In this document: piece after piece, positions 1 through 64,000 of the stretch
Layout: each line of letters begins with the position of its first letter
Position numbering within the stretch: the stretch's first letter is position 1
Assembly (NCBI GenBank): GCA_963711565.1
Contig: CAVQEQ010000001.1
Coordinates: 160,001-224,000 of the forward strand
Source of the DNA: an uncultured delta proteobacterium
Lineage (GTDB): Bacteria; Desulfobacterota; Binatia; Binatales; Binataceae
Direction: 5' to 3'
Length of the DNA: 64,000 bases
The notes under the pieces: model-generated
Told to the model about the DNA's origin: nothing
The model's database searches: none
Seen by the model: only the letters and a program-made list of their open reading frames with translations
Position numbers and translations under genes: made by a program

Positions 1-2
1 CC

Positions 3-80
3 ACGAACCTTCGCGACTCGGATGCCCTTTTCGACCTCAACTTCATCGGCTCCTATACCAAAGGCATCGTGGAGGAGTAG
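3..80 (+). CDS. Possible 3' end of a gene running in from the left edge (TNLRDSDALFDLNFIGSYTKGIVEE*)
   Basis: Open frame with host-like GC3-rich codons ending in TAG at 78-80; product unknown. Confidence 0.4.
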   Translation, partial: TNLRDSDALFDLNFIGSYTKGIVEE

Positions 81-746
81 CAAAAAGAGATGCCTGCGCG
101 CTCGTCATGGTGTGCGCCACGCTTGGCTGCCTGCTCGGCGTCTGACAGATACTTGGCCAACTGCGTCGCGAATTTGTTGAGAAAGATAGGCATCGTCCCT
201 CCGTCAGGCCGTGTATCAACTTGTTTCCTGTATCCGATCCAAAGCAAAAAGCCTAGCTACGGTCGTGTACGTGAGGGCACTTACCAGCTTCTAGCTTCTA
301 CTGATTGCTGGGGCGGGGCAAACAAGTTCGTTTCTGGGGAACTGTGTGAGAGAGCGCTTAGAGCGAAATTCTCCGAAACATCACGTCCCCCTGTCATTTC
401 GACCATCTTTCACGAGTACTCAAAGGCTAGTGTTTGTTTGCTCCCTATGTTCGGTGCACCCAGTGCCCCCCACAGAGGCGGAAAGTTGCCTCAAATGCAT
501 CCCTTGTGGCATACACGAACGAAGCAGTAGGTGGCTAAATCTTTGATTTGTAAAGGGAAAGGCGGCATGGCTCACCTGATTTCGAGTCAGGCCGGTTAAA
601 CCAAACTCCCGAACCTCTCCGCGACAGACGAGCATCGATGTTTGCCCCAGCGCAGTCAAGCCGAAGCGCGCAATGTCGATTTTCCGATCAGACTGGAATT
701 TGCTAGCGTGATTTAGGTTTCGCGCGCGAGACCAGGAGCGCATTTT

Positions 747-1739
747 ATGCCATCGAATTCGATCTCACACCGTATCCCGACCTCATTCGACACCACCTTC
801 CAGCGCTACTACGCGGTCGAGGCTCCCGACCTGCGCCGGCTGTACGAAAACGCCAAGCGCGATCAGTGGAACGCGTCCGCCGACGTGGACTGGACGACCA
901 ACGTTGACCTCGACCGCGGCATCTTCGCCGACGAGCTGGTCGACGGCCACGGCACCCCCACGCTCGACCGGCTCGAGCCGCGCGAGTTCCAGCGCCTCAA
1001 CGTCGAGTTCTCGTGCTGGCGGCTTTCGCAACTGCTCCACGGCGAGGAAGGCGCGATGCTTGCCTGCAGCCAGTTGGTCGACATGGTGCCCGGCAACGAC
1101 GCGAAGTTCTTCCAGGCGACGCAGGTCGTCGATGAAGCGCGCCACGCCGAAGTACTCAGCCGCTACCTGCTCGAGAAATGCGACGGCAAGATCTATCCGA
1201 TGACCGGAAATATCAAGAAGCTCTTCGACTATATCCTCGGCAACGGCAAATGGTTCATCAAAACCGTCGGCCTCCAGTTACTGGCTGAGACGTTCGCCGT
1301 GTCGCTATTCCGGATGCTGATGGAGACGGCGAAGGATCCGCTGCTGCGGGGAATTTGCAAGCGCATCCTGGCCGATGAATCGCGGCACATGGGATTTTCG
1401 ATTCTCAGCCTGCCCGACGAGATTCGCGGGTTGAGCGCCGGCGACCTGCATGAACTCGAAGACTTCACACGCGAGGCGCTGATCCTCGTCATGACCGGGC
1501 AGTTCCCGCGCGAAGCTTACGAAGCAATCGGAATGAGCGCGGCCGACATCGAAGCGGTCCGCCACGCGCGCAAGGAAATCGCGCTCGGCAGCGAGTACGC
1601 GTTGTTCCGCAAACTTTTCCGTCGCGAGATGCATCAGACCGTGGTCAGCAACATGCAGAAGGTCGGGCTGCTGAACGAGCGCACGTCTGCCTTCATGCGC
1701 GAGATGGGAATCAACACCACGCTCGCGGCTGCCGCCTGA
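747..1739 (+). CDS. Ferritin-like diiron protein (AurF/R2-like diiron oxygenase fold)
   Basis: HGEEGA, DEARH, ETFA, DESRH: paired E...ExxH diiron ligands; AGGAG RBS upstream. Confidence 0.8.
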   Translation: MPSNSISHRIPTSFDTTFQRYYAVEAPDLRRLYENAKRDQWNASADVDWTTNVDLDRGIFADELVDGHGTPTLDRLEPREFQRLNVEFSCWRLSQLLHGEEGAMLACSQLVDMVPGNDAKFFQATQVVDEARHAEVLSRYLLEKCDGKIYPMTGNIKKLFDYILGNGKWFIKTVGLQLLAETFAVSLFRMLMETAKDPLLRGICKRILADESRHMGFSILSLPDEIRGLSAGDLHELEDFTREALILVMTGQFPREAYEAIGMSAADIEAVRHARKEIALGSEYALFRKLFRREMHQTVVSNMQKVGLLNERTSAFMREMGINTTLAAAA

Positions 1740-1740
1740 G

Positions 1741-3093
1741 ATGGCGACCGCGCCCAGTCAAAATCGCGGCCGCCTGAACGGGCACGATTGGCGCGCGCAA
1801 CTCGGTGCGCGGCTGGTCGCCGCGGATGAAGCCGTCTCGCATATCAAGTCGGGCGACCGCGTGTGCCTGTCGATCGCGCAACAGACGCCGTTCGAGCTTT
1901 GCCCCGCGCTCGCCGGCCGCCTGATGGAGCTGGAGAACGTCGTCGTCAATCACGGCGCCGCCGTTATGAACTGGGATTTGCCGGGGTTGGGCGAGCGCTT
2001 CCGGCTCGAGTCGATGTACCTGTCGCCGTACGACCGCGCGATTTACCATCGCGGCGCGGCAGAGTTTACGCCGATTGTTTACTACCGCGCCGGGCATTTG
2101 CCGCCTGCGCTCGACAACTTCAACGTGTACCTGATGACGGTGTCGCCGCCCGACGAGCATGGCTACTGCAACTTCGGCGAAGCGCAGATCATGTCCAAGC
2201 TGCTCGCGCGGAATGCGAATCTCGTGATCGCCGAGATCGACAAGAATTCGATTCGCGTCGGCGGCGACAACTCGATCCATATTTCGGAGATAAACTACTT
2301 CGTCGAGCGCACCACCGAGCTGCCGGAAATCAACCTGCCGCAGCCCGGCGAAGAGGAAGCGCGAAATATCGCGGCGGTTTGCGGAATGGTCGCGAAGGAA
2401 CTGATCCCCGATCGCGCGACGTTGCAAATCGGCGTCGGCTCGATGTCCGGAATGCTATGCAAGCATCTCCACGGTCATCATGAGCTTGGGATGCAGACCG
2501 AGATCATTCCGCTCCACACCGCGCCGCTGGTCGAAGCGGGCGTGCTGACCGGCAAACACAAGAAACTCTTTCCAGGATTGGTGGTTGGCGCCGGCTTCGC
2601 GCCGTTGACTCCGCGCGAAGAGTTGGATTTCGTTGATGGCAATCCAGCATTCGCGCTCTACGATTTCAACACCACCGACGACATCCGTTTTGTCGCGCAG
2701 GAAGAGGGGCTTGTCTCCGTCAACAACGCGATGGCGGTTGATTTGACCGGGCAGACCAACGGCGAATCGATCGGACCGCTGATGTACACCGGCACGGGCG
2801 GGCAGACGGCGTTCGTCGTGGCGGCGTGCCTGGCGGGCGGCAAGACGGTGATCGTCGTGCCGTCGAGCTCGATGGTCCATGGCAAGCGCATCTCGCGCAT
2901 CGTGCCGGTGCTCGATCCGGGCAGCGTGGTCACATCGCCGCGCGGCTTCGTCCATCACGTGGTCACGGAGTACGGCATCGCAACACTCAAGGGCAAATCG
3001 ATCCGCCAGCGGATCGACGAGCTGGTCTCGATCGCCCATCCCGACTTCAGATCGGAACTCCGCACCGAAGCGAAACGCCTCTACAAAGTCTGA
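1741..3093 (+). CDS. Acetyl-CoA hydrolase/transferase family (4-hydroxybutyrate CoA-transferase-like)
   Basis: TLQIGVG, NNAMAVDLTGQ, GTGGQ, VVTEYGIA, IAHPDFR motifs. Confidence 0.88.
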   Translation: MATAPSQNRGRLNGHDWRAQLGARLVAADEAVSHIKSGDRVCLSIAQQTPFELCPALAGRLMELENVVVNHGAAVMNWDLPGLGERFRLESMYLSPYDRAIYHRGAAEFTPIVYYRAGHLPPALDNFNVYLMTVSPPDEHGYCNFGEAQIMSKLLARNANLVIAEIDKNSIRVGGDNSIHISEINYFVERTTELPEINLPQPGEEEARNIAAVCGMVAKELIPDRATLQIGVGSMSGMLCKHLHGHHELGMQTEIIPLHTAPLVEAGVLTGKHKKLFPGLVVGAGFAPLTPREELDFVDGNPAFALYDFNTTDDIRFVAQEEGLVSVNNAMAVDLTGQTNGESIGPLMYTGTGGQTAFVVAACLAGGKTVIVVPSSSMVHGKRISRIVPVLDPGSVVTSPRGFVHHVVTEYGIATLKGKSIRQRIDELVSIAHPDFRSELRTEAKRLYKV

Positions 3094-3117
3094 CGAATCG
3101 CGCTCCTCCGGACTCCG

Positions 3118-3708
3118 ATGGTGGAAATTAATCCGACCAGGATTTCCGGCCGCTGGAGCAACGGATTTACGCTCGACGTACATACGACCGGCAGCGAGCT
3201 GCATGGCCACGACGAATATGGACATCCGCAGTTCGCAAGCACGCGTTCCGAACTTGGCGAGCTTCTTTACAGACTCAAGTTTCGACTCGACAAAACCGTC
3301 ATTGCAGAGATCGCCAAGGTCGTTGGCACCTTCGTTGACTCTTATCTTCCGACGGTGGATGTGATTGTCCCGGTACCACCATCGACTCCGCGAACCGAGC
3401 AGCCAGTCATCCTGCTCGCTCGGGCGATTGGAGAACGAATCGGGATTCCGGTGTCCGAAGATTGCGTCTGGAAAGTGCGCGAAACGTCGCAACTCAAAAA
3501 CGTCTTCGACTTCGATCAACGATTCCGTTTGCTCGATGGTGCGTTTGAGGTTGATCCGTCGATAGCCAAAAGCAAGGTCGTATTGCTGTTCGATGATCTT
3601 TACAGGTCGGGCGCTACGTTGAACGCCGTCACCAGCATCTTGTACGATCAAGGTGGCGCCAGAGACGTGCTGGCGCTAACGTTGACGCGAACTCGCAGTC
3701 TCCGATGA
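3118..3708 (+). CDS. ComF-like type I phosphoribosyltransferase
   Basis: IVPVPPS motif and PRPP-binding loop VLLFDDLYRSGATL. Confidence 0.85.
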   Translation: MVEINPTRISGRWSNGFTLDVHTTGSELHGHDEYGHPQFASTRSELGELLYRLKFRLDKTVIAEIAKVVGTFVDSYLPTVDVIVPVPPSTPRTEQPVILLARAIGERIGIPVSEDCVWKVRETSQLKNVFDFDQRFRLLDGAFEVDPSIAKSKVVLLFDDLYRSGATLNAVTSILYDQGGARDVLALTLTRTRSLR

Positions 3709-4253
3709 CAAAAGTATTCATCGCCGGATCCCGGAAAATCTCGAAGCTGAGCGTTGAAGTCCGTCAAAGGCTCGACGAGATAGTGGCGAAGAGCCTGCCC
3801 GTTGTTATCGGCGACGCGTCGGGGGTGGATAAATCGGTCCAGCAATACTTGCACGCGAAGGGTTATCGAGCGGTCGAAGTCTTCTGTTCCGGCACCCGCT
3901 GTCGCAACAATGTTGGGGATTGGCCAACCGTGGAGGTAGCGGTCAATTCAAGCCGGCGCGATTTTGATTTCTATGCGACGAAGGATGTCCGAATGTCGGA
4001 TGAAGCGTCGTTCGGCTTGATGATCTGGGACGGCGAAAGCGCCGGAACCCTGATGAACGTTTTGAGATTGATCAATCGGAACAAAAGCGTGGTGGTTTTC
4101 GAAGCTCCGAAAGGGCGCTTCCGGGAATTGAAAGAAGAATCGGAGTGGAACAGTTTCTTCTCGGAATGTAGCGACGAGGTTAGAGGCCGAATCGAAAAGC
4201 TCTCGACTTCGGATTCAAAAGTCGCGACCCCAGTTCAAGCTTCTCTGCTCTGA
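3705..4253 (+). CDS. SLOG-superfamily (DprA/YspA-like) nucleotide-binding protein
   Basis: N-terminal VFIAGSR, IGDASGVD, IWDGESAGT motifs; ATGA overlap with the PRTase gene. Confidence 0.7.
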   Translation: MTKVFIAGSRKISKLSVEVRQRLDEIVAKSLPVVIGDASGVDKSVQQYLHAKGYRAVEVFCSGTRCRNNVGDWPTVEVAVNSSRRDFDFYATKDVRMSDEASFGLMIWDGESAGTLMNVLRLINRNKSVVVFEAPKGRFRELKEESEWNSFFSECSDEVRGRIEKLSTSDSKVATPVQASLL

Positions 4254-4354
4254 CCGCCGCCGCCACCTACTCACTCACGCTATACAGCCCAGCAACTTTT
4301 CTCGCGCACGTCATTACCAGGCGGAAGCCCGGATGGTTCCTCCACCTCGGTCGC

Positions 4355-5293
4355 TCACTGTCCCTTGCTGCGGCGGTCGTACGAGATGGAGTAGGCCGCC
4401 GATCGAGCCAGTAGAATGGGGTCGGCGGAGAGATCGATACCGTCGATCACGTTGGTGGGATCAAACACAATGCGGCGCTCGTCCTCGATGCTGGTCGGAG
4501 AGATCCGGGATATTTCGAGCCGACCCAACTCGACCTGAGGCCGGTCGGCCGGCCACAAGGCGGTGACATCGTCCGTCGGATCGTTCTGCCCCGCCAGTTG
4601 CAAGAGAAGGCGGAACACGACAGGACCATTCCGCAGGCGGTTCTCCAGCTCCTCGCGCAGAAAGGTCGCGCTGCGCTTGCTCGCATCATCAGGCGAGAGA
4701 TAGGCTTCCCCCGCCTCGGGTATCCAGTGATAGCGGCCGAATCGGCTGGTGCCATCTGCGGCGGTGAATTTATACGCGTGCTCAGCATGGTAGCTGCTCT
4801 GACCGTAGCTAGCCGGCACCGGCTTCTGCGTCAGGCGCTGTATGAACGCGCCGGCGGACGGATGCTTCTCCAGAAAGCGGGGCACCGCGTCGGGTCGGGG
4901 TTGGCCGGTGGCAGGGTCGGGGAGCTGGGCTTGTAGGAACGCGAGGAAATCTTCGGGAGTCCGCGCGAGGAACCCCTCGATAGAGAGCGCGACGATGTCG
5001 GCGTTCTTGCCGTCGGGTAACTGAAACTTTACCGCCATCGCCCGCGCGTTGGGTATGCCGTCGTGCACGTCCGGATTCCCGTGCGCATTAGAGAAGCGGA
5101 TAACTGTTGGGACTGCTTCGCCTTGCAGGTGCTGCGCCCGGCTCACGCCGCGCGCCTGTGGTGCGCCGCGAAATGTGCCGGAGCAGACGACGCCTTTGGC
5201 ATGAACGGCGCGAAAGCCGGGGTGCGATCCGGCGAGCGCGCGCATGGTCTCGACGATTTGAGCAGGGGTACCTGGTGCGGCAGGTGCTGACAT
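4355..5293 (-). CDS. Catalase-related peroxidase (SrpA-like)
   Basis: RAVHAKG, RFS, DPILLARSAAYSISY; ATG at 5293 preceded by GAGGAG. Confidence 0.88.
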   Translation of the reverse strand: MSAPAAPGTPAQIVETMRALAGSHPGFRAVHAKGVVCSGTFRGAPQARGVSRAQHLQGEAVPTVIRFSNAHGNPDVHDGIPNARAMAVKFQLPDGKNADIVALSIEGFLARTPEDFLAFLQAQLPDPATGQPRPDAVPRFLEKHPSAGAFIQRLTQKPVPASYGQSSYHAEHAYKFTAADGTSRFGRYHWIPEAGEAYLSPDDASKRSATFLREELENRLRNGPVVFRLLLQLAGQNDPTDDVTALWPADRPQVELGRLEISRISPTSIEDERRIVFDPTNVIDGIDLSADPILLARSAAYSISYDRRSKGQ

Positions 5294-5353
5294 AGCGGGA
5301 CTCCTCAATTGTTGAAGTTCGGCTTGATACCAAGTTATTTCAAGCGCTGCCCA

Positions 5354-6082
5354 TTACCATTTGCCGACATGCGCACCACCATCGACGTGGAGCACCTCGC
5401 CCGTTACCAGCCGAGCCTCCGTGAGATAGAGCACGGCGTCGGCGATGTCCTGGACATCGCCGACGCGTCCCAGCGGCGACAAGGACTTTAGAGAATCTTC
5501 AGGATCGTCCTTGTGCATCGGAGTAGTGACTACTCCTGGTGCAACCGCGTTCGCGCGAATGCCGTCCTTTGCATATTCCATCGCGAGGCTGCGCGTGATC
5601 GCTTCGATCCCGCCCTTGGTGATCATCGGCACCGAAGCATTCACTCCAGCTATAGGATGTTCGGCCATCGTGGTTGTGATGCTGACGATGCTGCCGCCGG
5701 ATTTCTGCGCGAGCATTTGTTTGATCGCGAGTTGGGTGATGTAGATGAAGCCTTCAAGGTTGGTGGAAGCGAGAGCTTTGAAGTCTTCGGTCGTGTAGCT
5801 GGTGAAGGGCTTGGAGAAGAAGATGCCAGCGTTGTTAACGAGCGCATCGATCGACCTGAATTTGCTCATCGCAGCGTCAACGATCCTTGCCGCGGTCGCA
5901 CTCTCACCAATATCGCCGTCGACCATCGCCAGCTTATCGGACGGTTCGAACGCGCGGGATTTGGTCATGTCCCGGGACGTGGCGACCACGGAGTAGCCTC
6001 GATCCAGAAAAGTCTTCACGAGGGCCGCGCCGATGCCCTGCGAAGCACCGGTTACGATGGCTGTCTTGGGTTCGTTCGGCAT
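5354..6082 (-). CDS. SDR family oxidoreductase
   Basis: TGASQGIG, NNAG, NAVAPG, VDGG. Confidence 0.92.
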   Translation of the reverse strand: MPNEPKTAIVTGASQGIGAALVKTFLDRGYSVVATSRDMTKSRAFEPSDKLAMVDGDIGESATAARIVDAAMSKFRSIDALVNNAGIFFSKPFTSYTTEDFKALASTNLEGFIYITQLAIKQMLAQKSGGSIVSITTTMAEHPIAGVNASVPMITKGGIEAITRSLAMEYAKDGIRANAVAPGVVTTPMHKDDPEDSLKSLSPLGRVGDVQDIADAVLYLTEARLVTGEVLHVDGGAHVGKW

Positions 6083-6184
6083 AGAAGAACTCCCTCGTAT
6101 TAATGTGCGCCGAATTAGAATCCTGTCCTAGAGATTATGAAGGCAATTCAGCCCGACCCGCTGCTTTGGCGTGCAGGATTTTCG

Positions 6185-6388
6185 TTATTCGCGGCGGAAC
6201 GACAGCATCCCAACGAAGCCCGGCGGACGCCATCCGCCGTTCGCGCATGCGTTGCACACGACGTACTGCTTGTGCAATCCGTCCTCGACGCCAGTGAGCG
6301 CGACCGCGCTCTCTGTTGACACCGCCTTCTTGCACGCGACGCAGGTTGCGGTCAGCGCCTTGTTCGCCTTGGCCTTGTCACTCGGCAT
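6185..6388 (-). CDS. Small putative zinc-binding protein (CxxC...CxxC)
   Basis: 67 aa with CVAC and CNAC; co-directional with both neighbours; host-like codon usage. Confidence 0.6.
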   Translation of the reverse strand: MPSDKAKANKALTATCVACKKAVSTESAVALTGVEDGLHKQYVVCNACANGGWRPPGFVGMLSFRRE

Positions 6389-6444
6389 CGCATCCGCACC
6401 ATCTTTCCGAAAATAGCATGTTCATTTCATAGTCCAACATTGGA

Positions 6445-7575
6445 CTATGCCGGGAAAACTATTCGCGCGTTCTCGCCAAGCAGTTTGCGCTGCCGTGCCA
6501 GGCTCAAATTCGAGATTGAATTTCGAATGAGATGCGGCGCTTCGAGGTTGGAGTCGACGTGCGGGAAATCCGAGCCCCATAACACGCGGTCTTCGCCGAG
6601 CAGTTCCATCACCGCGCCTATCGTGCGCTCCTCGGGCTCCGCGACCACCCAGAGGTTGCGGCGGAAGTAATCCGACGGCTTCAACTTCGTCGGATAGGTC
6701 CAGCCGAGCAACTCATACTTCTGATCCATCCGGTCCATGATGTAGGGCGCCCAACCGCATCCCGCCTCGACGCACAAAACCTTGAGGCGCGGGAAGCGAT
6801 CGAACAAACCGTCGGCCACCATCGTCATCGCGGCCGGCACCACCTGCGCGAATCCGCCGAGCGCGAATCCGAACACGGTGCGAAATTCGCCGGGCTGGTA
6901 GAACTGCCCGATGATTCCAGGCGCGCGGTTGAAGCGCACGATCACGTGCAGGCAGGCGGGGATGCCGGCGTCCTCGCACTCGCGCCAAATCGGATCGAAG
7001 TCGGGATGCGAGAAGCGACGCCCGCCGACGTTTTCCGGCGCGAGGAAGATGCCCTTGAAGCCCAGCTTGATGCATCGCTTGAGTTCGACCAGCGCCGACT
7101 CCACGTCCTGCAGCGCGATGTGCGCGATCGGAATTACGCGGCTGCGCACTGTGCTCGCGAAATCGTTGATCCAGTTGTTGTAGGCGCGGACGTAGGCCGC
7201 CGCGAGTTCGTGATCCTCGACATCCCACAGAATCCCGACGGTCGGGAACAGCACGCCCGCGTTGACGCCCCATTCGTCGAGCAGCTTGACGCGAGCGGCG
7301 GGAAGGTAGCTCGCGGGCGGGCATCCGTCCATGTAACCGAGGCGGCCGGGGACGAAGAGTTCCTGGCGCGGCTGATTGGCGCCGCCCAGTCCGGCGAGCA
7401 TCCCCTTCAACAGCGGCTGGTTATCGACCATCAGGACCTCGAAGCCGTCGCCGGGGTCTTTGACGATGCGGATGGCGCGATCGCGAAACTTCGGCTCGAG
7501 ATAGTTTTCCCAGAGATCCGGGGGCTCCATCACGTGCGAGTCGCAATCGATGACAATCGAATCCGTAGCACTCAT
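6445..7575 (-). CDS. Amidohydrolase family protein (Amidohydro_2)
   Basis: IDCDSHVME, CLH, EAGCGW, WGSDFPH. Confidence 0.9.
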   Translation of the reverse strand: MSATDSIVIDCDSHVMEPPDLWENYLEPKFRDRAIRIVKDPGDGFEVLMVDNQPLLKGMLAGLGGANQPRQELFVPGRLGYMDGCPPASYLPAARVKLLDEWGVNAGVLFPTVGILWDVEDHELAAAYVRAYNNWINDFASTVRSRVIPIAHIALQDVESALVELKRCIKLGFKGIFLAPENVGGRRFSHPDFDPIWRECEDAGIPACLHVIVRFNRAPGIIGQFYQPGEFRTVFGFALGGFAQVVPAAMTMVADGLFDRFPRLKVLCVEAGCGWAPYIMDRMDQKYELLGWTYPTKLKPSDYFRRNLWVVAEPEERTIGAVMELLGEDRVLWGSDFPHVDSNLEAPHLIRNSISNLSLARQRKLLGENARIVFPA

Positions 7576-7643
7576 CGCTCAGAATGTAACACGGCGGGAG
7601 GCGATGAACGAACTAACCCCTGCGCCGAGGAGTTCACGACCTA

Positions 7644-8195
7644 CTAGCGGCGGAGTGCGTCGATGACTTTTGTGCCGGCCGGCGGGTCGAGATCCGTTCG
7701 CGTCGTCTCGGTAATCCGCGCCGCCATCATGTAGAAACCGATCGTCAGGATCGTCTCGACGACTTCGCGCGGCGACAGAAATTTCATAAGTTCCTTGACT
7801 GTCGCCTCTTCCGCTTTGACGCGATTCACGACTTCTTCGGTGAAGCGCAGCGACGCGCGCTCGACTTCGCTGAAGCATGGCGCGTCGATTGCACTGCGTT
7901 GGATCGCGTCAACTTGCGCCTGCGTGGCGCCGACCGAGATCGCGATCGGCACGTGCTGAATCCATTCGTACTCGCCGCCTTCAACCTTCGCGACCATCAG
8001 GATGACTAATTCGCGCAGCCTGGCGTCGAGTTTCTGGCGGCTGAGAATGGTGCCGCCCAGACGGGTCAGTGGGATGAAGCAGGTCTCGGCGTTCGCCATC
8101 ATCTTGAAGATGTTGAGCTGAACGGGCGCCTGCGCGATCGCGGTGCGCACCTCTTCGGGCAGACTCGCAATATCGGGATACGGGACCAGGCTCAT
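7644..8195 (-). CDS. Carboxymuconolactone decarboxylase/AhpD-like protein
   Basis: LDARLRELVIL...YEWIQH pattern; AGGAGG RBS. Confidence 0.85.
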   Translation of the reverse strand: MSLVPYPDIASLPEEVRTAIAQAPVQLNIFKMMANAETCFIPLTRLGGTILSRQKLDARLRELVILMVAKVEGGEYEWIQHVPIAISVGATQAQVDAIQRSAIDAPCFSEVERASLRFTEEVVNRVKAEEATVKELMKFLSPREVVETILTIGFYMMAARITETTRTDLDPPAGTKVIDALRR

Positions 8196-8288
8196 GACAA
8201 CCTCCTGAGAGAGAGCGTTCAGACTTGGCGGCGTTTGATCGCACCGCTGTTTTGGTGCAAAGACACTAGCAGACGAGGGTTATATCAG

Positions 8289-9074
8289 ATGGCGCTCAAC
8301 GTCTATGCGTTCACGTGCGGATGGCTGACGATGCCGGCCGCGCTGCTGCTCGCCGGGGAAAAGGGGAGCCTGACGGTGCCGGTGCCTGCGTATCTGATCG
8401 AGCATCCGAAGGGGCGCGCGATCTTCGACAGCGGGCTTCACGTCGAGACGCAAACGGAGCCGAACCGGCGGCTGGGACGGCTCGCGCAGTATCACACGGT
8501 CGGATTCAAAGCCGGCGAGGAGATTGCGACGCGCCTCGAATCGCTCGACGTGGCGCCCTCGAAGATCGATTTCATCATCAACTCACATCTCCATTTCGAT
8601 CATTGCGGCGGCAATGGGCAATTGCCGAACGCGACCTTGCTGATACAGCGCCGCGAGTGGGAAGCCGGCCACAATGCCGAACTGATCGAAAGCGTCTATT
8701 ACAATCCGCACGACTACGACCACGGGCATCAGGTGAAAATGATCGACGGCGAGCACAACGTCTTCGGCGACGGCTCGGTCGTGTGTATCCCGACTCCCGG
8801 CCACACTCCCGGTCATCAGTCGATCCGCGTGCGAATCGGCGGCGACGAAGTCGTGATGACCGGTGACGCATGCTACCTGCGCCGCACGCTCGACGATTTC
8901 CACCTGCCGACCGCGATGTACGATCGCGAGCAGATGCTCGAATCGATACGGCGACTGCGCGCACTACGAGATGGCGGCGCGATGATCATCACAGGTCACG
9001 ACCCCGAGCTGTGGAAGACGATCCCGCAGGCGCCGAACCGGCTCGCGGCGGTGCGGCCCGCAGCCACCGCCTGA
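8289..9074 (+). CDS. N-acyl homoserine lactonase-like metallo-beta-lactamase fold protein
   Basis: SHLHFDHCGG, TPGHTPGH, GDACY, GHD; ATG at 8289 after GAGGG. Confidence 0.85.
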   Translation: MALNVYAFTCGWLTMPAALLLAGEKGSLTVPVPAYLIEHPKGRAIFDSGLHVETQTEPNRRLGRLAQYHTVGFKAGEEIATRLESLDVAPSKIDFIINSHLHFDHCGGNGQLPNATLLIQRREWEAGHNAELIESVYYNPHDYDHGHQVKMIDGEHNVFGDGSVVCIPTPGHTPGHQSIRVRIGGDEVVMTGDACYLRRTLDDFHLPTAMYDREQMLESIRRLRALRDGGAMIITGHDPELWKTIPQAPNRLAAVRPAATA

Positions 9075-9279
9075 AGGAATATCCCGAACGTGTCGATTGT
9101 CCGCGGCCTTCAGGCCTGGAGATCCCATCGGTGGGAGTACGCCCACCTCAAACCTCGAGGCTCACTCGAAGTACAAGCACCAATAATATTTCGGGCCATG
9201 TATGTAGTTTGATTCCCGCCCGACATGAGGCAAGACGCGGACAATATCTGGTAGTGTCCTAATTTGGGCATTAATATAC

Positions 9280-9308
9280 TTGACTCACCACGCTAGTTAT
9301 GCGATGAT
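9280..9308 (+). promoter_or_regulatory. Putative sigma70 promoter for the transposase, -35 inside the left IR
   Basis: TTGACT-17 bp-GATGAT with TG extension, 6 nt before the ATG, no SD (leaderless-type). Confidence 0.5.
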
Positions 9309-9314
9309 TCAAGC

Positions 9315-10253
9315 ATGAACGCACCAAGGACACTACAGGAAGCGATCCTCTACTTCTCCGACCCTGATCGATGCCTCGACTTCATGGTCGATATTCGCTG
9401 GCCGCGTGGCGTCATCTGTCCGACGTGCCGGAGCAGCGAAGTCTATTTCCTGAAATCGCGGCGCGTCTGGAAGTGCAAGAACAAGCATCCCAAGCAGCAA
9501 TTCAGCGCCAAGGTAGGGACGGTATTCGAGGATTCGCCTATCGGTCTGGATAAGTGGTTTGCTGCGGTCTGGATGATCGCCAACTGCAAGAACGGCGTTA
9601 GCTCATACGAGATTCATCGGGCGCTGAAAGTGACGCAAAAGACGGCGTGGTTCATGGACCATCGCATCCGGCTCGCGATGCAGGCTGGATCGTTTGAGAA
9701 GGTAGCAGGGGAGTTTGAAGTAGACGAGTCTTTTATCGGCGGCCTCGCCCGCAACATGCACAAGAACAAGAAGGCAAAGATCACAGGCACGGGCGGGGCC
9801 GGAAAAGCAATCGTGATGGGTCTGCTAGATCGTAAGACGAAAAAGATTCGACTCCGGCACGTCGCCAATACGCAACGCGAGACGCTTCAGGGCGTGGTGC
9901 GCGAGTACGTCGAAGGCGGTTCATACGTCTACAGCGATGCTTGGGTCGCCTACAACGGATTGGATCGCGAGTACATTCATCAGGTGATTGACCACGCCGA
10001 AACCTATGTTAAGGGCAACGTCCATACGAACGGCATTGAGAATTTTTGGAGTCTGCTAAAGCGCGGTCTGAAAGGGACCTACATCAGCGTCGAGCCGTTC
10101 CATCTGTTTCGCTATCTCGATGAACAGGCGTTCCGATTCAACGAGCGCAAACAGAATGACGGCGGACGATTCATCACTGCGATGGAAGGCGTCACGGGCA
10201 AGCGTGTCACTTACGAAAAGCTAACTGGAAAAGCAGAAGAAGCGGTCGCCTGA
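9315..10253 (+). CDS. IS1595 family DDE transposase
   Basis: RWPRGVICPTC zinc ribbon, HTH with VTQKTAWFM, EVDES / YSDAW / HTNGIENFWSLLKR catalytic motifs, YLDEQAFRFN. Confidence 0.95.
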   Translation: MNAPRTLQEAILYFSDPDRCLDFMVDIRWPRGVICPTCRSSEVYFLKSRRVWKCKNKHPKQQFSAKVGTVFEDSPIGLDKWFAAVWMIANCKNGVSSYEIHRALKVTQKTAWFMDHRIRLAMQAGSFEKVAGEFEVDESFIGGLARNMHKNKKAKITGTGGAGKAIVMGLLDRKTKKIRLRHVANTQRETLQGVVREYVEGGSYVYSDAWVAYNGLDREYIHQVIDHAETYVKGNVHTNGIENFWSLLKRGLKGTYISVEPFHLFRYLDEQAFRFNERKQNDGGRFITAMEGVTGKRVTYEKLTGKAEEAVA

Positions 10254-10287
10254 AAGAAGCGACAGAAACGGGGAAAGCGCGGGCGAG

Positions 10288-10446
10288 TCAGGTTGCGGGT
10301 TTCTTCTTCTTCAATCGATCAGCACGCCAGCGTGCCTCTTCAATTTCTACTTCCTTTTTCGGCACCGCGACGAGTCCGCGAATGAGAAGTTTGAATCGGT
10401 TGAACGGACTACCTCGTTCCAACTTGGTCTGTTCTCTCGTTTTCAC
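10288..10446 (-). CDS. 52-aa basic protein MKTREQTKLERGSPFNRFKLLIRGLVAVPKKEVEIEEARWRADRLKKKKPAT (below ORF-track cutoff)
   Basis: Read by hand; GTG start overlaps the upstream stop (GTGA); converges on the transposase. Confidence 0.6.
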   Translation of the reverse strand: MKTREQTKLERGSPFNRFKLLIRGLVAVPKKEVEIEEARWRADRLKKKKPAT

Positions 10447-10895
10447 GATTCCCAATCCTGACGATGCCGTTTCATTACGCGATCAACCTTGCCATATGTC
10501 TCTTCCAGCACTTCAAGATGAGCATGCTCAATATCGGAGAGATTGCCCAATTTACTGGACCACTTACCGTCCCGAAGCTGGCGCGCGACGTGGGAAGCGC
10601 CCTCGTTATCTGCATAGATCGCGATTTTCTCAAATCCTACTTCGTATGTACGATCATCGGTTTCTTCATAGCCGTGTCGCCGGAATATTTCTGCCCATTG
10701 GTCCGGCAAATCATCGTCGCCGACTCCAGGCGGCCAATAGTATCCCTCGACTACTGCGCCGGACACCCACTTTCGACCGATATCACCAACCGCCCATGAC
10801 ACGCAATTGTATTTGGGTGTTGCGCAACTTGTGATCGTATAGTCCGACAGCGTCAGACTAGGGAACTCTTCCTGAATATCGTCGTGAGCTTTCAA
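10443..10895 (-). CDS. Putative papain-like Cys/His enzyme (resembles DUF7689 from memory)
   Basis: YNC(31)...YWPPG...EKIAIY...H(102)VARQL...WSSKLG...DIEH; TTGA overlap with the upstream gene. Confidence 0.7.
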   Translation of the reverse strand: MKAHDDIQEEFPSLTLSDYTITSCATPKYNCVSWAVGDIGRKWVSGAVVEGYYWPPGVGDDDLPDQWAEIFRRHGYEETDDRTYEVGFEKIAIYADNEGASHVARQLRDGKWSSKLGNLSDIEHAHLEVLEETYGKVDRVMKRHRQDWES

Positions 10896-11398
10896 GGTAA
10901 AAAGTTATTTGCCTTGCCCCACGCGATCCACGCGTTCACTGCTTCATCAAATGATGCGGCTTTGGGAGCTTGGTCTTTACCTGTTATTGCGGCGAGCGCC
11001 CACATCCAGTCATCTGGTCTCTCAGACATTTCTGTAAGAATCAAAGTTATAGCGGCGCGACCCATGCCAATAATCTGTTGATAGGCGGGATGAGTTACCT
11101 TTCGTCTCAAGACAGAAATGGCTTTTGTTTCTTTGCGCCATTGTTGAGAAAGCCTGCGAAACTTCGATTCTATTGTCTCCGCTGGAGCGAAATGTTCTGG
11201 CAGATAAACAATTGCATAGCCGCGCACATCAGGATGGAATGCACGATAGGAAAAGGCCGCCGCTTGATATCTACAAGAAAGTGGTTCATAAGCTGTCTTA
11301 GAACCTATGACCTCAGCCTCTAACTCCATTGCCTGTGGTGTTTGAATGCACCACTCGCGTTTAAGAAGAGCAAGGCGTTTGACCGTCTCTGGTTCCAT
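10892..11398 (-). CDS. Uncharacterised protein with a helical C-terminal domain (HPAYQQIIGMG...WALAAITG)
   Basis: ATG at 11398, 2 nt after the upstream stop (alternative start 11425). Confidence 0.75.
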   Translation of the reverse strand: MEPETVKRLALLKREWCIQTPQAMELEAEVIGSKTAYEPLSCRYQAAAFSYRAFHPDVRGYAIVYLPEHFAPAETIESKFRRLSQQWRKETKAISVLRRKVTHPAYQQIIGMGRAAITLILTEMSERPDDWMWALAAITGKDQAPKAASFDEAVNAWIAWGKANNFLP

Positions 11399-11400
11399 CT

Positions 11401-12057
11401 TTAGGACAGATCCTTTATGTTCCACCGTTGGAACAGTCGTCGCAACGTAACAGCCTTGTCTTGTGCCCGATTCAATATGTCTTGCAGGGTCGCTAGGTCA
11501 TCGTCATCGAGCGCAACATAAAAGTCTTTGTGCTGGCCATTTTCATGGCTACTTACTTTCAACATATGAAATATGACTGCTCCCATTGGTTCTTCTGAGG
11601 CGTCCGATTTGAAGGCATGACGAACATCCGTGAAAATGCGAGCGCCGCAGAAGACGTGGTCATGGTCGGTTTGAAGGGTAAGAGCCTTTGATTTGACACT
11701 CACTTCCTCCACATTAAGCAAATATCCTAACCTGCGTTTGAAAGCTTCATAGTCTTGTCCAAGGTGCAATGCCGGAATGTCAGTCCGATTCATCGCTTGG
11801 CAGACATCCTCCACAAATTTATCAATCGCAACATCGGCCGACGCGCGAATCAGATAAAGCGCCTTGACCAGTTCCGCGAACTGGCGAGCCTCCTCGTCTG
11901 TGAAAATTCCCTCCTTGGAAAGACGATCCGCTAACCCTGGCGAACGTAGGTCGGCGACTTCGCTGATGACTGAAACAACTCTCTCGACCACGCCTTCGTT
12001 AAGAGTACGTAGGCGCGCCAGCGCCTCGTTATACCGTTCTGGAATTTGTAAGGGCAC
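11401..12057 (-). CDS. Uncharacterised protein with COMM-domain-like architecture
   Basis: 218 aa; helical N-half, then ARIFTDVR / VIFHMLKVS / DFYVALD strands and a long C-terminal amphipathic helix; fold call is inference. Confidence 0.7.
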   Translation of the reverse strand: MPLQIPERYNEALARLRTLNEGVVERVVSVISEVADLRSPGLADRLSKEGIFTDEEARQFAELVKALYLIRASADVAIDKFVEDVCQAMNRTDIPALHLGQDYEAFKRRLGYLLNVEEVSVKSKALTLQTDHDHVFCGARIFTDVRHAFKSDASEEPMGAVIFHMLKVSSHENGQHKDFYVALDDDDLATLQDILNRAQDKAVTLRRLFQRWNIKDLS

Positions 12058-12386
12058 TTTTGTTTTTCTCAGCGGATTATAAATGCGTGGAGTAGTCCGG
12101 CTTTACTTCACCGCCGTCCGGCGGGATATAGGAGTACCATGCAAAAGTCAAGCCCTGCTTCCGCAGGTCCAGAATCGAGTGTTCCACAGCGTTTCACTAT
12201 TTGGAAGGGCCTAGCGGGAATAGGAGGGCGGGCTATTTTCGATCGTTGTTTGATCGCTTATTAGCGCGAGGCGGTTCTGAAAGTAGCGGGGCTTTCTGGA
12301 GCACGCGGCGCGTTGTATAGTATTTACATCATTGGGCCGGAGGTGCAGGTGGATGGATTTCATTCTGCTAGATCACAGTTAAATGA

Positions 12387-12551
12387 ACGGCCTTGGATGT
12401 TGGAGCACCCAAGGCCGTGGGCGGGAAACCGTAAAATTTTTGGCTTGAAAGCGACAGTCCCCGCCGGAGCAGGACCAGCGGTATTGACAATACCCCCGCT
12501 CTAAACCGTTTTCAAGCCTCCCTGTTCGTAGCCGGTTTTCTATGAAAACCG
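12387..12551 (+). ncRNA. Candidate structured RNA or 5' leader inside the IS cargo
   Basis: Stems at 12387-12418, 12421-12432 (GAAA loop), a 12-bp stem 12442-12453/12507-12518 enclosing two hairpins, and 12533-12551. Confidence 0.4.
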
Positions 12552-12572
12552 CGATGGTGAGGTACGCCTAAA

Positions 12573-12821
12573 ATGGCGCTTTACAAATATTCTCAATTTA
12601 TCGTGCAGAGCAACGACGAAGCATTCGATAGGCTTTACGATCCAGGTGCGATTACGCCGCATTCTGGTATCTATAAATGCAACGTCTGTCGATACGAAGT
12701 CGCGTCGATAGAGGGCAGACCGCTGCCGCCTCCAAGCGATTCGAATCATGCAGGGTGGGTTTGTACCCCCGGCAGCGTGAGGTGGCGGCTAGCCGTGTAC
12801 GCCGTCCACAAAAGGGGCTAA
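12573..12821 (+). CDS. Small YjzC-like/protein L-like zinc-ribbon protein
   Basis: PG...PHSGIYKCNVC...LPP...WRL pattern; GAGGT RBS. Confidence 0.75.
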   Translation: MALYKYSQFIVQSNDEAFDRLYDPGAITPHSGIYKCNVCRYEVASIEGRPLPPPSDSNHAGWVCTPGSVRWRLAVYAVHKRG

Positions 12822-13031
12822 AGGCTTCTCGCCAATAGTCAGGGCGGGCAGCACTTCCGGCACCGGCTGGCAGTGCTGCCACGCCAAGCCTGCGATCTGC
12901 GCAAGCGCGGTTGCTACGAATAGCAGCTTCTCTTGCGCAATATTCCGGTTCATAAACTCGATCACTTTCTCAACATCCTTGTCCAGTCGAATTTCCATCA
13001 TCCCATCCTCTTCAAATAAATGGCCTGTCAC
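12789..13031 (-). CDS. Hypothetical 80-aa protein
   Basis: GTG 8 nt downstream of a promoter anchored in the right IR; 33-bp convergent overlap with the previous ORF. Confidence 0.5.
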   Translation of the reverse strand: MTGHLFEEDGMMEIRLDKDVEKVIEFMNRNIAQEKLLFVATALAQIAGLAWQHCQPVPEVLPALTIGEKPLAPFVDGVHG

Positions 13032-13039
13032 GTGCTGGC

Positions 13040-13068
13040 AAAATAGCCCAATCTGTCAGGTGAGTCAA
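13040..13068 (-). promoter_or_regulatory. Putative inward sigma70 promoter, -35 inside the right IR
   Basis: TTGACT-17 bp-TATTTT on the minus strand. Confidence 0.5.
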
Positions 13069-13081
13069 GTATATTAATGCC

Positions 13082-13210
13082 CTAATTTGAAACTCGCTCG
13101 ACCAATTCGCCTGCCGTCCAAATGTGATCGCTGATTCCGTCCGCCATCGCGGGCGTCATGCGCAGCGTCTTGTGAATCCGTACCGGATTGTCATAGTCGA
13201 AATCATGGCG
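13082..13210 (-). pseudogene. C-terminal remnant of an IS1-like transposase
   Basis: Reads ...VRIHKTLRMTPAMADGISDHIWTAGELVERVSN*, matching the RIHxTLRxTPAMxAGxxDHxW tail of these transposases. Confidence 0.75.
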
Positions 13211-13426
13211 CAGAAGAGACGTATGCGCAAAATCGTGAGGGCAACGGTTCGCGTGTGGTCGTTTTACAAATGTGATAAGTGCGGCGGTCGTATCGAAGAA
13301 CGGGAAAGAGGAGAGCGAGCATCGTGGTCAGGGCGGCCAAATTCCGTCCCCATCTACATCTACCGTTGTCTTGATTGTGGGCATACGTTCAAGCAGCAGC
13401 AGATGCTGACGAAATTTTCAAATTAG
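13205..13426 (+). CDS. Small zinc-ribbon protein
   Basis: CDKCGG...YRCLDCGHTF; ATG at 13205 or 13223; stop lies inside the outer right IR. Confidence 0.55.
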   Translation: MAQKRRMRKIVRATVRVWSFYKCDKCGGRIEERERGERASWSGRPNSVPIYIYRCLDCGHTFKQQQMLTKFSN

Positions 13427-13457
13427 GACACTACCTCTCACCCTCAGAGCCTTGTCG

Positions 13458-14327
13458 ATGACGAGTACTCGTAACCGTGCGGTCGCCGCGGCGATGGGCG
13501 CTGCTGCAGCGCTTGGCCTGACAGTCGATGATGCGATCGTGCTCCAGGAGTCGAACAAGCTCGCTGTGCGCCTGCTGCCGTGCGACGTTCTTGCCCGGGT
13601 CGCGGAGGAGCACATCAAGCGCTGGGCGGAGTTCGAAGTCGAGCTTGCTTTACGGCTCGCGGAAACCGGGAGTCCCGTAGGAGCGCTTGAGCCTCGGGTC
13701 GCGCCGGGCGTCTACGTGCGTGACGGCTTTGTGGTCACGCTGTGGACCTACTACGAGCCTGTGCCGTCCCGAGAGTTCGCGCCGGCCGACTACGCCCACG
13801 CGCTCGAACGGCTGCATGACTGCATGCGGCAGATCGACTTCCCTACACCGCACTTTACGGATCGAATCACCGACGCCCAACGGCTTATCGGAAGCCGAGA
13901 CCAGACTCCAGAGCTCGTTGACGCGGACCGTGAACTTCTCAGCAACACGTTACGAAGTCTGCGGCAGGCGATCAGCGCTCGCGGGCGCCCCGAACAACTC
14001 CTGCACGGCGAGCCACACCCGGGCAACGTGCTCAGGACGAACAAGGGCCTGGTGTTCATAGACCTCGAGACCTGTTGCCGCGGGCCCGTCGAGTTCGATC
14101 TCGCCTACGTGCCCGAAGAGGTGAGCGTGCTCTACCGGAGCACCGATCAACAGCTGCTCCGCGAATGCCGGGTCCTGATGCTTGCGATGGTCGCAGCATG
14201 GCGCTGGGATCGAAACGACCAATTCCCCAACGGGCGACAAGAAGCGCGAGAATTCGTCAGCGAGCTCCGGGCGGCACTGTCGGGCGCACCCTTCTCGACG
14301 CACTTGCCGCGCTGGACTGACACCTGA
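13458..14327 (+). CDS. Aminoglycoside phosphotransferase/kinase-like family protein
   Basis: LLHGEPHPGNV and FIDLE motifs, GPVEFDLA. Confidence 0.85.
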   Translation: MTSTRNRAVAAAMGAAAALGLTVDDAIVLQESNKLAVRLLPCDVLARVAEEHIKRWAEFEVELALRLAETGSPVGALEPRVAPGVYVRDGFVVTLWTYYEPVPSREFAPADYAHALERLHDCMRQIDFPTPHFTDRITDAQRLIGSRDQTPELVDADRELLSNTLRSLRQAISARGRPEQLLHGEPHPGNVLRTNKGLVFIDLETCCRGPVEFDLAYVPEEVSVLYRSTDQQLLRECRVLMLAMVAAWRWDRNDQFPNGRQEAREFVSELRAALSGAPFSTHLPRWTDT

Positions 14328-14416
14328 ATCGTGCTGAAACTTCCAGCCAGACCCCTAATTGCCGGTGAATTTCGACGCTCTGGCCTCGTCTATTGGTCAG
14401 GGCGACCCTGTCCGCC

Positions 14417-15130
14417 ATGGAGAGCGACGGTCTGATGCCTGAATGCGGCGACATAGCCTTGATGCTGGGACCTGCCGGGGACGGCGAACTGGAGCCGGGC
14501 GACCTGCGGCAAGTGGCGCATCATGTTGAGCGCTGCCCTTCCTGCACGGGCGAGCTTTCCGACTACTCCGCAATCGGCCACGAGCTGCGGGCGCTCGTGG
14601 TGATGCCCTCGCTCGAAGGCTTTACCAAATCGGTACTGGCGGCAATCGCAGCAATCGTCGTCGTCGCGATTTTCGCGCTCACGATCCACGACAACGTCAA
14701 CATCGTGAATGTTGCGCGATCCGTGCCCGACACCATCGCGAGCAGACCGCAAGCTCCATCGGCCGCGGTTGAGCCGGTCAGGGTGTTCGACGTGCGAGTG
14801 GATTCGGCTTTCGTCGCCGATACAGCGTTCGGCTCTTTCAGTCATACGAAGGGGTTGACGGAATCGGGCAAGATGCTCGTGTTCAAACTGCCGGACGGGA
14901 AGACTCTGCACGTCCAGCCGCGCGCGCTCAGCGGCGGCATGATCTCAATGGAGGTCGTGTTGTTCGACGGCGATCGGCCGACGATGACGGCCAACTTGAA
15001 ACTCGGCAGCGGCGACACTTTCGCGCTGAGCGGAGAGACTTACGGCGGAGCCACGCTTCTCATCCGGATCAGCCCGCGGATTAGCCCGATCACAGCGGCG
15101 ATCGCATCTCCGGGCCCGCCCTCGTCTTAG
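14417..15130 (+). CDS. zf-HC2 anti-sigma-factor-like membrane protein
   Basis: DGEL...HVERCPSC motif followed by a TM helix; start uncertain (14393/14417/14435). Confidence 0.7.
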   Translation: MESDGLMPECGDIALMLGPAGDGELEPGDLRQVAHHVERCPSCTGELSDYSAIGHELRALVVMPSLEGFTKSVLAAIAAIVVVAIFALTIHDNVNIVNVARSVPDTIASRPQAPSAAVEPVRVFDVRVDSAFVADTAFGSFSHTKGLTESGKMLVFKLPDGKTLHVQPRALSGGMISMEVVLFDGDRPTMTANLKLGSGDTFALSGETYGGATLLIRISPRISPITAAIASPGPPSS

Positions 15131-16764
15131 GGGGCCGAGAGCAAGCTCTTCCCGGCCAGTCGAGTGGTGGGTTCAACCCCGAGCAACTGCACGATGGTGG
15201 GAGTGAGGTCGGCGGACGAGCGAACGCCGCGATCTCCAGGCTCAAGGCCTGGCGCCGCGAGGTACGCTACTCCGTTGCTCGTGTGCCCGCCGGTCCTCCG
15301 GAGAGGGACAGGACCGATGAGCCCAAGGCGCGGATGCTGGAGGGCAGCGGCCACGTCGCGCCAGACGACAAGCAGATCCGAGTCGGAACTCGCCAGGGTC
15401 AGAGGGTTTGCGGCCGACGGCCTCTCGATCGAGGCGACCGCCGGCTCGCCGGTGCGAGGGTCGCGGCACTCGGCGAGAAGGGTCTCGACTGCGCGGCAGG
15501 TCTCCTCGTACTGCGATAGATCGACGATGCCATCACGCTCGCGGCCGCGCAGATTAATGCGGATGCGGCCGTCGCGGAACGAAGGTAACGCGAAGGCCGC
15601 CATTTGCGGCCAGTGGCGCCGGTACTGATACGACGGCATATAGCCAACATCTTGCACCAGCCTCTTCGGGGCTGGGTGGCGGGCGCGCCAGTCGGCAGCC
15701 GCGGACTGGACCCCTCTAAGCAAGTTCTTAACCGGTTCCGGCAGACGTTTGGCGATTGCGCGTAGATTGCCGACGGACTCAGACTCGTCGGGGGGAACCC
15801 ACGTCCAGCTCACCGAGCTCCACTCCAGATGCTCGTCGAGGATGGGCAACAGGTTCGGGGTAGCCGTCCATGCCGGAGGGAGCGCGAGCAGCGGGCGGCC
15901 GAAATTGTGGCGGTAGAGCAACTCGGGGAGCAGAACCATCGATTGGATATCGGAACTGTTCGGCCCCATCCCGCCCGTGTTGAACGCGATGACAGCAGCA
16001 TCGCCGGCGGCGTCAACGAGCTGCCCGACCATGCGGTCCAAACCCCGGTGGATCTCCAACAACGCAGCAGCGGCCGCCGCGGCCGAGGAATGCGTGTTGA
16101 GGGGATGACCGGGGTCGACGCCGTGCCATAGTCCCTCGACGGCACCGTGGAGCTCGCCAGCGACCGTGAAGAAGAAATACCACTGGGGGAACCGCTCGGC
16201 TGCCAACCATCGGGCCGCGCGGCCGCGCACATCCAGGGCCTGACTGAGAGCTTCTCCCATCAGCCGGGATCGCGACGCGGAGGGCCACGGTCCTCCATAT
16301 ATCCACTCGTCGGCGGGATAGTGACCGAACCGTCGCACGAACTCAGGCAGCAACGCCGCCGGCTGGGCGGCTCTGACGGTCCCGGAACCGTGCGAGCCCC
16401 ACGACACGATCCCTTCTGTGTTTCGGGCGTCGCAGAGATCTACGAATGGCACGTCGAACACCACTACCCGAAGGTCGGTGCTGTCCCACCACGGCGCGAA
16501 TTGGACGCCAACCTGGCACGCAGTGTAGCAAGCCGGATCGAACTCCACGGGGCTCCAGCGGCGTGCTTGTTCCGGCGAGAGCCCCGAGGTCACGTGCTCC
16601 CACGGGAGACCTGTGCGCCGGGCGGGCCCCTCGTCGAGGAGAAAACGGGCGGCGCGCTTTCTCAAGGCTGCCAGGGCTGGCATCTGACCCTCGGCCATGT
16701 ACCGTTCGGCCAAGGTGACTTCAAAGCCATCAAGGCCGATAGCCATCACCCTGTGACGCGCCAT
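15127..16764 (-). CDS. Alkaline phosphatase superfamily (type I phosphodiesterase/NPP-like) protein
   Basis: AIGLDG, IRINLRGRERDG, TGGH, DLTPTI; ATG at 16764 with AGGAGG. Confidence 0.8.
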   Translation of the reverse strand: MARHRVMAIGLDGFEVTLAERYMAEGQMPALAALRKRAARFLLDEGPARRTGLPWEHVTSGLSPEQARRWSPVEFDPACYTACQVGVQFAPWWDSTDLRVVVFDVPFVDLCDARNTEGIVSWGSHGSGTVRAAQPAALLPEFVRRFGHYPADEWIYGGPWPSASRSRLMGEALSQALDVRGRAARWLAAERFPQWYFFFTVAGELHGAVEGLWHGVDPGHPLNTHSSAAAAAAALLEIHRGLDRMVGQLVDAAGDAAVIAFNTGGMGPNSSDIQSMVLLPELLYRHNFGRPLLALPPAWTATPNLLPILDEHLEWSSVSWTWVPPDESESVGNLRAIAKRLPEPVKNLLRGVQSAAADWRARHPAPKRLVQDVGYMPSYQYRRHWPQMAAFALPSFRDGRIRINLRGRERDGIVDLSQYEETCRAVETLLAECRDPRTGEPAVASIERPSAANPLTLASSDSDLLVVWRDVAAALQHPRLGLIGPVPLRRTGGHTSNGVAYLAAPGLEPGDRGVRSSADLTPTIVQLLGVEPTTRLAGKSLLSAP

Positions 16765-16842
16765 CCCGGAACCTCCTTGCGGTTTTTCCGCCGCTACAAG
16801 ATCACATGACACGACCGTCTATCAAGGGGGTTGCCCAGCCAA

Positions 16843-17184
16843 TCACTTGCCGCCGGCGAACGAGCCGACAATCGCAATTGCGAGCGCGAAGGCGCCGATG
16901 AGGCACATCAACATGATCACCTGTGCGATGCCGTGCGCCGCGGTCTGCTGACTATCTGAAATCGGCTGCTCGACGTGCGCGGAATGGGCGCCCGAATGGT
17001 ATCCGCTATGCGACGTGTAGTAGATGCCGGTGCCGGGGATGCCGACGGTCCGGCGAATTCCCTTGCTGCCGACCGTGACGTGAGCGCCGCGCATCCCGAC
17101 CGTCAGACTCGGTCCCGACTTCGAAATGTTGACCGACAGCCCCGGAAATATCGAAACGCGCCGATAGAATCTGAAGTTGCCCAT
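16843..17184 (-). CDS. DUF4236 domain protein
   Basis: FRFYRRVSIFPGLSVNISKSG...GIPGTGIYY plus C-terminal TM. Confidence 0.85.
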   Translation of the reverse strand: MGNFRFYRRVSIFPGLSVNISKSGPSLTVGMRGAHVTVGSKGIRRTVGIPGTGIYYTSHSGYHSGAHSAHVEQPISDSQQTAAHGIAQVIMLMCLIGAFALAIAIVGSFAGGK

Positions 17185-17203
17185 CGCCCTCCCCCCGCTC
17201 CTC

Positions 17204-17668
17204 TTAAGGCCCGCCGCGGCGCGCGCGAAAAAATCCGCGCATCAGATCCGCGCACTCGGACTCCATCACGCCGCCGATCACTTCGAATCGATGGTTCAGC
17301 CTGCCGTCTCGGCCGATGTCGTAAACCGAGCCGAGCGCGCCGGCCTTGTCGTCGCGCGCGCCGTAAACGACTCGGACGACGCGCGCATTCAGCATCGCAC
17401 CGACGCACATCACGCACGGCTCGAGCGTCACGTAGATCGAGAGGGCCGGAAGCCGGTACGCCTTGAGCGTCGCGGCGGCCGCGCGGATTGCCAGGATTTC
17501 CGCATGCGCCGTAGGATCGGCGAGTCCTTTGGGGCGGTTATGTCCCGCGCCGACGATTTGCCCGTCCGCGACCGCGACCGCGCCGACCGGAACTTCGCCT
17601 TCCGCCTCTGCGCGACGGGCTTCGGCGATAGCCTCGGTCATAAACCGGACGTGTTGGGTAGCCGCCAT
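17204..17668 (-). CDS. tadA: tRNA adenosine(34) deaminase
   Basis: EVPVGA, DPTAHAE, TLEPCVMC, FFRARR. Confidence 0.93.
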   Translation of the reverse strand: MAATQHVRFMTEAIAEARRAEAEGEVPVGAVAVADGQIVGAGHNRPKGLADPTAHAEILAIRAAAATLKAYRLPALSIYVTLEPCVMCVGAMLNARVVRVVYGARDDKAGALGSVYDIGRDGRLNHRFEVIGGVMESECADLMRGFFRARRGGP

Positions 17669-17680
17669 TTACTTAGCAGA

Positions 17681-17709
17681 TTGACATTGGGAAGGCCTCG
17701 CACCAAGAT
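17681..17709 (+). promoter_or_regulatory. Putative sigma70 promoter
   Basis: TTGACA-17 bp-CAAGAT upstream of 17731. Confidence 0.4.
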
Positions 17710-17730
17710 CGGCGGATGGGGACTGGGGAC

Positions 17731-18243
17731 ATGAAAAAGTTGATCGCGGTCACAATTTTTCTCTCCTTCGCCGCAGCCGGCGTCACGTATGCCGGCACTC
17801 GCGTCGAGATTAAGGACAGCGAGCAGGCGGCTGCGGAAGCCGACATGCACCGCCGCTACGATCATCCGAAGACCGAGGTGGTCCCCAACGACCAGCTCGA
17901 GGTCGTGGTCACGCGCGACGTGATCATGCATTCGTGCTGCATGCCGCCGAGTCTCGTAGTCGGCGGCAAGATCACCAATATCAGCGGCAAGCCTATCGAC
18001 TACGTCCACCTGCACTTCGCGTTCGAGGACAAGAACGGCAAAATCCTTCACGGCGAGAGCCTCTACAACCACCACGCCGAAAGCCTGTCCGATGATCCGT
18101 ACATCCAGAAAATTCTGAACGAGAAACCGCATTTCGATCCGATCCTGCCGGGCAAGAGCGACACGTTCGGATTTTCGGTTTCATGCACCGAGCTGCCGGT
18201 CTTCTCGAAGATCGAATTGTTTTCCAACGACATCAAACAGTAG
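17731..18243 (+). CDS. Secreted hypothetical protein (FxLYD-like Ig fold possible)
   Basis: Signal peptide MKKLIAV...; GKITNISGKPIDYV...FEDKNG...PG pattern. Confidence 0.7.
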   Translation: MKKLIAVTIFLSFAAAGVTYAGTRVEIKDSEQAAAEADMHRRYDHPKTEVVPNDQLEVVVTRDVIMHSCCMPPSLVVGGKITNISGKPIDYVHLHFAFEDKNGKILHGESLYNHHAESLSDDPYIQKILNEKPHFDPILPGKSDTFGFSVSCTELPVFSKIELFSNDIKQ

Positions 18244-18267
18244 CGCGGCGCCTGCCGCTTCCGTCTG

Positions 18268-18594
18268 ATGGCTGATATAGGCGCAATCGAACCGGCCGCG
18301 CTTAAGGCCCGACTCGATCGAGGGGAGCGCATTTTCATTCTCGACGTGCGCGAGCCTTTCGAGATTTCGCTGGCTCCTTTTCCCGGCGCGAATCATATCC
18401 CGATGGGCGACATTCCGTCGCGCCTGACCGAGCTCGATCCCGATCGCGAGACCGTCGTCGTATGCCATCATGGCGTCCGCAGCGCGCAGGTCGCGATGTA
18501 CCTGGCGCGCATGGGTTTCGAGCAGGTGCTCAACCTGACAGGCGGCATCGACGCGTGGTCGGAGGATGCGGATCCGACGACCCCGCGCTACTAA
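18268..18594 (+). CDS. Rhodanese-like domain protein
   Basis: LDVREPFE, CHHGVRS, NLTGGIDAW. Confidence 0.9.
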   Translation: MADIGAIEPAALKARLDRGERIFILDVREPFEISLAPFPGANHIPMGDIPSRLTELDPDRETVVVCHHGVRSAQVAMYLARMGFEQVLNLTGGIDAWSEDADPTTPRY

Positions 18595-18615
18595 CGCGCG
18601 GGCCGACGCGCAATA

Positions 18616-19452
18616 ATGCCGAATGGTAATCCCGCGATGACCTACCTCGCTGCAGCAGTCCAGATGAACGCCACTCCCGACAAGGCGGCGAACCTGGAGC
18701 GCGCGGAACGGCTCGTGCGCGTCGGCGCGGCGCGCGGTGCAAACCTCGTCACGCTGCCCGAGGTTTTCAATTGGCGCGGCAAGCTTAACGAGCAGGCGGA
18801 CGCGGCGGAAACGCTCGACGGTCAATCGCTGACGCTGATGTCGCGACTGGCGCGCGAGCTGCGAATCCATATCGTCGCCGGATCGATCACCGAGCAGGCC
18901 GCCGCGGGCGAGTCGCGATGCTACAACACGTCGGCGCTCATCGACCCCGACGGCGCCAGAATCGCCGTGTATCGCAAGATTCATCTTTTCGACGTCGATC
19001 TTCCCGGTCGCGTGACAGTGCGCGAATCCAACGCCAAGATGGCGGGGGCAGAGACCGTGACTGCGGCGACTCCGCTCGGCGCGATTGGACTCAGCATCTG
19101 CTACGACTTGCGCTTTCCCGAACTCTATCGCCGTCTCACTTTTGCCGGCGCGCAGATCATTGCGATTCCGAGCGCGTTCACCTTCCCCACTGGCGAGGCA
19201 CATTGGGAGCCGCTGCTCCGCGCCCGCGCGATCGAGAACCAGGCCTACGTGATTGCGCCCGCGCAGTTCGGTCCGAACATCTACGGCTACAGCGACTATG
19301 GCAATTCGATGATTGTCGATCCGTGGGGACGCGTGATTGCGCGCGCCGCCGATCAGGAAGGTGTCGTCGTGGCGCCGATCGATCTCGAATACCAGGAGCG
19401 CGTGCGCCGCGAGTTGCCGGCGTTGAAGCATGCGCGCCTGCGGGCCGGGTGA
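18616..19452 (+). CDS. Carbon-nitrogen hydrolase (Nit1/deaminated glutathione amidase-like)
   Basis: LPE, YRKIHLFD, ICYDLRFPE triad; RARAIENQ. Confidence 0.92.
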   Translation: MPNGNPAMTYLAAAVQMNATPDKAANLERAERLVRVGAARGANLVTLPEVFNWRGKLNEQADAAETLDGQSLTLMSRLARELRIHIVAGSITEQAAAGESRCYNTSALIDPDGARIAVYRKIHLFDVDLPGRVTVRESNAKMAGAETVTAATPLGAIGLSICYDLRFPELYRRLTFAGAQIIAIPSAFTFPTGEAHWEPLLRARAIENQAYVIAPAQFGPNIYGYSDYGNSMIVDPWGRVIARAADQEGVVVAPIDLEYQERVRRELPALKHARLRAG

Positions 19453-19456
19453 CCAA

Positions 19457-20278
19457 GTGAACAAGATTGCACTTCTGACTGTCACGATCGCTCTCTCGAT
19501 CAACGCACCGGCGTTCGCGCACGATCTGGGCGCGGCGGCCGACTTGGACGGTGACTCCGCGCCCAACGCGATGGGCATTCAGATGTGCACGGGTCCGCAC
19601 ATGACAGTGACGCGGTCGCGCCCGCAAACGCCGCAGGACCTCGAGCGCGCGCATGACGTGATTGACACCCTGCGACGCGTGCTCGCCAAGTACCGTGACT
19701 CCCGCGTGGCGTTGTCGGAGGGCTACCAGATTTTTCTGCCGACGGTTCCGCAGGAGGTTTACCATTTCACCGACTACAGCGCCGCGCAGCAGGAATACAT
19801 GGGGAATTCCGATCCGGCGCGGCCCGGCTCGCTGCTTTACGTGAAAAACTCGAGCGGCGATTACGTCCTGGTCGGCGCGATGTATAGCGCGCCTGCCGAC
19901 GACACGCCCGAGCAGCTCGACGCGATCATCCCGCTGAGCGTCGCGCACTGGCACGCTCACACGAACATCTGCCTGCCCAACGGCATCACGCTCGACAACG
20001 TCCTGCGCGGCGACGTCGGCGCAGGGCGTATCGACGAGCCGGGCATGATCCCGGTGTCGTCGAGTCCGTCTGCTCCCGAAATCAACCAACGCCTGGGTTT
20101 CCTCGCCGATGGACGCTTCGGCTTCACGGGCAAAATCGCCGACTCCGCCGCGTGCGAAGCGGCGGGCGGCCACCTGCTGAAGCAGGCGTTCGGCTGGATG
20201 GTCCACGTGTACCCGTTCAACGGCGACGACCTGAAGGTAGCGTTCGGCATGGGCGTGCCCAAACCGCCTAGCAACTGA
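19457..20278 (+). CDS. Secreted hypothetical protein
   Basis: GTG start with signal peptide ending AFA; YHF, WHAHTNIC, WMVHVYP motifs. Confidence 0.7.
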   Translation: MNKIALLTVTIALSINAPAFAHDLGAAADLDGDSAPNAMGIQMCTGPHMTVTRSRPQTPQDLERAHDVIDTLRRVLAKYRDSRVALSEGYQIFLPTVPQEVYHFTDYSAAQQEYMGNSDPARPGSLLYVKNSSGDYVLVGAMYSAPADDTPEQLDAIIPLSVAHWHAHTNICLPNGITLDNVLRGDVGAGRIDEPGMIPVSSSPSAPEINQRLGFLADGRFGFTGKIADSAACEAAGGHLLKQAFGWMVHVYPFNGDDLKVAFGMGVPKPPSN

Positions 20279-20431
20279 CGGCTGCGAGTTTCCTGAAAAA
20301 TCGCCTTGACGGCGCACGCCCGCGCGGGTTAAGCAGGCTTCGCGTCGACACACTCCGCGGTCCGTGACACCCCGCTCTATCGCGGCTAGTATCTCTTACG
20401 CTCGAACGCGCGCGCTTGAAGGATTTTCGTC

Positions 20432-21613
20432 ATGGCTGATGGACCGCTGATTGGTTTTCGTATTCTCGATCTGACCGCCGTTATCTCGGGGCCGTTCTGC
20501 ACGCAGTTGCTCGGCGACCTGGGCGCCGACGTCATCAAGATCGAACCGCCCGAGGGCGACTCGATGCGCCGCAACGTCGGCCCGCAGCGCGGCGGCCTGA
20601 CCGCCTCGTTCCTGAACTTCAACCGCAACAAGCGCAGCATCGTGATCGATATCAAAAAAGAGCACGGCCGCGACCTCGTCCGGCGGCTCGCGGTGAAGGC
20701 CGACGCGCTGGTCGAGAACAATCGCCCCGGCGTCGCCGACCGTCTCGGTATCGGTTACGCCGACATTCGCCGCGCCAATCCGAAGGTCGTCTATTGCTCG
20801 ATCTGCGGCTTCGCGCCGAAGGGCCGCCTCGCTAATTTTCCCGCCTACGATCCAGTCATCCAGGGCTACTCCGGCATGGCCTATATCCAGGGCCTCAAGG
20901 CGGGGCAGCCGACGGCGGTCAAGATGGCGCTGGCGGATAAAGTCAGCGGGATGACCGCGGCGCTTGCCGTTGTGAGCGCGTTGCACGCCGCGCGCGCCCG
21001 CGGCGTCGGCCAGTACATCAAGGTCCCGATGCTCGAGGCGATGATGGCGTTCACGGCCAACGATTCGATTTACGGCTACACGCTGCTGCCCGAGGACGAG
21101 TTCAAGCACCTCGCGCCCAAGAGCACCACGCTCGACCCGTTCAAGACGAAAGACGGATGGCTCACGATCGCGCCGTTCACGGAAGCGCAGTCGAAGCGGC
21201 TGGCCGAGGCGGTCGGGCATCCTGAATGGTGGCCTGAGACGTTGGATCGCACGGAACGCGCCGAGCGGGGACGCAATCTGATGCGCGGGCTGGCGAAGCT
21301 CTTTCCTGAAAAAAATACCAATGAGTGGCTGCCGGCGCTCGAGCAGGCCGACATCCCCTGCGGGCCGGTCCACAACTACGAGACGCTGCTCACCGATCCG
21401 GAAATCGTGGAGAACGAGAGCTTCTCGATTTATGAACATCCGACGGCAGGGCGCGTGCGCGCGGTGAATCCCGGCGCAAGGTTTTCGGAGACGCCGGCGA
21501 AGATGTGGCGAGTGCCGCCCAAGCTCGGCGAGCATACCGATGAAATATTGCGAGAGGCAGGAATCGAACGCAGTCAGGTAGAGGAACTGCGCGCGGCGAA
21601 GGTGATCGTTTGA
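20432..21613 (+). CDS. CaiB/BaiF family III CoA-transferase
   Basis: GPFCTQLLGDLGADVIKIE, NRNKRS, ENNRPG, PAYD, LGEHT. Confidence 0.93.
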   Translation: MADGPLIGFRILDLTAVISGPFCTQLLGDLGADVIKIEPPEGDSMRRNVGPQRGGLTASFLNFNRNKRSIVIDIKKEHGRDLVRRLAVKADALVENNRPGVADRLGIGYADIRRANPKVVYCSICGFAPKGRLANFPAYDPVIQGYSGMAYIQGLKAGQPTAVKMALADKVSGMTAALAVVSALHAARARGVGQYIKVPMLEAMMAFTANDSIYGYTLLPEDEFKHLAPKSTTLDPFKTKDGWLTIAPFTEAQSKRLAEAVGHPEWWPETLDRTERAERGRNLMRGLAKLFPEKNTNEWLPALEQADIPCGPVHNYETLLTDPEIVENESFSIYEHPTAGRVRAVNPGARFSETPAKMWRVPPKLGEHTDEILREAGIERSQVEELRAAKVIV

Positions 21614-21652
21614 GTAATTCCAGAAGAACGGCCAGGCCGAGCGGCGAGAATC

Positions 21653-21708
21653 GACGAAATAAATTTCGTCCTACTGTCAGAGAAACGTAGGACGGAATTT
21701 ATTCCGTC
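21653..21708. repeat. GTAG-type REP doublet (REPIN-like)
   Basis: GTAG-GACGAAATTTATTTCGTC on the minus strand (21653-21674) and GTAG-GACGGAATTTATTCCGTC (21687-21708). Confidence 0.7.
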
Positions 21709-21719
21709 AATTCCCTCTG

Positions 21720-22340
21720 CTACTCGAACATCTGGGGTTCGCGCGATCTTAGCCAGACCAGGCCACGATACATGTAATGGATGAACGACGCCGCGGTGAC
21801 TGCGACTGTCGCGATCAGCAGCCGGTTGAAATCGCCGGGCCAGTAGTTTCCCGCCCGCGCCAGCACCGCGATCACGCACGCGAGCTGCATGAAAGTGCTC
21901 AGTTTGCCGAGATAGCTCGGCCGGACCGGGACGCGCTCGCCGGTGAAGAACGAGATCATAAGGTAGCCGACGACGATTACGATATCGCGGATCAGGACTA
22001 CGCTGAGCAGATAGCTGGGCAGATCGCCGTCGATCGTCAGCACGACGAAGGCGGACACCAGCATCAGCTTGTCGGCGAACGGATCGAGGAACGCGCCCAA
22101 CTCGGTGCGTGAGTCGAACCATCGCGCGACCGCGCCGTCGAGCCCGTCGGTCACCGCCGCCGCCGCAAAGACGAACAGCGCTTCGGTGTATCGCTGGCGG
22201 GTCAGAAATATCAGAAAGACGGGAATCGACCCTATCCTGCACAGCGTCAGGAAGTTCGGCGGATTCAGCAGCTTGGAATACGACGGTGCGGGCGGCACGC
22301 CCGGCCGTGCGCGGATGCTGCTATGTGAAGGCGCTGCCAT
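21720..22340 (-). CDS. CDP-alcohol phosphatidyltransferase (PgsA/cardiolipin synthase-like)
   Basis: PNFLTLCR, DGLDGAVAR...GAFLDPFADK. Confidence 0.92.
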   Translation of the reverse strand: MAAPSHSSIRARPGVPPAPSYSKLLNPPNFLTLCRIGSIPVFLIFLTRQRYTEALFVFAAAAVTDGLDGAVARWFDSRTELGAFLDPFADKLMLVSAFVVLTIDGDLPSYLLSVVLIRDIVIVVGYLMISFFTGERVPVRPSYLGKLSTFMQLACVIAVLARAGNYWPGDFNRLLIATVAVTAASFIHYMYRGLVWLRSREPQMFE

Positions 22341-22363
22341 CGTGAATCGGTTTCAACGCGACC

Positions 22364-23653
22364 TCAGATTGCGGCGTTCGCAGCCTTGCGCAGGCGCCCC
22401 GCTACAGGAGCGCTCACGCGGGCCCGCACCGAAACCAGGCCGTCGCGGTATTCCTCGCTTAGCACTTCTCCATCCCGTCGCGCCATTGCCACCAAATCGC
22501 CGCGCTTGGCGGGAAACGTGACTGACACTTCCTCGCGCGAGCCGCCCAGGTGCCGCTCGATTTCCGCGAGCAAATCGCCGAGGCCGTTGCCCTTCAGCGC
22601 CGAGATTGAGACCGCGTCATGCGCGCCGTTGCGATTTGCGCCATGCTCGGCCAGGTCGGCCTTGTTCATCACGACGATACGCGGCGACGCGCCCGCACCA
22701 ATTTCCTGCAACACTTCGTTGACGATCGTCATGCGCTCGGCCGCCAGCGGCGAACTCGCATCGACAACGTGCAGCAGCATCGTCGCGGTTCGCACCTCTT
22801 CGAGCGTGGCCTTGAAGGCGTCGATCAGCATATGGGGCAGGCGATGGATAAATCCGACGGTATCGACCAGCATCACGTTCATACCGCCCGGCAGCTTGAG
22901 GCGGCGAATCGTAGGATCGAGAGTCGAGAACGGACGATTGGCAACCTCGACGCCGGCGTCGGTGAGCGCGTTCATCAACGTGGACTTGCCGGAATTCGTG
23001 TAACCCACCAGCGCGACGGTCGGAAATGGAACCTCGAGACGCCGCCGGCGCTGAATCGTGCGCGTGCGCTCGACCTGGCCCAGCCGTGCCTTGAGGCGAG
23101 TGAGGCGCTCCCGCAACCGCCGCCGGTCAACTTCGAGCTGCGTTTCTCCGGGTCCGCGCGTGCCGACGCCACCGCCGCCCGCGCCGCCGCCACGAACGCG
23201 CGAAAGATGCGACCACTGGCGGGTCAGCCGCGGCTGGAGATAACTGAGCTGCGCGATCTCGACCTGCAGCTTGCCCTCAAGGGTATGCGCGCGCTGGGCA
23301 AAAATGTCGAGAATGAGTTGGCTGCGATCAATCACGCGAATCTTGAGTTCATTCTCAAGATTGCGCGCCTGCGCGGGGCTGAGCGCGTCGTCAAAAATCG
23401 CCAGCGACGCGCCTTTCGATTGCGCCAGCTCGCGCACCTCGCCCGCTTTGCCTTTGCCGATAAAAGTGCGCGGGTCAGGCGCTTTGAGGCGCTGCCGAAC
23501 AACTCCGGCGACTTCCGCACCGGCGCTTTCAGTCAAAGCTTTGAGTTCGTCGAGCGATTCTTCGCTGCCGATTCCCGCGTCGGTACCAAGTTCGATCCCA
23601 ACCAGGACAGCGCTCTCGTGATGCTCGTGGGCAACGTCGTAAGACTTAGCCAG
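22364..23653 (-). CDS. hflX: GTPase HflX (probable CTG start)
   Basis: GYTNSGKST, STLDPT, DTVGFI, NKAD, SA; homology extends upstream of the TTG at 23536 to a CTG with GAGGT SD. Confidence 0.93.
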   Translation of the reverse strand: MAKSYDVAHEHHESAVLVGIELGTDAGIGSEESLDELKALTESAGAEVAGVVRQRLKAPDPRTFIGKGKAGEVRELAQSKGASLAIFDDALSPAQARNLENELKIRVIDRSQLILDIFAQRAHTLEGKLQVEIAQLSYLQPRLTRQWSHLSRVRGGGAGGGGVGTRGPGETQLEVDRRRLRERLTRLKARLGQVERTRTIQRRRRLEVPFPTVALVGYTNSGKSTLMNALTDAGVEVANRPFSTLDPTIRRLKLPGGMNVMLVDTVGFIHRLPHMLIDAFKATLEEVRTATMLLHVVDASSPLAAERMTIVNEVLQEIGAGASPRIVVMNKADLAEHGANRNGAHDAVSISALKGNGLGDLLAEIERHLGGSREEVSVTFPAKRGDLVAMARRDGEVLSEEYRDGLVSVRARVSAPVAGRLRKAANAAI

Positions 23654-23724
23654 GTGATTACCTCGATGGCGGAAAAATCTATGACCTCAGCGTATCAGAT
23701 ACCACCAACCCTCGGTACGCCACC

Positions 23725-23990
23725 TCCTAACCTCTCCTTGTCCGAGGAGAGGTCGGCGAATGCCGCTTGAAAAGCGGTGTCGCCGGGAGAGGTGCAACGC
23801 CGGACATCGCAGCAACGCCGACGCGTCTAACCGCAACTGCTCGACGCTGACGCCGCCGCCAGGCAGCAGCACCACTTTCCGACGTGCTGCACAGGGCACA
23901 ACTCGCTTGTTACGGCGGCCAGCGTTGTACCGCTCCCGTCGCTCACCTTCGGCTCGCGTCGACCTCTCTTCGGACAAGGAGAGGTTAGGA
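23725..23990. repeat. Inverted pair of REP-like palindromes (family C) bounding 266 bp
   Basis: 31-bp IR with 1 mismatch: TCCTAACCTCTCCTTGTCCGAGGAGAGGTCG at 23725-23755 and inverse at 23960-23990. Confidence 0.75.
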
Positions 23991-24015
23991 TCGTTTCAGA
24001 TTAAGTCGAGTTGTT

Positions 24016-27000
24016 CTATCTCAACTCCACCGATCCCGGCGCGAAAATCCGCTCCAGCTCGGCGACGAAGGTCTCCGTTGGCGTCACGCGATAGCTGTCG
24101 CCTAGCAGCATCACGGCTTCGCGGCCGTCGTTGAGGGCCAGATGCAGATAAGTCATCGACTTGCCGCGATAGCGCGAGAGCATCGCCTTCAGCGCGTCGA
24201 GGCCGCCGTTTTCCAGCCGGCTTATCGGCGCCGAGATGCGCACTTCGCGGATCGAATCGAGCAGCGCCGAGTCCAGCGGCACCAGGCTTTCGAGGATTAT
24301 CTGCGCGCGTTCGTCGTCAACGTCCAGCTTGCCGCGCGCGACGACAGGCTCGTCGCCCATGATGATCGCCTCGAACTTCTGATAGGTCTCCGACCATGCG
24401 ATCGCCTCGACCGCGCCCTCGCGATCCTCGAGCGAGAAAGTCGCGTAGCGTTTGCCCGACTTGTTATTCTTGAGTTTCACCGCGTGGATCACGCCGGCAA
24501 TCTGCACCGGGCTGCCGTCGGGCGCCGAGGACAGATCGGCGGTCGTCACTTTGCTGATTCGCGCGAGTTCGCGCTCGTACTTGTCGAGCGGATGGGCCGT
24601 GATGTAGAAGCCGAGCGCTTCTTTTTCGAATTTCAGTTTCTCGCGCGCGTCCCATTCGGGAATCGGCTCGCGCGCCGCGAGCTTGGGCACTTTGACCGCG
24701 CCGCCGAACAGTCCGATCTGGTTTTTCTCCGCATCGCTCTGCGCCTTCTGCGCGAGCTTTATCGCTTGCTCCGCTTCGGCCATCAGCGCGGCGCGCACCG
24801 CGCTCACCGAATCGAACGCACCGCACTTGATCAGCGCGTCGAGCACGCGGCGGCTGATCAGTTGCGTGCCGACGCGCATGCAAAAATCCGCCATGCTCTC
24901 GAACGGGCCGTTGGCCTCGCGCTCCGCGACGATTGCTTCACCCGGCTTGCTGCCGACGCCGCGAATTGCGGCCAGCCCGAATCGAATCGCGCCGTCGGTA
25001 ACGGTGAATTTCACCCGGCTCTGATTCACGTCGGGCGGCAGGATCGCAATCTTCATGTCGCGCAGGGCCGCGATATTCTTGTAGGTCTTGTCGACGTCGT
25101 CCATGTCGAGCGACATCAGCGCCGCCATGAACTCGTGCGGATAGTGCGCCTTCAGGTAGCCGGTGGTGTAGGTGGTCAGCGCGTAGGCGGCGGCGTGCGA
25201 GCGGTTGAAGCCGTACGAGGCGAAGGTTTCGATCTTCTCGAAGATCGAAGTGGCGAGCGCGGCGTTGACGCCATTTTTCTTCGCGCCGTCGATAAATCCC
25301 GCGCGCTCTTTTTCCATGACGGCTTTGTTCTTCTTGCCCATCGCGTAGCGCAGGATGTCGGCCTGTTCGAGCGAGTATCCCGCCAGCGCCTGCGCCGCGC
25401 GCATCACCTGCTCCTGGTACACGATAACGCCGTAGGTTTCGCGCAGAACAGGCTCCAGCAGCGGATGATCGTACTCGACCGGCTCCTTGCCGTGCTTGCG
25501 ATCGACGTAGTGCTGGACCATCGTCTTGCCGTCCTGGATTGAGTCGAGCGGACCGGGACGGAACAGCGAGCCCGCGGCGATTACGTCGTCGAAGCAGGTC
25601 GGCTTGAGCTCGCCGATAAACCGGCGCATCCCGGAACTCTCGAGCTGGAACACGCCGACCGTGTCGCCGCGCGAGAGCATCTTGTAGGTGTCGGCGTCGT
25701 CGAGCCGGAGACGGTTGAGGTCGGGCGCCTCTTTGCCGCCGGCCTTGATCAGCGTGAGCGTATCGGTAATTAGCGTCAGGTTCTTGAGCGCGAGGAAGTC
25801 GAACTTGATAAGGCCGATCTCTTCGACGCCCTTCATCGAATACTGCGTGATCGAGAGCGCGGCCTCGTCGCGTTCCTTGTCCACGTAGAGCGGCACCAGG
25901 TCGGTGAGCGGCTGATCGGAAATGACGACGCCGGCCGCATGACGCGACGCGTGGCGCAGCAGGCCTTCGAGCTTGAAGGCGTAGTTGAAAAGATCGGGAT
26001 GCAATTTGCGCTCGGCCTTGAGCCGCGGCTCCATGTCGAGGGCGTCGGCGAGCGGGAAATCGCGGCCCTGCTTGGGCGCGGGATAGAGCTTGACGATTTT
26101 GTCGGTCTCGGCGAAGGACAGGCCGAGCACGCGGCCGACGTCGCGAATCGCCTGCTTGCCCTTGATCGTGCCGAACGTGATTATCTGCGCGACGCGATCG
26201 TCGCCGTACTTCTTGCGCACGTATTCGAGCACCTCGTCGCGCCGCTCGAAACAGAAATCGACGTCGATATCCGGCATCGACTTGCGCCCCGGATTCAGCC
26301 ATCGCTCGAACAGCAGGCGATGCTCGACGGGATCGACCTCGGTGATGCCGAGCGCGTACGAAACCAGACTGCCGACGACCGAGCCGCGGCCGGGACCGAC
26401 CGGAATCCCGAGCCCGCGCGCGTAGCCGATAAAGTCGGCGACGATCAGCATGTAGCCCGCGAAGCCCATGTCGCGGATCACGGGAATCTCGCGATCGATG
26501 CGGTCCTGGTACTGCGATTCGTCAACGTCGGCGCGGCGCGCGCGAATTTCGGCCAGGCGGGCGGTCAAACCGTCGCGCGCGCGGGTCTCCATCTCGGCGT
26601 CGAGGTCAACGCCCGGGCCTGATTTGTAAACGGGGAAGTGAAACTTGCCGAATTCGAATTCGAAATCGATTCGGCGTGCGATCTCGACGCTGTTGCGCAC
26701 CTCTTCGGAGTCGGCGCCGAACGCAGTCGCCATCTCGGTGGGCGTCTTGACGTAGAGCTCGTCGGTGTCGAAACGCCAGCGCGTTTCGTCGGCCATCGTC
26801 TTGCCGGTCTGGATGCAGAGCAGGACTTCGTGCGCCTTGGCGTCGTCGCGATGCAGGTAATGACAATCGTTGGTGGCGACGAGCGGCAGGCCGACCTGCT
26901 TGCCGATTTCGCGCAGCGCTTCGTTGTACGGCGAATGGAGTTTGTTGTCCTGGAGTTCGAGATAGTAGCGGCCCGGGAACATTTTGGCGTAAGACTCGGC

Positions 27001-27489
27001 GGTCTCGCGCGCCTTGTCCATACGGTCCGCCCGGAGCCATCGCGCTAGCTCGCCCGACAGGCATCCCGAGAGCACGATCAATCCGTCGGACAACTCGGCA
27101 AGGATTTCCTTGTCGATGCGAGGCTTGTAGTAGAGGCCGTCCTGGTACGCAGTCGTGAGCAGTCGGCAGAGATTGCGATAGCCGTCGCGATTCTGCGCGA
27201 GGACGATCAGGTGGAAGTTGCCACCGCCGTCGAAGTCGTCGCTGCGCGGGACTTGGGTGCGATCGGTGCGCTTGCCGGGCGCGAGATACACCTCGCATCC
27301 GATGATCGGCTTAACCCCGGCCGCTTTGGCCTTCTGATAAAACTCGACTGCGCCGAACATGTTGCCGTGATCGGTCATCGCGATCGCTTCCATCCCGGAC
27401 GCCTTGGCGTGATCGATCAGCGGGCCGATTTTGTTGGCGCCGTCGAGGAGGCTGTACTGCGTGTGGACGTGAAGATGGACGAAACTCAT
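24016..27489 (-). CDS. dnaE: DNA polymerase III subunit alpha
   Basis: FVHLHVHTQYSLLDG PHP start, PGRGS, PDIDVDF, KFDFL, YGFNRSH, C-terminal OB fold; GGGAGG SD. Confidence 0.97.
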   Translation of the reverse strand: MSFVHLHVHTQYSLLDGANKIGPLIDHAKASGMEAIAMTDHGNMFGAVEFYQKAKAAGVKPIIGCEVYLAPGKRTDRTQVPRSDDFDGGGNFHLIVLAQNRDGYRNLCRLLTTAYQDGLYYKPRIDKEILAELSDGLIVLSGCLSGELARWLRADRMDKARETAESYAKMFPGRYYLELQDNKLHSPYNEALREIGKQVGLPLVATNDCHYLHRDDAKAHEVLLCIQTGKTMADETRWRFDTDELYVKTPTEMATAFGADSEEVRNSVEIARRIDFEFEFGKFHFPVYKSGPGVDLDAEMETRARDGLTARLAEIRARRADVDESQYQDRIDREIPVIRDMGFAGYMLIVADFIGYARGLGIPVGPGRGSVVGSLVSYALGITEVDPVEHRLLFERWLNPGRKSMPDIDVDFCFERRDEVLEYVRKKYGDDRVAQIITFGTIKGKQAIRDVGRVLGLSFAETDKIVKLYPAPKQGRDFPLADALDMEPRLKAERKLHPDLFNYAFKLEGLLRHASRHAAGVVISDQPLTDLVPLYVDKERDEAALSITQYSMKGVEEIGLIKFDFLALKNLTLITDTLTLIKAGGKEAPDLNRLRLDDADTYKMLSRGDTVGVFQLESSGMRRFIGELKPTCFDDVIAAGSLFRPGPLDSIQDGKTMVQHYVDRKHGKEPVEYDHPLLEPVLRETYGVIVYQEQVMRAAQALAGYSLEQADILRYAMGKKNKAVMEKERAGFIDGAKKNGVNAALATSIFEKIETFASYGFNRSHAAAYALTTYTTGYLKAHYPHEFMAALMSLDMDDVDKTYKNIAALRDMKIAILPPDVNQSRVKFTVTDGAIRFGLAAIRGVGSKPGEAIVAEREANGPFESMADFCMRVGTQLISRRVLDALIKCGAFDSVSAVRAALMAEAEQAIKLAQKAQSDAEKNQIGLFGGAVKVPKLAAREPIPEWDAREKLKFEKEALGFYITAHPLDKYERELARISKVTTADLSSAPDGSPVQIAGVIHAVKLKNNKSGKRYATFSLEDREGAVEAIAWSETYQKFEAIIMGDEPVVARGKLDVDDERAQIILESLVPLDSALLDSIREVRISAPISRLENGGLDALKAMLSRYRGKSMTYLHLALNDGREAVMLLGDSYRVTPTETFVAELERIFAPGSVELR

Positions 27490-27555
27490 AGCGGCCCCTC
27501 CCCTGCACCGGACTTGCAACTCGCGCTGCACGCCCGTTCCCCTCACATCTGAACA

Positions 27556-27595
27556 GCTCGCGCGCGTCGCGGATCGTTTCGCGACGCGCGCGAGC
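27556..27595. terminator. Strong GC hairpin between rplY and dnaE
   Basis: GCTCGCGCGCGTCGCG / CGCGACGCGCGCGAGC stem; U-tract weak. Confidence 0.4.
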
Positions 27596-27610
27596 GAGAC
27601 ACTGAAAAAA

Positions 27611-28345
27611 CTACTTCTTCTTTTCGGCGGCCTCGGGCTTCTTGGCAGCCTTGTCCTTGTCGCCGCCTTCTTTGGCCGCCGCCGCACCCTCGGCAGGAGC
27701 AGCCGCCGCGCCTTCCGCCGGCGCAGCACCTTCGACCGGCGCACCTTCGACCGCTTCCGGCGTAGCCGCAACCGCGACTTCCGCAACGGTCGGCGGCAGC
27801 ACGGTAACGACTGGATAGTCGGTATCGAAAATCGCCTTCACCTTATCGGGGAACTTCACCGCCGAGACGTGGATGACGTCGTGGATGTCGATCTCGGAAA
27901 CGTCAACCTCGATCAAGTCGGGAATTTCCAGCGGCAGGCATTCGACGGTCGCGGTGCGCTCGAGCGGCGCGAGGATTCCGCCGTTGGCGACGCCCTTGGC
28001 TTTGCCGGTGAACTTGAACGGCACCTCGACGCGAATGGCGCGGTTAAGATCCACCTCGTACAGGTCGGCGTGCAGGATTTCGCCCGACACAGGAGTGCGC
28101 TGCACGTCCTTGAGGATCACGTGCTTGCCGTCGAGCTCCGCGGTGCTCGACTTGAGCTTGATGATGCGGGTGTGGGCGGCGGCTGAAATCCTGGCCTTCA
28201 GCTCAAGGCGATCGATCGCCAGCGCCAGGGGCGCAGTGGTGGGTCCGTACAATATCGCGGGCACGCGGCCGCTCCGCCGCAGCGCGTTGTTCTGACCCTT
28301 GGGTCGGGTCGCACGTTTCTCGCAGGCTAATTCACCGGTCTCCAT
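27611..28345 (-). CDS. rplY: 50S ribosomal protein L25/Ctc
   Basis: LRRSGRVPAILYG, ILHADL, GVANGG; Ala/Glu/Lys tail. Confidence 0.95.
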   Translation of the reverse strand: METGELACEKRATRPKGQNNALRRSGRVPAILYGPTTAPLALAIDRLELKARISAAAHTRIIKLKSSTAELDGKHVILKDVQRTPVSGEILHADLYEVDLNRAIRVEVPFKFTGKAKGVANGGILAPLERTATVECLPLEIPDLIEVDVSEIDIHDVIHVSAVKFPDKVKAIFDTDYPVVTVLPPTVAEVAVAATPEAVEGAPVEGAAPAEGAAAAPAEGAAAAKEGGDKDKAAKKPEAAEKKK

Positions 28346-28372
28346 TGTTTCCTCGCTTGATAGTTGGCGCGC

Positions 28373-29332
28373 TCAGGCAAAGAGCGAGCTAACCGACTCC
28401 TCATTATGAATTCGCTTCATCGCTTCCGCCAGCAGGCTCGCGACCGACAGGCCGTGCAGCTTCGTGAGCTCGGCCTGGGCCTTGGCGCGGAGCGGAATCG
28501 TGTTGGTCGTAACGATTTCCGTGATGTTCGATTTGTTCAGGCGATCGCACGCCGGGTCCGACAGAATCGGATGCGTGGCGACGGCGATCACTTCGGTCGC
28601 GCCCGCGTTGGCGACGACCTTGGCCGCCTCGGTGATCGTGCCGGCGGTATCGATCATGTCGTCAACCAGCAGCGCGATCGAGTCCCTCACTTCGCCAACC
28701 AGTTGCATCTCGGCGACTTCGCTCGCGCGGCGGCGGCGCTTGTCGATAATCGCGAGGTTCGCGTTGAGCCGGCGGGCATACGCGCGCGCGCGTTCAACAC
28801 CTCCCGCATCGGGCGACACGACAGACACCTTCTGCCCGTCGATTCGCTTGCGCAGGTAGGTGATCAGCACCGGCATCGCGTAGAGATTGTCAACCGGGAT
28901 GTTGAAGAAGCCCTGAATCTGGCCGGCGTGGAGATCCACCGTCAGCACGCGATTGACGCCCGCGGTCGTGATCAGGTCGGCGACGACCTTGGCGCTGATC
29001 GGCACGCGCGGCGCGACCTTGCGATCCTGGCGCGAATAGCCGAAATACGGAATCACCGCCGTGATACGCCCGGCCGACGCACGCCGGAGGGCGTCGGTGA
29101 GCAGGATCAGCTCCATCAGGTTTTCGTTCGGAGGCGTGCAGATCGACTGAATGATGAAGCAATCGCCGCCGCGGACGTTCTCGCGGATTTCGATCATCAC
29201 TTCGCCGTCGGGAAAGCGGCCAACCTCGGCTTCACCCATCTTCACGCCAAGGTGCTCCGTGACCTCGCGCGCGAGCGCGGGGTTGGAGTTCCCGGTGAAA
29301 ACTTCGAGTTGGTCCTTGACCCTGTCCGACAT
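28373..29332 (-). CDS. prs: Ribose-phosphate pyrophosphokinase
   Basis: [37 protein letters not shown]. Confidence 0.97.
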
Positions 29333-29396
29333 TTCAATTTCCTCGCGTCGCGATCGTCATGCGATTCTTCAGTTGTCGCCGATCGCTGTCAAAGCC

Positions 29397-29472
29397 TGGC
29401 TGGGCGGGAAGGATTCGAACCTTCGAATGCCAGGTCCAAAGCCTGGTGCCTTACCAGCTTGGCGACCGCCCA
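29397..29472 (-). tRNA. tRNA-Gln (TTG)
   Basis: Cloverleaf, CCAGG-CT TTG GA-CCTGG arm, GGTTCGAATCC, encoded CCA. Confidence 0.96.
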
Positions 29473-29679
29473 GCGCATTTCGATTCAAAGGCTCAGCGCC
29501 CGCGCATCTCCCTATCGACATCGTCAAAACTGACAGCCGGCGAAACACCACTCGGGCGCTCAGCCGGCGAATCGAGCAAACCAATCTTTACGGACCGACC
29601 GTCGCGATACTGTGCGGCACAATGTCGCGGCGAACCTGCCCGGACTTTTGACTTTAGCAGCCTGGATGCAGGAAATGCG

Positions 29680-29708
29680 ATGTTATTGATGCGGTTTTTC
29701 GCTGTCAA
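29680..29708 (-). promoter_or_regulatory. Putative sigma70 promoter for tRNA-Gln-prs-rplY
   Basis: TTGACA-17 bp-TAACAT. Confidence 0.6.
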
Positions 29709-29744
29709 TGCGTGGCGAGCGGAGCAATGCACAGACTGTGGATT

Positions 29745-30638
29745 TCAGGCCAATTCGTCGTCGGATTCGTCGTTGAGCGTGGTCGCGGCGAGCACTGTCG
29801 CGAATGGCGCACGCTTGCGGATCTTTATTGCCGCTCCGGCGGCCTCGTCGAGCGAATCGAACACGCCAAAGACCGCGCCGCCGCTGCCGGACATCTGCGC
29901 GGCGCGCGCGCCTGAATCTTCAAGTAATCCTTTAAGACGACGAATCTCCGGAAACCGCGCAATCGCGACCGCCGCCAGGTCGTTTACCATCACGTCCGCC
30001 GAGATGTCGCCGCGCAGGATGGATGCGATGTGATCGGCGGGCGCCGCGCCGCTCCATGCGGTGGGTTCGAGCGCGCGAAAGATCGCGGCGGTCGAAACTT
30101 CGAACGGCGGCACGGCGATGACGATTGGGATAACAGGCACTCCTTCGATGGCCGCGATTCGCTCGCCGATACCCGTCACGCGCGAGGGTTGCGGGTCGAG
30201 AAAAAATGGCACGTCGGCGCCAAGCGACAGCGCGAGCCGGCGCAGGCGGCCGGCCGATTCGTCGTCGGTGAGCCGCGCCGCGGCCGCCATCATGCACAAG
30301 GTCGTGGCGGCGTCGCTCGAGCCGCCGCCGAGTCCGGCGCCGACCGGGATGCGCTTTTCGAGTCCGATCGACACGTCCGCGACGAGATCGAATTCTTTCA
30401 TGAACGAGTGCGCGGCGCGCGCTGCAAGGTTGTTCCTGCTCCTTGCGAGTTCGGGCAGATTGCAGTTGACGGTAACCGCGGATTCGTTGGCGGCGCGAAT
30501 CTCGAGGCGGATTTCGTCGGCGAGCGAGATCGGCAGGAAGACCGAGTCGAGTTCGTGATAGCCGTCGCCGCGGCGTCCGGTCACGCGCAGGAACAAATTA
30601 ATTTTCGCGCATGCGCGCCCGGTCAGCTCCGTTACCAT
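29745..30638 (-). CDS. ispE: 4-diphosphocytidyl-2-C-methyl-D-erythritol kinase
   Basis: AKINLFL, KRIPVGAGLGGGSSDAA, LGADVPFF, MSGSG. Confidence 0.96.
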   Translation of the reverse strand: MVTELTGRACAKINLFLRVTGRRGDGYHELDSVFLPISLADEIRLEIRAANESAVTVNCNLPELARSRNNLAARAAHSFMKEFDLVADVSIGLEKRIPVGAGLGGGSSDAATTLCMMAAAARLTDDESAGRLRRLALSLGADVPFFLDPQPSRVTGIGERIAAIEGVPVIPIVIAVPPFEVSTAAIFRALEPTAWSGAAPADHIASILRGDISADVMVNDLAAVAIARFPEIRRLKGLLEDSGARAAQMSGSGGAVFGVFDSLDEAAGAAIKIRKRAPFATVLAATTLNDESDDELA

Positions 30639-30648
30639 TGTGAAGATT

Positions 30649-31056
30649 CTACTGAGGAGTGCGCGGCGTGCCGGGCAATCCGCGAAACGCGCGGCGCGCA
30701 TCATTCTGAATCACGCTGATGAAGCCGAGCAGCGTGACCAGCAGCCCGAACAACACCATCGCGCGACCGGCGAGGAATGCGGCGTGATAAAAATCCATGC
30801 GCGCTGTCGCGTACGACGCCTGGCGCTGTTCGACCGTGAGCGGTTCGAGGACTGCGTCGTCGCCCGCGCTCTCATCGAGCTCGTCGAAACTGCGATAGTC
30901 GGTCGCGGCGGCGGCGGAATGCTGCTGGTGCGCGACGATGAGGCGGCTGTAAATCTGAGTACGTTCCACACCGATGATCCAGTTGGCGGCGCCGAGCATG
31001 ATTAGTCCGAGGCCGATTACAATCTTCCAGTCGGTATATATGTCAGGAAGCTTCAT
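30649..31056 (-). CDS. Hypothetical two-TM membrane protein
   Basis: Two hydrophobic segments; AAGGA SD; abuts ispE. Confidence 0.7.
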   Translation of the reverse strand: MKLPDIYTDWKIVIGLGLIMLGAANWIIGVERTQIYSRLIVAHQQHSAAAATDYRSFDELDESAGDDAVLEPLTVEQRQASYATARMDFYHAAFLAGRAMVLFGLLVTLLGFISVIQNDARRAFRGLPGTPRTPQ

Positions 31057-31181
31057 TCCTTGAATCGAGACTAAGGCGCTGGTGGAGGGAAAACAATGCC
31101 GCGCCGCGCGATCTATTCACCGGGCGGATGTTTTGTTGCGCCATTCGATCGCCAGCCGCTATCATGATTCGACAACTTCGT

Positions 31182-32225
31182 ATGCCAGTTGAATTTCGAC
31201 ATCATGCGGCCGAGTCCGCCGCGAATCCTAATGCCAAAGATGCGCGGCGGGACGCGCTGCTCAAGCGTTTCGACGCGGGCGAGATGCGCGCGCTGGCCCA
31301 GTTGATCACGATGGTCGAGAACCGCGCGCCTGAATCGAGCGCGATCATCGAGCGAATCTACGCGAAGACCGGTCGCGCGCAGGTGGTCGGAATCACTGGG
31401 CCGCCGGGGGCTGGAAAATCGACGCTCGTGAACCGGCTGATCGCGAAGTATCGGGCGATTGGGAAAAAAATCGCCATCCTCGCGATCGATCCGTCGAGTC
31501 CGTTTTCCGGCGGCGCCGTGCTTGGCGATCGCGTCCGCATGACCGACCATTACAAGGACGCCGGCGTGTACATCCGCAGCCTCGCGTCGCGCGGGAGCCA
31601 CGGCGGACTCAGCCGCGCCGCGCGCGAAATCGTCAAGCTGCTCGACGCTTACGGCTCCGACGTGATCATTATCGAGACCGTCGGCGTGGGACAGACCGAG
31701 CTTTCGATCATGGACCTGGCCGACACCACCGTCGTCGTTACGGTGCCCGAGGCGGGCGACGGTGTGCAGGTGATGAAGGCCGGGCTGAACGAAATCGCGG
31801 ACGTGTTCGTCGTCAACAAGGCCGACCGCGAGGGCGCGGACCGGGTCAAGGCCGAGCTGGAGCTGAGTGTGCATCTGCGCTCCGGCGACGGATGGCGCGC
31901 GCCGGTGCTGCTGACGCAGGCCGCGGTGGACAAGGGCGTCGACGCGGTGGTCGAGGCGATCGGGAAGCATCGCGAGTACTTGCGCGAGCACGTCGATGCG
32001 GCGCGCGAGTCAGAGCGCCGCACGCGCGAGTTCCTCGAGGTGTTGTCGGCGGAACTCGAAGAGCGCGCGGCTCGGGCGGTCGCGGACGGCGGCGCGCCGG
32101 GCGTGATCGGAGAAGTTCGCGCGGGCAAGCTGAATCCTTACAGCGCGGCGCGGCGTATAATTGAAGACCGGAAGTCATTGCTCGATTTGATTCATAACGG
32201 GAACTCGAAGCCGCGCACCGACTGA
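31182..32225 (+). CDS. meaB: Methylmalonyl-CoA mutase-associated GTPase MeaB/ArgK
   Basis: GITGPPGAGKST, DPSSPFSGGAVLGDRVRM, ETVGVGQ, NKAD; start uncertain. Confidence 0.92.
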   Translation: MPVEFRHHAAESAANPNAKDARRDALLKRFDAGEMRALAQLITMVENRAPESSAIIERIYAKTGRAQVVGITGPPGAGKSTLVNRLIAKYRAIGKKIAILAIDPSSPFSGGAVLGDRVRMTDHYKDAGVYIRSLASRGSHGGLSRAAREIVKLLDAYGSDVIIIETVGVGQTELSIMDLADTTVVVTVPEAGDGVQVMKAGLNEIADVFVVNKADREGADRVKAELELSVHLRSGDGWRAPVLLTQAAVDKGVDAVVEAIGKHREYLREHVDAARESERRTREFLEVLSAELEERAARAVADGGAPGVIGEVRAGKLNPYSAARRIIEDRKSLLDLIHNGNSKPRTD

Positions 32226-32242
32226 CCTCGACTGCATCATCA

Positions 32243-32962
32243 ATGACGGCGAAGGGAAAATCGAAAACTGAAGGACGCCTGTTCGCGATCGGCGACATCC
32301 ACGGATGCCCCGACGAACTGGCCGCGATTCTCAAGGCGATCGCGCCGACGGCCGGCGACACGGTGGTCTTCGTCGGCGACTACGTGGATCGCGGCCCGTC
32401 GGCGCGCGACGTAATCGAGCTCGCGATGGATCTCGAACGCGGCAACGCCGAGTGCGTGTTCCTGAAGGGCAATCACGAGGACATGATGATGTCGTTCCTC
32501 GGCATGCCGGGAAATTACGGCGAGTCGTTCCTGTTCAACGGCGGCGTCGCCACGCTCGACAGCTACGGCGTGCACGAAGAGGACCTCGAGGACGCCTTCG
32601 CGCGACTGCCCGACGCGCACCTCGATTTCATGAGCCGCCTCGCCACCAGCTACCTGCGGCCGCCGTACCTATTCGTCCACGCCGGCATCATGCCGACGCG
32701 GCAGCTCGAGGAGCAGCAGACCGAGGACATGCTGTGGATTCGGCAGGAGTTCATTTTCAGTCCGCACAAGATCGACGCGACGGTCGTCTTCGGCCACACG
32801 CCGATGCGCGGCGTGATGATCGATCTGCCATACAAGCTCGGCATCGACACCGGCCTCGTGTACGGCGGCAAGCTGACCTGCATCGAGTTCAACGAGGGCG
32901 TGCTTTACCAGGTCATGCGCGGGCATAAGGCGGTGAAGACCCGCAGTATCCCGCTGCGCTGA
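32243..32962 (+). CDS. PPP-family metallophosphoesterase (Ser/Thr phosphatase-like)
   Basis: GDIHG, GDYVDRG, GNHE, VHAG, FGHTP, IDTG. Confidence 0.92.
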   Translation: MTAKGKSKTEGRLFAIGDIHGCPDELAAILKAIAPTAGDTVVFVGDYVDRGPSARDVIELAMDLERGNAECVFLKGNHEDMMMSFLGMPGNYGESFLFNGGVATLDSYGVHEEDLEDAFARLPDAHLDFMSRLATSYLRPPYLFVHAGIMPTRQLEEQQTEDMLWIRQEFIFSPHKIDATVVFGHTPMRGVMIDLPYKLGIDTGLVYGGKLTCIEFNEGVLYQVMRGHKAVKTRSIPLR

Positions 32963-32984
32963 AACGCCAAGAGGAAAAGAATAG

Positions 32985-33074
32985 TCGCCTGCGCGGCGGG
33001 CGGCAGGGGTGACCCCTGCACCCAGTGTGAAGAGCAAAGTTGCGCGCGGCGCGCTACTTTGCGCTCAGGGGCGG
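32985..33074 (+). repeat. Repeat family A (core GGCAGGGGTGACCCCTGCACCCAGT)
   Basis: About 90 bp, near-identical to 59692-59783; core also inverted at 40117 and 54976. Confidence 0.85.
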
Positions 33075-33149
33075 CGGCTCGACGCGGGCGTGCAGCTCTT
33101 GCGGTCTTTCGCGGGTTCCGCGCTCACGCTACATTTGACGATTCCCGGT

Positions 33150-33226
33150 GGCGACGTAGCTCAGTTGGTCAGAGCATGCGGCTCATATCCGCAGTGTCGT
33201 AGGTTCGACTCCTACCGTCGCCACCA
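33150..33226 (+). tRNA. tRNA-Met (CAT), probably elongator
   Basis: GGCGACG/CGTCGCC acceptor stem with G1-C72, TGCGG-CT CAT AT-CCGCA arm, CCA. Confidence 0.93.
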
Positions 33227-33235
33227 ATCAGATAC

Positions 33236-33766
33236 TCAATCAGCTATTGCAGCGGAGTCGGCGCGAATTCGAAGGCGATGACTCGCGTCCGACGAGGTTT
33301 GCGGGCGCTCGTCGGCGGGTGACGAATCGAAGATCAAATCGTAGCCGCGAATCCAAATGTACAGCGTGATCAGCACCATCATCGGGCCCTGCGACGCGAC
33401 CGTGCGCACGTTCATCCATTCCGATTGAATCGGCAGGTATGCGACCACGAACGCCAGATGGCTCATCACGACCTCGGCCATGTAGCAGAGCGCGAGCAAC
33501 AGGCCCCATCGCTGATGAAAGAAAACTCCGAGCGCGATCGCGGCGAATATTCCGGCCTGCACGATTAGCACCACGCGCGCGTCGTCGCCGTTGAATCGTA
33601 CGCCGGCGAAAATCGTTTCGATCGGATCGACGACCTCCACATCGGCAACCTGAACGAAGGCCATTACCGCCAGGCACACCGCCCATAGTCCGGCAAGGAC
33701 GGCGAAGACGCGAAGGTCGAAGGGCCACGCAGATTGGCGTCGATCGGATTGGCGGTTGGAGTTCAT
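33236..33766 (-). CDS. Hypothetical multi-pass membrane protein
   Basis: About four hydrophobic helices. Confidence 0.7.
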   Translation of the reverse strand: MNSNRQSDRRQSAWPFDLRVFAVLAGLWAVCLAVMAFVQVADVEVVDPIETIFAGVRFNGDDARVVLIVQAGIFAAIALGVFFHQRWGLLLALCYMAEVVMSHLAFVVAYLPIQSEWMNVRTVASQGPMMVLITLYIWIRGYDLIFDSSPADERPQTSSDASHRLRIRADSAAIAD

Positions 33767-33899
33767 CTATTTTGCAGCCTACCAGAGCAATACTAGGCGC
33801 AACAAGAGCAGCTAAATTACCACACTGCGACGGCTGCTCGCAGCTCGGCGCAACGTCTCGGCTTGCCCGCGGCGGCGAGTCTCCACGATAATCGGCGCG

Positions 33900-34625
33900 A
33901 TGAATGGCGTCCATGACATGGGCGGGATGGACGGCTTCGGGCCGGTCGTTCCCGAAAAGAATGAACCTGTCTTTCACGCCGACTGGGAACGGCGCGCGTA
34001 TGCGCTGGTCGGTCTCGCGCGGCGCGTGGCGCGGTTCAACGGCGATGAGTTTCGTCACGCGATCGAGCGGATGCCGCCGGCGCGCTACCTCGCGTCGAGC
34101 TACTACGAACGATGGCTCGCGGCGGCGGAAATTTTGCTCGTCGAGCACGGCGTCGTGACGCGCGACGAACTGCTCGCAAAACAGGATGCGTCGATCGATC
34201 CGGCGCTGATCGCGAATCCGGTCGCGACGCGAGGTCCGGTGGTCGTCACGGACAAACCCGGATCGAAACCGCCGCGCGCGCGATTCGGCAAAGGTGCTCG
34301 CGTGCGCGCGCGCAATCTGAATCCTTCAGGACACACGCGTCTGCCGCGCTACGTGCGCGGCAAGGCCGGGGTCATCATGCGCGACTGGGGAGTGTTCGTC
34401 TTCCCCGACACCAACGCGCATCACGCGGGACTCAAGCGGCAACATTGCTATTCTGTCGCGTTCGACGCGCGCGAGCTGTGGGGGAAATCAGCGAAAGCGA
34501 ACTCCCGCGAGCGGGTGTACATCGATTTGTGGGAAGATTACCTGGAGCCAATCGCATCGAACTCGAAGGCCAAACGCACGAAACGCAAAGCCGCGGGAGA
34601 GACGCGTGGAAGGCAAAACAAGTGA
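33900..34625 (+). CDS. nthB: Nitrile hydratase subunit beta
   Basis: [39 protein letters not shown]. Confidence 0.96.
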
Positions 34626-35227
34626 GCGGAGATCATCACAATACTGACGACAGCGGGCCGGCCGCGCGGGTGAAGGCTCTGGAAGCCCTTCTCACGGAGA
34701 AGGGGCTGATCGATCCCGCGGCGATCGACGCGATCGTCGATAGCTACGAGACTCGCGTCGGCCCGCGCAACGGCGCGCGCGTCGTCGCGAAAGCATGGAC
34801 CGATCCCGCGTATCGCAAGCGCCTGCTCGCCGATGCGACCAGCGCGGTGGCGGAACTGGGATTTGCGGGACCCGAGGGCGGTCATCTGGTCGCCGTCGAG
34901 AATACCGATCGCGTCCACAATCTCGTCGTATGCACGCTGTGCTCATGCTACCCGTGGCCGGTGCTGGGCTTGCCGCCGGTCTGGTACAAGAGCTTCGCGT
35001 ATCGCTCGCGCGCAGTGAGCGATCCGCGCGGCGTGCTCGAGGATTTCGGACTCGAATTGGCGCGCGAGGTCGAAGTGCGCGTGTGGGATTCGAGCGCGGA
35101 GATTCGCTATCTCGTGATCCCGCAGCGTCCGAAGAGCACCGCGCGAATGAGTGAGGACGAGCTCGCCGCGATCGTCACGCGAGACTCGATGGTCGGCGTG
35201 GCAAAGGTCGAGGCGCCGGGGAGATGA
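34622..35227 (+). CDS. nthA: Nitrile hydratase subunit alpha, cobalt type
   Basis: [10 protein letters not shown] metal site (Thr/Tyr indicate Co type); GTG start overlapping the nthB stop. Confidence 0.96.
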
Positions 35228-35514
35228 GCGCGACGGCGCTCGACAGGTTGATCGAGGCGGCGCGCCTCGATCCCGAGCACGTGTTCAGCGCGCCGTGGGA
35301 GGCGCGCGCATTTGCGATCGCGCTGCAACTGTCCGAGTCGGGACATTTCACCTGGGATGAATTCCGCGAACGCCTGATTGCCGAAGTCCGCGCATCAGAT
35401 AGAATCCGCGCGCGCGACGGCACCTCCGATCACGGCGAGTACTACGATCATTTCCTGCACGCGCTGGAGAAGCTGCTCGAGGAGAAAGGCCTCGCGCACC
35501 CTATGTCATCCTGA
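35224..35514 (+). CDS. Nitrile hydratase accessory protein
   Basis: [29 protein letters not shown]; ATGA overlap. Confidence 0.9.
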
Positions 35515-35665
35515 CGACGGGAGCGGGCGACGGGAGGAAGGATCTCGGACAGCTTCGCGCAAGCGAAGCCGGTTCCGGTTTCGCGACGCGCGTCAGCGCA
35601 TCACTGTTGACAACGGACGCCGGAGCGTCCGTCGAGATTCTTCGCCGCCGCGGCTCAGAATGACA
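35504..35665. repeat. Repeat family B pair (TGTCATCCTGA...GAAGGATCT / AGATTCTTCG...TCAGAATGACA)
   Basis: 35504-35582 matches the inverse of 39966-40047; partner at 35635-35665 resembles 54932-54968. Confidence 0.8.
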
Positions 35666-35691
35666 CAATGACGGAAGCCTACGGAAAAGCG

Positions 35692-36234
35692 CTACGCGTT
35701 CTTGCCTTGCTTGCCTTCGATCCACTGGAACATCAGGGATTGGTAGTACTCCATGTTCTCGCCGAGCAGGAAGACTTTCGGGATTCCCTCGATTTGCGCG
35801 TAAATGGCGGTGTGCGTGGGGTTTTCGTTGCCGAACGCTATCTTGATCGGCTGCGGTTGGCCGGGTGCCTCGATTGTCACCACCGACTTCGGCTGGTCGA
35901 GGCCGAACTGCGCGAGGTCGTTTGAATTGTCCGCCACCACTTCGACCGATTTCGCACTCGTCAGCAGCGAGACCATCGCGTCCATCAGATCGCGCGGGAT
36001 AAACTTTCCCGGCGGCGCGACAACTTCGTAGAACGAACCGTCTTTGGACTTCTGAAACCGCAGCGACTCCGTTCCGCTCGCGATGGTGATCGCGTCGATG
36101 CCGCTGAGCTTCAGCAGGCTCTCCTGTTTCTCCTCCAGCGCGCTGACCGGCTTCACGCTCGGCTGAATCCAGAAATAAATCGGCAGCAGGATGAAAAAAA
36201 CGATCGTGTAGAAGATTGCCGGACGCGCGCTCAC
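35692..36234 (-). CDS. DUF4340 domain protein
   Basis: N-terminal TM, DLAQFGLDQP, GNENPT; last gene of the Gld-like ABC operon. Confidence 0.85.
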   Translation of the reverse strand: MSARPAIFYTIVFFILLPIYFWIQPSVKPVSALEEKQESLLKLSGIDAITIASGTESLRFQKSKDGSFYEVVAPPGKFIPRDLMDAMVSLLTSAKSVEVVADNSNDLAQFGLDQPKSVVTIEAPGQPQPIKIAFGNENPTHTAIYAQIEGIPKVFLLGENMEYYQSLMFQWIEGKQGKNA

Positions 36235-37666
36235 GCGAAAAACCTCCGGCGCACGAGGACGGTGACCGCGATCAGAAACAGGATCGCCGGCTCGACGACC
36301 GAGCCGTAAACCAGCAGATGGCGCGCCTCCTGGTCGCTGACATAGAAGGCGGCGGTCTCGCTCTTGTTGAGCCGTTCGCGGCTCGCGATCAGCATCTCGT
36401 CGCCAGCCAGCTCATTGATCAGGCTCACCGCGAGATCCTGATTCCCCAGCATCTCAATGAACTGGTTCGAGGCGAAGGCGGAGCTGCCGATCCCGACCAA
36501 CCGTGTCATCTGCTGCACCGGGATGTGCGGATTCGAGGCCGGCGCGAAGTCAATCTCGGAGGCGACGGGAATCGGTCCCTTCAGATCGCGGCCGCCTGGT
36601 ACTCGGTGATTCCGGTCGTCAACGCATTGGGATCGCCCGACGCCCAGCTCTCGTGCGAGGACGAGAGGAACTTGTCTTCCTGCGCAATCTTCAAGTCGTC
36701 GGGCGCCGTCGCACCGACCGCCCCGGTTATCATCACGCCACGCCCCAGCGAGAACACGGCCGGCGCGGTCATCGAGCGGCTGATCTGATTTTCTTCCGAG
36801 CGCAGCGGAATCTGGGTCGTGAGAATTTCACTGGCGGTCAGCCGGTACGCGGGATCGACGATCACCTGCGGGATGAAATCGAGGTAGTACTTTTTCAGGA
36901 ACTCGACCAGCGTCGGCGATCCATACGGATCGATGATCGCGACGTAATGGCCGCCGTGGCCCAGGTACTTGGCGAGCGCCGCCAACTCTTCGGGCAGGAA
37001 ATCCTTCTGCGGGCCGAGCGAGACCACCACCTTCGCGTCGTCGGGTACGCCGCTGGCGAACAGCGACACGTTGTCGATCTGATAGTTGTTCTGTTCGAGC
37101 TGCGTACGCCATTGCGAGTAGCCCAAGGTGCGATCGGAATTGAACAGGTCGCGCTCGCCATGCCCGATGGTGAAATAGATGTGCTTGGTGGCGTTCGGCG
37201 AGATTTGCAGAATCGCCGGGATCAGCTCGTCGGAGCGCGCGTTGTCGAAGTCGCGCCGCCGCCCCTGCGATTCCACGATCACCTCGCCGTAGCTCGACAC
37301 GCCGTATTCGCGCGCCAGCCCCGGCGCCTTGTTGACGTTGATAACCTGGTAGGTCAGGCGCGGGGTGAAAGCGGCCGCTTGGAACAGCAGGTCCGCGAGT
37401 TCGAGGTAGGCGGGATCCTCGGTGCGCACGAACGCCATCACCTTGACGTTTTCCGTAAGACCGCCCAGCACGCGCTTGTCGAAATCTGAGAGCGAGAATT
37501 GTTTTTGCGGCGTTAGATCCCAGCGGATGTTAAAGGTTGAAATTATCGCATTGGCGACGATCAGCACGGCGCCGAAAGCGATCACGGTGTAGAGCAGCAC
37601 CGCGTAGTTCAGCCAGATCGAACGGCGCTCGGCCGCGGACGAATCCTTTAGCGCCGGCCCGTCCAC
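36231..37666 (-). pseudogene. GldG-like ABC auxiliary component split by a frameshift near 36593
   Basis: WDLT...SLS and YFTIGHGE in frame 1; GRDLKGPIPVA...RLVGIGSSAF...GNQDL and C-terminal TM continue in another frame. Confidence 0.8.
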
Positions 37667-38484
37667 TTACGTGCCTCCATCGAGCGCTGCGTTAGAAAAA
37701 GAAAAAAGACGATGAAGAAGATGAAGTAGGTAACGTGATCGAGGTCGATCACGCCCTTAGCGAAGCCGCCGAACTGATCGAACAGTGAAAACGCGCGCAG
37801 CACATTGAGCCACGAGTTGGTAAACGCGGCCTCGTTCCAGTTGAGAATCCAGAAGAACAGCAGCAGCGTAATCGTGCCCATCCCCGCCATCACCTGGCTC
37901 TCGCATAGCGACGAGATGAACACGCCGCACGCAATAAACGCGCATCCGATCAGCAACAAGCCCAGGTAGCCAGCGAACAGCGGGAACAGCGGAAACGAAT
38001 GGATGCTGTAGATGTAAGCCGGGTAGAAGACGGTGAGCGCGAGCATCATGACGAAGATCGCGACCGACGCGAGGTACTTGCCGCCGAGTATTTCGCCGTC
38101 GCGCAGCGGGTAAGTGTAGAGCAACTCGATGGTGCCGAGCTTCCGCTCCTCCGCGAACAGCCGCATCGTAATGAACGGCAGCGTCAGCAGCATGCAGAGC
38201 CGGATGTCTGTGAGCAGCAACTGCCAGTAGTTCTGCATGATGTCTTTTGCGAACGCGATGGTCACGAAGAAAACGAGGTCGGTGTACGCGTAGTATCCCG
38301 CCAGCACCAGGAACACGCCCGACAACACGTACACGAGAGGAAAAGCGAAGTATGAGCGCAATTCCTTGCGCGTCACCGCGAACATCCGGCCTATCGAAAA
38401 GCCTGTCCCGGCGGCGCGGATCGCGGCGCGCCGGGATTCGGTCGCCGCTCCCGCGGCTTCAATCGTGGCTGCACCGTTAGGCAT
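37648..38484 (-). CDS. GldF-like ABC-2 permease
   Basis: KELRSYF, TMRLFAEERKLGTIELL, GKYLA. Confidence 0.92.
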   Translation of the reverse strand: MPNGAATIEAAGAATESRRAAIRAAGTGFSIGRMFAVTRKELRSYFAFPLVYVLSGVFLVLAGYYAYTDLVFFVTIAFAKDIMQNYWQLLLTDIRLCMLLTLPFITMRLFAEERKLGTIELLYTYPLRDGEILGGKYLASVAIFVMMLALTVFYPAYIYSIHSFPLFPLFAGYLGLLLIGCAFIACGVFISSLCESQVMAGMGTITLLLFFWILNWNEAAFTNSWLNVLRAFSLFDQFGGFAKGVIDLDHVTYFIFFIVFFLFLTQRSMEARKWTGRR

Positions 38485-39437
38485 TAAACCCGCTCTTCCT
38501 TAGTGACGAGACGCATGAACAGATCTTCAAGACTGAGCGCCATCGGCTTGACTTCGAGCAGGCTCCATCCGTGCTGCACGACGCACGCCGCCAGCGCGGA
38601 ACGCACTTCCTCGCCGTGCCCGCTCGAATACGCGACGAACGAGCACACGCCGTTCGCGCCCGCATCCGCCGGCCGGTCCTCGAGCCGCTGCACGAACTGG
38701 ACGGCGGTCAATGCCTCGCGCACGGCCGGCGACGGACCCGCTACCGTGATCAGCGTCTGATCGGTGCCTTGCAGTTTCGCCGTCAGTTGCTCGGGCGTGT
38801 CCTGCGCGACGATCCGTCCGCGATCGATTATCACGACGCGCCGGCACGTCATGTTGACTTCGGGCAGGATGTGCGTCGATAGCAGCACGGTCGAATGGCC
38901 CGCCAGCGAACGGATCAGGTCGCGGATTTCGACGACTTGCCGCGGATCGAGGCCGACAGTCGGCTCGTCGAGAATGAGCACTTCGGGATCGCTCAGGATG
39001 GCCTGCGCGATACCGACGCGCTGCCGGTAGCCCTTCGACAGTTTGCCGATAAGCTTGCGCCGCACGTCCTTGAGCCCGCAGGTCTCGAGCGAAAATTCGA
39101 TTCGATCGCGCGTCGTCCGCGGATCGATCTCGCGCACGCGCGCGCCGAACTCGAGCAGCGCATCGACGCTGAGGTCGGGATACAGCACCATGTTTTCCGG
39201 CAGGTAGCCCACGCGGCGCCGGGTCTCGAGCGAATGCTGCGCAACGTCGAGGCCGCCGATCATCGCGCGTCCGGAAGTCGCGGGGAAAAATCCCGTCAGT
39301 ATCCGCATGATCGTCGTCTTGCCGGAGCCGTTGGGGCCCAGCAGGCCGATGATCTCGCCCTTCTCGACCTTGAACGAAACGTGGTTGACGGCAAGCGTGG
39401 CGCCGAAATATTTGGTTAGCTCCTGGACCTCTATCAT
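38484..39437 (-). CDS. GldA-like ABC ATP-binding protein
   Basis: GPNGSGKTT, LSKGYRQR, ILDEPT. Confidence 0.95.
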   Translation of the reverse strand: MIEVQELTKYFGATLAVNHVSFKVEKGEIIGLLGPNGSGKTTIMRILTGFFPATSGRAMIGGLDVAQHSLETRRRVGYLPENMVLYPDLSVDALLEFGARVREIDPRTTRDRIEFSLETCGLKDVRRKLIGKLSKGYRQRVGIAQAILSDPEVLILDEPTVGLDPRQVVEIRDLIRSLAGHSTVLLSTHILPEVNMTCRRVVIIDRGRIVAQDTPEQLTAKLQGTDQTLITVAGPSPAVREALTAVQFVQRLEDRPADAGANGVCSFVAYSSGHGEEVRSALAACVVQHGWSLLEVKPMALSLEDLFMRLVTKEERV

Positions 39438-39647
39438 GAAGCCTGCCCTAGCCCATCGCGCGCGCGAAATTCACCGCTCCCGCGTTCAATAGCGCCGGGG
39501 TATCGTGCATAATTCTCAATGTAGTGCAAATGGCGCCCGAAAGCAGGAGTGTGATCCTCGACATTCTAGAGACGGCTGAACGAGGAAGTCAATTCAGTTT
39601 TTTCCGCACGCCGATGGGCTATATCTGTAGGGGAAACTGGTGCACTG

Positions 39648-39938
39648 ATGGGACGATTGTTAGTTGGCGGACTGGTTGTCGCTATTGTTGCCGCGTTGCT
39701 GTTCTATTTTTATTCGAGCAGCTATCGCACGCAAATCGACCAGCAGACGCAGCAGGTTTCGCAGCTCAACGACCAACTGCTCAAGCTTCAAACTGAAAAC
39801 GAGCAGCTCAAGGCCGAGCTGTCGAAAGTTCAGAACGAGCAAAGCATCCTTGCCGCTCAGAATGAAGAAATGCGCAAGGCGATCGCGGAGTTCAAGGCGA
39901 CGGGGAAGATGCCGGTGATTCCGCCGCCGCCGAAGTGA
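39648..39938 (+). CDS. Small membrane-anchored coiled-coil protein
   Basis: N-terminal TM then Gln/Glu/Leu heptads. Confidence 0.7.
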   Translation: MGRLLVGGLVVAIVAALLFYFYSSSYRTQIDQQTQQVSQLNDQLLKLQTENEQLKAELSKVQNEQSILAAQNEEMRKAIAEFKATGKMPVIPPPPK

Positions 39939-39965
39939 GAGGCATCGGACCGCTTCGCGATTTCA

Positions 39966-40176
39966 GAAACCGGTACCGGCTTCGCTGGCGCGAAGCTGTC
40001 CGAGGTCCGTTCCTCCCGTCGCTAACGCTCCCGTCGTCAGGATGACAAAGTGCGCGAAGCGCGCGTCGGAACCTAACCCCTTCCCGCGCGGGAAGGGGAA
40101 CCAGATTCTAGGAAATACTGGGTGCAGGGGTCACCCCTGCCGAAGGAAGCGCGAAACCCACGGTGGGTTTCGCATT
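39966..40176. repeat. Mosaic cluster of REP-like families B, C and A
   Basis: B at 39966-40047, C at 40067-40107, A at 40117-40176, between convergent genes. Confidence 0.8.
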
Positions 40177-40191
40177 GAATCAATTTTCGGT

Positions 40192-40737
40192 TCACTCCTT
40201 CTCCGGCTCGGGCTTTAGCAGGTAGCGCTGCCACTCCTGCAGGAAGCCCAGCGCTCGCATGTCAGGCATGCGGTCGAGGTAAACTTCGCCCTTCAGATGA
40301 TCCGTTTCGTGCTGGATCACGCGCGCGTGGAAATCCGACGCATCGATGTCAACCGGCTCCGCATTGCGCCCGAGCGCCGTCACTCGCAGCCGCTTGAATC
40401 GCGGCACACGCCCGCGAAGGTCGGGCACGCTCAGGCATCCCTCCCACTCCTCGACGGGCGTCCGGTCGAGAATCGTCACAACAGGATTGACGAGGACAGT
40501 CAGCGGCACGTCGGGCATGTCGGGATAGCGCGGATGGTCGTGGACTTCGAGGACGGCCAGTTGCATCGGCAGATGCACCTGCGGGGCGGCGAGGCCGACA
40601 CCGTTGTACTCGTACATCGTCTCGATCATGTCGTCGATAAGCTGCTGAAATTCTTTTGTTTTGATCCGGTCGGGGGGCACCGGGCTGGACGCGGTCCTGA
40701 GCGAGGGGAATCCGAGACGTGCAACTTTCAAAATCAT
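40192..40737 (-). CDS. def: Peptide deformylase
   Basis: GVGLAAPQ, EGCLS, QHETDH. Confidence 0.96.
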   Translation of the reverse strand: MILKVARLGFPSLRTASSPVPPDRIKTKEFQQLIDDMIETMYEYNGVGLAAPQVHLPMQLAVLEVHDHPRYPDMPDVPLTVLVNPVVTILDRTPVEEWEGCLSVPDLRGRVPRFKRLRVTALGRNAEPVDIDASDFHARVIQHETDHLKGEVYLDRMPDMRALGFLQEWQRYLLKPEPEKE

Positions 40738-40828
40738 CGCGTAACCTCACTTCGCGGTGCATTTGAGCAAAATATTGATTGTAGCAGCGCACGGCTCTCG
40801 CATACATTATAGCGGCGCCAGGTAGTCG

Positions 40829-43117
40829 ATGAGTGACCGCAAACATTCCGGGTTGACGCCCCGACGCGCCGTTGCGGCGTTCGCCATCGTTCTTGTTTTC
40901 GCCTTCGCCGCATCATGGACCTCGCTTTCCGCACACGCGGGTGGCGCGGCCGCAACTCCCTCGGTCGCGGCACCAAGGCAGGGGCAGCATCGCCTAGCGA
41001 TAAGAACAGGAACGGTCTATCTATCGCAATTGCCGGCGGCGACGCTGAGCGTCGGCCGGCGTTCGCGACCGTTGCGCGTCGCCAATCCCGCCGCCTATCG
41101 CCAAGGCAAAGCCGCGCTTGACGCGGGCGCGACGCTGCCCGGCATTCCAGCACTCGCGACGCTCGCACTGACCACGACGCCGACCGTATCGACGAATTTC
41201 GCAGGGCTGGCATATCCGGACTCGCAATGCGGCACCGACTGCGAGCCGCCGGACACGCAAGTGGCGGCGGGCCCGAGCAATGTGGTCGAGGTGATCAACA
41301 TCGTAGGGCAGGTCTATACGAAGACCGGAACCGCAGTCGGGACCGCCTTTAACCTCAATACCTTGTTCGGCGTTGACCCCGCCATTTTCTCGAGCGATCC
41401 GAGAATCGCGTACGACACGATTTCAGGCCGGTGGTTCATCTCGTTTTTGACTTTCGATAATGACAATTACGACGAAGCGCAAAATGGCTTCTTCGATCTT
41501 GCGGTCTCGATGAGTTCGGATCCGACAGCGGGCTTCTACACGTATTCTATCGAGACGCCCGGCGATGGTCCCGATCAGCCATCGCTCGGATTTAACGACG
41601 ATAAGGTGGCCCAGGGCAGCAACTCATATTCGTGCGATCCCGACTGCGCGGAAGGCCCTTACGAAGGCAACGAGTTCCTGGTTTGGAACAAGAGCGAGCT
41701 TCTGGCCGGCGACGCGACTATAGATACGGATTACTATCCGCCGGGCCAGGACACCACCGACTTCCCGATCATTGCGGCCAGGAGCCGATCGTCAACCTCG
41801 ACGCTTTGGATGCTCTCCGCTTTCGGCACCCAGCTCGATCCCCCCAATCCTCCCATCGTTATCGACGAACTGAACATATGGTCGGTCACCGGCGTCCCCA
41901 GCGCCGACACGAGCAGCGCCGCCACGGATACGATCGCAACGATAACGGACTTTATCGATCCGCCGAGCGCGCAGCAGAAGAATGGAAGCGGCAACAAGAT
42001 TTACACCGCGGATTCGCGTCTGCTGGACGCGGTCTATCGCGACGGCCTCTTGTGGGGATCCGGGAACGACTCCTGCCTGCCGACGGGAGACACCTTAGAC
42101 CGCAGCTGCCTGCAATACTTCGAGGTACTGACGGGAGGCGCCAGCCCGGTCGTGAATCAGGATTTTTCATTCGGCACCAAGAACGCGTACGACTACTATC
42201 CGTCGGTCGATCTCGACAGTTCCGACGACCTGATCAGCTCCTTCAGCCAATCATCCTCAACCGAATTTCCGTCGGCCTATGTCGATGGGCGCCTGCTCGG
42301 TGATCCAGTCAACACGCTCGGAACACCGGTGCTCTTTCAAGCCGGCGCCCAGACGTACAACGGAAGCAGTTGGGGCGATTATTCGGGTGCCGGCGTCGAT
42401 CCAAGCGATCAGACTTCGATTTGGGTCGCGGCGGAATACGCAACCAACGCGTTAACAGGTCTCAATTGGGGAACATCGATAGCCGAGGCTCGAGTCCTCG
42501 CCGCCTCATCTGCCAGCCCGACTCCGACCGCCACCGCGACGCCGACTGCCACCGCAACGCCAACCACCACAGCCACTGCCACGACTACCGTAACTGCGAC
42601 CGCCACGAACAGCGCAACACCGACCACTTCCGCGACGCCAACAGCATCCAGCAGCCCGACCGCGAGCGCGTCAGGAACTCCAGCTCCAACCACAACCGTC
42701 ACCGCCACCGCGACGGCAACCTCGACGCCGACCGCAACGCCAACCGCGACCAGCACCGCGACTGCAACTCAGACGGCGACTCCGACTGCGACGCCGACGC
42801 CGCCATTCGGAACGTTCAGCGTCTCCGGCAACCTGAGTTTCGGCAAGGTGAAGGTCAACTCGACCAAGAGCAAGCACCTGAAGATCAAGAACAAGGGCAA
42901 GGGCTCGCTGCAGGTAATGGTTGGGACGCTCGTGCCGCCGTTCACCGTGACGGCAGGCAGCGGCACCTTCAACCTGGCCAAGGGCAAGACCGAAAATGTA
43001 ACCGTCCAGTTCAAGCCGACCGCCGCGGGCGCGACGCCGGAACAAGTCCTGATGATCACGAGCGACGACCCCAAGCATCCGTCGCACAACACGCCCGCGT
43101 CGGGCTCCGGAAAATAA
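40829..43117 (+). CDS. Large secreted protein with Thr/Pro/Ala linker and C-terminal ASH/choice-of-anchor D-like Ig domain
   Basis: Signal peptide, PPDT / SDPR / WGDYS motifs, TPTAT repeats, LSFGKV...IKNKG...VQFKPT...ITSDDP. Confidence 0.8.
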   Translation: MSDRKHSGLTPRRAVAAFAIVLVFAFAASWTSLSAHAGGAAATPSVAAPRQGQHRLAIRTGTVYLSQLPAATLSVGRRSRPLRVANPAAYRQGKAALDAGATLPGIPALATLALTTTPTVSTNFAGLAYPDSQCGTDCEPPDTQVAAGPSNVVEVINIVGQVYTKTGTAVGTAFNLNTLFGVDPAIFSSDPRIAYDTISGRWFISFLTFDNDNYDEAQNGFFDLAVSMSSDPTAGFYTYSIETPGDGPDQPSLGFNDDKVAQGSNSYSCDPDCAEGPYEGNEFLVWNKSELLAGDATIDTDYYPPGQDTTDFPIIAARSRSSTSTLWMLSAFGTQLDPPNPPIVIDELNIWSVTGVPSADTSSAATDTIATITDFIDPPSAQQKNGSGNKIYTADSRLLDAVYRDGLLWGSGNDSCLPTGDTLDRSCLQYFEVLTGGASPVVNQDFSFGTKNAYDYYPSVDLDSSDDLISSFSQSSSTEFPSAYVDGRLLGDPVNTLGTPVLFQAGAQTYNGSSWGDYSGAGVDPSDQTSIWVAAEYATNALTGLNWGTSIAEARVLAASSASPTPTATATPTATATPTTTATATTTVTATATNSATPTTSATPTASSSPTASASGTPAPTTTVTATATATSTPTATPTATSTATATQTATPTATPTPPFGTFSVSGNLSFGKVKVNSTKSKHLKIKNKGKGSLQVMVGTLVPPFTVTAGSGTFNLAKGKTENVTVQFKPTAAGATPEQVLMITSDDPKHPSHNTPASGSGK

Positions 43118-43140
43118 TCGCGCCTATTTTCGCGGCGTAG

Positions 43141-43188
43141 CGGAACCTAACCCCTAACCCCTTCCCCTGGTGGAAGGGGAACCGGATT
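43141..43188 (+). repeat. Repeat family C copy
   Basis: CGGAACCTAACCCC...CCCCTTCC...GGAAGGGGAACC.GATT as at 40067-40107. Confidence 0.75.
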
Positions 43189-43224
43189 GGAAAGAGGACG
43201 GCGCTACGCTGCTGGCAAGCAAAC

Positions 43225-44226
43225 CTACCGACTGGGCGCTGTCCCCGCTGCCGTGTCTGCTCGCAATGTGATGATTCGTCCGCTCGCCTCGCGCAAATCT
43301 GCGGTAGTTACCTGCCACACTCCGAGGTGTCGTTTCATTGTTATGAAAACGATGCCCTTGCTGTGGGTTCCTTCGACACTGATTGCGAATTTCGCGCTGC
43401 CCTCGGGGCCGCGATAGCTCAGCTGGCTTCCCCATCGGTTTAAGTTGACGCTGCTTATGGTTCCCAATTCGGCCTGAATGATTAGATCCGATCGAACATA
43501 ATTGTCCGCGATACGATAGGGCTCACTCTTGGCGAGGAAGTGCGGCGCTACGACACTCCAGACGGCAATTCCTACTGCCAGAGCGCTACCCCAGAGGAGC
43601 AAACGCTTCGCGATCCTCGGAACTCGCGGAGGCGCGCTGGTCGTTGCTTTCTTGATGCGCGGACCGGACATCGCTTGTAGTGCTTCTTCGAGAAGCCCAC
43701 GCGCCTTTCGCGCCTCGTACCCGAAGCTTGCCGCCACCATCAAATATGCGACGGCACCCATCGCACTCATAAATCCCATGCCTTCCAGCCAATTCCCGGC
43801 CTGATTTCTTTTCGAAGAAAAGATAGCCTCGAACAAAGAAAGGAAGGCGATGAAAGCCAGCGTCCCAAACCACAGCGCGGCGAATCCGCTCGCATACTGC
43901 CTCAGGCGCATCCTGACTTGCACGCGCGTGCCACGCGGTCTGGGGTCGAAGCGGCCAATAACCACCGGCTGCAAGCCATTCGAGTAATAAATGAGCCGCA
44001 TTATTTTGAAGCCCTCTGGCGAGACTTCCCCGGCAAAGAGCTTATTGGTCCGGCGGAACCCCGCGAGGAATACGTTTCCGGGTTCGACGATTGCGTGAAG
44101 CCGTTCGACGGTTTCGGACTGGGAGATCTCTGTGTCGATAACAAACTGTCTGGATGGAAACCGGATCAGATCGCGCAGCCACCCGCCGCCAGAATTGAGC
44201 GGCGCGCCTCCCCCGTTTGACGACAT
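43225..44226 (-). CDS. Membrane protein with possible Coa1-like C-terminal domain
   Basis: Three TM segments; IQAELG...GSAKFAISVEG..SKG pattern. Confidence 0.65.
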   Translation of the reverse strand: MSSNGGGAPLNSGGGWLRDLIRFPSRQFVIDTEISQSETVERLHAIVEPGNVFLAGFRRTNKLFAGEVSPEGFKIMRLIYYSNGLQPVVIGRFDPRPRGTRVQVRMRLRQYASGFAALWFGTLAFIAFLSLFEAIFSSKRNQAGNWLEGMGFMSAMGAVAYLMVAASFGYEARKARGLLEEALQAMSGPRIKKATTSAPPRVPRIAKRLLLWGSALAVGIAVWSVVAPHFLAKSEPYRIADNYVRSDLIIQAELGTISSVNLNRWGSQLSYRGPEGSAKFAISVEGTHSKGIVFITMKRHLGVWQVTTADLREASGRIITLRADTAAGTAPSR

Positions 44227-44310
44227 GTCGCAATGTTACGCGCAGCCGATGCGCCCGACAATGCGCGGCGCCGGACTAGCTGCGGGGGCGACGCGCTCGC
44301 GGCGCCTTTG

Positions 44311-44982
44311 CTAGTTGGTCTGGAGGCCGGCGGTCTTCTGGCGGATCAGGCTGACGAGTTTGTCGTAGCCGTCGGTGTTGAGCACGCGGTTGAATTGATT
44401 GCGGTAGTTGGCGATCACGCTGATCGAGTCAATCGTGATGTCGTAGATTTTCCACTCGTTGCCGCCCAGCCGCATCATGTAGTTGACGGGAATCGGATCC
44501 TTCTGATCCTGCAGCACAACCGTGCTGTAAACCTCGGCGTAGTCGGGGCCGTCAGTCGTCTGCCTAGTGAATTGAATCATTGAGGATTGTATCTGCTGGT
44601 TAATCTTTTCGACCGAGTAGGATTCGATACGCGACAGGTAGGCGTCCTCGATGAAGGTGGTGAAGAGCGGCACGAACTCGCTCTGCTGCGCGGGCGTCAA
44701 AGTTTTCCAATGATAGCCGATCGCCGATTGCGACATCTCGGTAAAATCGAAATGGCTCTCGGCGATCGCGCGCAGCTTCTGCTCGCGATCGGCCGCGGAG
44801 ATCTGCTGATCTTTGAACACGACGATTGACTGATCGATGATTGATTTGACCGACGCGGTCGCGTCGCTGGGCGAATACGAGGCGGGCACGGGCGCCTGGG
44901 CGGCGGCCGCGGCGGCGAACGCAAATGAGAGCACCGCGCTAAGCGCAATCGTTTGTAGTTTCAATTTCAGGCGCGTCTTCAC
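44311..44982 (-). CDS. MlaC/Ttg2D family periplasmic lipid-binding protein
   Basis: FDFTEMSQSAIG..W, WKIYDITID.IS..NYRNQF; start approximate. Confidence 0.88.
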   Translation of the reverse strand: MKTRLKLKLQTIALSAVLSFAFAAAAAAQAPVPASYSPSDATASVKSIIDQSIVVFKDQQISAADREQKLRAIAESHFDFTEMSQSAIGYHWKTLTPAQQSEFVPLFTTFIEDAYLSRIESYSVEKINQQIQSSMIQFTRQTTDGPDYAEVYSTVVLQDQKDPIPVNYMMRLGGNEWKIYDITIDSISVIANYRNQFNRVLNTDGYDKLVSLIRQKTAGLQTN

Positions 44983-44995
44983 TCGGGGAGAATTT

Positions 44996-45280
44996 CTACA
45001 GCGTGGGACCGTTCTTGAACAGTTTGCGGTCGTCCACGTCGCCATCCGACGGTTTGCGCAGGCAACTTTCCGCGAGCCATCGATTCGTCACGGTATCCGA
45101 CAACGCAGTCCCGCCTTCATCGACCGCCCAGGTCCGGCTGTTGATGGTCGTCTGATTGAAAATCCTGCCGCAGCTTCTGCAGGTAAATGCGAGCCGCGAA
45201 CCGCCTCCCGGAGCTATCGATTCGATGGTGCGAACCTTCCAGTCGTGCGTTCTCCACGGCGTCAACCCTTCATCGCGCAT
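44996..45280 (-). CDS. Hypothetical protein with H...CxxC...C motif
   Basis: GGAGG SD; fits between co-directional genes. Confidence 0.6.
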   Translation of the reverse strand: MRDEGLTPWRTHDWKVRTIESIAPGGGSRLAFTCRSCGRIFNQTTINSRTWAVDEGGTALSDTVTNRWLAESCLRKPSDGDVDDRKLFKNGPTL

Positions 45281-45314
45281 ATCGCCTCCTGCAAAATGTT
45301 CAATTCCAATTCAT

Positions 45315-45638
45315 CTACGCGGCGCCGCTGCCAGTGCTGCGCTTGGCGGGCGCGCGCCGTTTGCGTTCACCGCGGTACTTTTGCACACCGGGCTCCTGCG
45401 GACGGAAGGGATCGACGTGAATTTTGCGGCCTTCGAGTTCGGTGCCGCTGAAATAGACGGCGGCATTGATCGCATCTTCGACTTCGACCATTTCGACGAA
45501 GCCGAATCCGCGGGATTTACCGGTGAGCTTGTCGGTGATCACCAGCGCGCCGGCTACCCGGCCGACTTTGGAGAAGAGCGCCCGCAGCTCATCGCGCGTA
45601 ACTGACTCAGCGAGATTTCCTACATATATTCTCGGCAC
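45315..45638 (-). CDS. RRM RNA-binding protein
   Basis: RNP2 IYVGNL, RNP1 RGFGFVEM; GTG with AGGAGG. Confidence 0.9.
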   Translation of the reverse strand: MPRIYVGNLAESVTRDELRALFSKVGRVAGALVITDKLTGKSRGFGFVEMVEVEDAINAAVYFSGTELEGRKIHVDPFRPQEPGVQKYRGERKRRAPAKRSTGSGAA

Positions 45639-45743
45639 CGGCCCTCCTGATTGCGAGGCGTGAGACTTCTGTCGGCTCCCAGGACGGGAGCGCGAAGAGA
45701 ATTCAAACATTGAGGACCGCGAGACTCGGAGCCCGCGATCTTG

Positions 45744-45781
45744 AAAAACGACTGAGCGGGCACACAGTGCGCCCGCTCAGC
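45744..45781 (-). terminator. Rho-independent terminator
   Basis: CTGAGCGGG stem followed by a T-run on the minus strand, just after the upstream RRM gene. Confidence 0.6.
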
Positions 45782-45792
45782 CTCAGATCAAT

Positions 45793-46125
45793 TTACCAGC
45801 GGCCGCCGCCTCCGCCGCCGCGATTGTCTCCGCCGCCGCGCCGGTTGCCACCGCCACCGCCGCCGCCGAAGCTCGATTCGCGGGGCTTGGCCTCGCTAAC
45901 CTTGATGTTCCTTCCCTTGAGATCGGTATCATTCAGGGTCTGGATTGCCTTGGACGCATCTTCCGCATTCGCCATCTCGACGAAGCCGAAGCCCTTCGAT
46001 TGGCCGGAAAATTTATCCGTGATTACCGCCACGCTTTGAACCTGGCCTGCTTGTGAAAACAGTTCTTCCAGATCGCTGTTGGAGACCGAGTAGGCCAGAT
46101 TGCCTACGTACAATTTGCTGGGCAT
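45793..46125 (-). CDS. RRM RNA-binding protein with Gly-rich tail
   Basis: LYVGNL, KGFGFVEM, VSEAKPR, GGGG tail. Confidence 0.95.
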   Translation of the reverse strand: MPSKLYVGNLAYSVSNSDLEELFSQAGQVQSVAVITDKFSGQSKGFGFVEMANAEDASKAIQTLNDTDLKGRNIKVSEAKPRESSFGGGGGGGNRRGGGDNRGGGGGGRW

Positions 46126-46347
46126 TTTTGCCCTCCGTAAGTATTTGCCGGGAAGCTCTCGTACAGAAAACCCGGGCTAATTCCCGGGCTTAGAGAAAGG
46201 AACAATCCGAGCGTTAGAACAGCAGAATACGCTAATCCCGCCCCCGAAGATAGGGGGCCAAAACTCGTTGCCAGATCGTATAGTATCGCCCGCTGGAGCT
46301 GAATGCGACGCCCTCTCTCGTTCGACTCGCCCATGCGCAAGCCGGCG

Positions 46348-46379
46348 AAAAAGAAGGCCGGACCGCGAGCGGTCCGGCC
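46348..46379 (-). terminator. Rho-independent terminator
   Basis: GGCCGGACCG/CGGTCCGGCC stem plus TTCTTTTT. Confidence 0.75.
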
Positions 46380-46399
46380 AGTAATTGCAGTCTCTTCGA

Positions 46400-46768
46400 T
46401 CAAAGGTGGAAGAAGAGATTCATGCCTTCAGATGGCGGGTAATAGTCAGGGCCGTATTCCCCCGGTGGATAGTAGGCATAGGGCTCAGGCTCCACGTAGG
46501 GGTCGGGTCCGTATGGGTAATATTCCGGGCCGCCGTAGTAACCGCCCCAACCTCCGCCATGCCAGCCCCCATGCCAGCCGCCGTGGCCGCCATGATAAGC
46601 GCCATGGTATCCGCCATGGCCGCCGCCATGACGGGCAGCCAAGGCAGAGTTCGCGGGGAGCGCACACAACAGGAGGCCGCCGAATGCGAGCGCGGTCGCG
46701 ATTCGCGCGAATCTCCTGAAGATGGATCGCGAGGCGTTGGCGTTGTCATGTTTAGTCGAGTTGTTCAT
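46400..46768 (-). CDS. Secreted Gly/His/Tyr/Pro-rich low-complexity protein
   Basis: Signal peptide, HGGWHGG repeats, YYPP repeats. Confidence 0.7.
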   Translation of the reverse strand: MNNSTKHDNANASRSIFRRFARIATALAFGGLLLCALPANSALAARHGGGHGGYHGAYHGGHGGWHGGWHGGGWGGYYGGPEYYPYGPDPYVEPEPYAYYPPGEYGPDYYPPSEGMNLFFHL

Positions 46769-46801
46769 GTTGACTCTCCGTCGCCGGCGCGACTGCCAGT
46801 G

Positions 46802-47332
46802 CTAGCTTTCCTTGCTGACTTCTTTTTTTGCCTCGGTGCGCGCGCGTCTGCGGAACATCGAGTCGGCAGTCTTCTTCTGCGCGTCAGACAGGCTGTTGTA
46901 GAGATCCTCGAAGGCCGGAACGAATTTCTTCATCCCATCTTCATGGGCCTGGATCACTTCCGCGTAGGATTTCACGGCATCGACCGCGGTCATCGATTTC
47001 GAGTCCGCCAGGCGCTGTTTTTCGAGGTCCATCATCGCCTGCGCGTTATCGCGCATTACCTGGGCGAGGTTGTCCCATTGAGTCTTCTGAGCCTCGGTGA
47101 TGTGGAGCCTCGTGTGCAGCTCGCGGAGTCGCGCATCGACCGAAGCGTTTGCGGGAGATTCCGGTGCTGTCTCCGATGCTGCCATCTGTTGGTGTGAAGA
47201 GGCCGCGGGTGACTTGGCGGCGGCCGCACTATCGCCGGGGGCCGCGAACAAAGGCGTCGCGAGAAAGATGGCGCCGAGCAGAGTTGCGGCTGCGGTGGTT
47301 GTGCGCGCGCTTGGACGGTTTGACGGGATCAT
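46802..47332 (-). CDS. Spy/CpxP (LTXXQ) family periplasmic chaperone
   Basis: LHITEAQ..QW and LYNSLSDAQKKTAD motifs; signal peptide. Confidence 0.85.
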   Translation of the reverse strand: MIPSNRPSARTTTAAATLLGAIFLATPLFAAPGDSAAAAKSPAASSHQQMAASETAPESPANASVDARLRELHTRLHITEAQKTQWDNLAQVMRDNAQAMMDLEKQRLADSKSMTAVDAVKSYAEVIQAHEDGMKKFVPAFEDLYNSLSDAQKKTADSMFRRRARTEAKKEVSKES

Positions 47333-47628
47333 AATTTGGTTACCCCTGAAATGGTTTACGATTGTTCCCTCATGGGATTCGATGATCAGGATTAAGTGCA
47401 ATTTCGGGGCCCATGGCATCTGGTTCGATGCTGAAGAAAATTCCGATGGAATTTGCTGATTGATGCGCAATGCCCGAAGCGGCCCGGTGTGAAGCTCCGG
47501 AAGTTTTTACACGATTGCGCGGGCTTTGCCGGCAACAAAACGGGCCGCGCGCGGGATCAGGGCTGATTCAACGACGCGTTCGGCGACGCGAACCAATCAT
47601 GCATCCACTGATCGGCAATCAGCAGGGA

Positions 47629-47931
47629 TCAGAATCCGCGATAGCCGTAACCGTATTCGCGATGCTCCATCTCGGTTCCTACCAGATAGCCGACCGCGCC
47701 GCCGCCAAGACCGCCAATAAGCGCGCCGGTTGCCGGTGAGCCTTCAGCGCCGCCAAGCAGCGCGCCCGCGCCGGCACCGAGTGCAGCGCCGCCAACGGTA
47801 TCGTTAGCGCGAGGACTGGCGAAGCAGCCCGTCATTGTCATCATGGCAAACGCGCCGGCAAGGGTGATGATCGCCGTTCGGAACGTCCTTCCTGCTTTCA
47901 CTGGAGTTAGATTCTTTGAATTCATCTTCAT
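47629..47931 (-). CDS. Glycine-zipper lipoprotein
   Basis: MTGC lipobox, GAALGAGAGALLG / GALIGGLGG. Confidence 0.8.
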   Translation of the reverse strand: MKMNSKNLTPVKAGRTFRTAIITLAGAFAMMTMTGCFASPRANDTVGGAALGAGAGALLGGAEGSPATGALIGGLGGGAVGYLVGTEMEHREYGYGYRGF

Positions 47932-48070
47932 ACCTCGATGATGTATTCATCCTAAGATACGAAGCCTGAGAACGTACGGTTGCATAAGCTCAAGCTTACA
48001 ATTTCGTAAGTTTGTGGGAGGTGAGAAACGCCGGAGAAACCGCGTGGGTCTAACGATTGGCCTGACTATC

Positions 48071-48145
48071 TGGTGATCCCAGCGGGAGTCGAACCCGCGT
48101 TCCCGACGTGAGAGGCCGGTGTCCTAACCACTAGACGATGGGACC
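48071..48145 (-). tRNA. tRNA-Glu (CTC)
   Basis: GGTCCCATCGTCTAG...CT CTC AC...GGTTCGACTCCC...CCA. Confidence 0.95.
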
Positions 48146-48183
48146 ATCGTCGCGCACTTTGGCGGCGCGCATCCAAATCATGT

Positions 48184-48259
48184 TGGCTGAGGAGGCAGGA
48201 CTCGAACCTGCAATCGCCTGATCCAGAGTCAGGTGCCTTACCAATTTGGCCACTCCTCA
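48184..48259 (-). tRNA. tRNA-Gln (CTG)
   Basis: TGAGGAG acceptor, CCTGA-CT CTG GA-TCAGG arm, CCA. Confidence 0.95.
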
Positions 48260-48316
48260 GCGCAGCCCTGAAATATAACCAACGGCTCTCGCGCGCGCCA
48301 CCGCATCCGCGCGGCG

Positions 48317-48856
48317 CTACCTGATTGAGGTGTGGCGCAGCGTCTCGGCGTGACGATTGACCAGCGCGTCGCATCGCGAGAGCAGCGCGGGATCGGCCGA
48401 GTGGCGCTCGATCATGTAGCTGAGCTCGCCGAGGTCGTGCACGAGCAGGCGCAGGCATCGTTCGTATTCGTCGGGCGCCTGCAAAGCTTTGAGCAGATCC
48501 GACACCACGTCTTCGAGTTCCGTCTCTTCGACTTCGAGCGCGATCTCGAGCGCGCGTTCGAGCTTGATTCCGGGTATCGCATCGCCCTGCGACTTTTCGA
48601 GCAGCGTGCGGAGCCGCACGATGGTGGCGTCCTCGAGCGAGATTGGACTGGGCTTGTCGAGCATCGCTTCCTGTTCGAGCACCGTCGTCACCAGATCGAG
48701 CGCGCCGACGTGCCGCGCTTCGTCACGCGCCATCCCGAACCAGAAATCCTGCAGGGACGCTTCGCTCGCGAAGATTTTCGCGAAGCGCGCGTACAGCGCC
48801 ATGCTTTGTTTTTCCAATGCGATGGTCGCATCGAGGACTTCGCGCGTCGTGGGCAT
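48317..48856 (-). CDS. Ferritin-like/rubrerythrin-type protein
   Basis: IALEK...LY, MARDEARH, ALEVE. Confidence 0.75.
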   Translation of the reverse strand: MPTTREVLDATIALEKQSMALYARFAKIFASEASLQDFWFGMARDEARHVGALDLVTTVLEQEAMLDKPSPISLEDATIVRLRTLLEKSQGDAIPGIKLERALEIALEVEETELEDVVSDLLKALQAPDEYERCLRLLVHDLGELSYMIERHSADPALLSRCDALVNRHAETLRHTSIR

Positions 48857-48919
48857 CGTGTCTGGATGATAGCTTCCGGCTTCGAGTGCGGTAAAGCGCG
48901 CCGCCGCGACCGTGTGTCC

Positions 48920-49498
48920 TCAGGCCGGCAAGCCCGAACCTTCGGCGCCGGAGCGGAGCAGCTCCAACAAGAGCTTCATCGCGATTCGCACCTCGATCGC
49001 AAACGGCACGCTGGCAACGAGATAGATAAACAACGTCATCGCGATCACCGCCATTCGCACCGCGAAGGGACCCGCGATCATCGAATCGACGTTCACTGAA
49101 CCCCACGCCAGGAACAGTATGGCGGCAACCCAGAAGGGCACGGCCGGCCACACCGGCCGCATGTTCAGGGTCACGATTGTTCTCCGGCCGTCGCGCCGGA
49201 AGTTTCCTTCGATTATCGGCAGGAACGAGTTCTGGTAACCGGCGATACGATGGATTTTGAAGCGGCTGCCGGCGACCTTGCCCTCGAAATATCCGTGCTT
49301 CGCCAACGTCCGCCAGCCCCACTTCCGCGGCGGTTCGACGACTTCCTGGAGGACGCGCGAGGCATGTGCGGGGCTCATCGGCGTCGAGAATTCGAATTTG
49401 CGAAACGGCAGGCGGAGATAGTCACGCAGCCGTTTCGGTGCGAAATCAGTCCCGGCGATCTGTTCGGTTTCAAACACGACGCAGTGATCGTAACGCAA
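48920..49498 (-). CDS. Hypothetical membrane protein
   Basis: Similar to the N-terminal half of 43225-44226; two TM helices; start uncertain. Confidence 0.65.
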   Translation of the reverse strand: MRYDHCVVFETEQIAGTDFAPKRLRDYLRLPFRKFEFSTPMSPAHASRVLQEVVEPPRKWGWRTLAKHGYFEGKVAGSRFKIHRIAGYQNSFLPIIEGNFRRDGRRTIVTLNMRPVWPAVPFWVAAILFLAWGSVNVDSMIAGPFAVRMAVIAMTLFIYLVASVPFAIEVRIAMKLLLELLRSGAEGSGLPA

Positions 49499-49558
49499 GC
49501 GTCGTCGTGAAGCACGGAGGCCCGAACGCGTTTCCGCGATCGAGCCTCCGGCCGGAGT

Positions 49559-50110
49559 TCAGTGAGACTGTTCGGTCAAAGGAGTCGCGGTCGGCGCCGC
49601 GGTCGCAGGATTTGACCGCACCGGTGGGGCGAGATTTGTCGGAAGCGAGCTTGCGGATGGAACGGGCGTGGACGCTGGGGACGGTGTCGGAGTCGCGGAC
49701 GTTGACGACCCGGTCTCGGCACTCTTTACGGTCACGCTTACGAGCGCGTCATTCTGGTAGCAGAACCATACCGTCCTCTTTTCGTTTCTGGTGACAGCCT
49801 CGGTGGGCGACAGGATGATCTCGGCCAGGCCTACCGTGAAGAAATCGGCTGCGAGTTCGCCGACCGCTATCGGTGCCTTGCCCGCGATGCCGTAGCCCTT
49901 TGTGTAAAGCAGGTATAAATCGCAGCTCGTGCCGCCGGCGCCTTTGCTCGTAGTGACCGGCACGCCCAGCTCCTGCGTTACGGAGGAGCGGCTCTCACCG
50001 GGATGGAACTTCGCCAGATCGACAGGCGTCGGACGCGTCGCCTCCATGTACACGGAGCAGCCGGAGACAAAGCACAAGACGAGGAGTATGTGCCTGAGAC
50101 GTAGAGACAT
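49559..50110 (-). CDS. Putative lipoprotein (SmpA/OmlA-like)
   Basis: VSGC lipobox, GESRSSVTQELGVP, Pro/Thr/Ser tail. Confidence 0.7.
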   Translation of the reverse strand: MSLRLRHILLVLCFVSGCSVYMEATRPTPVDLAKFHPGESRSSVTQELGVPVTTSKGAGGTSCDLYLLYTKGYGIAGKAPIAVGELAADFFTVGLAEIILSPTEAVTRNEKRTVWFCYQNDALVSVTVKSAETGSSTSATPTPSPASTPVPSASSLPTNLAPPVRSNPATAAPTATPLTEQSH

Positions 50111-50127
50111 ATCCGGGAACCCCTTTT

Positions 50128-50421
50128 CTAGTGGTTGCTTGAGTCTGCCGGCGCGTTCGAGCCGTCGTACGGGACTGTGCCAACGCATACATAGGACGGT
50201 ACATAACCGAAGCTGAAGAGGGACTGCATAAGCTGCCGGTTGTGTTCCAGCATCGTGACGTTCGCCTGCGCGAGCTCATCCATGCGGGACTGGCATGCGT
50301 CGAGACCGCGGGCGGCAGCGGTCACGATCTTCTGATGGTTGGCAGGATCGTCCTGAACCCCCTCCCAAGTGCTGCACCCCGTCAAACAGCAGAGCGCAAG
50401 AGACAAAACCAGGACTCGCAT
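50128..50421 (-). CDS. Putative small lipoprotein
   Basis: MRVLVLSLALCCLTGC lipobox; GAGG SD. Confidence 0.65.
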   Translation of the reverse strand: MRVLVLSLALCCLTGCSTWEGVQDDPANHQKIVTAAARGLDACQSRMDELAQANVTMLEHNRQLMQSLFSFGYVPSYVCVGTVPYDGSNAPADSSNH

Positions 50422-50553
50422 TTCCGCCTCAGGTTGACACGAGCGTGACTGCAGGACAACACCGCAACCGGCGAATTGGCGAGCGCAGTCGGAAAGCACG
50501 GAGGCCCGATCACATCTCTGCGATCGGGCCTCAGCATTGGAATTGCGCAACTG

Positions 50554-52110
50554 TTATTTCGCGAGCTCGGTTGCGCGCGTCTCCCGGATGACCGTCACCC
50601 GAATCTGTCCGGGGTACGTCATGTCGGTTTCGATTTTGCGCGCGACGTCGCGCGCCAGCATCGAGGTGTCCTCGTCCGAGATCTGGCTCGGCTCGACGAT
50701 CACGCGCATCTCGCGTCCCGCCTGCACGGCGAAGCATTTCTCGACGCCCTTGAACGACTTCGCGATCGTCTCGAGATCCTCGAGCCGCTTGACGTAACTC
50801 TCGAGCACCTCGCGCCGGGCTCCCGGACGCGCGCCCGAAAGCGCATCGGCCGCATCGACCAGCGGCGCGAGGATCGTCTCGGCTTTGACTTCCTCGTGAT
50901 GCGCCGCGATCGCGTTTACGATCTTCGCCGACTCGCCGTACTTGCGCGCGATCTCGCCGCCGATCAGCGCGTGCGAGCCTTCGACCTCATGCGTCAGCGC
51001 CTTGCCGATATCGTGCAGCAGAGCGGCACGCCGCGCCTGCTTTTCGTTGAGCCCGAGTTCCGCCGCCATCGCACCGCAGATGAACGCCGCTTCGATCGAA
51101 TGCATCAGCACGTTCTGCGCGTAGCTGTAGCGAAACTTGAGCATCCCGAGCAGCTTGACCAGCTCAGGATGGATTCCATGCACGCCGACTTCGATAATCG
51201 CGCGCTGACCGGCCTCGCGAATCGATTCCTCGACCTGCTGCTCGGCCTTGCGCACGACTTCCTCGATCCGCCCCGGGTGAATGCGGCCGTCCGAGATGAG
51301 CTGCATCAGGGCGACGCGCGCGATCTCGCGGCGAATCGGGTTGTGGCACGAAATTACGACCGCCTCCGGAGTATCGTCGATGATTATGTCGACGCCGGTG
51401 GCGGCTTCGATCGCGCGGATGTTGCGACCTTCGCGGCCGATGATGCGGCCCTTCATTTCGTCGTTGGGAAGCGCGATTACCGAAACGGTGCGCTCGGCGA
51501 CGAACTCGCCCGCCAGCCGCTCGATTGCAATCGCGACGACTCGCTTGGCGCGGCGGTCGGCCTCCTCGCGCGCCTCTTCCTCGACGATTCGGATGTGCTT
51601 GGCCGCGTCGGTGCGCGCCTGCCCGATCATCTCGTCCATCAGCGAGCGCTTGGCTTCCTCGCGCGTCAGACCGGCGACAGCCTCGAGCTTGGTGCGCGCC
51701 TCGTCGATATGGGCCTGCAGTACTTCTTCCTTGTCGGTGAGACTTTTCTCACGCGAGCGCAGACTCTGATCGCGCCGGTTGAGATCGGCTTCGCGCCGCT
51801 CGAATGCTTCCTGGCGCTTTTCGAAAGTCTCCTCGCGTGCTTCGAGTTTCTGCTCGATCGCGGCAATCTCGCGCCGGCGATCGCGCATCTCGCGTTCGGC
51901 GTCGGCCTTCGCGCCGACCACCATGTCCTTTGCCTTGAGTTCTGCCTCCTTAACTACGAGCTGGCTCCGTGTTTGAGCCTCCTTGGTTATTTCCTCGGCC
52001 TGAGCGCGCGCGGCCTCCAGGTTAACGGCGTCCTTACGCTGTTTCGTTATTCCCCAAATGAAAAAGACCGCGCCACCAACTATGAATCCCAGGATTGCGG
52101 TAATTAGCAC
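50554..52110 (-). CDS. rny: Ribonuclease Y
   Basis: TM, coiled coil, KH (MKGRIIGREGRN), HD (LLHDIGK), QAGRE. Confidence 0.97.
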   Translation of the reverse strand: MLITAILGFIVGGAVFFIWGITKQRKDAVNLEAARAQAEEITKEAQTRSQLVVKEAELKAKDMVVGAKADAEREMRDRRREIAAIEQKLEAREETFEKRQEAFERREADLNRRDQSLRSREKSLTDKEEVLQAHIDEARTKLEAVAGLTREEAKRSLMDEMIGQARTDAAKHIRIVEEEAREEADRRAKRVVAIAIERLAGEFVAERTVSVIALPNDEMKGRIIGREGRNIRAIEAATGVDIIIDDTPEAVVISCHNPIRREIARVALMQLISDGRIHPGRIEEVVRKAEQQVEESIREAGQRAIIEVGVHGIHPELVKLLGMLKFRYSYAQNVLMHSIEAAFICGAMAAELGLNEKQARRAALLHDIGKALTHEVEGSHALIGGEIARKYGESAKIVNAIAAHHEEVKAETILAPLVDAADALSGARPGARREVLESYVKRLEDLETIAKSFKGVEKCFAVQAGREMRVIVEPSQISDEDTSMLARDVARKIETDMTYPGQIRVTVIRETRATELAK

Positions 52111-52780
52111 CCGGGTTTACCTCCTTCGTCCGCGTTCGGCGTGCTGGCAGTGGCGCTTCGCAGGCACGATGAACGTCGGACTCGGTCACGATGAAGTTAA
52201 GCCGCCGGTCGAGTCCCGTTTCGGGGATTCGATCGAGCAGCTGGAACGAATAGGCGAGCCCCACATTGATCGCTTCGCGCCCGAGTTGGCCGATGAAACG
52301 ATCATAATGGCCCCCGCCACGACCCAGACGCTGTCCTTCGAGTCCGAAGGCAACGCCGGGAACACACACGAGAATTTTCGCAAAACTTTTGCTGTCGAGA
52401 ACTTCTGAAGATTTAGGCGGCTCGAGGATTCCGTAGACGCCGCGGGCAAGCTCGGCGCGATCGCGAATGCGTCGGGCAACGATCATGCCTGTCGAAGCCT
52501 CGCCCCCTGGTCGAGGGCGGGCACGGCGGCCCGCCCCACTCGGGTAGAAGACGGCGCGTCCCGACGCGAGCGCGTCGGCCAGGATTCGGTCAGTCGAAAC
52601 TTCGTTACCGATCGCGGCGTACAGGACAATCGCGGACGCTTCGCGGTAAGACTCGCCTGCGAGCACTTGACGCTGGATGCTTCCCGACCATGCCGCCGCA
52701 CGCTCGCGAGGGAGCGCGTCGCGGCATGCGATCATGATCGCGCGAAGATTTTTCTTTTCGTCCGCCACAGTCGTTGCCAT
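52034..52780 (-). CDS. ygfA: 5-formyltetrahydrofolate cyclo-ligase
   Basis: GILEP, VPGVAF, RLGRGGGHYDR, IVTE. Confidence 0.9.
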   Translation of the reverse strand: MATTVADEKKNLRAIMIACRDALPRERAAAWSGSIQRQVLAGESYREASAIVLYAAIGNEVSTDRILADALASGRAVFYPSGAGRRARPRPGGEASTGMIVARRIRDRAELARGVYGILEPPKSSEVLDSKSFAKILVCVPGVAFGLEGQRLGRGGGHYDRFIGQLGREAINVGLAYSFQLLDRIPETGLDRRLNFIVTESDVHRACEAPLPARRTRTKEVNPGANYRNPGIHSWWRGLFHLGNNETA

Positions 52781-52799
52781 GGCGGGAGCGGGTTTAACT

Positions 52800-53045
52800 G
52801 CTCGAATGCGCCGTTGCGTTTTTCGCGGCCGTCACGCGCGCATGTCGTTGTATTCTCGAACCGGCTGACAGCCGGCCTGTATCCGCGAAAACTACTATCG
52901 CGAAAGCCTTCGATGCGGTTGAAAAATATTGCACGGGCCTCATGCTTGTAAGCACCGCGTTTAGGCTACTCTCGAGATCCACAATTCCAATTCCCGCCCC
53001 CGTCCGAAATCGCTTACCTCCGGCTTGCCGCGCGCCGTCACGACG
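52800..53045 (-). ncRNA. ssrS: Possible 6S RNA (positional call, ends unknown)
   Basis: About 280-bp gap between zapA and ygfA, the conserved ssrS site; local hairpins present; full rod structure not verified. Confidence 0.4.
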
Positions 53046-53059
53046 AATCATGCTCATCG

Positions 53060-53332
53060 TCATTCGCCGTCGATAGCCGCGGACAGCCGTTTATTCATCG
53101 CCGCGATTCGATCCACCAACTCCTGATGCTCCAGTCTGAGGTGTTCGAGTTCCTCGGCGAAATTTAACGCAGCCAGGATTGCCAGGTTCACTGAATTGAT
53201 AGTCTGGCTCCCAGCGCGGATATCCCTGATCTTCTCGTCCACCGTCTCAGCCAGGGACTTGACCCAGTCGTCGCCCGCCTCGCTGGCGACGGTCAGGTTT
53301 TGTCCCATGATCTGGACGCTGACGCCCTTCAT
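53060..53332 (-). CDS. zapA: Cell division protein ZapA
   Basis: VQIMGQ, VDEKI, AILAALN. Confidence 0.9.
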   Translation of the reverse strand: MKGVSVQIMGQNLTVASEAGDDWVKSLAETVDEKIRDIRAGSQTINSVNLAILAALNFAEELEHLRLEHQELVDRIAAMNKRLSAAIDGE

Positions 53333-53335
53333 CTT

Positions 53336-53584
53336 CTAGCCAAGATCGATACCGTCGAAGCGGGTGAGGATTTTTTCGATCCTGCTTCGCACGTCGTTGC
53401 GCTCGTTTTCATGCTGCTGACGCTCGGCGCTCAACTGCTTCACCTGGCCGGCGGCGTCGGCATAGCGTTTTTCCATTTCCGCAAGCTTCTGCGCGAGTTG
53501 TTCGTTTTCTTTGCGCAATTGATGGATACGCGCAACGGAAGCCTGAATTCGTTCGTCTAGTTGCTTTAAGACATCTGTGGCCAT
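53336..53584 (-). CDS. zapB: ZapB-like coiled-coil protein
   Basis: All coiled coil, ER..VRSRIEKIL, directly upstream of zapA. Confidence 0.75.
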   Translation of the reverse strand: MATDVLKQLDERIQASVARIHQLRKENEQLAQKLAEMEKRYADAAGQVKQLSAERQQHENERNDVRSRIEKILTRFDGIDLG

Positions 53585-53631
53585 GAGAGAAAATCTTCTA
53601 CCTTTAGTTTAATTTTCGATAAACTGCGCTG

Positions 53632-54840
53632 TCAAGCTGCATAAGAACCGCTCGCACTCTGCTCCCCTGCGTCGTCACTTGCAAACAGCGCGTCAACAAA
53701 TTCGCGCGCGTCGAATTCGCGGAGGTCCTCGATCGACTCGCCGAGTCCGACAAACCGCACCGGAATCTTCAGCCGCTCCGCCACCGCGACGACCACCCCG
53801 CCCTTCGCCGTGCTGTCGAGCTTCGCGAGCACCACTCCGGTCAGCGGGACCGTGTCGCCAAAAATCGACGCCTGGCTGAGCGCGTTCTGACCCGTGTTGG
53901 CGTCGAGCACGAGCCAGGTCTCGTGCGGCGCGCCGGGCAACTCGCGCGCCACGACGCGGGCTATCTTTTTGAGCTCTTCCATCAAATTCACTTTGGTCTG
54001 CAGACGCCCCGCGGTGTCGATCAGAACGGTGCTGGTCTTGCGCGCGACCGCGGCCTTGACCGCATCGAAGGCCACCGCGGCGGGATCGGAGCCCTGCGAC
54101 TGCTTGATAATGTCGGCGCCGGCACGATCGCACCACACTTCGAGCTGCTCGATTGCGGCCGCGCGGAATGTGTCGGCAGCCGCGACGATCACACTGCCGC
54201 GCTCGGCCTTGAGCCGCGCCGCGAGCTTCGCGACCGTAGTAGTTTTGCCGACGCCGTTGACGCCCACCAGCATTATCACGAGCGGCGCGTCGCCCGAGTC
54301 GGCCGGAGCGCGGTCGGCGGACATCATGATAGTGGCGATCTCGGACTTGAGCGCGTCGCGAATCGCGTCGGGACGATTGTCGCTGCCCAATTTCGCGCGC
54401 ACCGCGGCTGAAATTTTCATGCTCGCCTCGACGCCAACGTCGGCGGCGATAAGCGCTTCCTCGAGGCCTTCATATATGTCGTCGAGCGTCGCGCTGCCGG
54501 TCAGCGCAGCCCTGATGCGTGCGAGAAAGTTCTCGCGCGTCTTGCGGAGTCCAAGGCCGATTCGGACGGGCTCGCGCACGGTCAGCGGCGGCGCGACAGG
54601 CTGAGCAGGCTCGGGCGCTTGAGGCTCGGCGACTGCGGGCGTGGGTTCGGCCGCGAGTTCTTTGGCCGGCGGCAGCTCGACTTCCGGCGCGGACTCGACC
54701 TCGGGCGCTGATTCAATTTGCTGCGGACGAGATGGCAGCGCCTTGCGGAGGCTCCACTGAATCAGGATTCCGATGAAAACCAGTCCTGCGGCGCCACCGG
54801 CGGCGATAATCAGGATGAGCGCGATACTGAGCGGAGTCAC
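53632..54840 (-). CDS. ftsY: SRP receptor FtsY
   Basis: GVNGVGKTT, DTFRAAA, DTAGR, KLDSTAKGG; N-terminal TM. Confidence 0.97.
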   Translation of the reverse strand: MTPLSIALILIIAAGGAAGLVFIGILIQWSLRKALPSRPQQIESAPEVESAPEVELPPAKELAAEPTPAVAEPQAPEPAQPVAPPLTVREPVRIGLGLRKTRENFLARIRAALTGSATLDDIYEGLEEALIAADVGVEASMKISAAVRAKLGSDNRPDAIRDALKSEIATIMMSADRAPADSGDAPLVIMLVGVNGVGKTTTVAKLAARLKAERGSVIVAAADTFRAAAIEQLEVWCDRAGADIIKQSQGSDPAAVAFDAVKAAVARKTSTVLIDTAGRLQTKVNLMEELKKIARVVARELPGAPHETWLVLDANTGQNALSQASIFGDTVPLTGVVLAKLDSTAKGGVVVAVAERLKIPVRFVGLGESIEDLREFDAREFVDALFASDDAGEQSASGSYAA

Positions 54841-54931
54841 AGATTAGGTCGTCCGGAAAAATGATCTTGAAGAACTTCGATCGACAGAATAACAGTCGCG
54901 GTCGCGCTCCGAAACCAGCAAGAAGGAACCG

Positions 54932-55035
54932 GGATTCTTCGCTACAGCAGCTTCCGCTCTGAATGACACAAGGACACTGGGTGCAGGGGTCACCCCTGCC
55001 CAGGGAAGCGTGAAACCCAGGAGGGGTTTCACATT
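54932..55035. repeat. REP-like cluster, families B and A
   Basis: GATTCTTCG...CTGAATGACA, then ACTGGGTGCAGGGGTCACCCCTGCC and a GAAACCC...GGGTTTC hairpin as at 40117-40176. Confidence 0.75.
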
Positions 55036-55111
55036 CGATCAAGTTCCTCGCTATAAGAAATGTCGGGCCGCGATATATTACGCGGACCCCGTCATGAAGG
55101 GAGATCTGTAG

Positions 55112-55963
55112 ATGGCCAAGCTCAAAGGCAAAGTCGCAATCGTAACCGGCGCCAGCCGCGGTATCGGCAAGGAGATCGCTGAACTGTTCGCGAAAGAAGG
55201 CGCGAAGGTCGTGTGCTCGGCGCGCACGCTCAAGGAGGGCGACCATAAACTGCTCGAAGGCTCGCTGGAGACGACGGTCGCCGGAATCAAAAAGGCGGGC
55301 GGCACGGCCGAGGCCGTCACCTGCAACGTCTCGTCGGAAACGGATTGCGAGAAACTCGTCGCGGAAACGCACAAGCTCTACGGACCGGTTGACGTGCTGG
55401 TGAACAACGCGGCGCTGACCTACTTCATCCCGGTCAAGGATTTCCCGCCGAGCCGATGGATGCGATCGTTCGCGGTCAACCTGCACGGCCCGTTCATGCT
55501 GGCGCACCTTGTGCTCCGGGACATGATCCCGCGGAAGTCCGGATCGATCGTCAACATTTCGTCGGGCGCGGCGATCGGACCCGGCCGCGGACCGTACAAG
55601 AGCGCGACGGTATTTCGCGGCGGCGTATGCTATGGCGCGGAGAAGGCGGCGCTCGAACGTTTCACGCAGGGGCTCGCGGAGGAAGTTTACGACGATGGAA
55701 TCTCGGTGACGTGCGTATCGCCGTCGCAAGTCGTCGCGACTCCGGGCACGGTGCATCACCATCTCGTGACGGGGCCCGACGATCCGACGGGAGAGCCGGT
55801 CGAATGGATGGCGCAGTCGGCGCTAATCCTCGCGACCGAACCGCTCGACAAGGTGACGGGGCTGGTGACGTACAGTCAGCCGTTGCTCAAGCAGTACGGC
55901 GTCAAGGTGAACAGTCTAGGGATTGGATTCGAGCGCAAAGGCAGCGGCTACAGCTTGATCTAA
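55112..55963 (+). CDS. SDR family oxidoreductase
   Basis: TGASRGIG, NNAA, YGAEK. Confidence 0.92.
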   Translation: MAKLKGKVAIVTGASRGIGKEIAELFAKEGAKVVCSARTLKEGDHKLLEGSLETTVAGIKKAGGTAEAVTCNVSSETDCEKLVAETHKLYGPVDVLVNNAALTYFIPVKDFPPSRWMRSFAVNLHGPFMLAHLVLRDMIPRKSGSIVNISSGAAIGPGRGPYKSATVFRGGVCYGAEKAALERFTQGLAEEVYDDGISVTCVSPSQVVATPGTVHHHLVTGPDDPTGEPVEWMAQSALILATEPLDKVTGLVTYSQPLLKQYGVKVNSLGIGFERKGSGYSLI

Positions 55964-55983
55964 TCGCGCGCGGAATTTATCAG

Positions 55984-56031
55984 AAAAAAAGGCCGGCGAT
56001 TTTTCCATCGCCGCCCCCTTTTCTTCTTTTT
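55984..56031. terminator. Bidirectional terminator between the SDR gene and smc
   Basis: A-run, CGGCGAT/ATCGCCG stem, T-run. Confidence 0.7.
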
Positions 56032-56035
56032 CTGC

Positions 56036-59000
56036 TTAGGCCGCTTGCGGGATTCTGAGCGAGATGATCCGCGAGACGCCGGGGCGGTCCATCGTGACGC
56101 CGTGAATCTGGTCGGCGCGCTGCATCGTGCGCTGGTTGTGGGTGATCACGATAAACTGCGAGCGCGTCTTCAGCTCGGCCATCAGCGTCGTGAACGCGGC
56201 GAGGCTGAACTCGTCGAGCGGGGCGTCAACTTCGTCCATCACGCAGAACGGGCTGGGGTTCAGCAGGAACAGCGAGAATATCAGCGCCATCGCCGACAGC
56301 GCTTTCTCGCCGCCTGACAGCAAGCCGATCTCCTTGACCTTCTTGCCGGGCGGTTGCACGAGGACGTTGACGCCCGCTTCGAGCACGTCGCCGTCGTCGG
56401 TAAGTTCGAGGCGGCCCTTGCCGCCGCGCAGCAGCTTGGGGAACAGCTCGGCGAAGTTTTTCGCCGCGCCCTCGAAGGTTTCGGCGAAACGCTTGCGCGC
56501 CTCGCGATTCAGATGCGTGATCGTCTTCGTCAGATCGTCGAGCGCGCTCTGCAAATCGGCGCGCTCGGTGCCGAGCACTCTCGCGCGTTCCTCGAGTTCC
56601 TTGACCTCGCTGTCGGCGGCCAGGTTCACCTCACCGATTCGTTCCATCTTGGCGCGCAGATCGACGATTCGTGCATCGTCATCGGCGGCGACTCTGCCGT
56701 CCATCGCAGGAATTATCTCGGCGGCCATTGTGTCGAACTCGGCGCCGAATTTTTCAATGAACGCGCGCGCCAACTCTTCGCTGAGCGCGCGGGCGCGTTC
56801 GCGCTTGAGACCGCATTCGGTGGCGTTGGCTTCCAGAGCCGTCAGCGCCTCTTGCGCGTTCTTGTAGTCGGCGCGGCGCGCTTCCAGCTCGTGCTCGGAC
56901 GCGGCGCATTGTGCGCGCAGTCGCGTCAGTTCAGCTTCGAGTTCGGTCTCGCGGGCGCGCGCGGCGACATCTTGCGCGGAGAGATTTTCGAGTTCGCGAT
57001 CGAACTCGGCGCGTTCGGTGTGCGAGCGTTCGAGGTTGGCGCGATGATCGTCGATTTGCGCCTCGAGTGCGTCAGCCTCGCGCTGCGTGTGCGCCAGTTC
57101 GCTTTCGAGCGCGCCGAGGCGAGACTTGCGGGCCTCGACCTTGGAGGCGGCTTCGAGCATCCCGGCGCCGATTTCTTCGGTGGCGCTGCGAAGCGTCGCT
57201 ATTTCGGTCGCCATCAGGCTCAGCCGTGCGCGAGCTTCCTGCTCAATCTTCGCTAGCTCTTCGAGGCGCCCGTTTGACGCGACTACGAGTTCGGCCAGCT
57301 CGCCGAGACGCCTGCGCGAATTGCCACCATGGGCTTCGGCGAGCGCGACAGACTGCTCGGCACGAGCGAAAGCGCCGCGACGCTCGATTGCAACTCGCTC
57401 CGCTTCGCGTGCGCGTGCCCTGCCCTGCTCGAGATCGGCGTCCGCGCGCTCGCGGTCGGCGCGAACCGCGGCGAACTGGCCGACGCGCGTGCGATGCTCT
57501 TCTTCAGCCCGCGCGAGTTCGCGGGTCTCGGCTTCGATCGCGGCAAGGTCCACCGCCGCGTGACTGTCTTCGGCGCTGCCACCGCTGATCATCCGACCCG
57601 GCATCACGAGGTCGCCGTCGCGCGTGACGAAGACAGTGCCGTGACCGTTGAGGTTCGACGCGGCGAGTGCGGAACGCAGGTCGTCGGCCAGCATCACGTG
57701 ACCCAGCATCGCCTCGGCAACGGGCGAGAAGCGCGATTCGATTTCGAGCATCTCGACCAGGCGTCCCGCGATACCCGGTGCGGCGATCGCCTCGTGAGCC
57801 ACGATTGCGGCTTCAGGCTCCTGCACGAAGTCCATCCGGCCCGCGCGGTTCTCCTTGAGGATTTCGATTGCGCGGAGCGCGAACTGCGGCGACTCGACGA
57901 TTACCGCGTCCATCCGATCGCCGAGCACGGCTCTGAGAGCCGGCTCGAGCGCGAGCGGCGCGCGCACGACCTGTTTGAGGATCGAGGGGTCGGTGGCGGG
58001 ACGATCGCCGTTGAGCGATTCGAGAATCGTACGGAGCCGCAGATCGACGCCGTTCGACAAATGATTCGGTTGAAGCTCGCCGCGCGCGACCAGCACGCCG
58101 CGCAGCGAGTTGACGCGGGCCGTCAGATGATCGAGCGCGGTGCGCGCTTCGATCTCGCGCTCGGCGGCTGTGCGGCGCGATCCTTCGAGATCGCCCGCTG
58201 CCGCGCGCGACGCTTCGAGGTCGGCCTCCGCCTCGTGCATCAGTTCGCGCGCGGTTTCGAGCTCCGCTGCCAACGCGGGCGTCTCGAGCGTGGTCGCTTC
58301 GAGGCGCTTTTCGAGATCGGCGCGCTCGCCGGCGAGATCGCCGAGACGGCCGCGAATCACCGCGGCTTCGCGCACGACATCGGACAGGTCGTCCTTGCAT
58401 TCTTCGCCGCGGCGCTCGGCGTTCTTGAGTTCACTGTTCGCGGCCTCGTGCTTGAGTGATATTTCCTTCAGCGCCGCGTCCGCATCGCCGCCGCCCGCTG
58501 CAATTTCGCGTGCGAGTGTCGCGCCCGCCTCGGCGCGATTGGCGCGCGCCAACGTCGCATTGGATTCCAACTCGACGAGCCGCGCGCTCAGCTCGACTTC
58601 GCGCTGTGCGGTCGCGTCGAGCCGATGCTGCAAGAAACCGCGCGTGCGCGCGCGTTCATTCGCACCTGAATGGAGATTCTCGAGTTCGCGCTGCGCGCCG
58701 CCCAGCTCGGACCGCGCCGACTGCGCGGCCGACGCCGCATCCTCGACCTGCTCGCGTATAGCCGCGGCCCCCGCGCGCGCGCCGTCGAGCGCGCTCTTGA
58801 GCTCAGTGTCGCGGCTGGTTTGTGTCGCCAGTTCCTCGCGCTGATCGATCAGACGGCGCGCCGACGAATAGCGTTCGAGCTCGCCGAGTTCCGCCTTGAC
58901 GACCTTGTAGGTCTCGGCCTTCTTCGCTTGCCGGCGCGCGAAGCTTAGCTGACGCTCGATTTCGCTGAGCACGTCGTCAACGCGTGCGAGATTTTCCTTG

Positions 59001-59563
59001 ACTCGTTCGAGCTTGCGCTCGCTCATCTCGCGCCGGCCCTTGAACAGCGAGAGGCCCGCGGCTTCCTCGACGAGGGTGCGCAGCTCGTGCGGCTTGGCCT
59101 GGATGATTTCCTCGATGCGGCCCTGCTCGACCAGCGAGTAGCCACGGCTGTGAATCTGCGCCGCCATGAAAAATTCGGTGATGTCCTTGAGACGGCACGG
59201 AATCTTGTTGAGCAGGTATTCGGACTCGCCCGAGCGATAGGCGCGGCGCGTGACCGCGACTTCGCTGAGCGCGGAGTACGGCTCGGGGAGCTGGCTGCCT
59301 TCTTCGGCCTCGAGCACGAGCGACACTTCAGCCATCCCGGCCGCGGGATTCGATTCGTTGCCGGCGTAGATAAGATCCTCGACGCTTTTGCCGCGCAGGC
59401 GAGTGGGAGCCTGCTCGCCGAGCACCCATCGGATGGCATCGACGACGTTCGACTTGCCGCATCCGTTGGGACCGACCACCGCCGTCATCCCCGGCGCGAA
59501 ACTAATCGTCGTCGAATCGAGAAAGGATTTGAAGCCTAGTAATTCAAGGCTCTTAAGACGCAT
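56036..59563 (-). CDS. smc: Chromosome segregation protein SMC
   Basis: GFKSF, GPNGCGKSN, coiled coil-hinge-coiled coil, LSGGEK, DEVDAPLD. Confidence 0.97.
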   Translation of the reverse strand: MRLKSLELLGFKSFLDSTTISFAPGMTAVVGPNGCGKSNVVDAIRWVLGEQAPTRLRGKSVEDLIYAGNESNPAAGMAEVSLVLEAEEGSQLPEPYSALSEVAVTRRAYRSGESEYLLNKIPCRLKDITEFFMAAQIHSRGYSLVEQGRIEEIIQAKPHELRTLVEEAAGLSLFKGRREMSERKLERVKENLARVDDVLSEIERQLSFARRQAKKAETYKVVKAELGELERYSSARRLIDQREELATQTSRDTELKSALDGARAGAAAIREQVEDAASAAQSARSELGGAQRELENLHSGANERARTRGFLQHRLDATAQREVELSARLVELESNATLARANRAEAGATLAREIAAGGGDADAALKEISLKHEAANSELKNAERRGEECKDDLSDVVREAAVIRGRLGDLAGERADLEKRLEATTLETPALAAELETARELMHEAEADLEASRAAAGDLEGSRRTAAEREIEARTALDHLTARVNSLRGVLVARGELQPNHLSNGVDLRLRTILESLNGDRPATDPSILKQVVRAPLALEPALRAVLGDRMDAVIVESPQFALRAIEILKENRAGRMDFVQEPEAAIVAHEAIAAPGIAGRLVEMLEIESRFSPVAEAMLGHVMLADDLRSALAASNLNGHGTVFVTRDGDLVMPGRMISGGSAEDSHAAVDLAAIEAETRELARAEEEHRTRVGQFAAVRADRERADADLEQGRARAREAERVAIERRGAFARAEQSVALAEAHGGNSRRRLGELAELVVASNGRLEELAKIEQEARARLSLMATEIATLRSATEEIGAGMLEAASKVEARKSRLGALESELAHTQREADALEAQIDDHRANLERSHTERAEFDRELENLSAQDVAARARETELEAELTRLRAQCAASEHELEARRADYKNAQEALTALEANATECGLKRERARALSEELARAFIEKFGAEFDTMAAEIIPAMDGRVAADDDARIVDLRAKMERIGEVNLAADSEVKELEERARVLGTERADLQSALDDLTKTITHLNREARKRFAETFEGAAKNFAELFPKLLRGGKGRLELTDDGDVLEAGVNVLVQPPGKKVKEIGLLSGGEKALSAMALIFSLFLLNPSPFCVMDEVDAPLDEFSLAAFTTLMAELKTRSQFIVITHNQRTMQRADQIHGVTMDRPGVSRIISLRIPQAA

Positions 59564-59638
59564 GCTTTCTCCGCCTCCACCACATCCACCACGTCGTAAG
59601 AAGTTTATCCTAAACCACCCTCAGAGGGTCAAGAGGAT

Positions 59639-59686
59639 ACGCAACATATCGTGGGTCGGGGGGCGGGTATCCACAGCGAGTTGTGG
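59639..59686. promoter_or_regulatory. Two NrdR-box-like 16-mers upstream of smc
   Basis: ACGCAACATATCGTGG (59639) and CCACAGCGAGTTGTGG (59671), 32 bp apart. Confidence 0.3.
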
Positions 59687-59691
59687 AATAA

Positions 59692-59933
59692 TCGCCTGCG
59701 CGGCGGGCGGCAGGGGTGACCCCTGCACCCAGTGAGAAGAGCAAAGTTGCGCGCGGCGCGCTACTTTGCTCTCCAAGGGGCGGTGGATGGATGGGGTGTT
59801 ATCAAGGGAACTGCACCTCACCCCTAACCCCTCTCCCTTCAGGAGAGGGAACGAAGGATGCGTGCTGAATGCGGGCGCCATCACCCGTGCACGACACAAG
59901 TGTCGCCGCACGACCTCTCCCGAAGGTAGAGGT
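59692..59933. repeat. REP-like cluster, families A and C
   Basis: A at 59692-59783; C-like hairpins at 59814-59850 and 59911-59933. Confidence 0.8.
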
Positions 59934-59945
59934 AAGATCGGATTT

Positions 59946-60428
59946 CTATTTCTTGAGATCGATTGGTTGTGCGCAGGCGGAGCCGGCGGCGTTGTAGGCG
60001 AAGACCATTTCGCCGCCTAAGTCTGCGCCTGCTGTCAGTAGAAGCATCACTGCCAGCAGGCCTACCAAGAAGACGTAGCGGAATCGCGTTGGCATCGGGC
60101 GGGTTGCCAGCGCCCATACCGCCAAGACGCCGGTTTGAATTGAGGTCGCTACCATCAGGTGTTTATGATGACGCAGGAGTACGTCGCGGACTGATTGGGA
60201 GATCATCAGGCCGGGGGCGGCGTAGAAGCCGCTTATCAGAGCAGCGGCGGCGCCGAGCGCGCCCAGCATCAGCATCCAGAGCGCGGTCCATTGGAGCTTT
60301 TCGCTCGCCGTTATCCATCCCAGGAAATACATCAGCGACGCGCCGTAGATGAAGGCGATCGGGAAATGGACCAACAGGGGATGGTAGTTCTGTAGATTCG
60401 ACGCGCCCGGCAGAATGCGTTCCAGCAC
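59946..60428 (-). CDS. DUF2231 family membrane protein
   Basis: HPLLVHFPIA, GGEMVF. Confidence 0.85.
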   Translation of the reverse strand: MLERILPGASNLQNYHPLLVHFPIAFIYGASLMYFLGWITASEKLQWTALWMLMLGALGAAAALISGFYAAPGLMISQSVRDVLLRHHKHLMVATSIQTGVLAVWALATRPMPTRFRYVFLVGLLAVMLLLTAGADLGGEMVFAYNAAGSACAQPIDLKK

Positions 60429-60447
60429 GACGCTGTTTTGCTCGCGG

Positions 60448-60807
60448 CTACTTCACTGATTCGACGACGATGAATTGCGTGCCGTTCTTGCTGTATTCCT
60501 TGCCGGTCACCGTCACCTCGTCTTCCATTCGCGAGATGACGCTCTGGGGAAGGGCAGAGGCGTCCTTATCGGGCAGAAGGATGTAGGATTTCTCGGTGCC
60601 TTTTTCGACGAGCAGCACAGGAATCCCAGCAGACGCGCACTTGATCGCACAGGCCTTGTGACCCGCGCCGTGCGCGCCCATCGTGCCGTAGCAGTACGAG
60701 TCGCGGAGATTGCCGGTGACGGTAGTCTCACCGCCGTCGGCGATCGCTATACCAGTCATTCCAATTGCAACGATGAGTCCTAGTCCAAGTTTCGTCAGGC
60801 GATTCAT
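60448..60807 (-). CDS. Secreted small protein with C...HxxCAxxC motif
   Basis: Signal peptide, DSYCY...HKACAIKC..AGIP; AGGAGG SD. Confidence 0.8.
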   Translation of the reverse strand: MNRLTKLGLGLIVAIGMTGIAIADGGETTVTGNLRDSYCYGTMGAHGAGHKACAIKCASAGIPVLLVEKGTEKSYILLPDKDASALPQSVISRMEDEVTVTGKEYSKNGTQFIVVESVK

Positions 60808-60835
60808 GATTTCACCTCCTGAAAGCGATCACTGG

Positions 60836-61834
60836 CTAACGTCGATATGAACGTGCTTCGACGGTCGAGGCGACGTCGCCGCCGCCGAATATCTCGCGCC
60901 ATCCCTTGCGGCGCGTGCCGGGTAACCGCGCACCCATCCGTTGCAAGTGCAGCTCTAGGATCTGCTTGAGCTCTTCGTTGAGGCGCTCGATCTCGACTTC
61001 CTCGGGCATCCGGGGGCGCGGCTGCCCTTCAGTGATACCGCCGCGGCGGCGTCCGTAGAGTTGCTGCAAGCGCAACTCCGCCTTCGCGAACATCGCCTTG
61101 TACTTGTAGTCGAGCCGGCTGAGCGCATCGGTCATCGCGGCCAGCGCCACGAACCGGCGACGCATCCGCCACCATTCGAACATCGACAGCAGCATCACGC
61201 CGAACATGATCAGCGCAAAGACTCCGAGGCTGATGGCGGTCGCGCGCCACCATGGCAGCAGCTTGACGCCAAGATCCAAATCCTGGTTCTGGGCGGTGAG
61301 GTCCTGCAACTGGGTCTGGACCGATTTGAGCTGCTCCTCAGCCGAGTCCGCCTTCTGCTCGGCCGCCTGCTGTTGCGCGCTCAGCGTTTCGACCTGCGAC
61401 TTGAGAGTATTGACCTCAGTGGTGAAGGGATGCGGCACCTTCAGCACCTCGTCAACTTGCAGCTCCTCGTCAACGTGCATCCGGTTGGCGCGAGCGAGCT
61501 CGTCGGGCGTGATCCCGAACATCTGGGCGATAGCGCCAACCGAATCACCGGGGCGAACGGTGTATGGGATTATGTTCGCGGGATGGCTCGGTTTGACGAC
61601 GGGCGCGGGGGCAGACTGGTCGGCGGGCTGATCGGTGTCGGGGGCCTGGGACGGTTCAGCCTCGGATGGTTCGGCCTCGCTTGGGGGACTCACGACTCGC
61701 GAAGGGGGCGACGAGGGCGGAATCGTATTCTCGTTGAAGTCGGACTGGGCGAACGCAAGTCCGCATCCGGCAACGATAAACGTCACCGCGAGGGCAAATC
61801 TTGAGAAAATCGACCTGTACTGTCGCGCGATCAT
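60836..61834 (-). CDS. LysM domain, coiled-coil and TM protein
   Basis: YTVRPGDSVGAIAQMFGITPDELARAN. Confidence 0.88.
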   Translation of the reverse strand: MIARQYRSIFSRFALAVTFIVAGCGLAFAQSDFNENTIPPSSPPSRVVSPPSEAEPSEAEPSQAPDTDQPADQSAPAPVVKPSHPANIIPYTVRPGDSVGAIAQMFGITPDELARANRMHVDEELQVDEVLKVPHPFTTEVNTLKSQVETLSAQQQAAEQKADSAEEQLKSVQTQLQDLTAQNQDLDLGVKLLPWWRATAISLGVFALIMFGVMLLSMFEWWRMRRRFVALAAMTDALSRLDYKYKAMFAKAELRLQQLYGRRRGGITEGQPRPRMPEEVEIERLNEELKQILELHLQRMGARLPGTRRKGWREIFGGGDVASTVEARSYRR

Positions 61835-61910
61835 TGCCGGGAGCCTCGGCCTGCCAACCCATTCCAGTATCTATCAGAATCCGCTCAGGGTCTAGGATGT
61901 AGCAAAGATG

Positions 61911-62888
61911 CTACGAGCGCGTCGGCGGATGCAGGGCAGCATAGGCAGCGCCGACCACGCCGCCGCGCGGGCCGAGCGCGGCGCGAACGATCTTCGACTC
62001 GGCGGCCATCGCGGTGAAGGCTCGGTCGCGGACCTGGGCCGTCATGGTTTTGCGCATATACGGGAGCGCGCCGGCGACGCCGCCGCCGAGCACGACCAGT
62101 TCGGGATTGAAGATGTTTATGAAGGAGGCAATCGCGATTCCGAGGTAGTGGCCGGCGGTCGCGAAGGCGTCGAGGGCGAGCTGGTCGCCGCGGCGCGCCT
62201 GAGCCGAGAGTGCGCGCACCGAGAAGTTATTTTCAGAATCGACGATTCGCGCCGGCAACGGCGATCCCGGTGAGAGGCCGAGGCGTGCTTCGACGAGACC
62301 GCGCAGGCCGGACGCGGAGGCGTACGACTCGAGGCATCCGTGCGAGCCGCAGTCGCATCGCGGGCCATCGGGATTGACGGTCACGTGTCCCAATTCACCG
62401 GCCATCCCACTGCGCCCGTAGACCAGCTTGCCGCCGACGATCAGTCCACCGCCGACTCCGGTGCCGAGCGTCAGCAGGACGACGTCGCGCCGGCCGCGCG
62501 CAGCACCGCGCCAGTATTCGCCGAGCGCCCATGCGTTCGCGTCGTTGTCGAGGACGACCTTGCGGCCGATCAGGGTTTCGAGCTGGGCGCGCAGCGGGTA
62601 CCCGCGCCATGCGGCGACATGCGGCGCCTGCATCACGGTGCCCGAGTGCACGTTGAGGGGGCCCGGCACGGCGACTCCGATCGCGCGAGGCGAGCCGAGT
62701 CCGCGGCGACGGGCGGTATCGAGGAGATGAAGAGTCTGCGCGGCGATATTTTCAGCGACGTTGTGGGCATCGCGCGACGCGAGCGACGGGCCGTGCTCGA
62801 GGATGAGCACGTCGCCGTCGACGGACACGGCTGCGCATCGGATATTGGTGCCACCCATATCCAAGCCGACCGCCCATGATCGCGTCAT
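61911..62888 (-). CDS. ROK family sugar kinase (glucokinase-like)
   Basis: DMGGT, NDANA, GTGVGGG, GELGH, CDCGSHGCLE. Confidence 0.93.
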   Translation of the reverse strand: MTRSWAVGLDMGGTNIRCAAVSVDGDVLILEHGPSLASRDAHNVAENIAAQTLHLLDTARRRGLGSPRAIGVAVPGPLNVHSGTVMQAPHVAAWRGYPLRAQLETLIGRKVVLDNDANAWALGEYWRGAARGRRDVVLLTLGTGVGGGLIVGGKLVYGRSGMAGELGHVTVNPDGPRCDCGSHGCLESYASASGLRGLVEARLGLSPGSPLPARIVDSENNFSVRALSAQARRGDQLALDAFATAGHYLGIAIASFINIFNPELVVLGGGVAGALPYMRKTMTAQVRDRAFTAMAAESKIVRAALGPRGGVVGAAYAALHPPTRS

Positions 62889-63742
62889 TTGGCGGGTTCG
62901 CCCGGGAATTTCATCAGCGCGAGGTATTCGCGATTGCCGGCCGCGCCTTCGATCGGCGATTCGATCGTGCCGACCACGTCGAGCCCGATCTTGCGGGCGA
63001 ATTCGACGATGCCGGCGACCGCTTCAAGCCGCAGCTTTTCGTCCTTGACAATACCGCCCTTGCCGACCTTGCCCTTGCCGACTTCGAACTGCGGCTTGAT
63101 CAGCGCGACGAGCTCGGCGCGCGGCGCGACCAGCGCCAGCACCGCGGGAATTACCAGGCGCAGCGAAATAAAGCTGGTGTCGATGGTCACGAGCTCGGGC
63201 ACGTGGGGCAAGTCGGCAGGCGAGGCGAGCCGGATATTCATGCGATCGAGCACGGTGACGCGGGGATCCTCGCGCAGCTTGAGCACGAGCTGGCCGTAGC
63301 CGACGTCCATCGCGATGACAGCTCTGGCGCCGCGGCGCAGCAGCACGTCGGTGAAGCCGCCGGTCGATGCGCCAACGTCCAGCGCGAGCTTGCCTTCGAC
63401 CGAGAGCCCGAAATGCTCGAGCGCAGCGATCAACTTGTAGGCGCCGCGCGAGGCGAATTGCGGCGCACCGGCCATCAGCGCGATGTCGGTTTCGGAATCA
63501 ACCTTGAGATCGGCCTTGTAGGCGGGGCGCGAGTTGACGCGGACGCGTCCCGCCATGATGAGGCGCTGAGCAATCTCGCGGCTGTCGGCAAGACCGCGGC
63601 GCGCCATTTCGGCGTCGAGCCGGAAGCGGGCCAGCGGCGCCGACGAGCGGCGCGTCCTGGTTTTGGGCCGGGGCTTCGCGCCGGAACCGTTGTTAGAAGG
63701 GTGTTTCGTCGTCGTCCTTCGCGCCGGCGGGATGTTCGTCAT
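62885..63742 (-). CDS. tlyA: TlyA family RNA methyltransferase
   Basis: S4 RLD, SRG..KL, DVGASTGGFTD, SFISL, LIKPQFE, GNREY; start uncertain. Confidence 0.94.
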   Translation of the reverse strand: MTNIPPARRTTTKHPSNNGSGAKPRPKTRTRRSSAPLARFRLDAEMARRGLADSREIAQRLIMAGRVRVNSRPAYKADLKVDSETDIALMAGAPQFASRGAYKLIAALEHFGLSVEGKLALDVGASTGGFTDVLLRRGARAVIAMDVGYGQLVLKLREDPRVTVLDRMNIRLASPADLPHVPELVTIDTSFISLRLVIPAVLALVAPRAELVALIKPQFEVGKGKVGKGGIVKDEKLRLEAVAGIVEFARKIGLDVVGTIESPIEGAAGNREYLALMKFPGEPAK

Positions 63743-63974
63743 CAGACGATGGTTCAAAGGGCGCCGTGCGCAGTTCGCCGCCGGCGCTCCGCGTTAGCAG
63801 TTCGACCTTGCGCTCGACCTCGTCGAGTTTCCCGTTGAGCGCCTTCACCAGCATCACGCCGCGTTCGAAGGCTGAGATAGATTCTTCGAGCGTGAGCTCG
63901 CCCGAATCGATCTGGCTGACGATCGTTTCAAGCTCCTTGAGCTCGTCCTCGAATTTTTTCGTCTTGGTACTCAT
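63693..63974 (-). CDS. xseB: Exodeoxyribonuclease VII small subunit
   Basis: FE..LKELETIV...GELTLEESI..FERG. Confidence 0.93.
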   Translation of the reverse strand: MSTKTKKFEDELKELETIVSQIDSGELTLEESISAFERGVMLVKALNGKLDEVERKVELLTRSAGGELRTAPFEPSSDDEHPAGAKDDDETPF

Positions 63975-64000
63975 CGTCTAGACAGAACGGCCGGTCGCGC

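Follow-up and report, generated by a model that had tools for sequence, protein, structure and literature searches.

We propose, with a probability of about 0.58, that three adjacent genes carried by an IS1595-family element of a soil bacterium make up a mobile, translationally coupled keeper-antitoxin-toxin system, in which gene 3 would supply the toxin, the core of gene 2 the antitoxin and gene 1 a ring-shaped keeper. By analogy with toxin-antitoxin-chaperone (TAC) systems, the module may act against phage.

The module begins a row of four open reading frames on the minus strand of the window (the whole stretch of DNA analysed, 64 kb): gene 1 (11401-12057; 218 aa, GTG start), gene 2 (10892-11398; 168 aa, ATG start), gene 3 (10443-10895; 150 aa, TTG start) and the small, basic gene 4 (10288-10446; 52 aa, GTG start). 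From gene 1 to gene 4 they are joined by a 2-nt gap, a TTGA overlap and a GTGA overlap, so that the sizes and junctions given in an earlier, sequence-only reading agree with the coordinates. That reading also placed a perfect TATAAT before the first start. The hexamer is indeed present on the minus strand (12076-12081), 18 nt 5' of the gene 1 start; as a candidate -10 box it is plausible by its position only, for no -35 box was scored and the window holds 3 copies of TATAAT against 3.9 expected by chance. One RNA run (X7) contained two identical contigs, at 11271-11494 and 11536-11697. These are contigs only, with a small share of words, and were left out of the evidence for expression.

The product of gene 1 is a genuine member of the COMMD-like proteins. 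Its profile (A3) matched PDB 9q6a, an octameric COMMD-like protein from Flavobacteriaceae (Liu et al. 2026, PMC13392464; also 9q6c/9q6d), with an E value of 2.7e-39 over profile positions 3-218. The gene 1 model (pLDDT 96.5) consists of a helical N-terminal HN domain (approximately aa 1-130) followed by a COMM domain (aa 135-211) of three antiparallel strands plus a long helix. Foldseek aligned this model with 9q6a over 217 columns (E 1e-10, TM 0.72-0.75), human CCC chains coming next. The earlier description of gene 1 as COMM-like is thus upheld by profile and fold. Pfam and NCBIfam, SecB included, gave no match to gene 1, and PADLOC-DB 2.0 (2023 library) gave partial matches alone (E 0.005-0.02).

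In its accessible parts, PMC13392464 covers 250 bacterial proteins, describes prokaryotic COMMD-like proteins as homodimers and rings of 8-10 subunits, calls their function unclear in 2026, and reports type VI secretion-like contexts for Myxococcota and DNA-related genes in other groups. Toxin-antitoxin pairs are not mentioned in the accessible sections, nor does a relevant term occur in four supplement files. Our protein shares the HN and COMM fold with that set. It differs in its toxin-antitoxin-type context and in the breadth of the family, approximately 3,300 clusters (50% identity) matching gene 1 compared with the 250 proteins covered there. Judging from these relatives, gene 1 likely forms a ring and serves as a keeper or sensor.

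Genes 2 and 3 form a fixed core, and gene 1 occupies an exchangeable slot. Among the best 80 genome loci, the gene-2 core lay within 60 nt and directly upstream of DUF7689, the family of gene 3, in 78; of the other two, one falls at a contig end and one is a solitary copy without the Asn-Cys motif. The slot upstream held a COMMD-like protein, TIGR04255, a small protein or a restriction-modification fusion, and in 32 of the 80 loci no partner was recognised. Fusions of the gene-2 core to restriction-modification proteins accounted for 6 of the 80 (4 of them scanned). TIGR04255, which may be SecB-like, showed no similarity to COMMD in a profile comparison; a PDB sequence search with it returned nothing significant, and the ESM Atlas gave the family name alone. 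No alignment to the COMM domain was obtained for the small proteins in the slot, of which one matched DUF3467 weakly (E 0.09). The host genome, which is 95% complete, gave no match to PF02556 (SecB), an absence to which we attach no weight.

Behind COMMD-like genes, the pair is itself exchanged. Among metagenome loci anchored on COMMD, 64 had 600 nt or more of downstream sequence, and in 42 of these gene 2 with DUF7689 followed (31 of 49 after removal of duplicates). The remaining loci carried PemK/MazF, PIN, HEPN, aspartyl protease with DUF5678, or ART-like pairs, and a Fic gene stood behind COMMD on one viral contig. The labels 'ART-like' and 'MNT-like' are assumed on the basis of motifs, and a PDB search with the ART-like profile returned nothing significant. 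When three other phyla were sampled (251, 351 and 351 genomes), all 25 non-anchor loci matching the COMMD profile were followed by or fused to a pair-type partner, the second gene being visible in 23. DUF7689, where present in these COMMD loci, always came last, in the toxin position. In a COMMD tree from a quick search, the starred branches require no more than 2 changes in the DUF7689 label, so that the tree does not fix the number of swaps.

Homologues of genes 1-3 therefore occur together across phyla, which the sequence-only reading had named as the check to make. Its guess of a toxin-antitoxin-like module is strengthened, and genes 2 and 3 resemble type II systems in being small, coupled, co-inherited and sporadic across phyla, with the putative antitoxin first. 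COMMD-like genes of this subfamily precede toxin-type pairs and likely act as their keepers or phage sensors. The same reading had not recognised a named system, and PADLOC agreed: genes 2-4 matched no named defence system model in PADLOC-DB 2.0 (2023), and nothing there matched genes 1-3 meaningfully. Sibling pairs gave weak matches to the PADLOC candidate PDC-M32. Viral contigs rarely carried the module, with 2 loci for gene 1 and 2 for gene 3; the plasmid record sets contained no match to genes 1 and 3, and the phage record sets none to gene 1.

Gene 2 divides into a conserved core of approximately 93 aa (10892-11173, minus strand), which runs to the C-terminus, and a variable N-terminal extension (aa 1-75; 11174-11398, minus strand) containing 9 aromatic residues. 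The core is helical and carries the HPAYQQIIGMG motif, as the earlier reading had noted, along with WxWAL and W157/W160. Pfam, NCBIfam, PADLOC and the PDB held no family match for it, the ESM Atlas returned 'hypothetical protein' alone, and a PDB sequence search with the gene-2 profile gave nothing significant. The core is likely the antitoxin domain that neutralises gene 3.

The length of the extension follows the upstream partner. Behind COMMD its median was 66 aa (at least 40 aa in 44 of 45 loci); behind TIGR04255 it was 47.5 aa (at least 40 aa in 25 of 26), a different and tight length; with no recognised partner it was 20 aa (at least 40 aa in 9 of 30), these last values being upper bounds counted from the first start codon. 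Tails behind COMMD were also richer in tryptophan than those without a recognised partner (3.7% versus 1.5%). The p values of 4e-9 and 2e-5 are too strong because related loci are non-independent. In six loci (L087, L237-240 and L248) the HN domain was joined straight onto the gene-2 core, and these fusions have lost the COMM domain along with the long tail. A natural swap was seen among close COMMD proteins, which are accompanied by a gene-2 core in L147 and by an unrelated domain plus an ART-like gene in L124, L128 and L174; the tails of L147 and these three loci are homologous (z 27, 21 and 16 over shuffles). Outside the L147 clade, cross-type similarity of tails was mostly noise (z 1-5, with one of 8.3, the best of 46). 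By analogy with the TAC antitoxins, the aromatic tail is likely an addiction element that binds the COMMD-like ring and makes the antitoxin depend on it.

Genes 2 and 3 might instead be an ordinary type II toxin-antitoxin pair. The COMMD gene would then be transcribed with them as an accessory, either a scaffold or a defence factor in its own right, and would not govern how stable the antitoxin is; the tail would be a linker or what is left of a decayed coding sequence. The 32 of 80 loci without a recognised upstream partner would suit such a pair, as would the poor conservation of tails across clades; the tail moreover adjoins the COMMD gene, and this physical linkage may partly account for their travelling together. 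We nevertheless regard a plain pair as unlikely, for the tails are in frame, long and rich in tryptophan specifically behind COMMD and take another, tight length with TIGR04255, the HN fusions lack both the COMM domain and the tail, and every one of the 25 sampled COMMD loci had a partner.

Gene 3 belongs to DUF7689 (PF24738, E 1e-30, above the cut-off). In its model (pLDDT 93.6), C31 opens a helix (31-36), H102 lies on a strand (99-106) and D121 on another (121-124), and among DUF7689 proteins C31 is conserved in 114 of 115 and H102 and D121 each in 115 of 115. The modelled papain fold thus places a predicted Cys31-His102-Asp121 triad in gene 3, and the papain-like Cys-His protein that had been read from Y29-N30-C31, H102 and WSSKLG is confirmed as to the conservation of these elements. 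The best fold match was NlpC/P60 (Z 6.4, rmsd 3.6, 92 aligned residues), and AvrPphB gave Z 5.5; these fold matches are modest, and Foldseek E values lay above 0.06. Pfam NlpC/P60 did not match gene 3, and a PDB sequence search with the gene-3 profile gave nothing significant. DUF7689 shares with NlpC/P60 and YopT/AvrPphB-type enzymes the Cys at a helix start, the His on a strand and the invariant Asp (Z 5-6.4). It is set apart from them by an identity of at most about 15% to solved enzymes and by its own invariant segment, W-S/T-S-K-L/M-G-x3-D-I-E-H.

We consider gene 3 the likely toxin. DUF7689 is sporadic in the host phylum (8 of 301 genomes). As a weak indication, 5 independent loci have a disrupted DUF7689 next to an intact gene 2, against 1 with the opposite arrangement. 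Two loci speak against the proposed system: in L015 DUF7689 is intact and gene 2 frameshifted; L007 contains a divergent 321-aa DUF7689 match without a gene-2 match. Our literature search, which was thin in subscription journals, found nothing on the function or substrate of DUF7689, on TIGR04255, on COMMD-like proteins with toxin-antitoxin systems or on the COMM domain in bacterial phage defence, and no tripartite toxin-antitoxin system with an N-terminal extension and a chaperone that describes this module.

Papain-fold enzymes are mostly peptidases, and some other COMMD loci have an aspartyl protease in this place; gene 3 could accordingly be a regulatory protease which, when a signal arrives, cuts gene 1 or the tail of gene 2 and so frees the gene-2 core to act as effector or regulator. 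This we find improbable: the position is also held by MazF, PIN, HEPN and Fic toxins, many gene-2 copies are nearly devoid of a tail, and DUF7689 is the partner more often broken.

The IS1595-family element with its passenger genes extends over 3815 bp (9267-13081, no strand assigned). It is bounded by perfect 23-bp inverted repeats (9267-9289 and 13059-13081) and an 8-bp target duplication, CTAATTTG (9259-9266 and 13082-13089), and encodes a 312-aa transposase on the plus strand (9315-10253; PF12762, DDE_Tnp_IS1595, E 4e-37; PF12760; NF033547, E 3e-52). A single contig from run X1, possibly the source sample, joins the empty site, jumping 3823 nt (3815+8) with a shorter side of 21 nt. GC content is 0.495 for the four-gene operon and 0.545 for the transposase gene, against 0.605 and 0.638 for the flanks and 0.61 for the genome. 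Intact IS1595 ends and an AT-rich cargo, both remarked on earlier, are therefore real features of this locus. In relatives, the corresponding slot carries Panacea antitoxins (5 loci, one with a partner matching ParE), AAA_21 with DUF3226, an N6-methylase or a SacI-like nuclease. Transposase domains, terminal repeats, the 8-bp duplication and cargo inside the ends are common to IS1595-family elements with passengers; peculiar to this lineage is a slot with exchangeable toxin-antitoxin or defence cargo beside a small accessory ORF.

That accessory ORF is gene 4. The claim of a four-gene system did not hold: gene 4 follows the IS1595 transposase rather than genes 1-3, and we place it outside the module because its homologues adjoin the transposase, 41-139 nt away, in 26 of 29 loci. 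DUF7689 was present in 5 of those 29, and even with a profile built from DUF7689 loci, hence biased toward co-occurrence, gene 4 was found in 11 of 118 DUF7689 loci (at least 300 nt downstream, duplicates included), 101 having neither gene 4 nor the transposase. PADLOC, Pfam and NCBIfam hold no family for this ORF.

The biochemistry could be as we propose and yet serve addiction or stress, stabilising the IS or an island with no role against phage. The module is a passenger on an IS1595 that is polymorphic in the population, 10 of the best 80 genome loci have an IS1595 transposase no more than 6 kb away, and PADLOC gave no match. Since most loci lie away from IS1595, the restriction-modification fusions and weak PDC-M32 matches point to defence, and the TACs characterised in the accessible parts of PMC11618068 are anti-phage, we rate this about as improbable as the regulatory protease. 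Least probable is an obligate, non-toxic two-subunit enzyme (for example, a protein-modifying enzyme or cell-wall hydrolase) targeted by exchangeable N-terminal modules, which would fit the near-obligate pairing and the NlpC/P60 cell-wall peptidases as best fold matches, but not the 41 aligned gene-3 homologues, in which no signal-peptide-like N-terminus was visible by eye, or the fact that, within a single COMMD clade, toxin pairs of unrelated kinds can take its place.

If genes 1-3 are a keeper-antitoxin-toxin system, the ring would bind the gene-2 tail and hold the antitoxin in a folded, stable state. Once a phage protein or an unfolded protein competed for the ring, the antitoxin would aggregate or be degraded, and the freed thiol enzyme would cleave or deamidate an essential host or phage protein, stopping the infection. 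Both halves of the postulated contact have precedents in the accessible parts of the literature: aromatic residues of the disordered tail of TAC antitoxins bind the chaperone (10.1101/2024.02.24.581848), and human COMMD rings bind unstructured linkers of CCDC22/93 (PMC10187114).

The module offers a testable role for prokaryotic COMMD-like proteins as keepers or sensors of exchangeable toxin-antitoxin pairs. A wider view falls somewhat short of even odds and is put forward tentatively: that in this large subfamily COMMD-like rings sense phage and keep toxin-antitoxin systems in check, as a second, SecB-independent origin of TACs, that they hold a disordered, aromatic antitoxin tail in the way the eukaryotic COMMD ring holds the CCDC22/CCDC93 linkers, that peptide binding by the Commander ring accordingly came from bacterial immunity, that DUF7689 is a new papain-fold toxin whose antitoxin belongs to a new family, and that TIGR04255 is a third type of keeper. 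If true, bacterial conflict systems would become a plausible source of a eukaryotic trafficking scaffold, and functions would be obtained at once for three unannotated families, DUF7689, the gene-2 core and TIGR04255.

In conclusion, the module shares with CmdTAC (PMC11618068) and with HigBAC and MqsRAC (10.1101/2024.02.24.581848), as described in the accessible parts of these sources, three coupled genes, an exchangeable toxin-antitoxin pair, a mobile location, a long, variable, aromatic-rich antitoxin extension and a co-occurring oligomeric third protein, the oligomer being predicted here. As in TACs, the long aromatic extension goes with the third gene. In contrast to TACs, the third protein has a COMMD rather than a SecB-like fold, the order is keeper-antitoxin-toxin, the extension is N-terminal instead of C-terminal, a papain-fold DUF7689 protein takes the toxin position, and the core in the antitoxin position belongs to no listed family; reliance on gene 1 would here be a presumed counterpart of chaperone addiction. 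The comparison suggests a TAC-like system with a COMMD ring in the place of SecB, and if this is true, the TAC principle is not bound to SecB.

Gene 1 (11401-12057, minus strand) belongs to the prokaryotic COMMD-like family of PMC13392464, which calls the function of these proteins unclear and whose main text lacks the words 'operon', 'defence/defense' and 'peptidase'; the available text of PMC12962969 likewise gives no function for them. The protein was matched by 3,313 protein clusters and by no Pfam or NCBIfam model. A 141-sequence gene-1 profile matched 9q6a (E 2.7e-39), a bacterial COMMD-like protein solved as an octamer, and the structural model (pLDDT 96.5) lay closest to 9q6a (E 1e-10, TM 0.72-0.75) and then to human COMMD chains, bearing out the COMM-like character ascribed to gene 1 earlier.

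Sixty-four of the best 80 of 543 metagenomic COMMD-like loci had at least 600 nt downstream, and in 42 of these (31 of 49 with duplicates removed) COMMD was followed by gene 2 and a DUF7689 gene. Representatives of the others carried PemK/MazF (two loci), PIN, HEPN (below the cut-off), an aspartyl protease with DUF5678 (two loci) or a gene that we take from its motifs to be ART-like, with weak matches to PADLOC PDC-M32; one viral contig had a Fic gene. To lessen selection bias, 251, 351 and 351 genomes were searched in the phyla to which three anchors belong (Nostoc, Acidobacteriota and Saprospiraceae), and the two anchor loci were dropped. All 25 non-anchor COMMD-profile loci had such a partner next or fused, the second gene being visible in 23: ten DUF7689 pairs, two DUF4325 with PIN-like, five HEPN-type, three DUF5678 with aspartyl protease and five ART-like, several of these assigned by sight and not by a Pfam match. 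Five of the ten DUF7689 pairs had a full COMMD; in the other five, the N-terminal helical domain of COMMD-like proteins alone was fused to the gene-2 core. These statements on COMMD-like genes cover the subfamily reached by our gene-1 profile.

More distant COMMD-like genes preceded the Fic-domain gene of the viral contig and, elsewhere, a 301-aa unknown protein with a metallophosphoesterase. A family of ~130 aa with RVH...MSTDW...HT motifs, seen at 11 loci, is presumably ADP-ribosyltransferase/RES-like; it had weak matches to the PADLOC candidate PDC-M32 and none in Pfam or PDB.

Gene 2 (10892-11398, minus strand) combines a variable N-terminal tail with a conserved C-terminal core of ~93 aa that is without a family in all libraries searched. 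Gene 3 (10443-10895, minus strand) is DUF7689. GTDB genomes contain at least 573 confirmed DUF7689 loci; in 78 of the best 80, the gene-2 core ended within 60 nt of DUF7689, the exceptions being a contig end and a lone DUF7689 copy without the Asn-Cys motif. Homologues co-occur here as they do behind COMMD. Upstream of the pair stood TIGR04255 (24), a COMMD-like gene (10), a fusion of the N-terminal helical domain (1), long N-terminal fusions (7), small proteins (4) or nothing recognised (32). The first slot is exchangeable. TIGR04255, which heads like pairs (PIN, ART-like, DUF7689 and others) at 17 further loci, where the next gene has a tail of ~45-50 aa (13 of 17 mappable by profile), may be another family of keepers, proteins proposed to hold an antitoxin stable. 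Six of the seven long fusions are restriction-modification-like (four scanned) and one is probably a spurious frame. In these six, mostly within IS1595 elements, the gene-2 core is attached to the C-terminal end of N6-methylases or specificity subunits that resemble MADS2/MADS5 below the cut-off, and DUF7689 comes behind; this hints at a toxin that guards a restriction-modification enzyme.

The sequence-only reading had proposed a papain-like Cys-His enzyme for gene 3, and its model (pLDDT 93.6) agrees: the whole match list consists of papain-superfamily enzymes, though weak (NlpC/P60, Z 6.4; AvrPphB, Z 5.5 over 121 residues), with nothing below E 0.06 in Foldseek. C31 is kept in 114 of 115 distinct intact homologues, and H102, W112, S114, K115, G117, D121, H124 and G135 are invariant in all 115. 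From conservation and secondary structure we predict a Cys31-His102-Asp121 triad.

A fourth gene (gene 4, 10288-10446, minus strand) had been counted in the system. Among 121 genomes of the host's order, its seven-copy profile had matches in 32; at 29 fetched loci besides the window's own, an IS1595 transposase lay 41-139 nt away in 26, which rules gene 4 out as a module member, and DUF7689 was present in five. Where a DUF7689 locus had sufficient DNA downstream, gene 4 was present in 11 of 118 cases. It is part of the IS, and it overlaps gene 3 because cargo was inserted against it. This family of basic ORFs (50-70 aa, in either orientation to the transposase, at 30 loci in the host's family), without a Pfam or NCBIfam model, may be an accessory protein of IS1595 not described before. 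At nine loci of relatives the cargo slot was occupied by Panacea-type pairs, in which the antitoxin had a small partner (one with a ParE match), by AAA_21 with DUF3226, by proteasome-subunit-like proteins, or by genes for an N6-methylase or a SacI-like nuclease.

The carrier is an IS1595-family element at 9267-13081 with an intact transposase gene, perfect 23-bp inverted repeats and an 8-bp duplication. The reported layout was reproduced, with four minus-strand ORFs of 218, 168, 150 and 52 aa joined by a 2-nt gap and TTGA and GTGA overlaps, at low GC (0.495 versus 0.61 in window and genome). The TATAAT 18 nt 5' of gene 1 was found, one of three in the window where 3.9 are expected, with no -35 box scored for it. 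In a soil DNA run, possibly the source sample itself, one contig jumps exactly 3823 nt, the element plus one duplication copy (short side 21 nt), and depth within the element is about half that of the DNA immediately right of it, as would fit a population in which some members carry the insertion and others lack it. The element lies in the left inverted repeat of a ~360-bp non-autonomous outer element (9250-9266 and 13090-13435) with GGTAGTGTCCTAATTTG ends, which contains a minus-strand fragment, presumably an IS1-family transposase C-terminus, overlapped by a 100-aa zinc-ribbon ORF (13124-13426, plus strand). Further passengers are an 82-aa Cys/His-containing ORF (12573-12821, plus strand) without a significant Pfam match, which we take to be YjzC-like, and an 80-aa ORF (12789-13031, minus strand) with weak short matches only. 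A second IS1595 (transposase identity 69%) lies at ~1015500-1018900 on contig 3 of the host genome; its adjoining gene resembles a DNA adenine methylase by sight.

In toxin-antitoxin-chaperone (TAC) systems, the antitoxin has a disordered C-terminal extension whose aromatic residues are bound by a SecB-like tetramer, and phage proteins that compete for this tetramer release the toxin (available text of 10.1101/2024.02.24.581848, PMC11618068); human COMMD rings bind unstructured CCDC22 and CCDC93 linkers (PMC10187114, available text). For these reasons a mirror-image TAC appears the most likely reading, with a probability near 0.58 for the whole model: the COMMD ring would be keeper and sensor, the N-terminally tailed gene 2 the antitoxin and DUF7689 a thiol-enzyme toxin. 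That genes 2 and 3 by themselves form a toxin-antitoxin pair is considerably more secure. We infer ring formation by gene 1, tail binding, toxicity, a substrate and phage defence. Plasmid records, phage records and PADLOC lent the mirror-image reading no support.

The tails bear on the foremost rival, a plain pair of genes 2 and 3 with COMMD as a bystander, which we think rather unlikely. Once duplicates were removed, together with six loci that were truncated, frameshifted or uncertain, median tail length was 66 aa behind COMMD (at least 40 aa in 44 of 45), 47.5 aa behind TIGR04255 (in 25 of 26) and 20 aa without a recognised partner (in 9 of 30, these lengths being upper bounds); the p values (4e-9 and 2e-5) exaggerate the significance because the loci are related. 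Tryptophan content was 3.7% versus 1.5%, and 9 of the 75 residues in the window's tail are aromatic. Locus L147 and loci L124, L128 and L174 have closely related COMMD proteins and, on the next gene, homologous tails (z 27, 21 and 16), which run in frame into the gene-2 core at L147, whose contig ends ahead of DUF7689, and into an unrelated domain followed by an ART-like gene at the others. At the 16 remaining non-DUF7689 loci, tail similarity reached z 1.1-8.3 at best, which is mostly noise; the COMMD tree comes from a quick search and does not settle how many swaps took place, and part of this co-travel could stem from adjacency. Counting against the mirror-image TAC are the 32 of 80 pairs without a recognised partner, some of which may have long tails, a single case of an intact DUF7689 next to a broken gene 2 (the reverse occurs five times) and one divergent DUF7689 match without gene 2.

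A regulatory protease would suit the predicted thiol enzyme but is improbable; DUF7689 always stands last in COMMD loci, where the known toxins stand. Addiction alone, compatible with carriage on an IS, is equally improbable. An obligate non-toxic heterodimer, which would pair as tightly, is very unlikely.

We found no description of the module, or of COMMD-like genes with toxin-antitoxin pairs, in literature whose coverage excludes most subscription journals. The COMMD-like and papain-fold parts of the sequence-only interpretation stand and its toxin-antitoxin-like guess is strengthened, but the genes number three, not four, with the first slot exchangeable. The function of bacterial COMMD-like rings becomes addressable by a few simple plasmid experiments. 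The module is proposed to work like TAC systems; it lies outside them, having no SecB-like protein, and its extension is N-terminal, whereas that of the TAC antitoxin is C-terminal.
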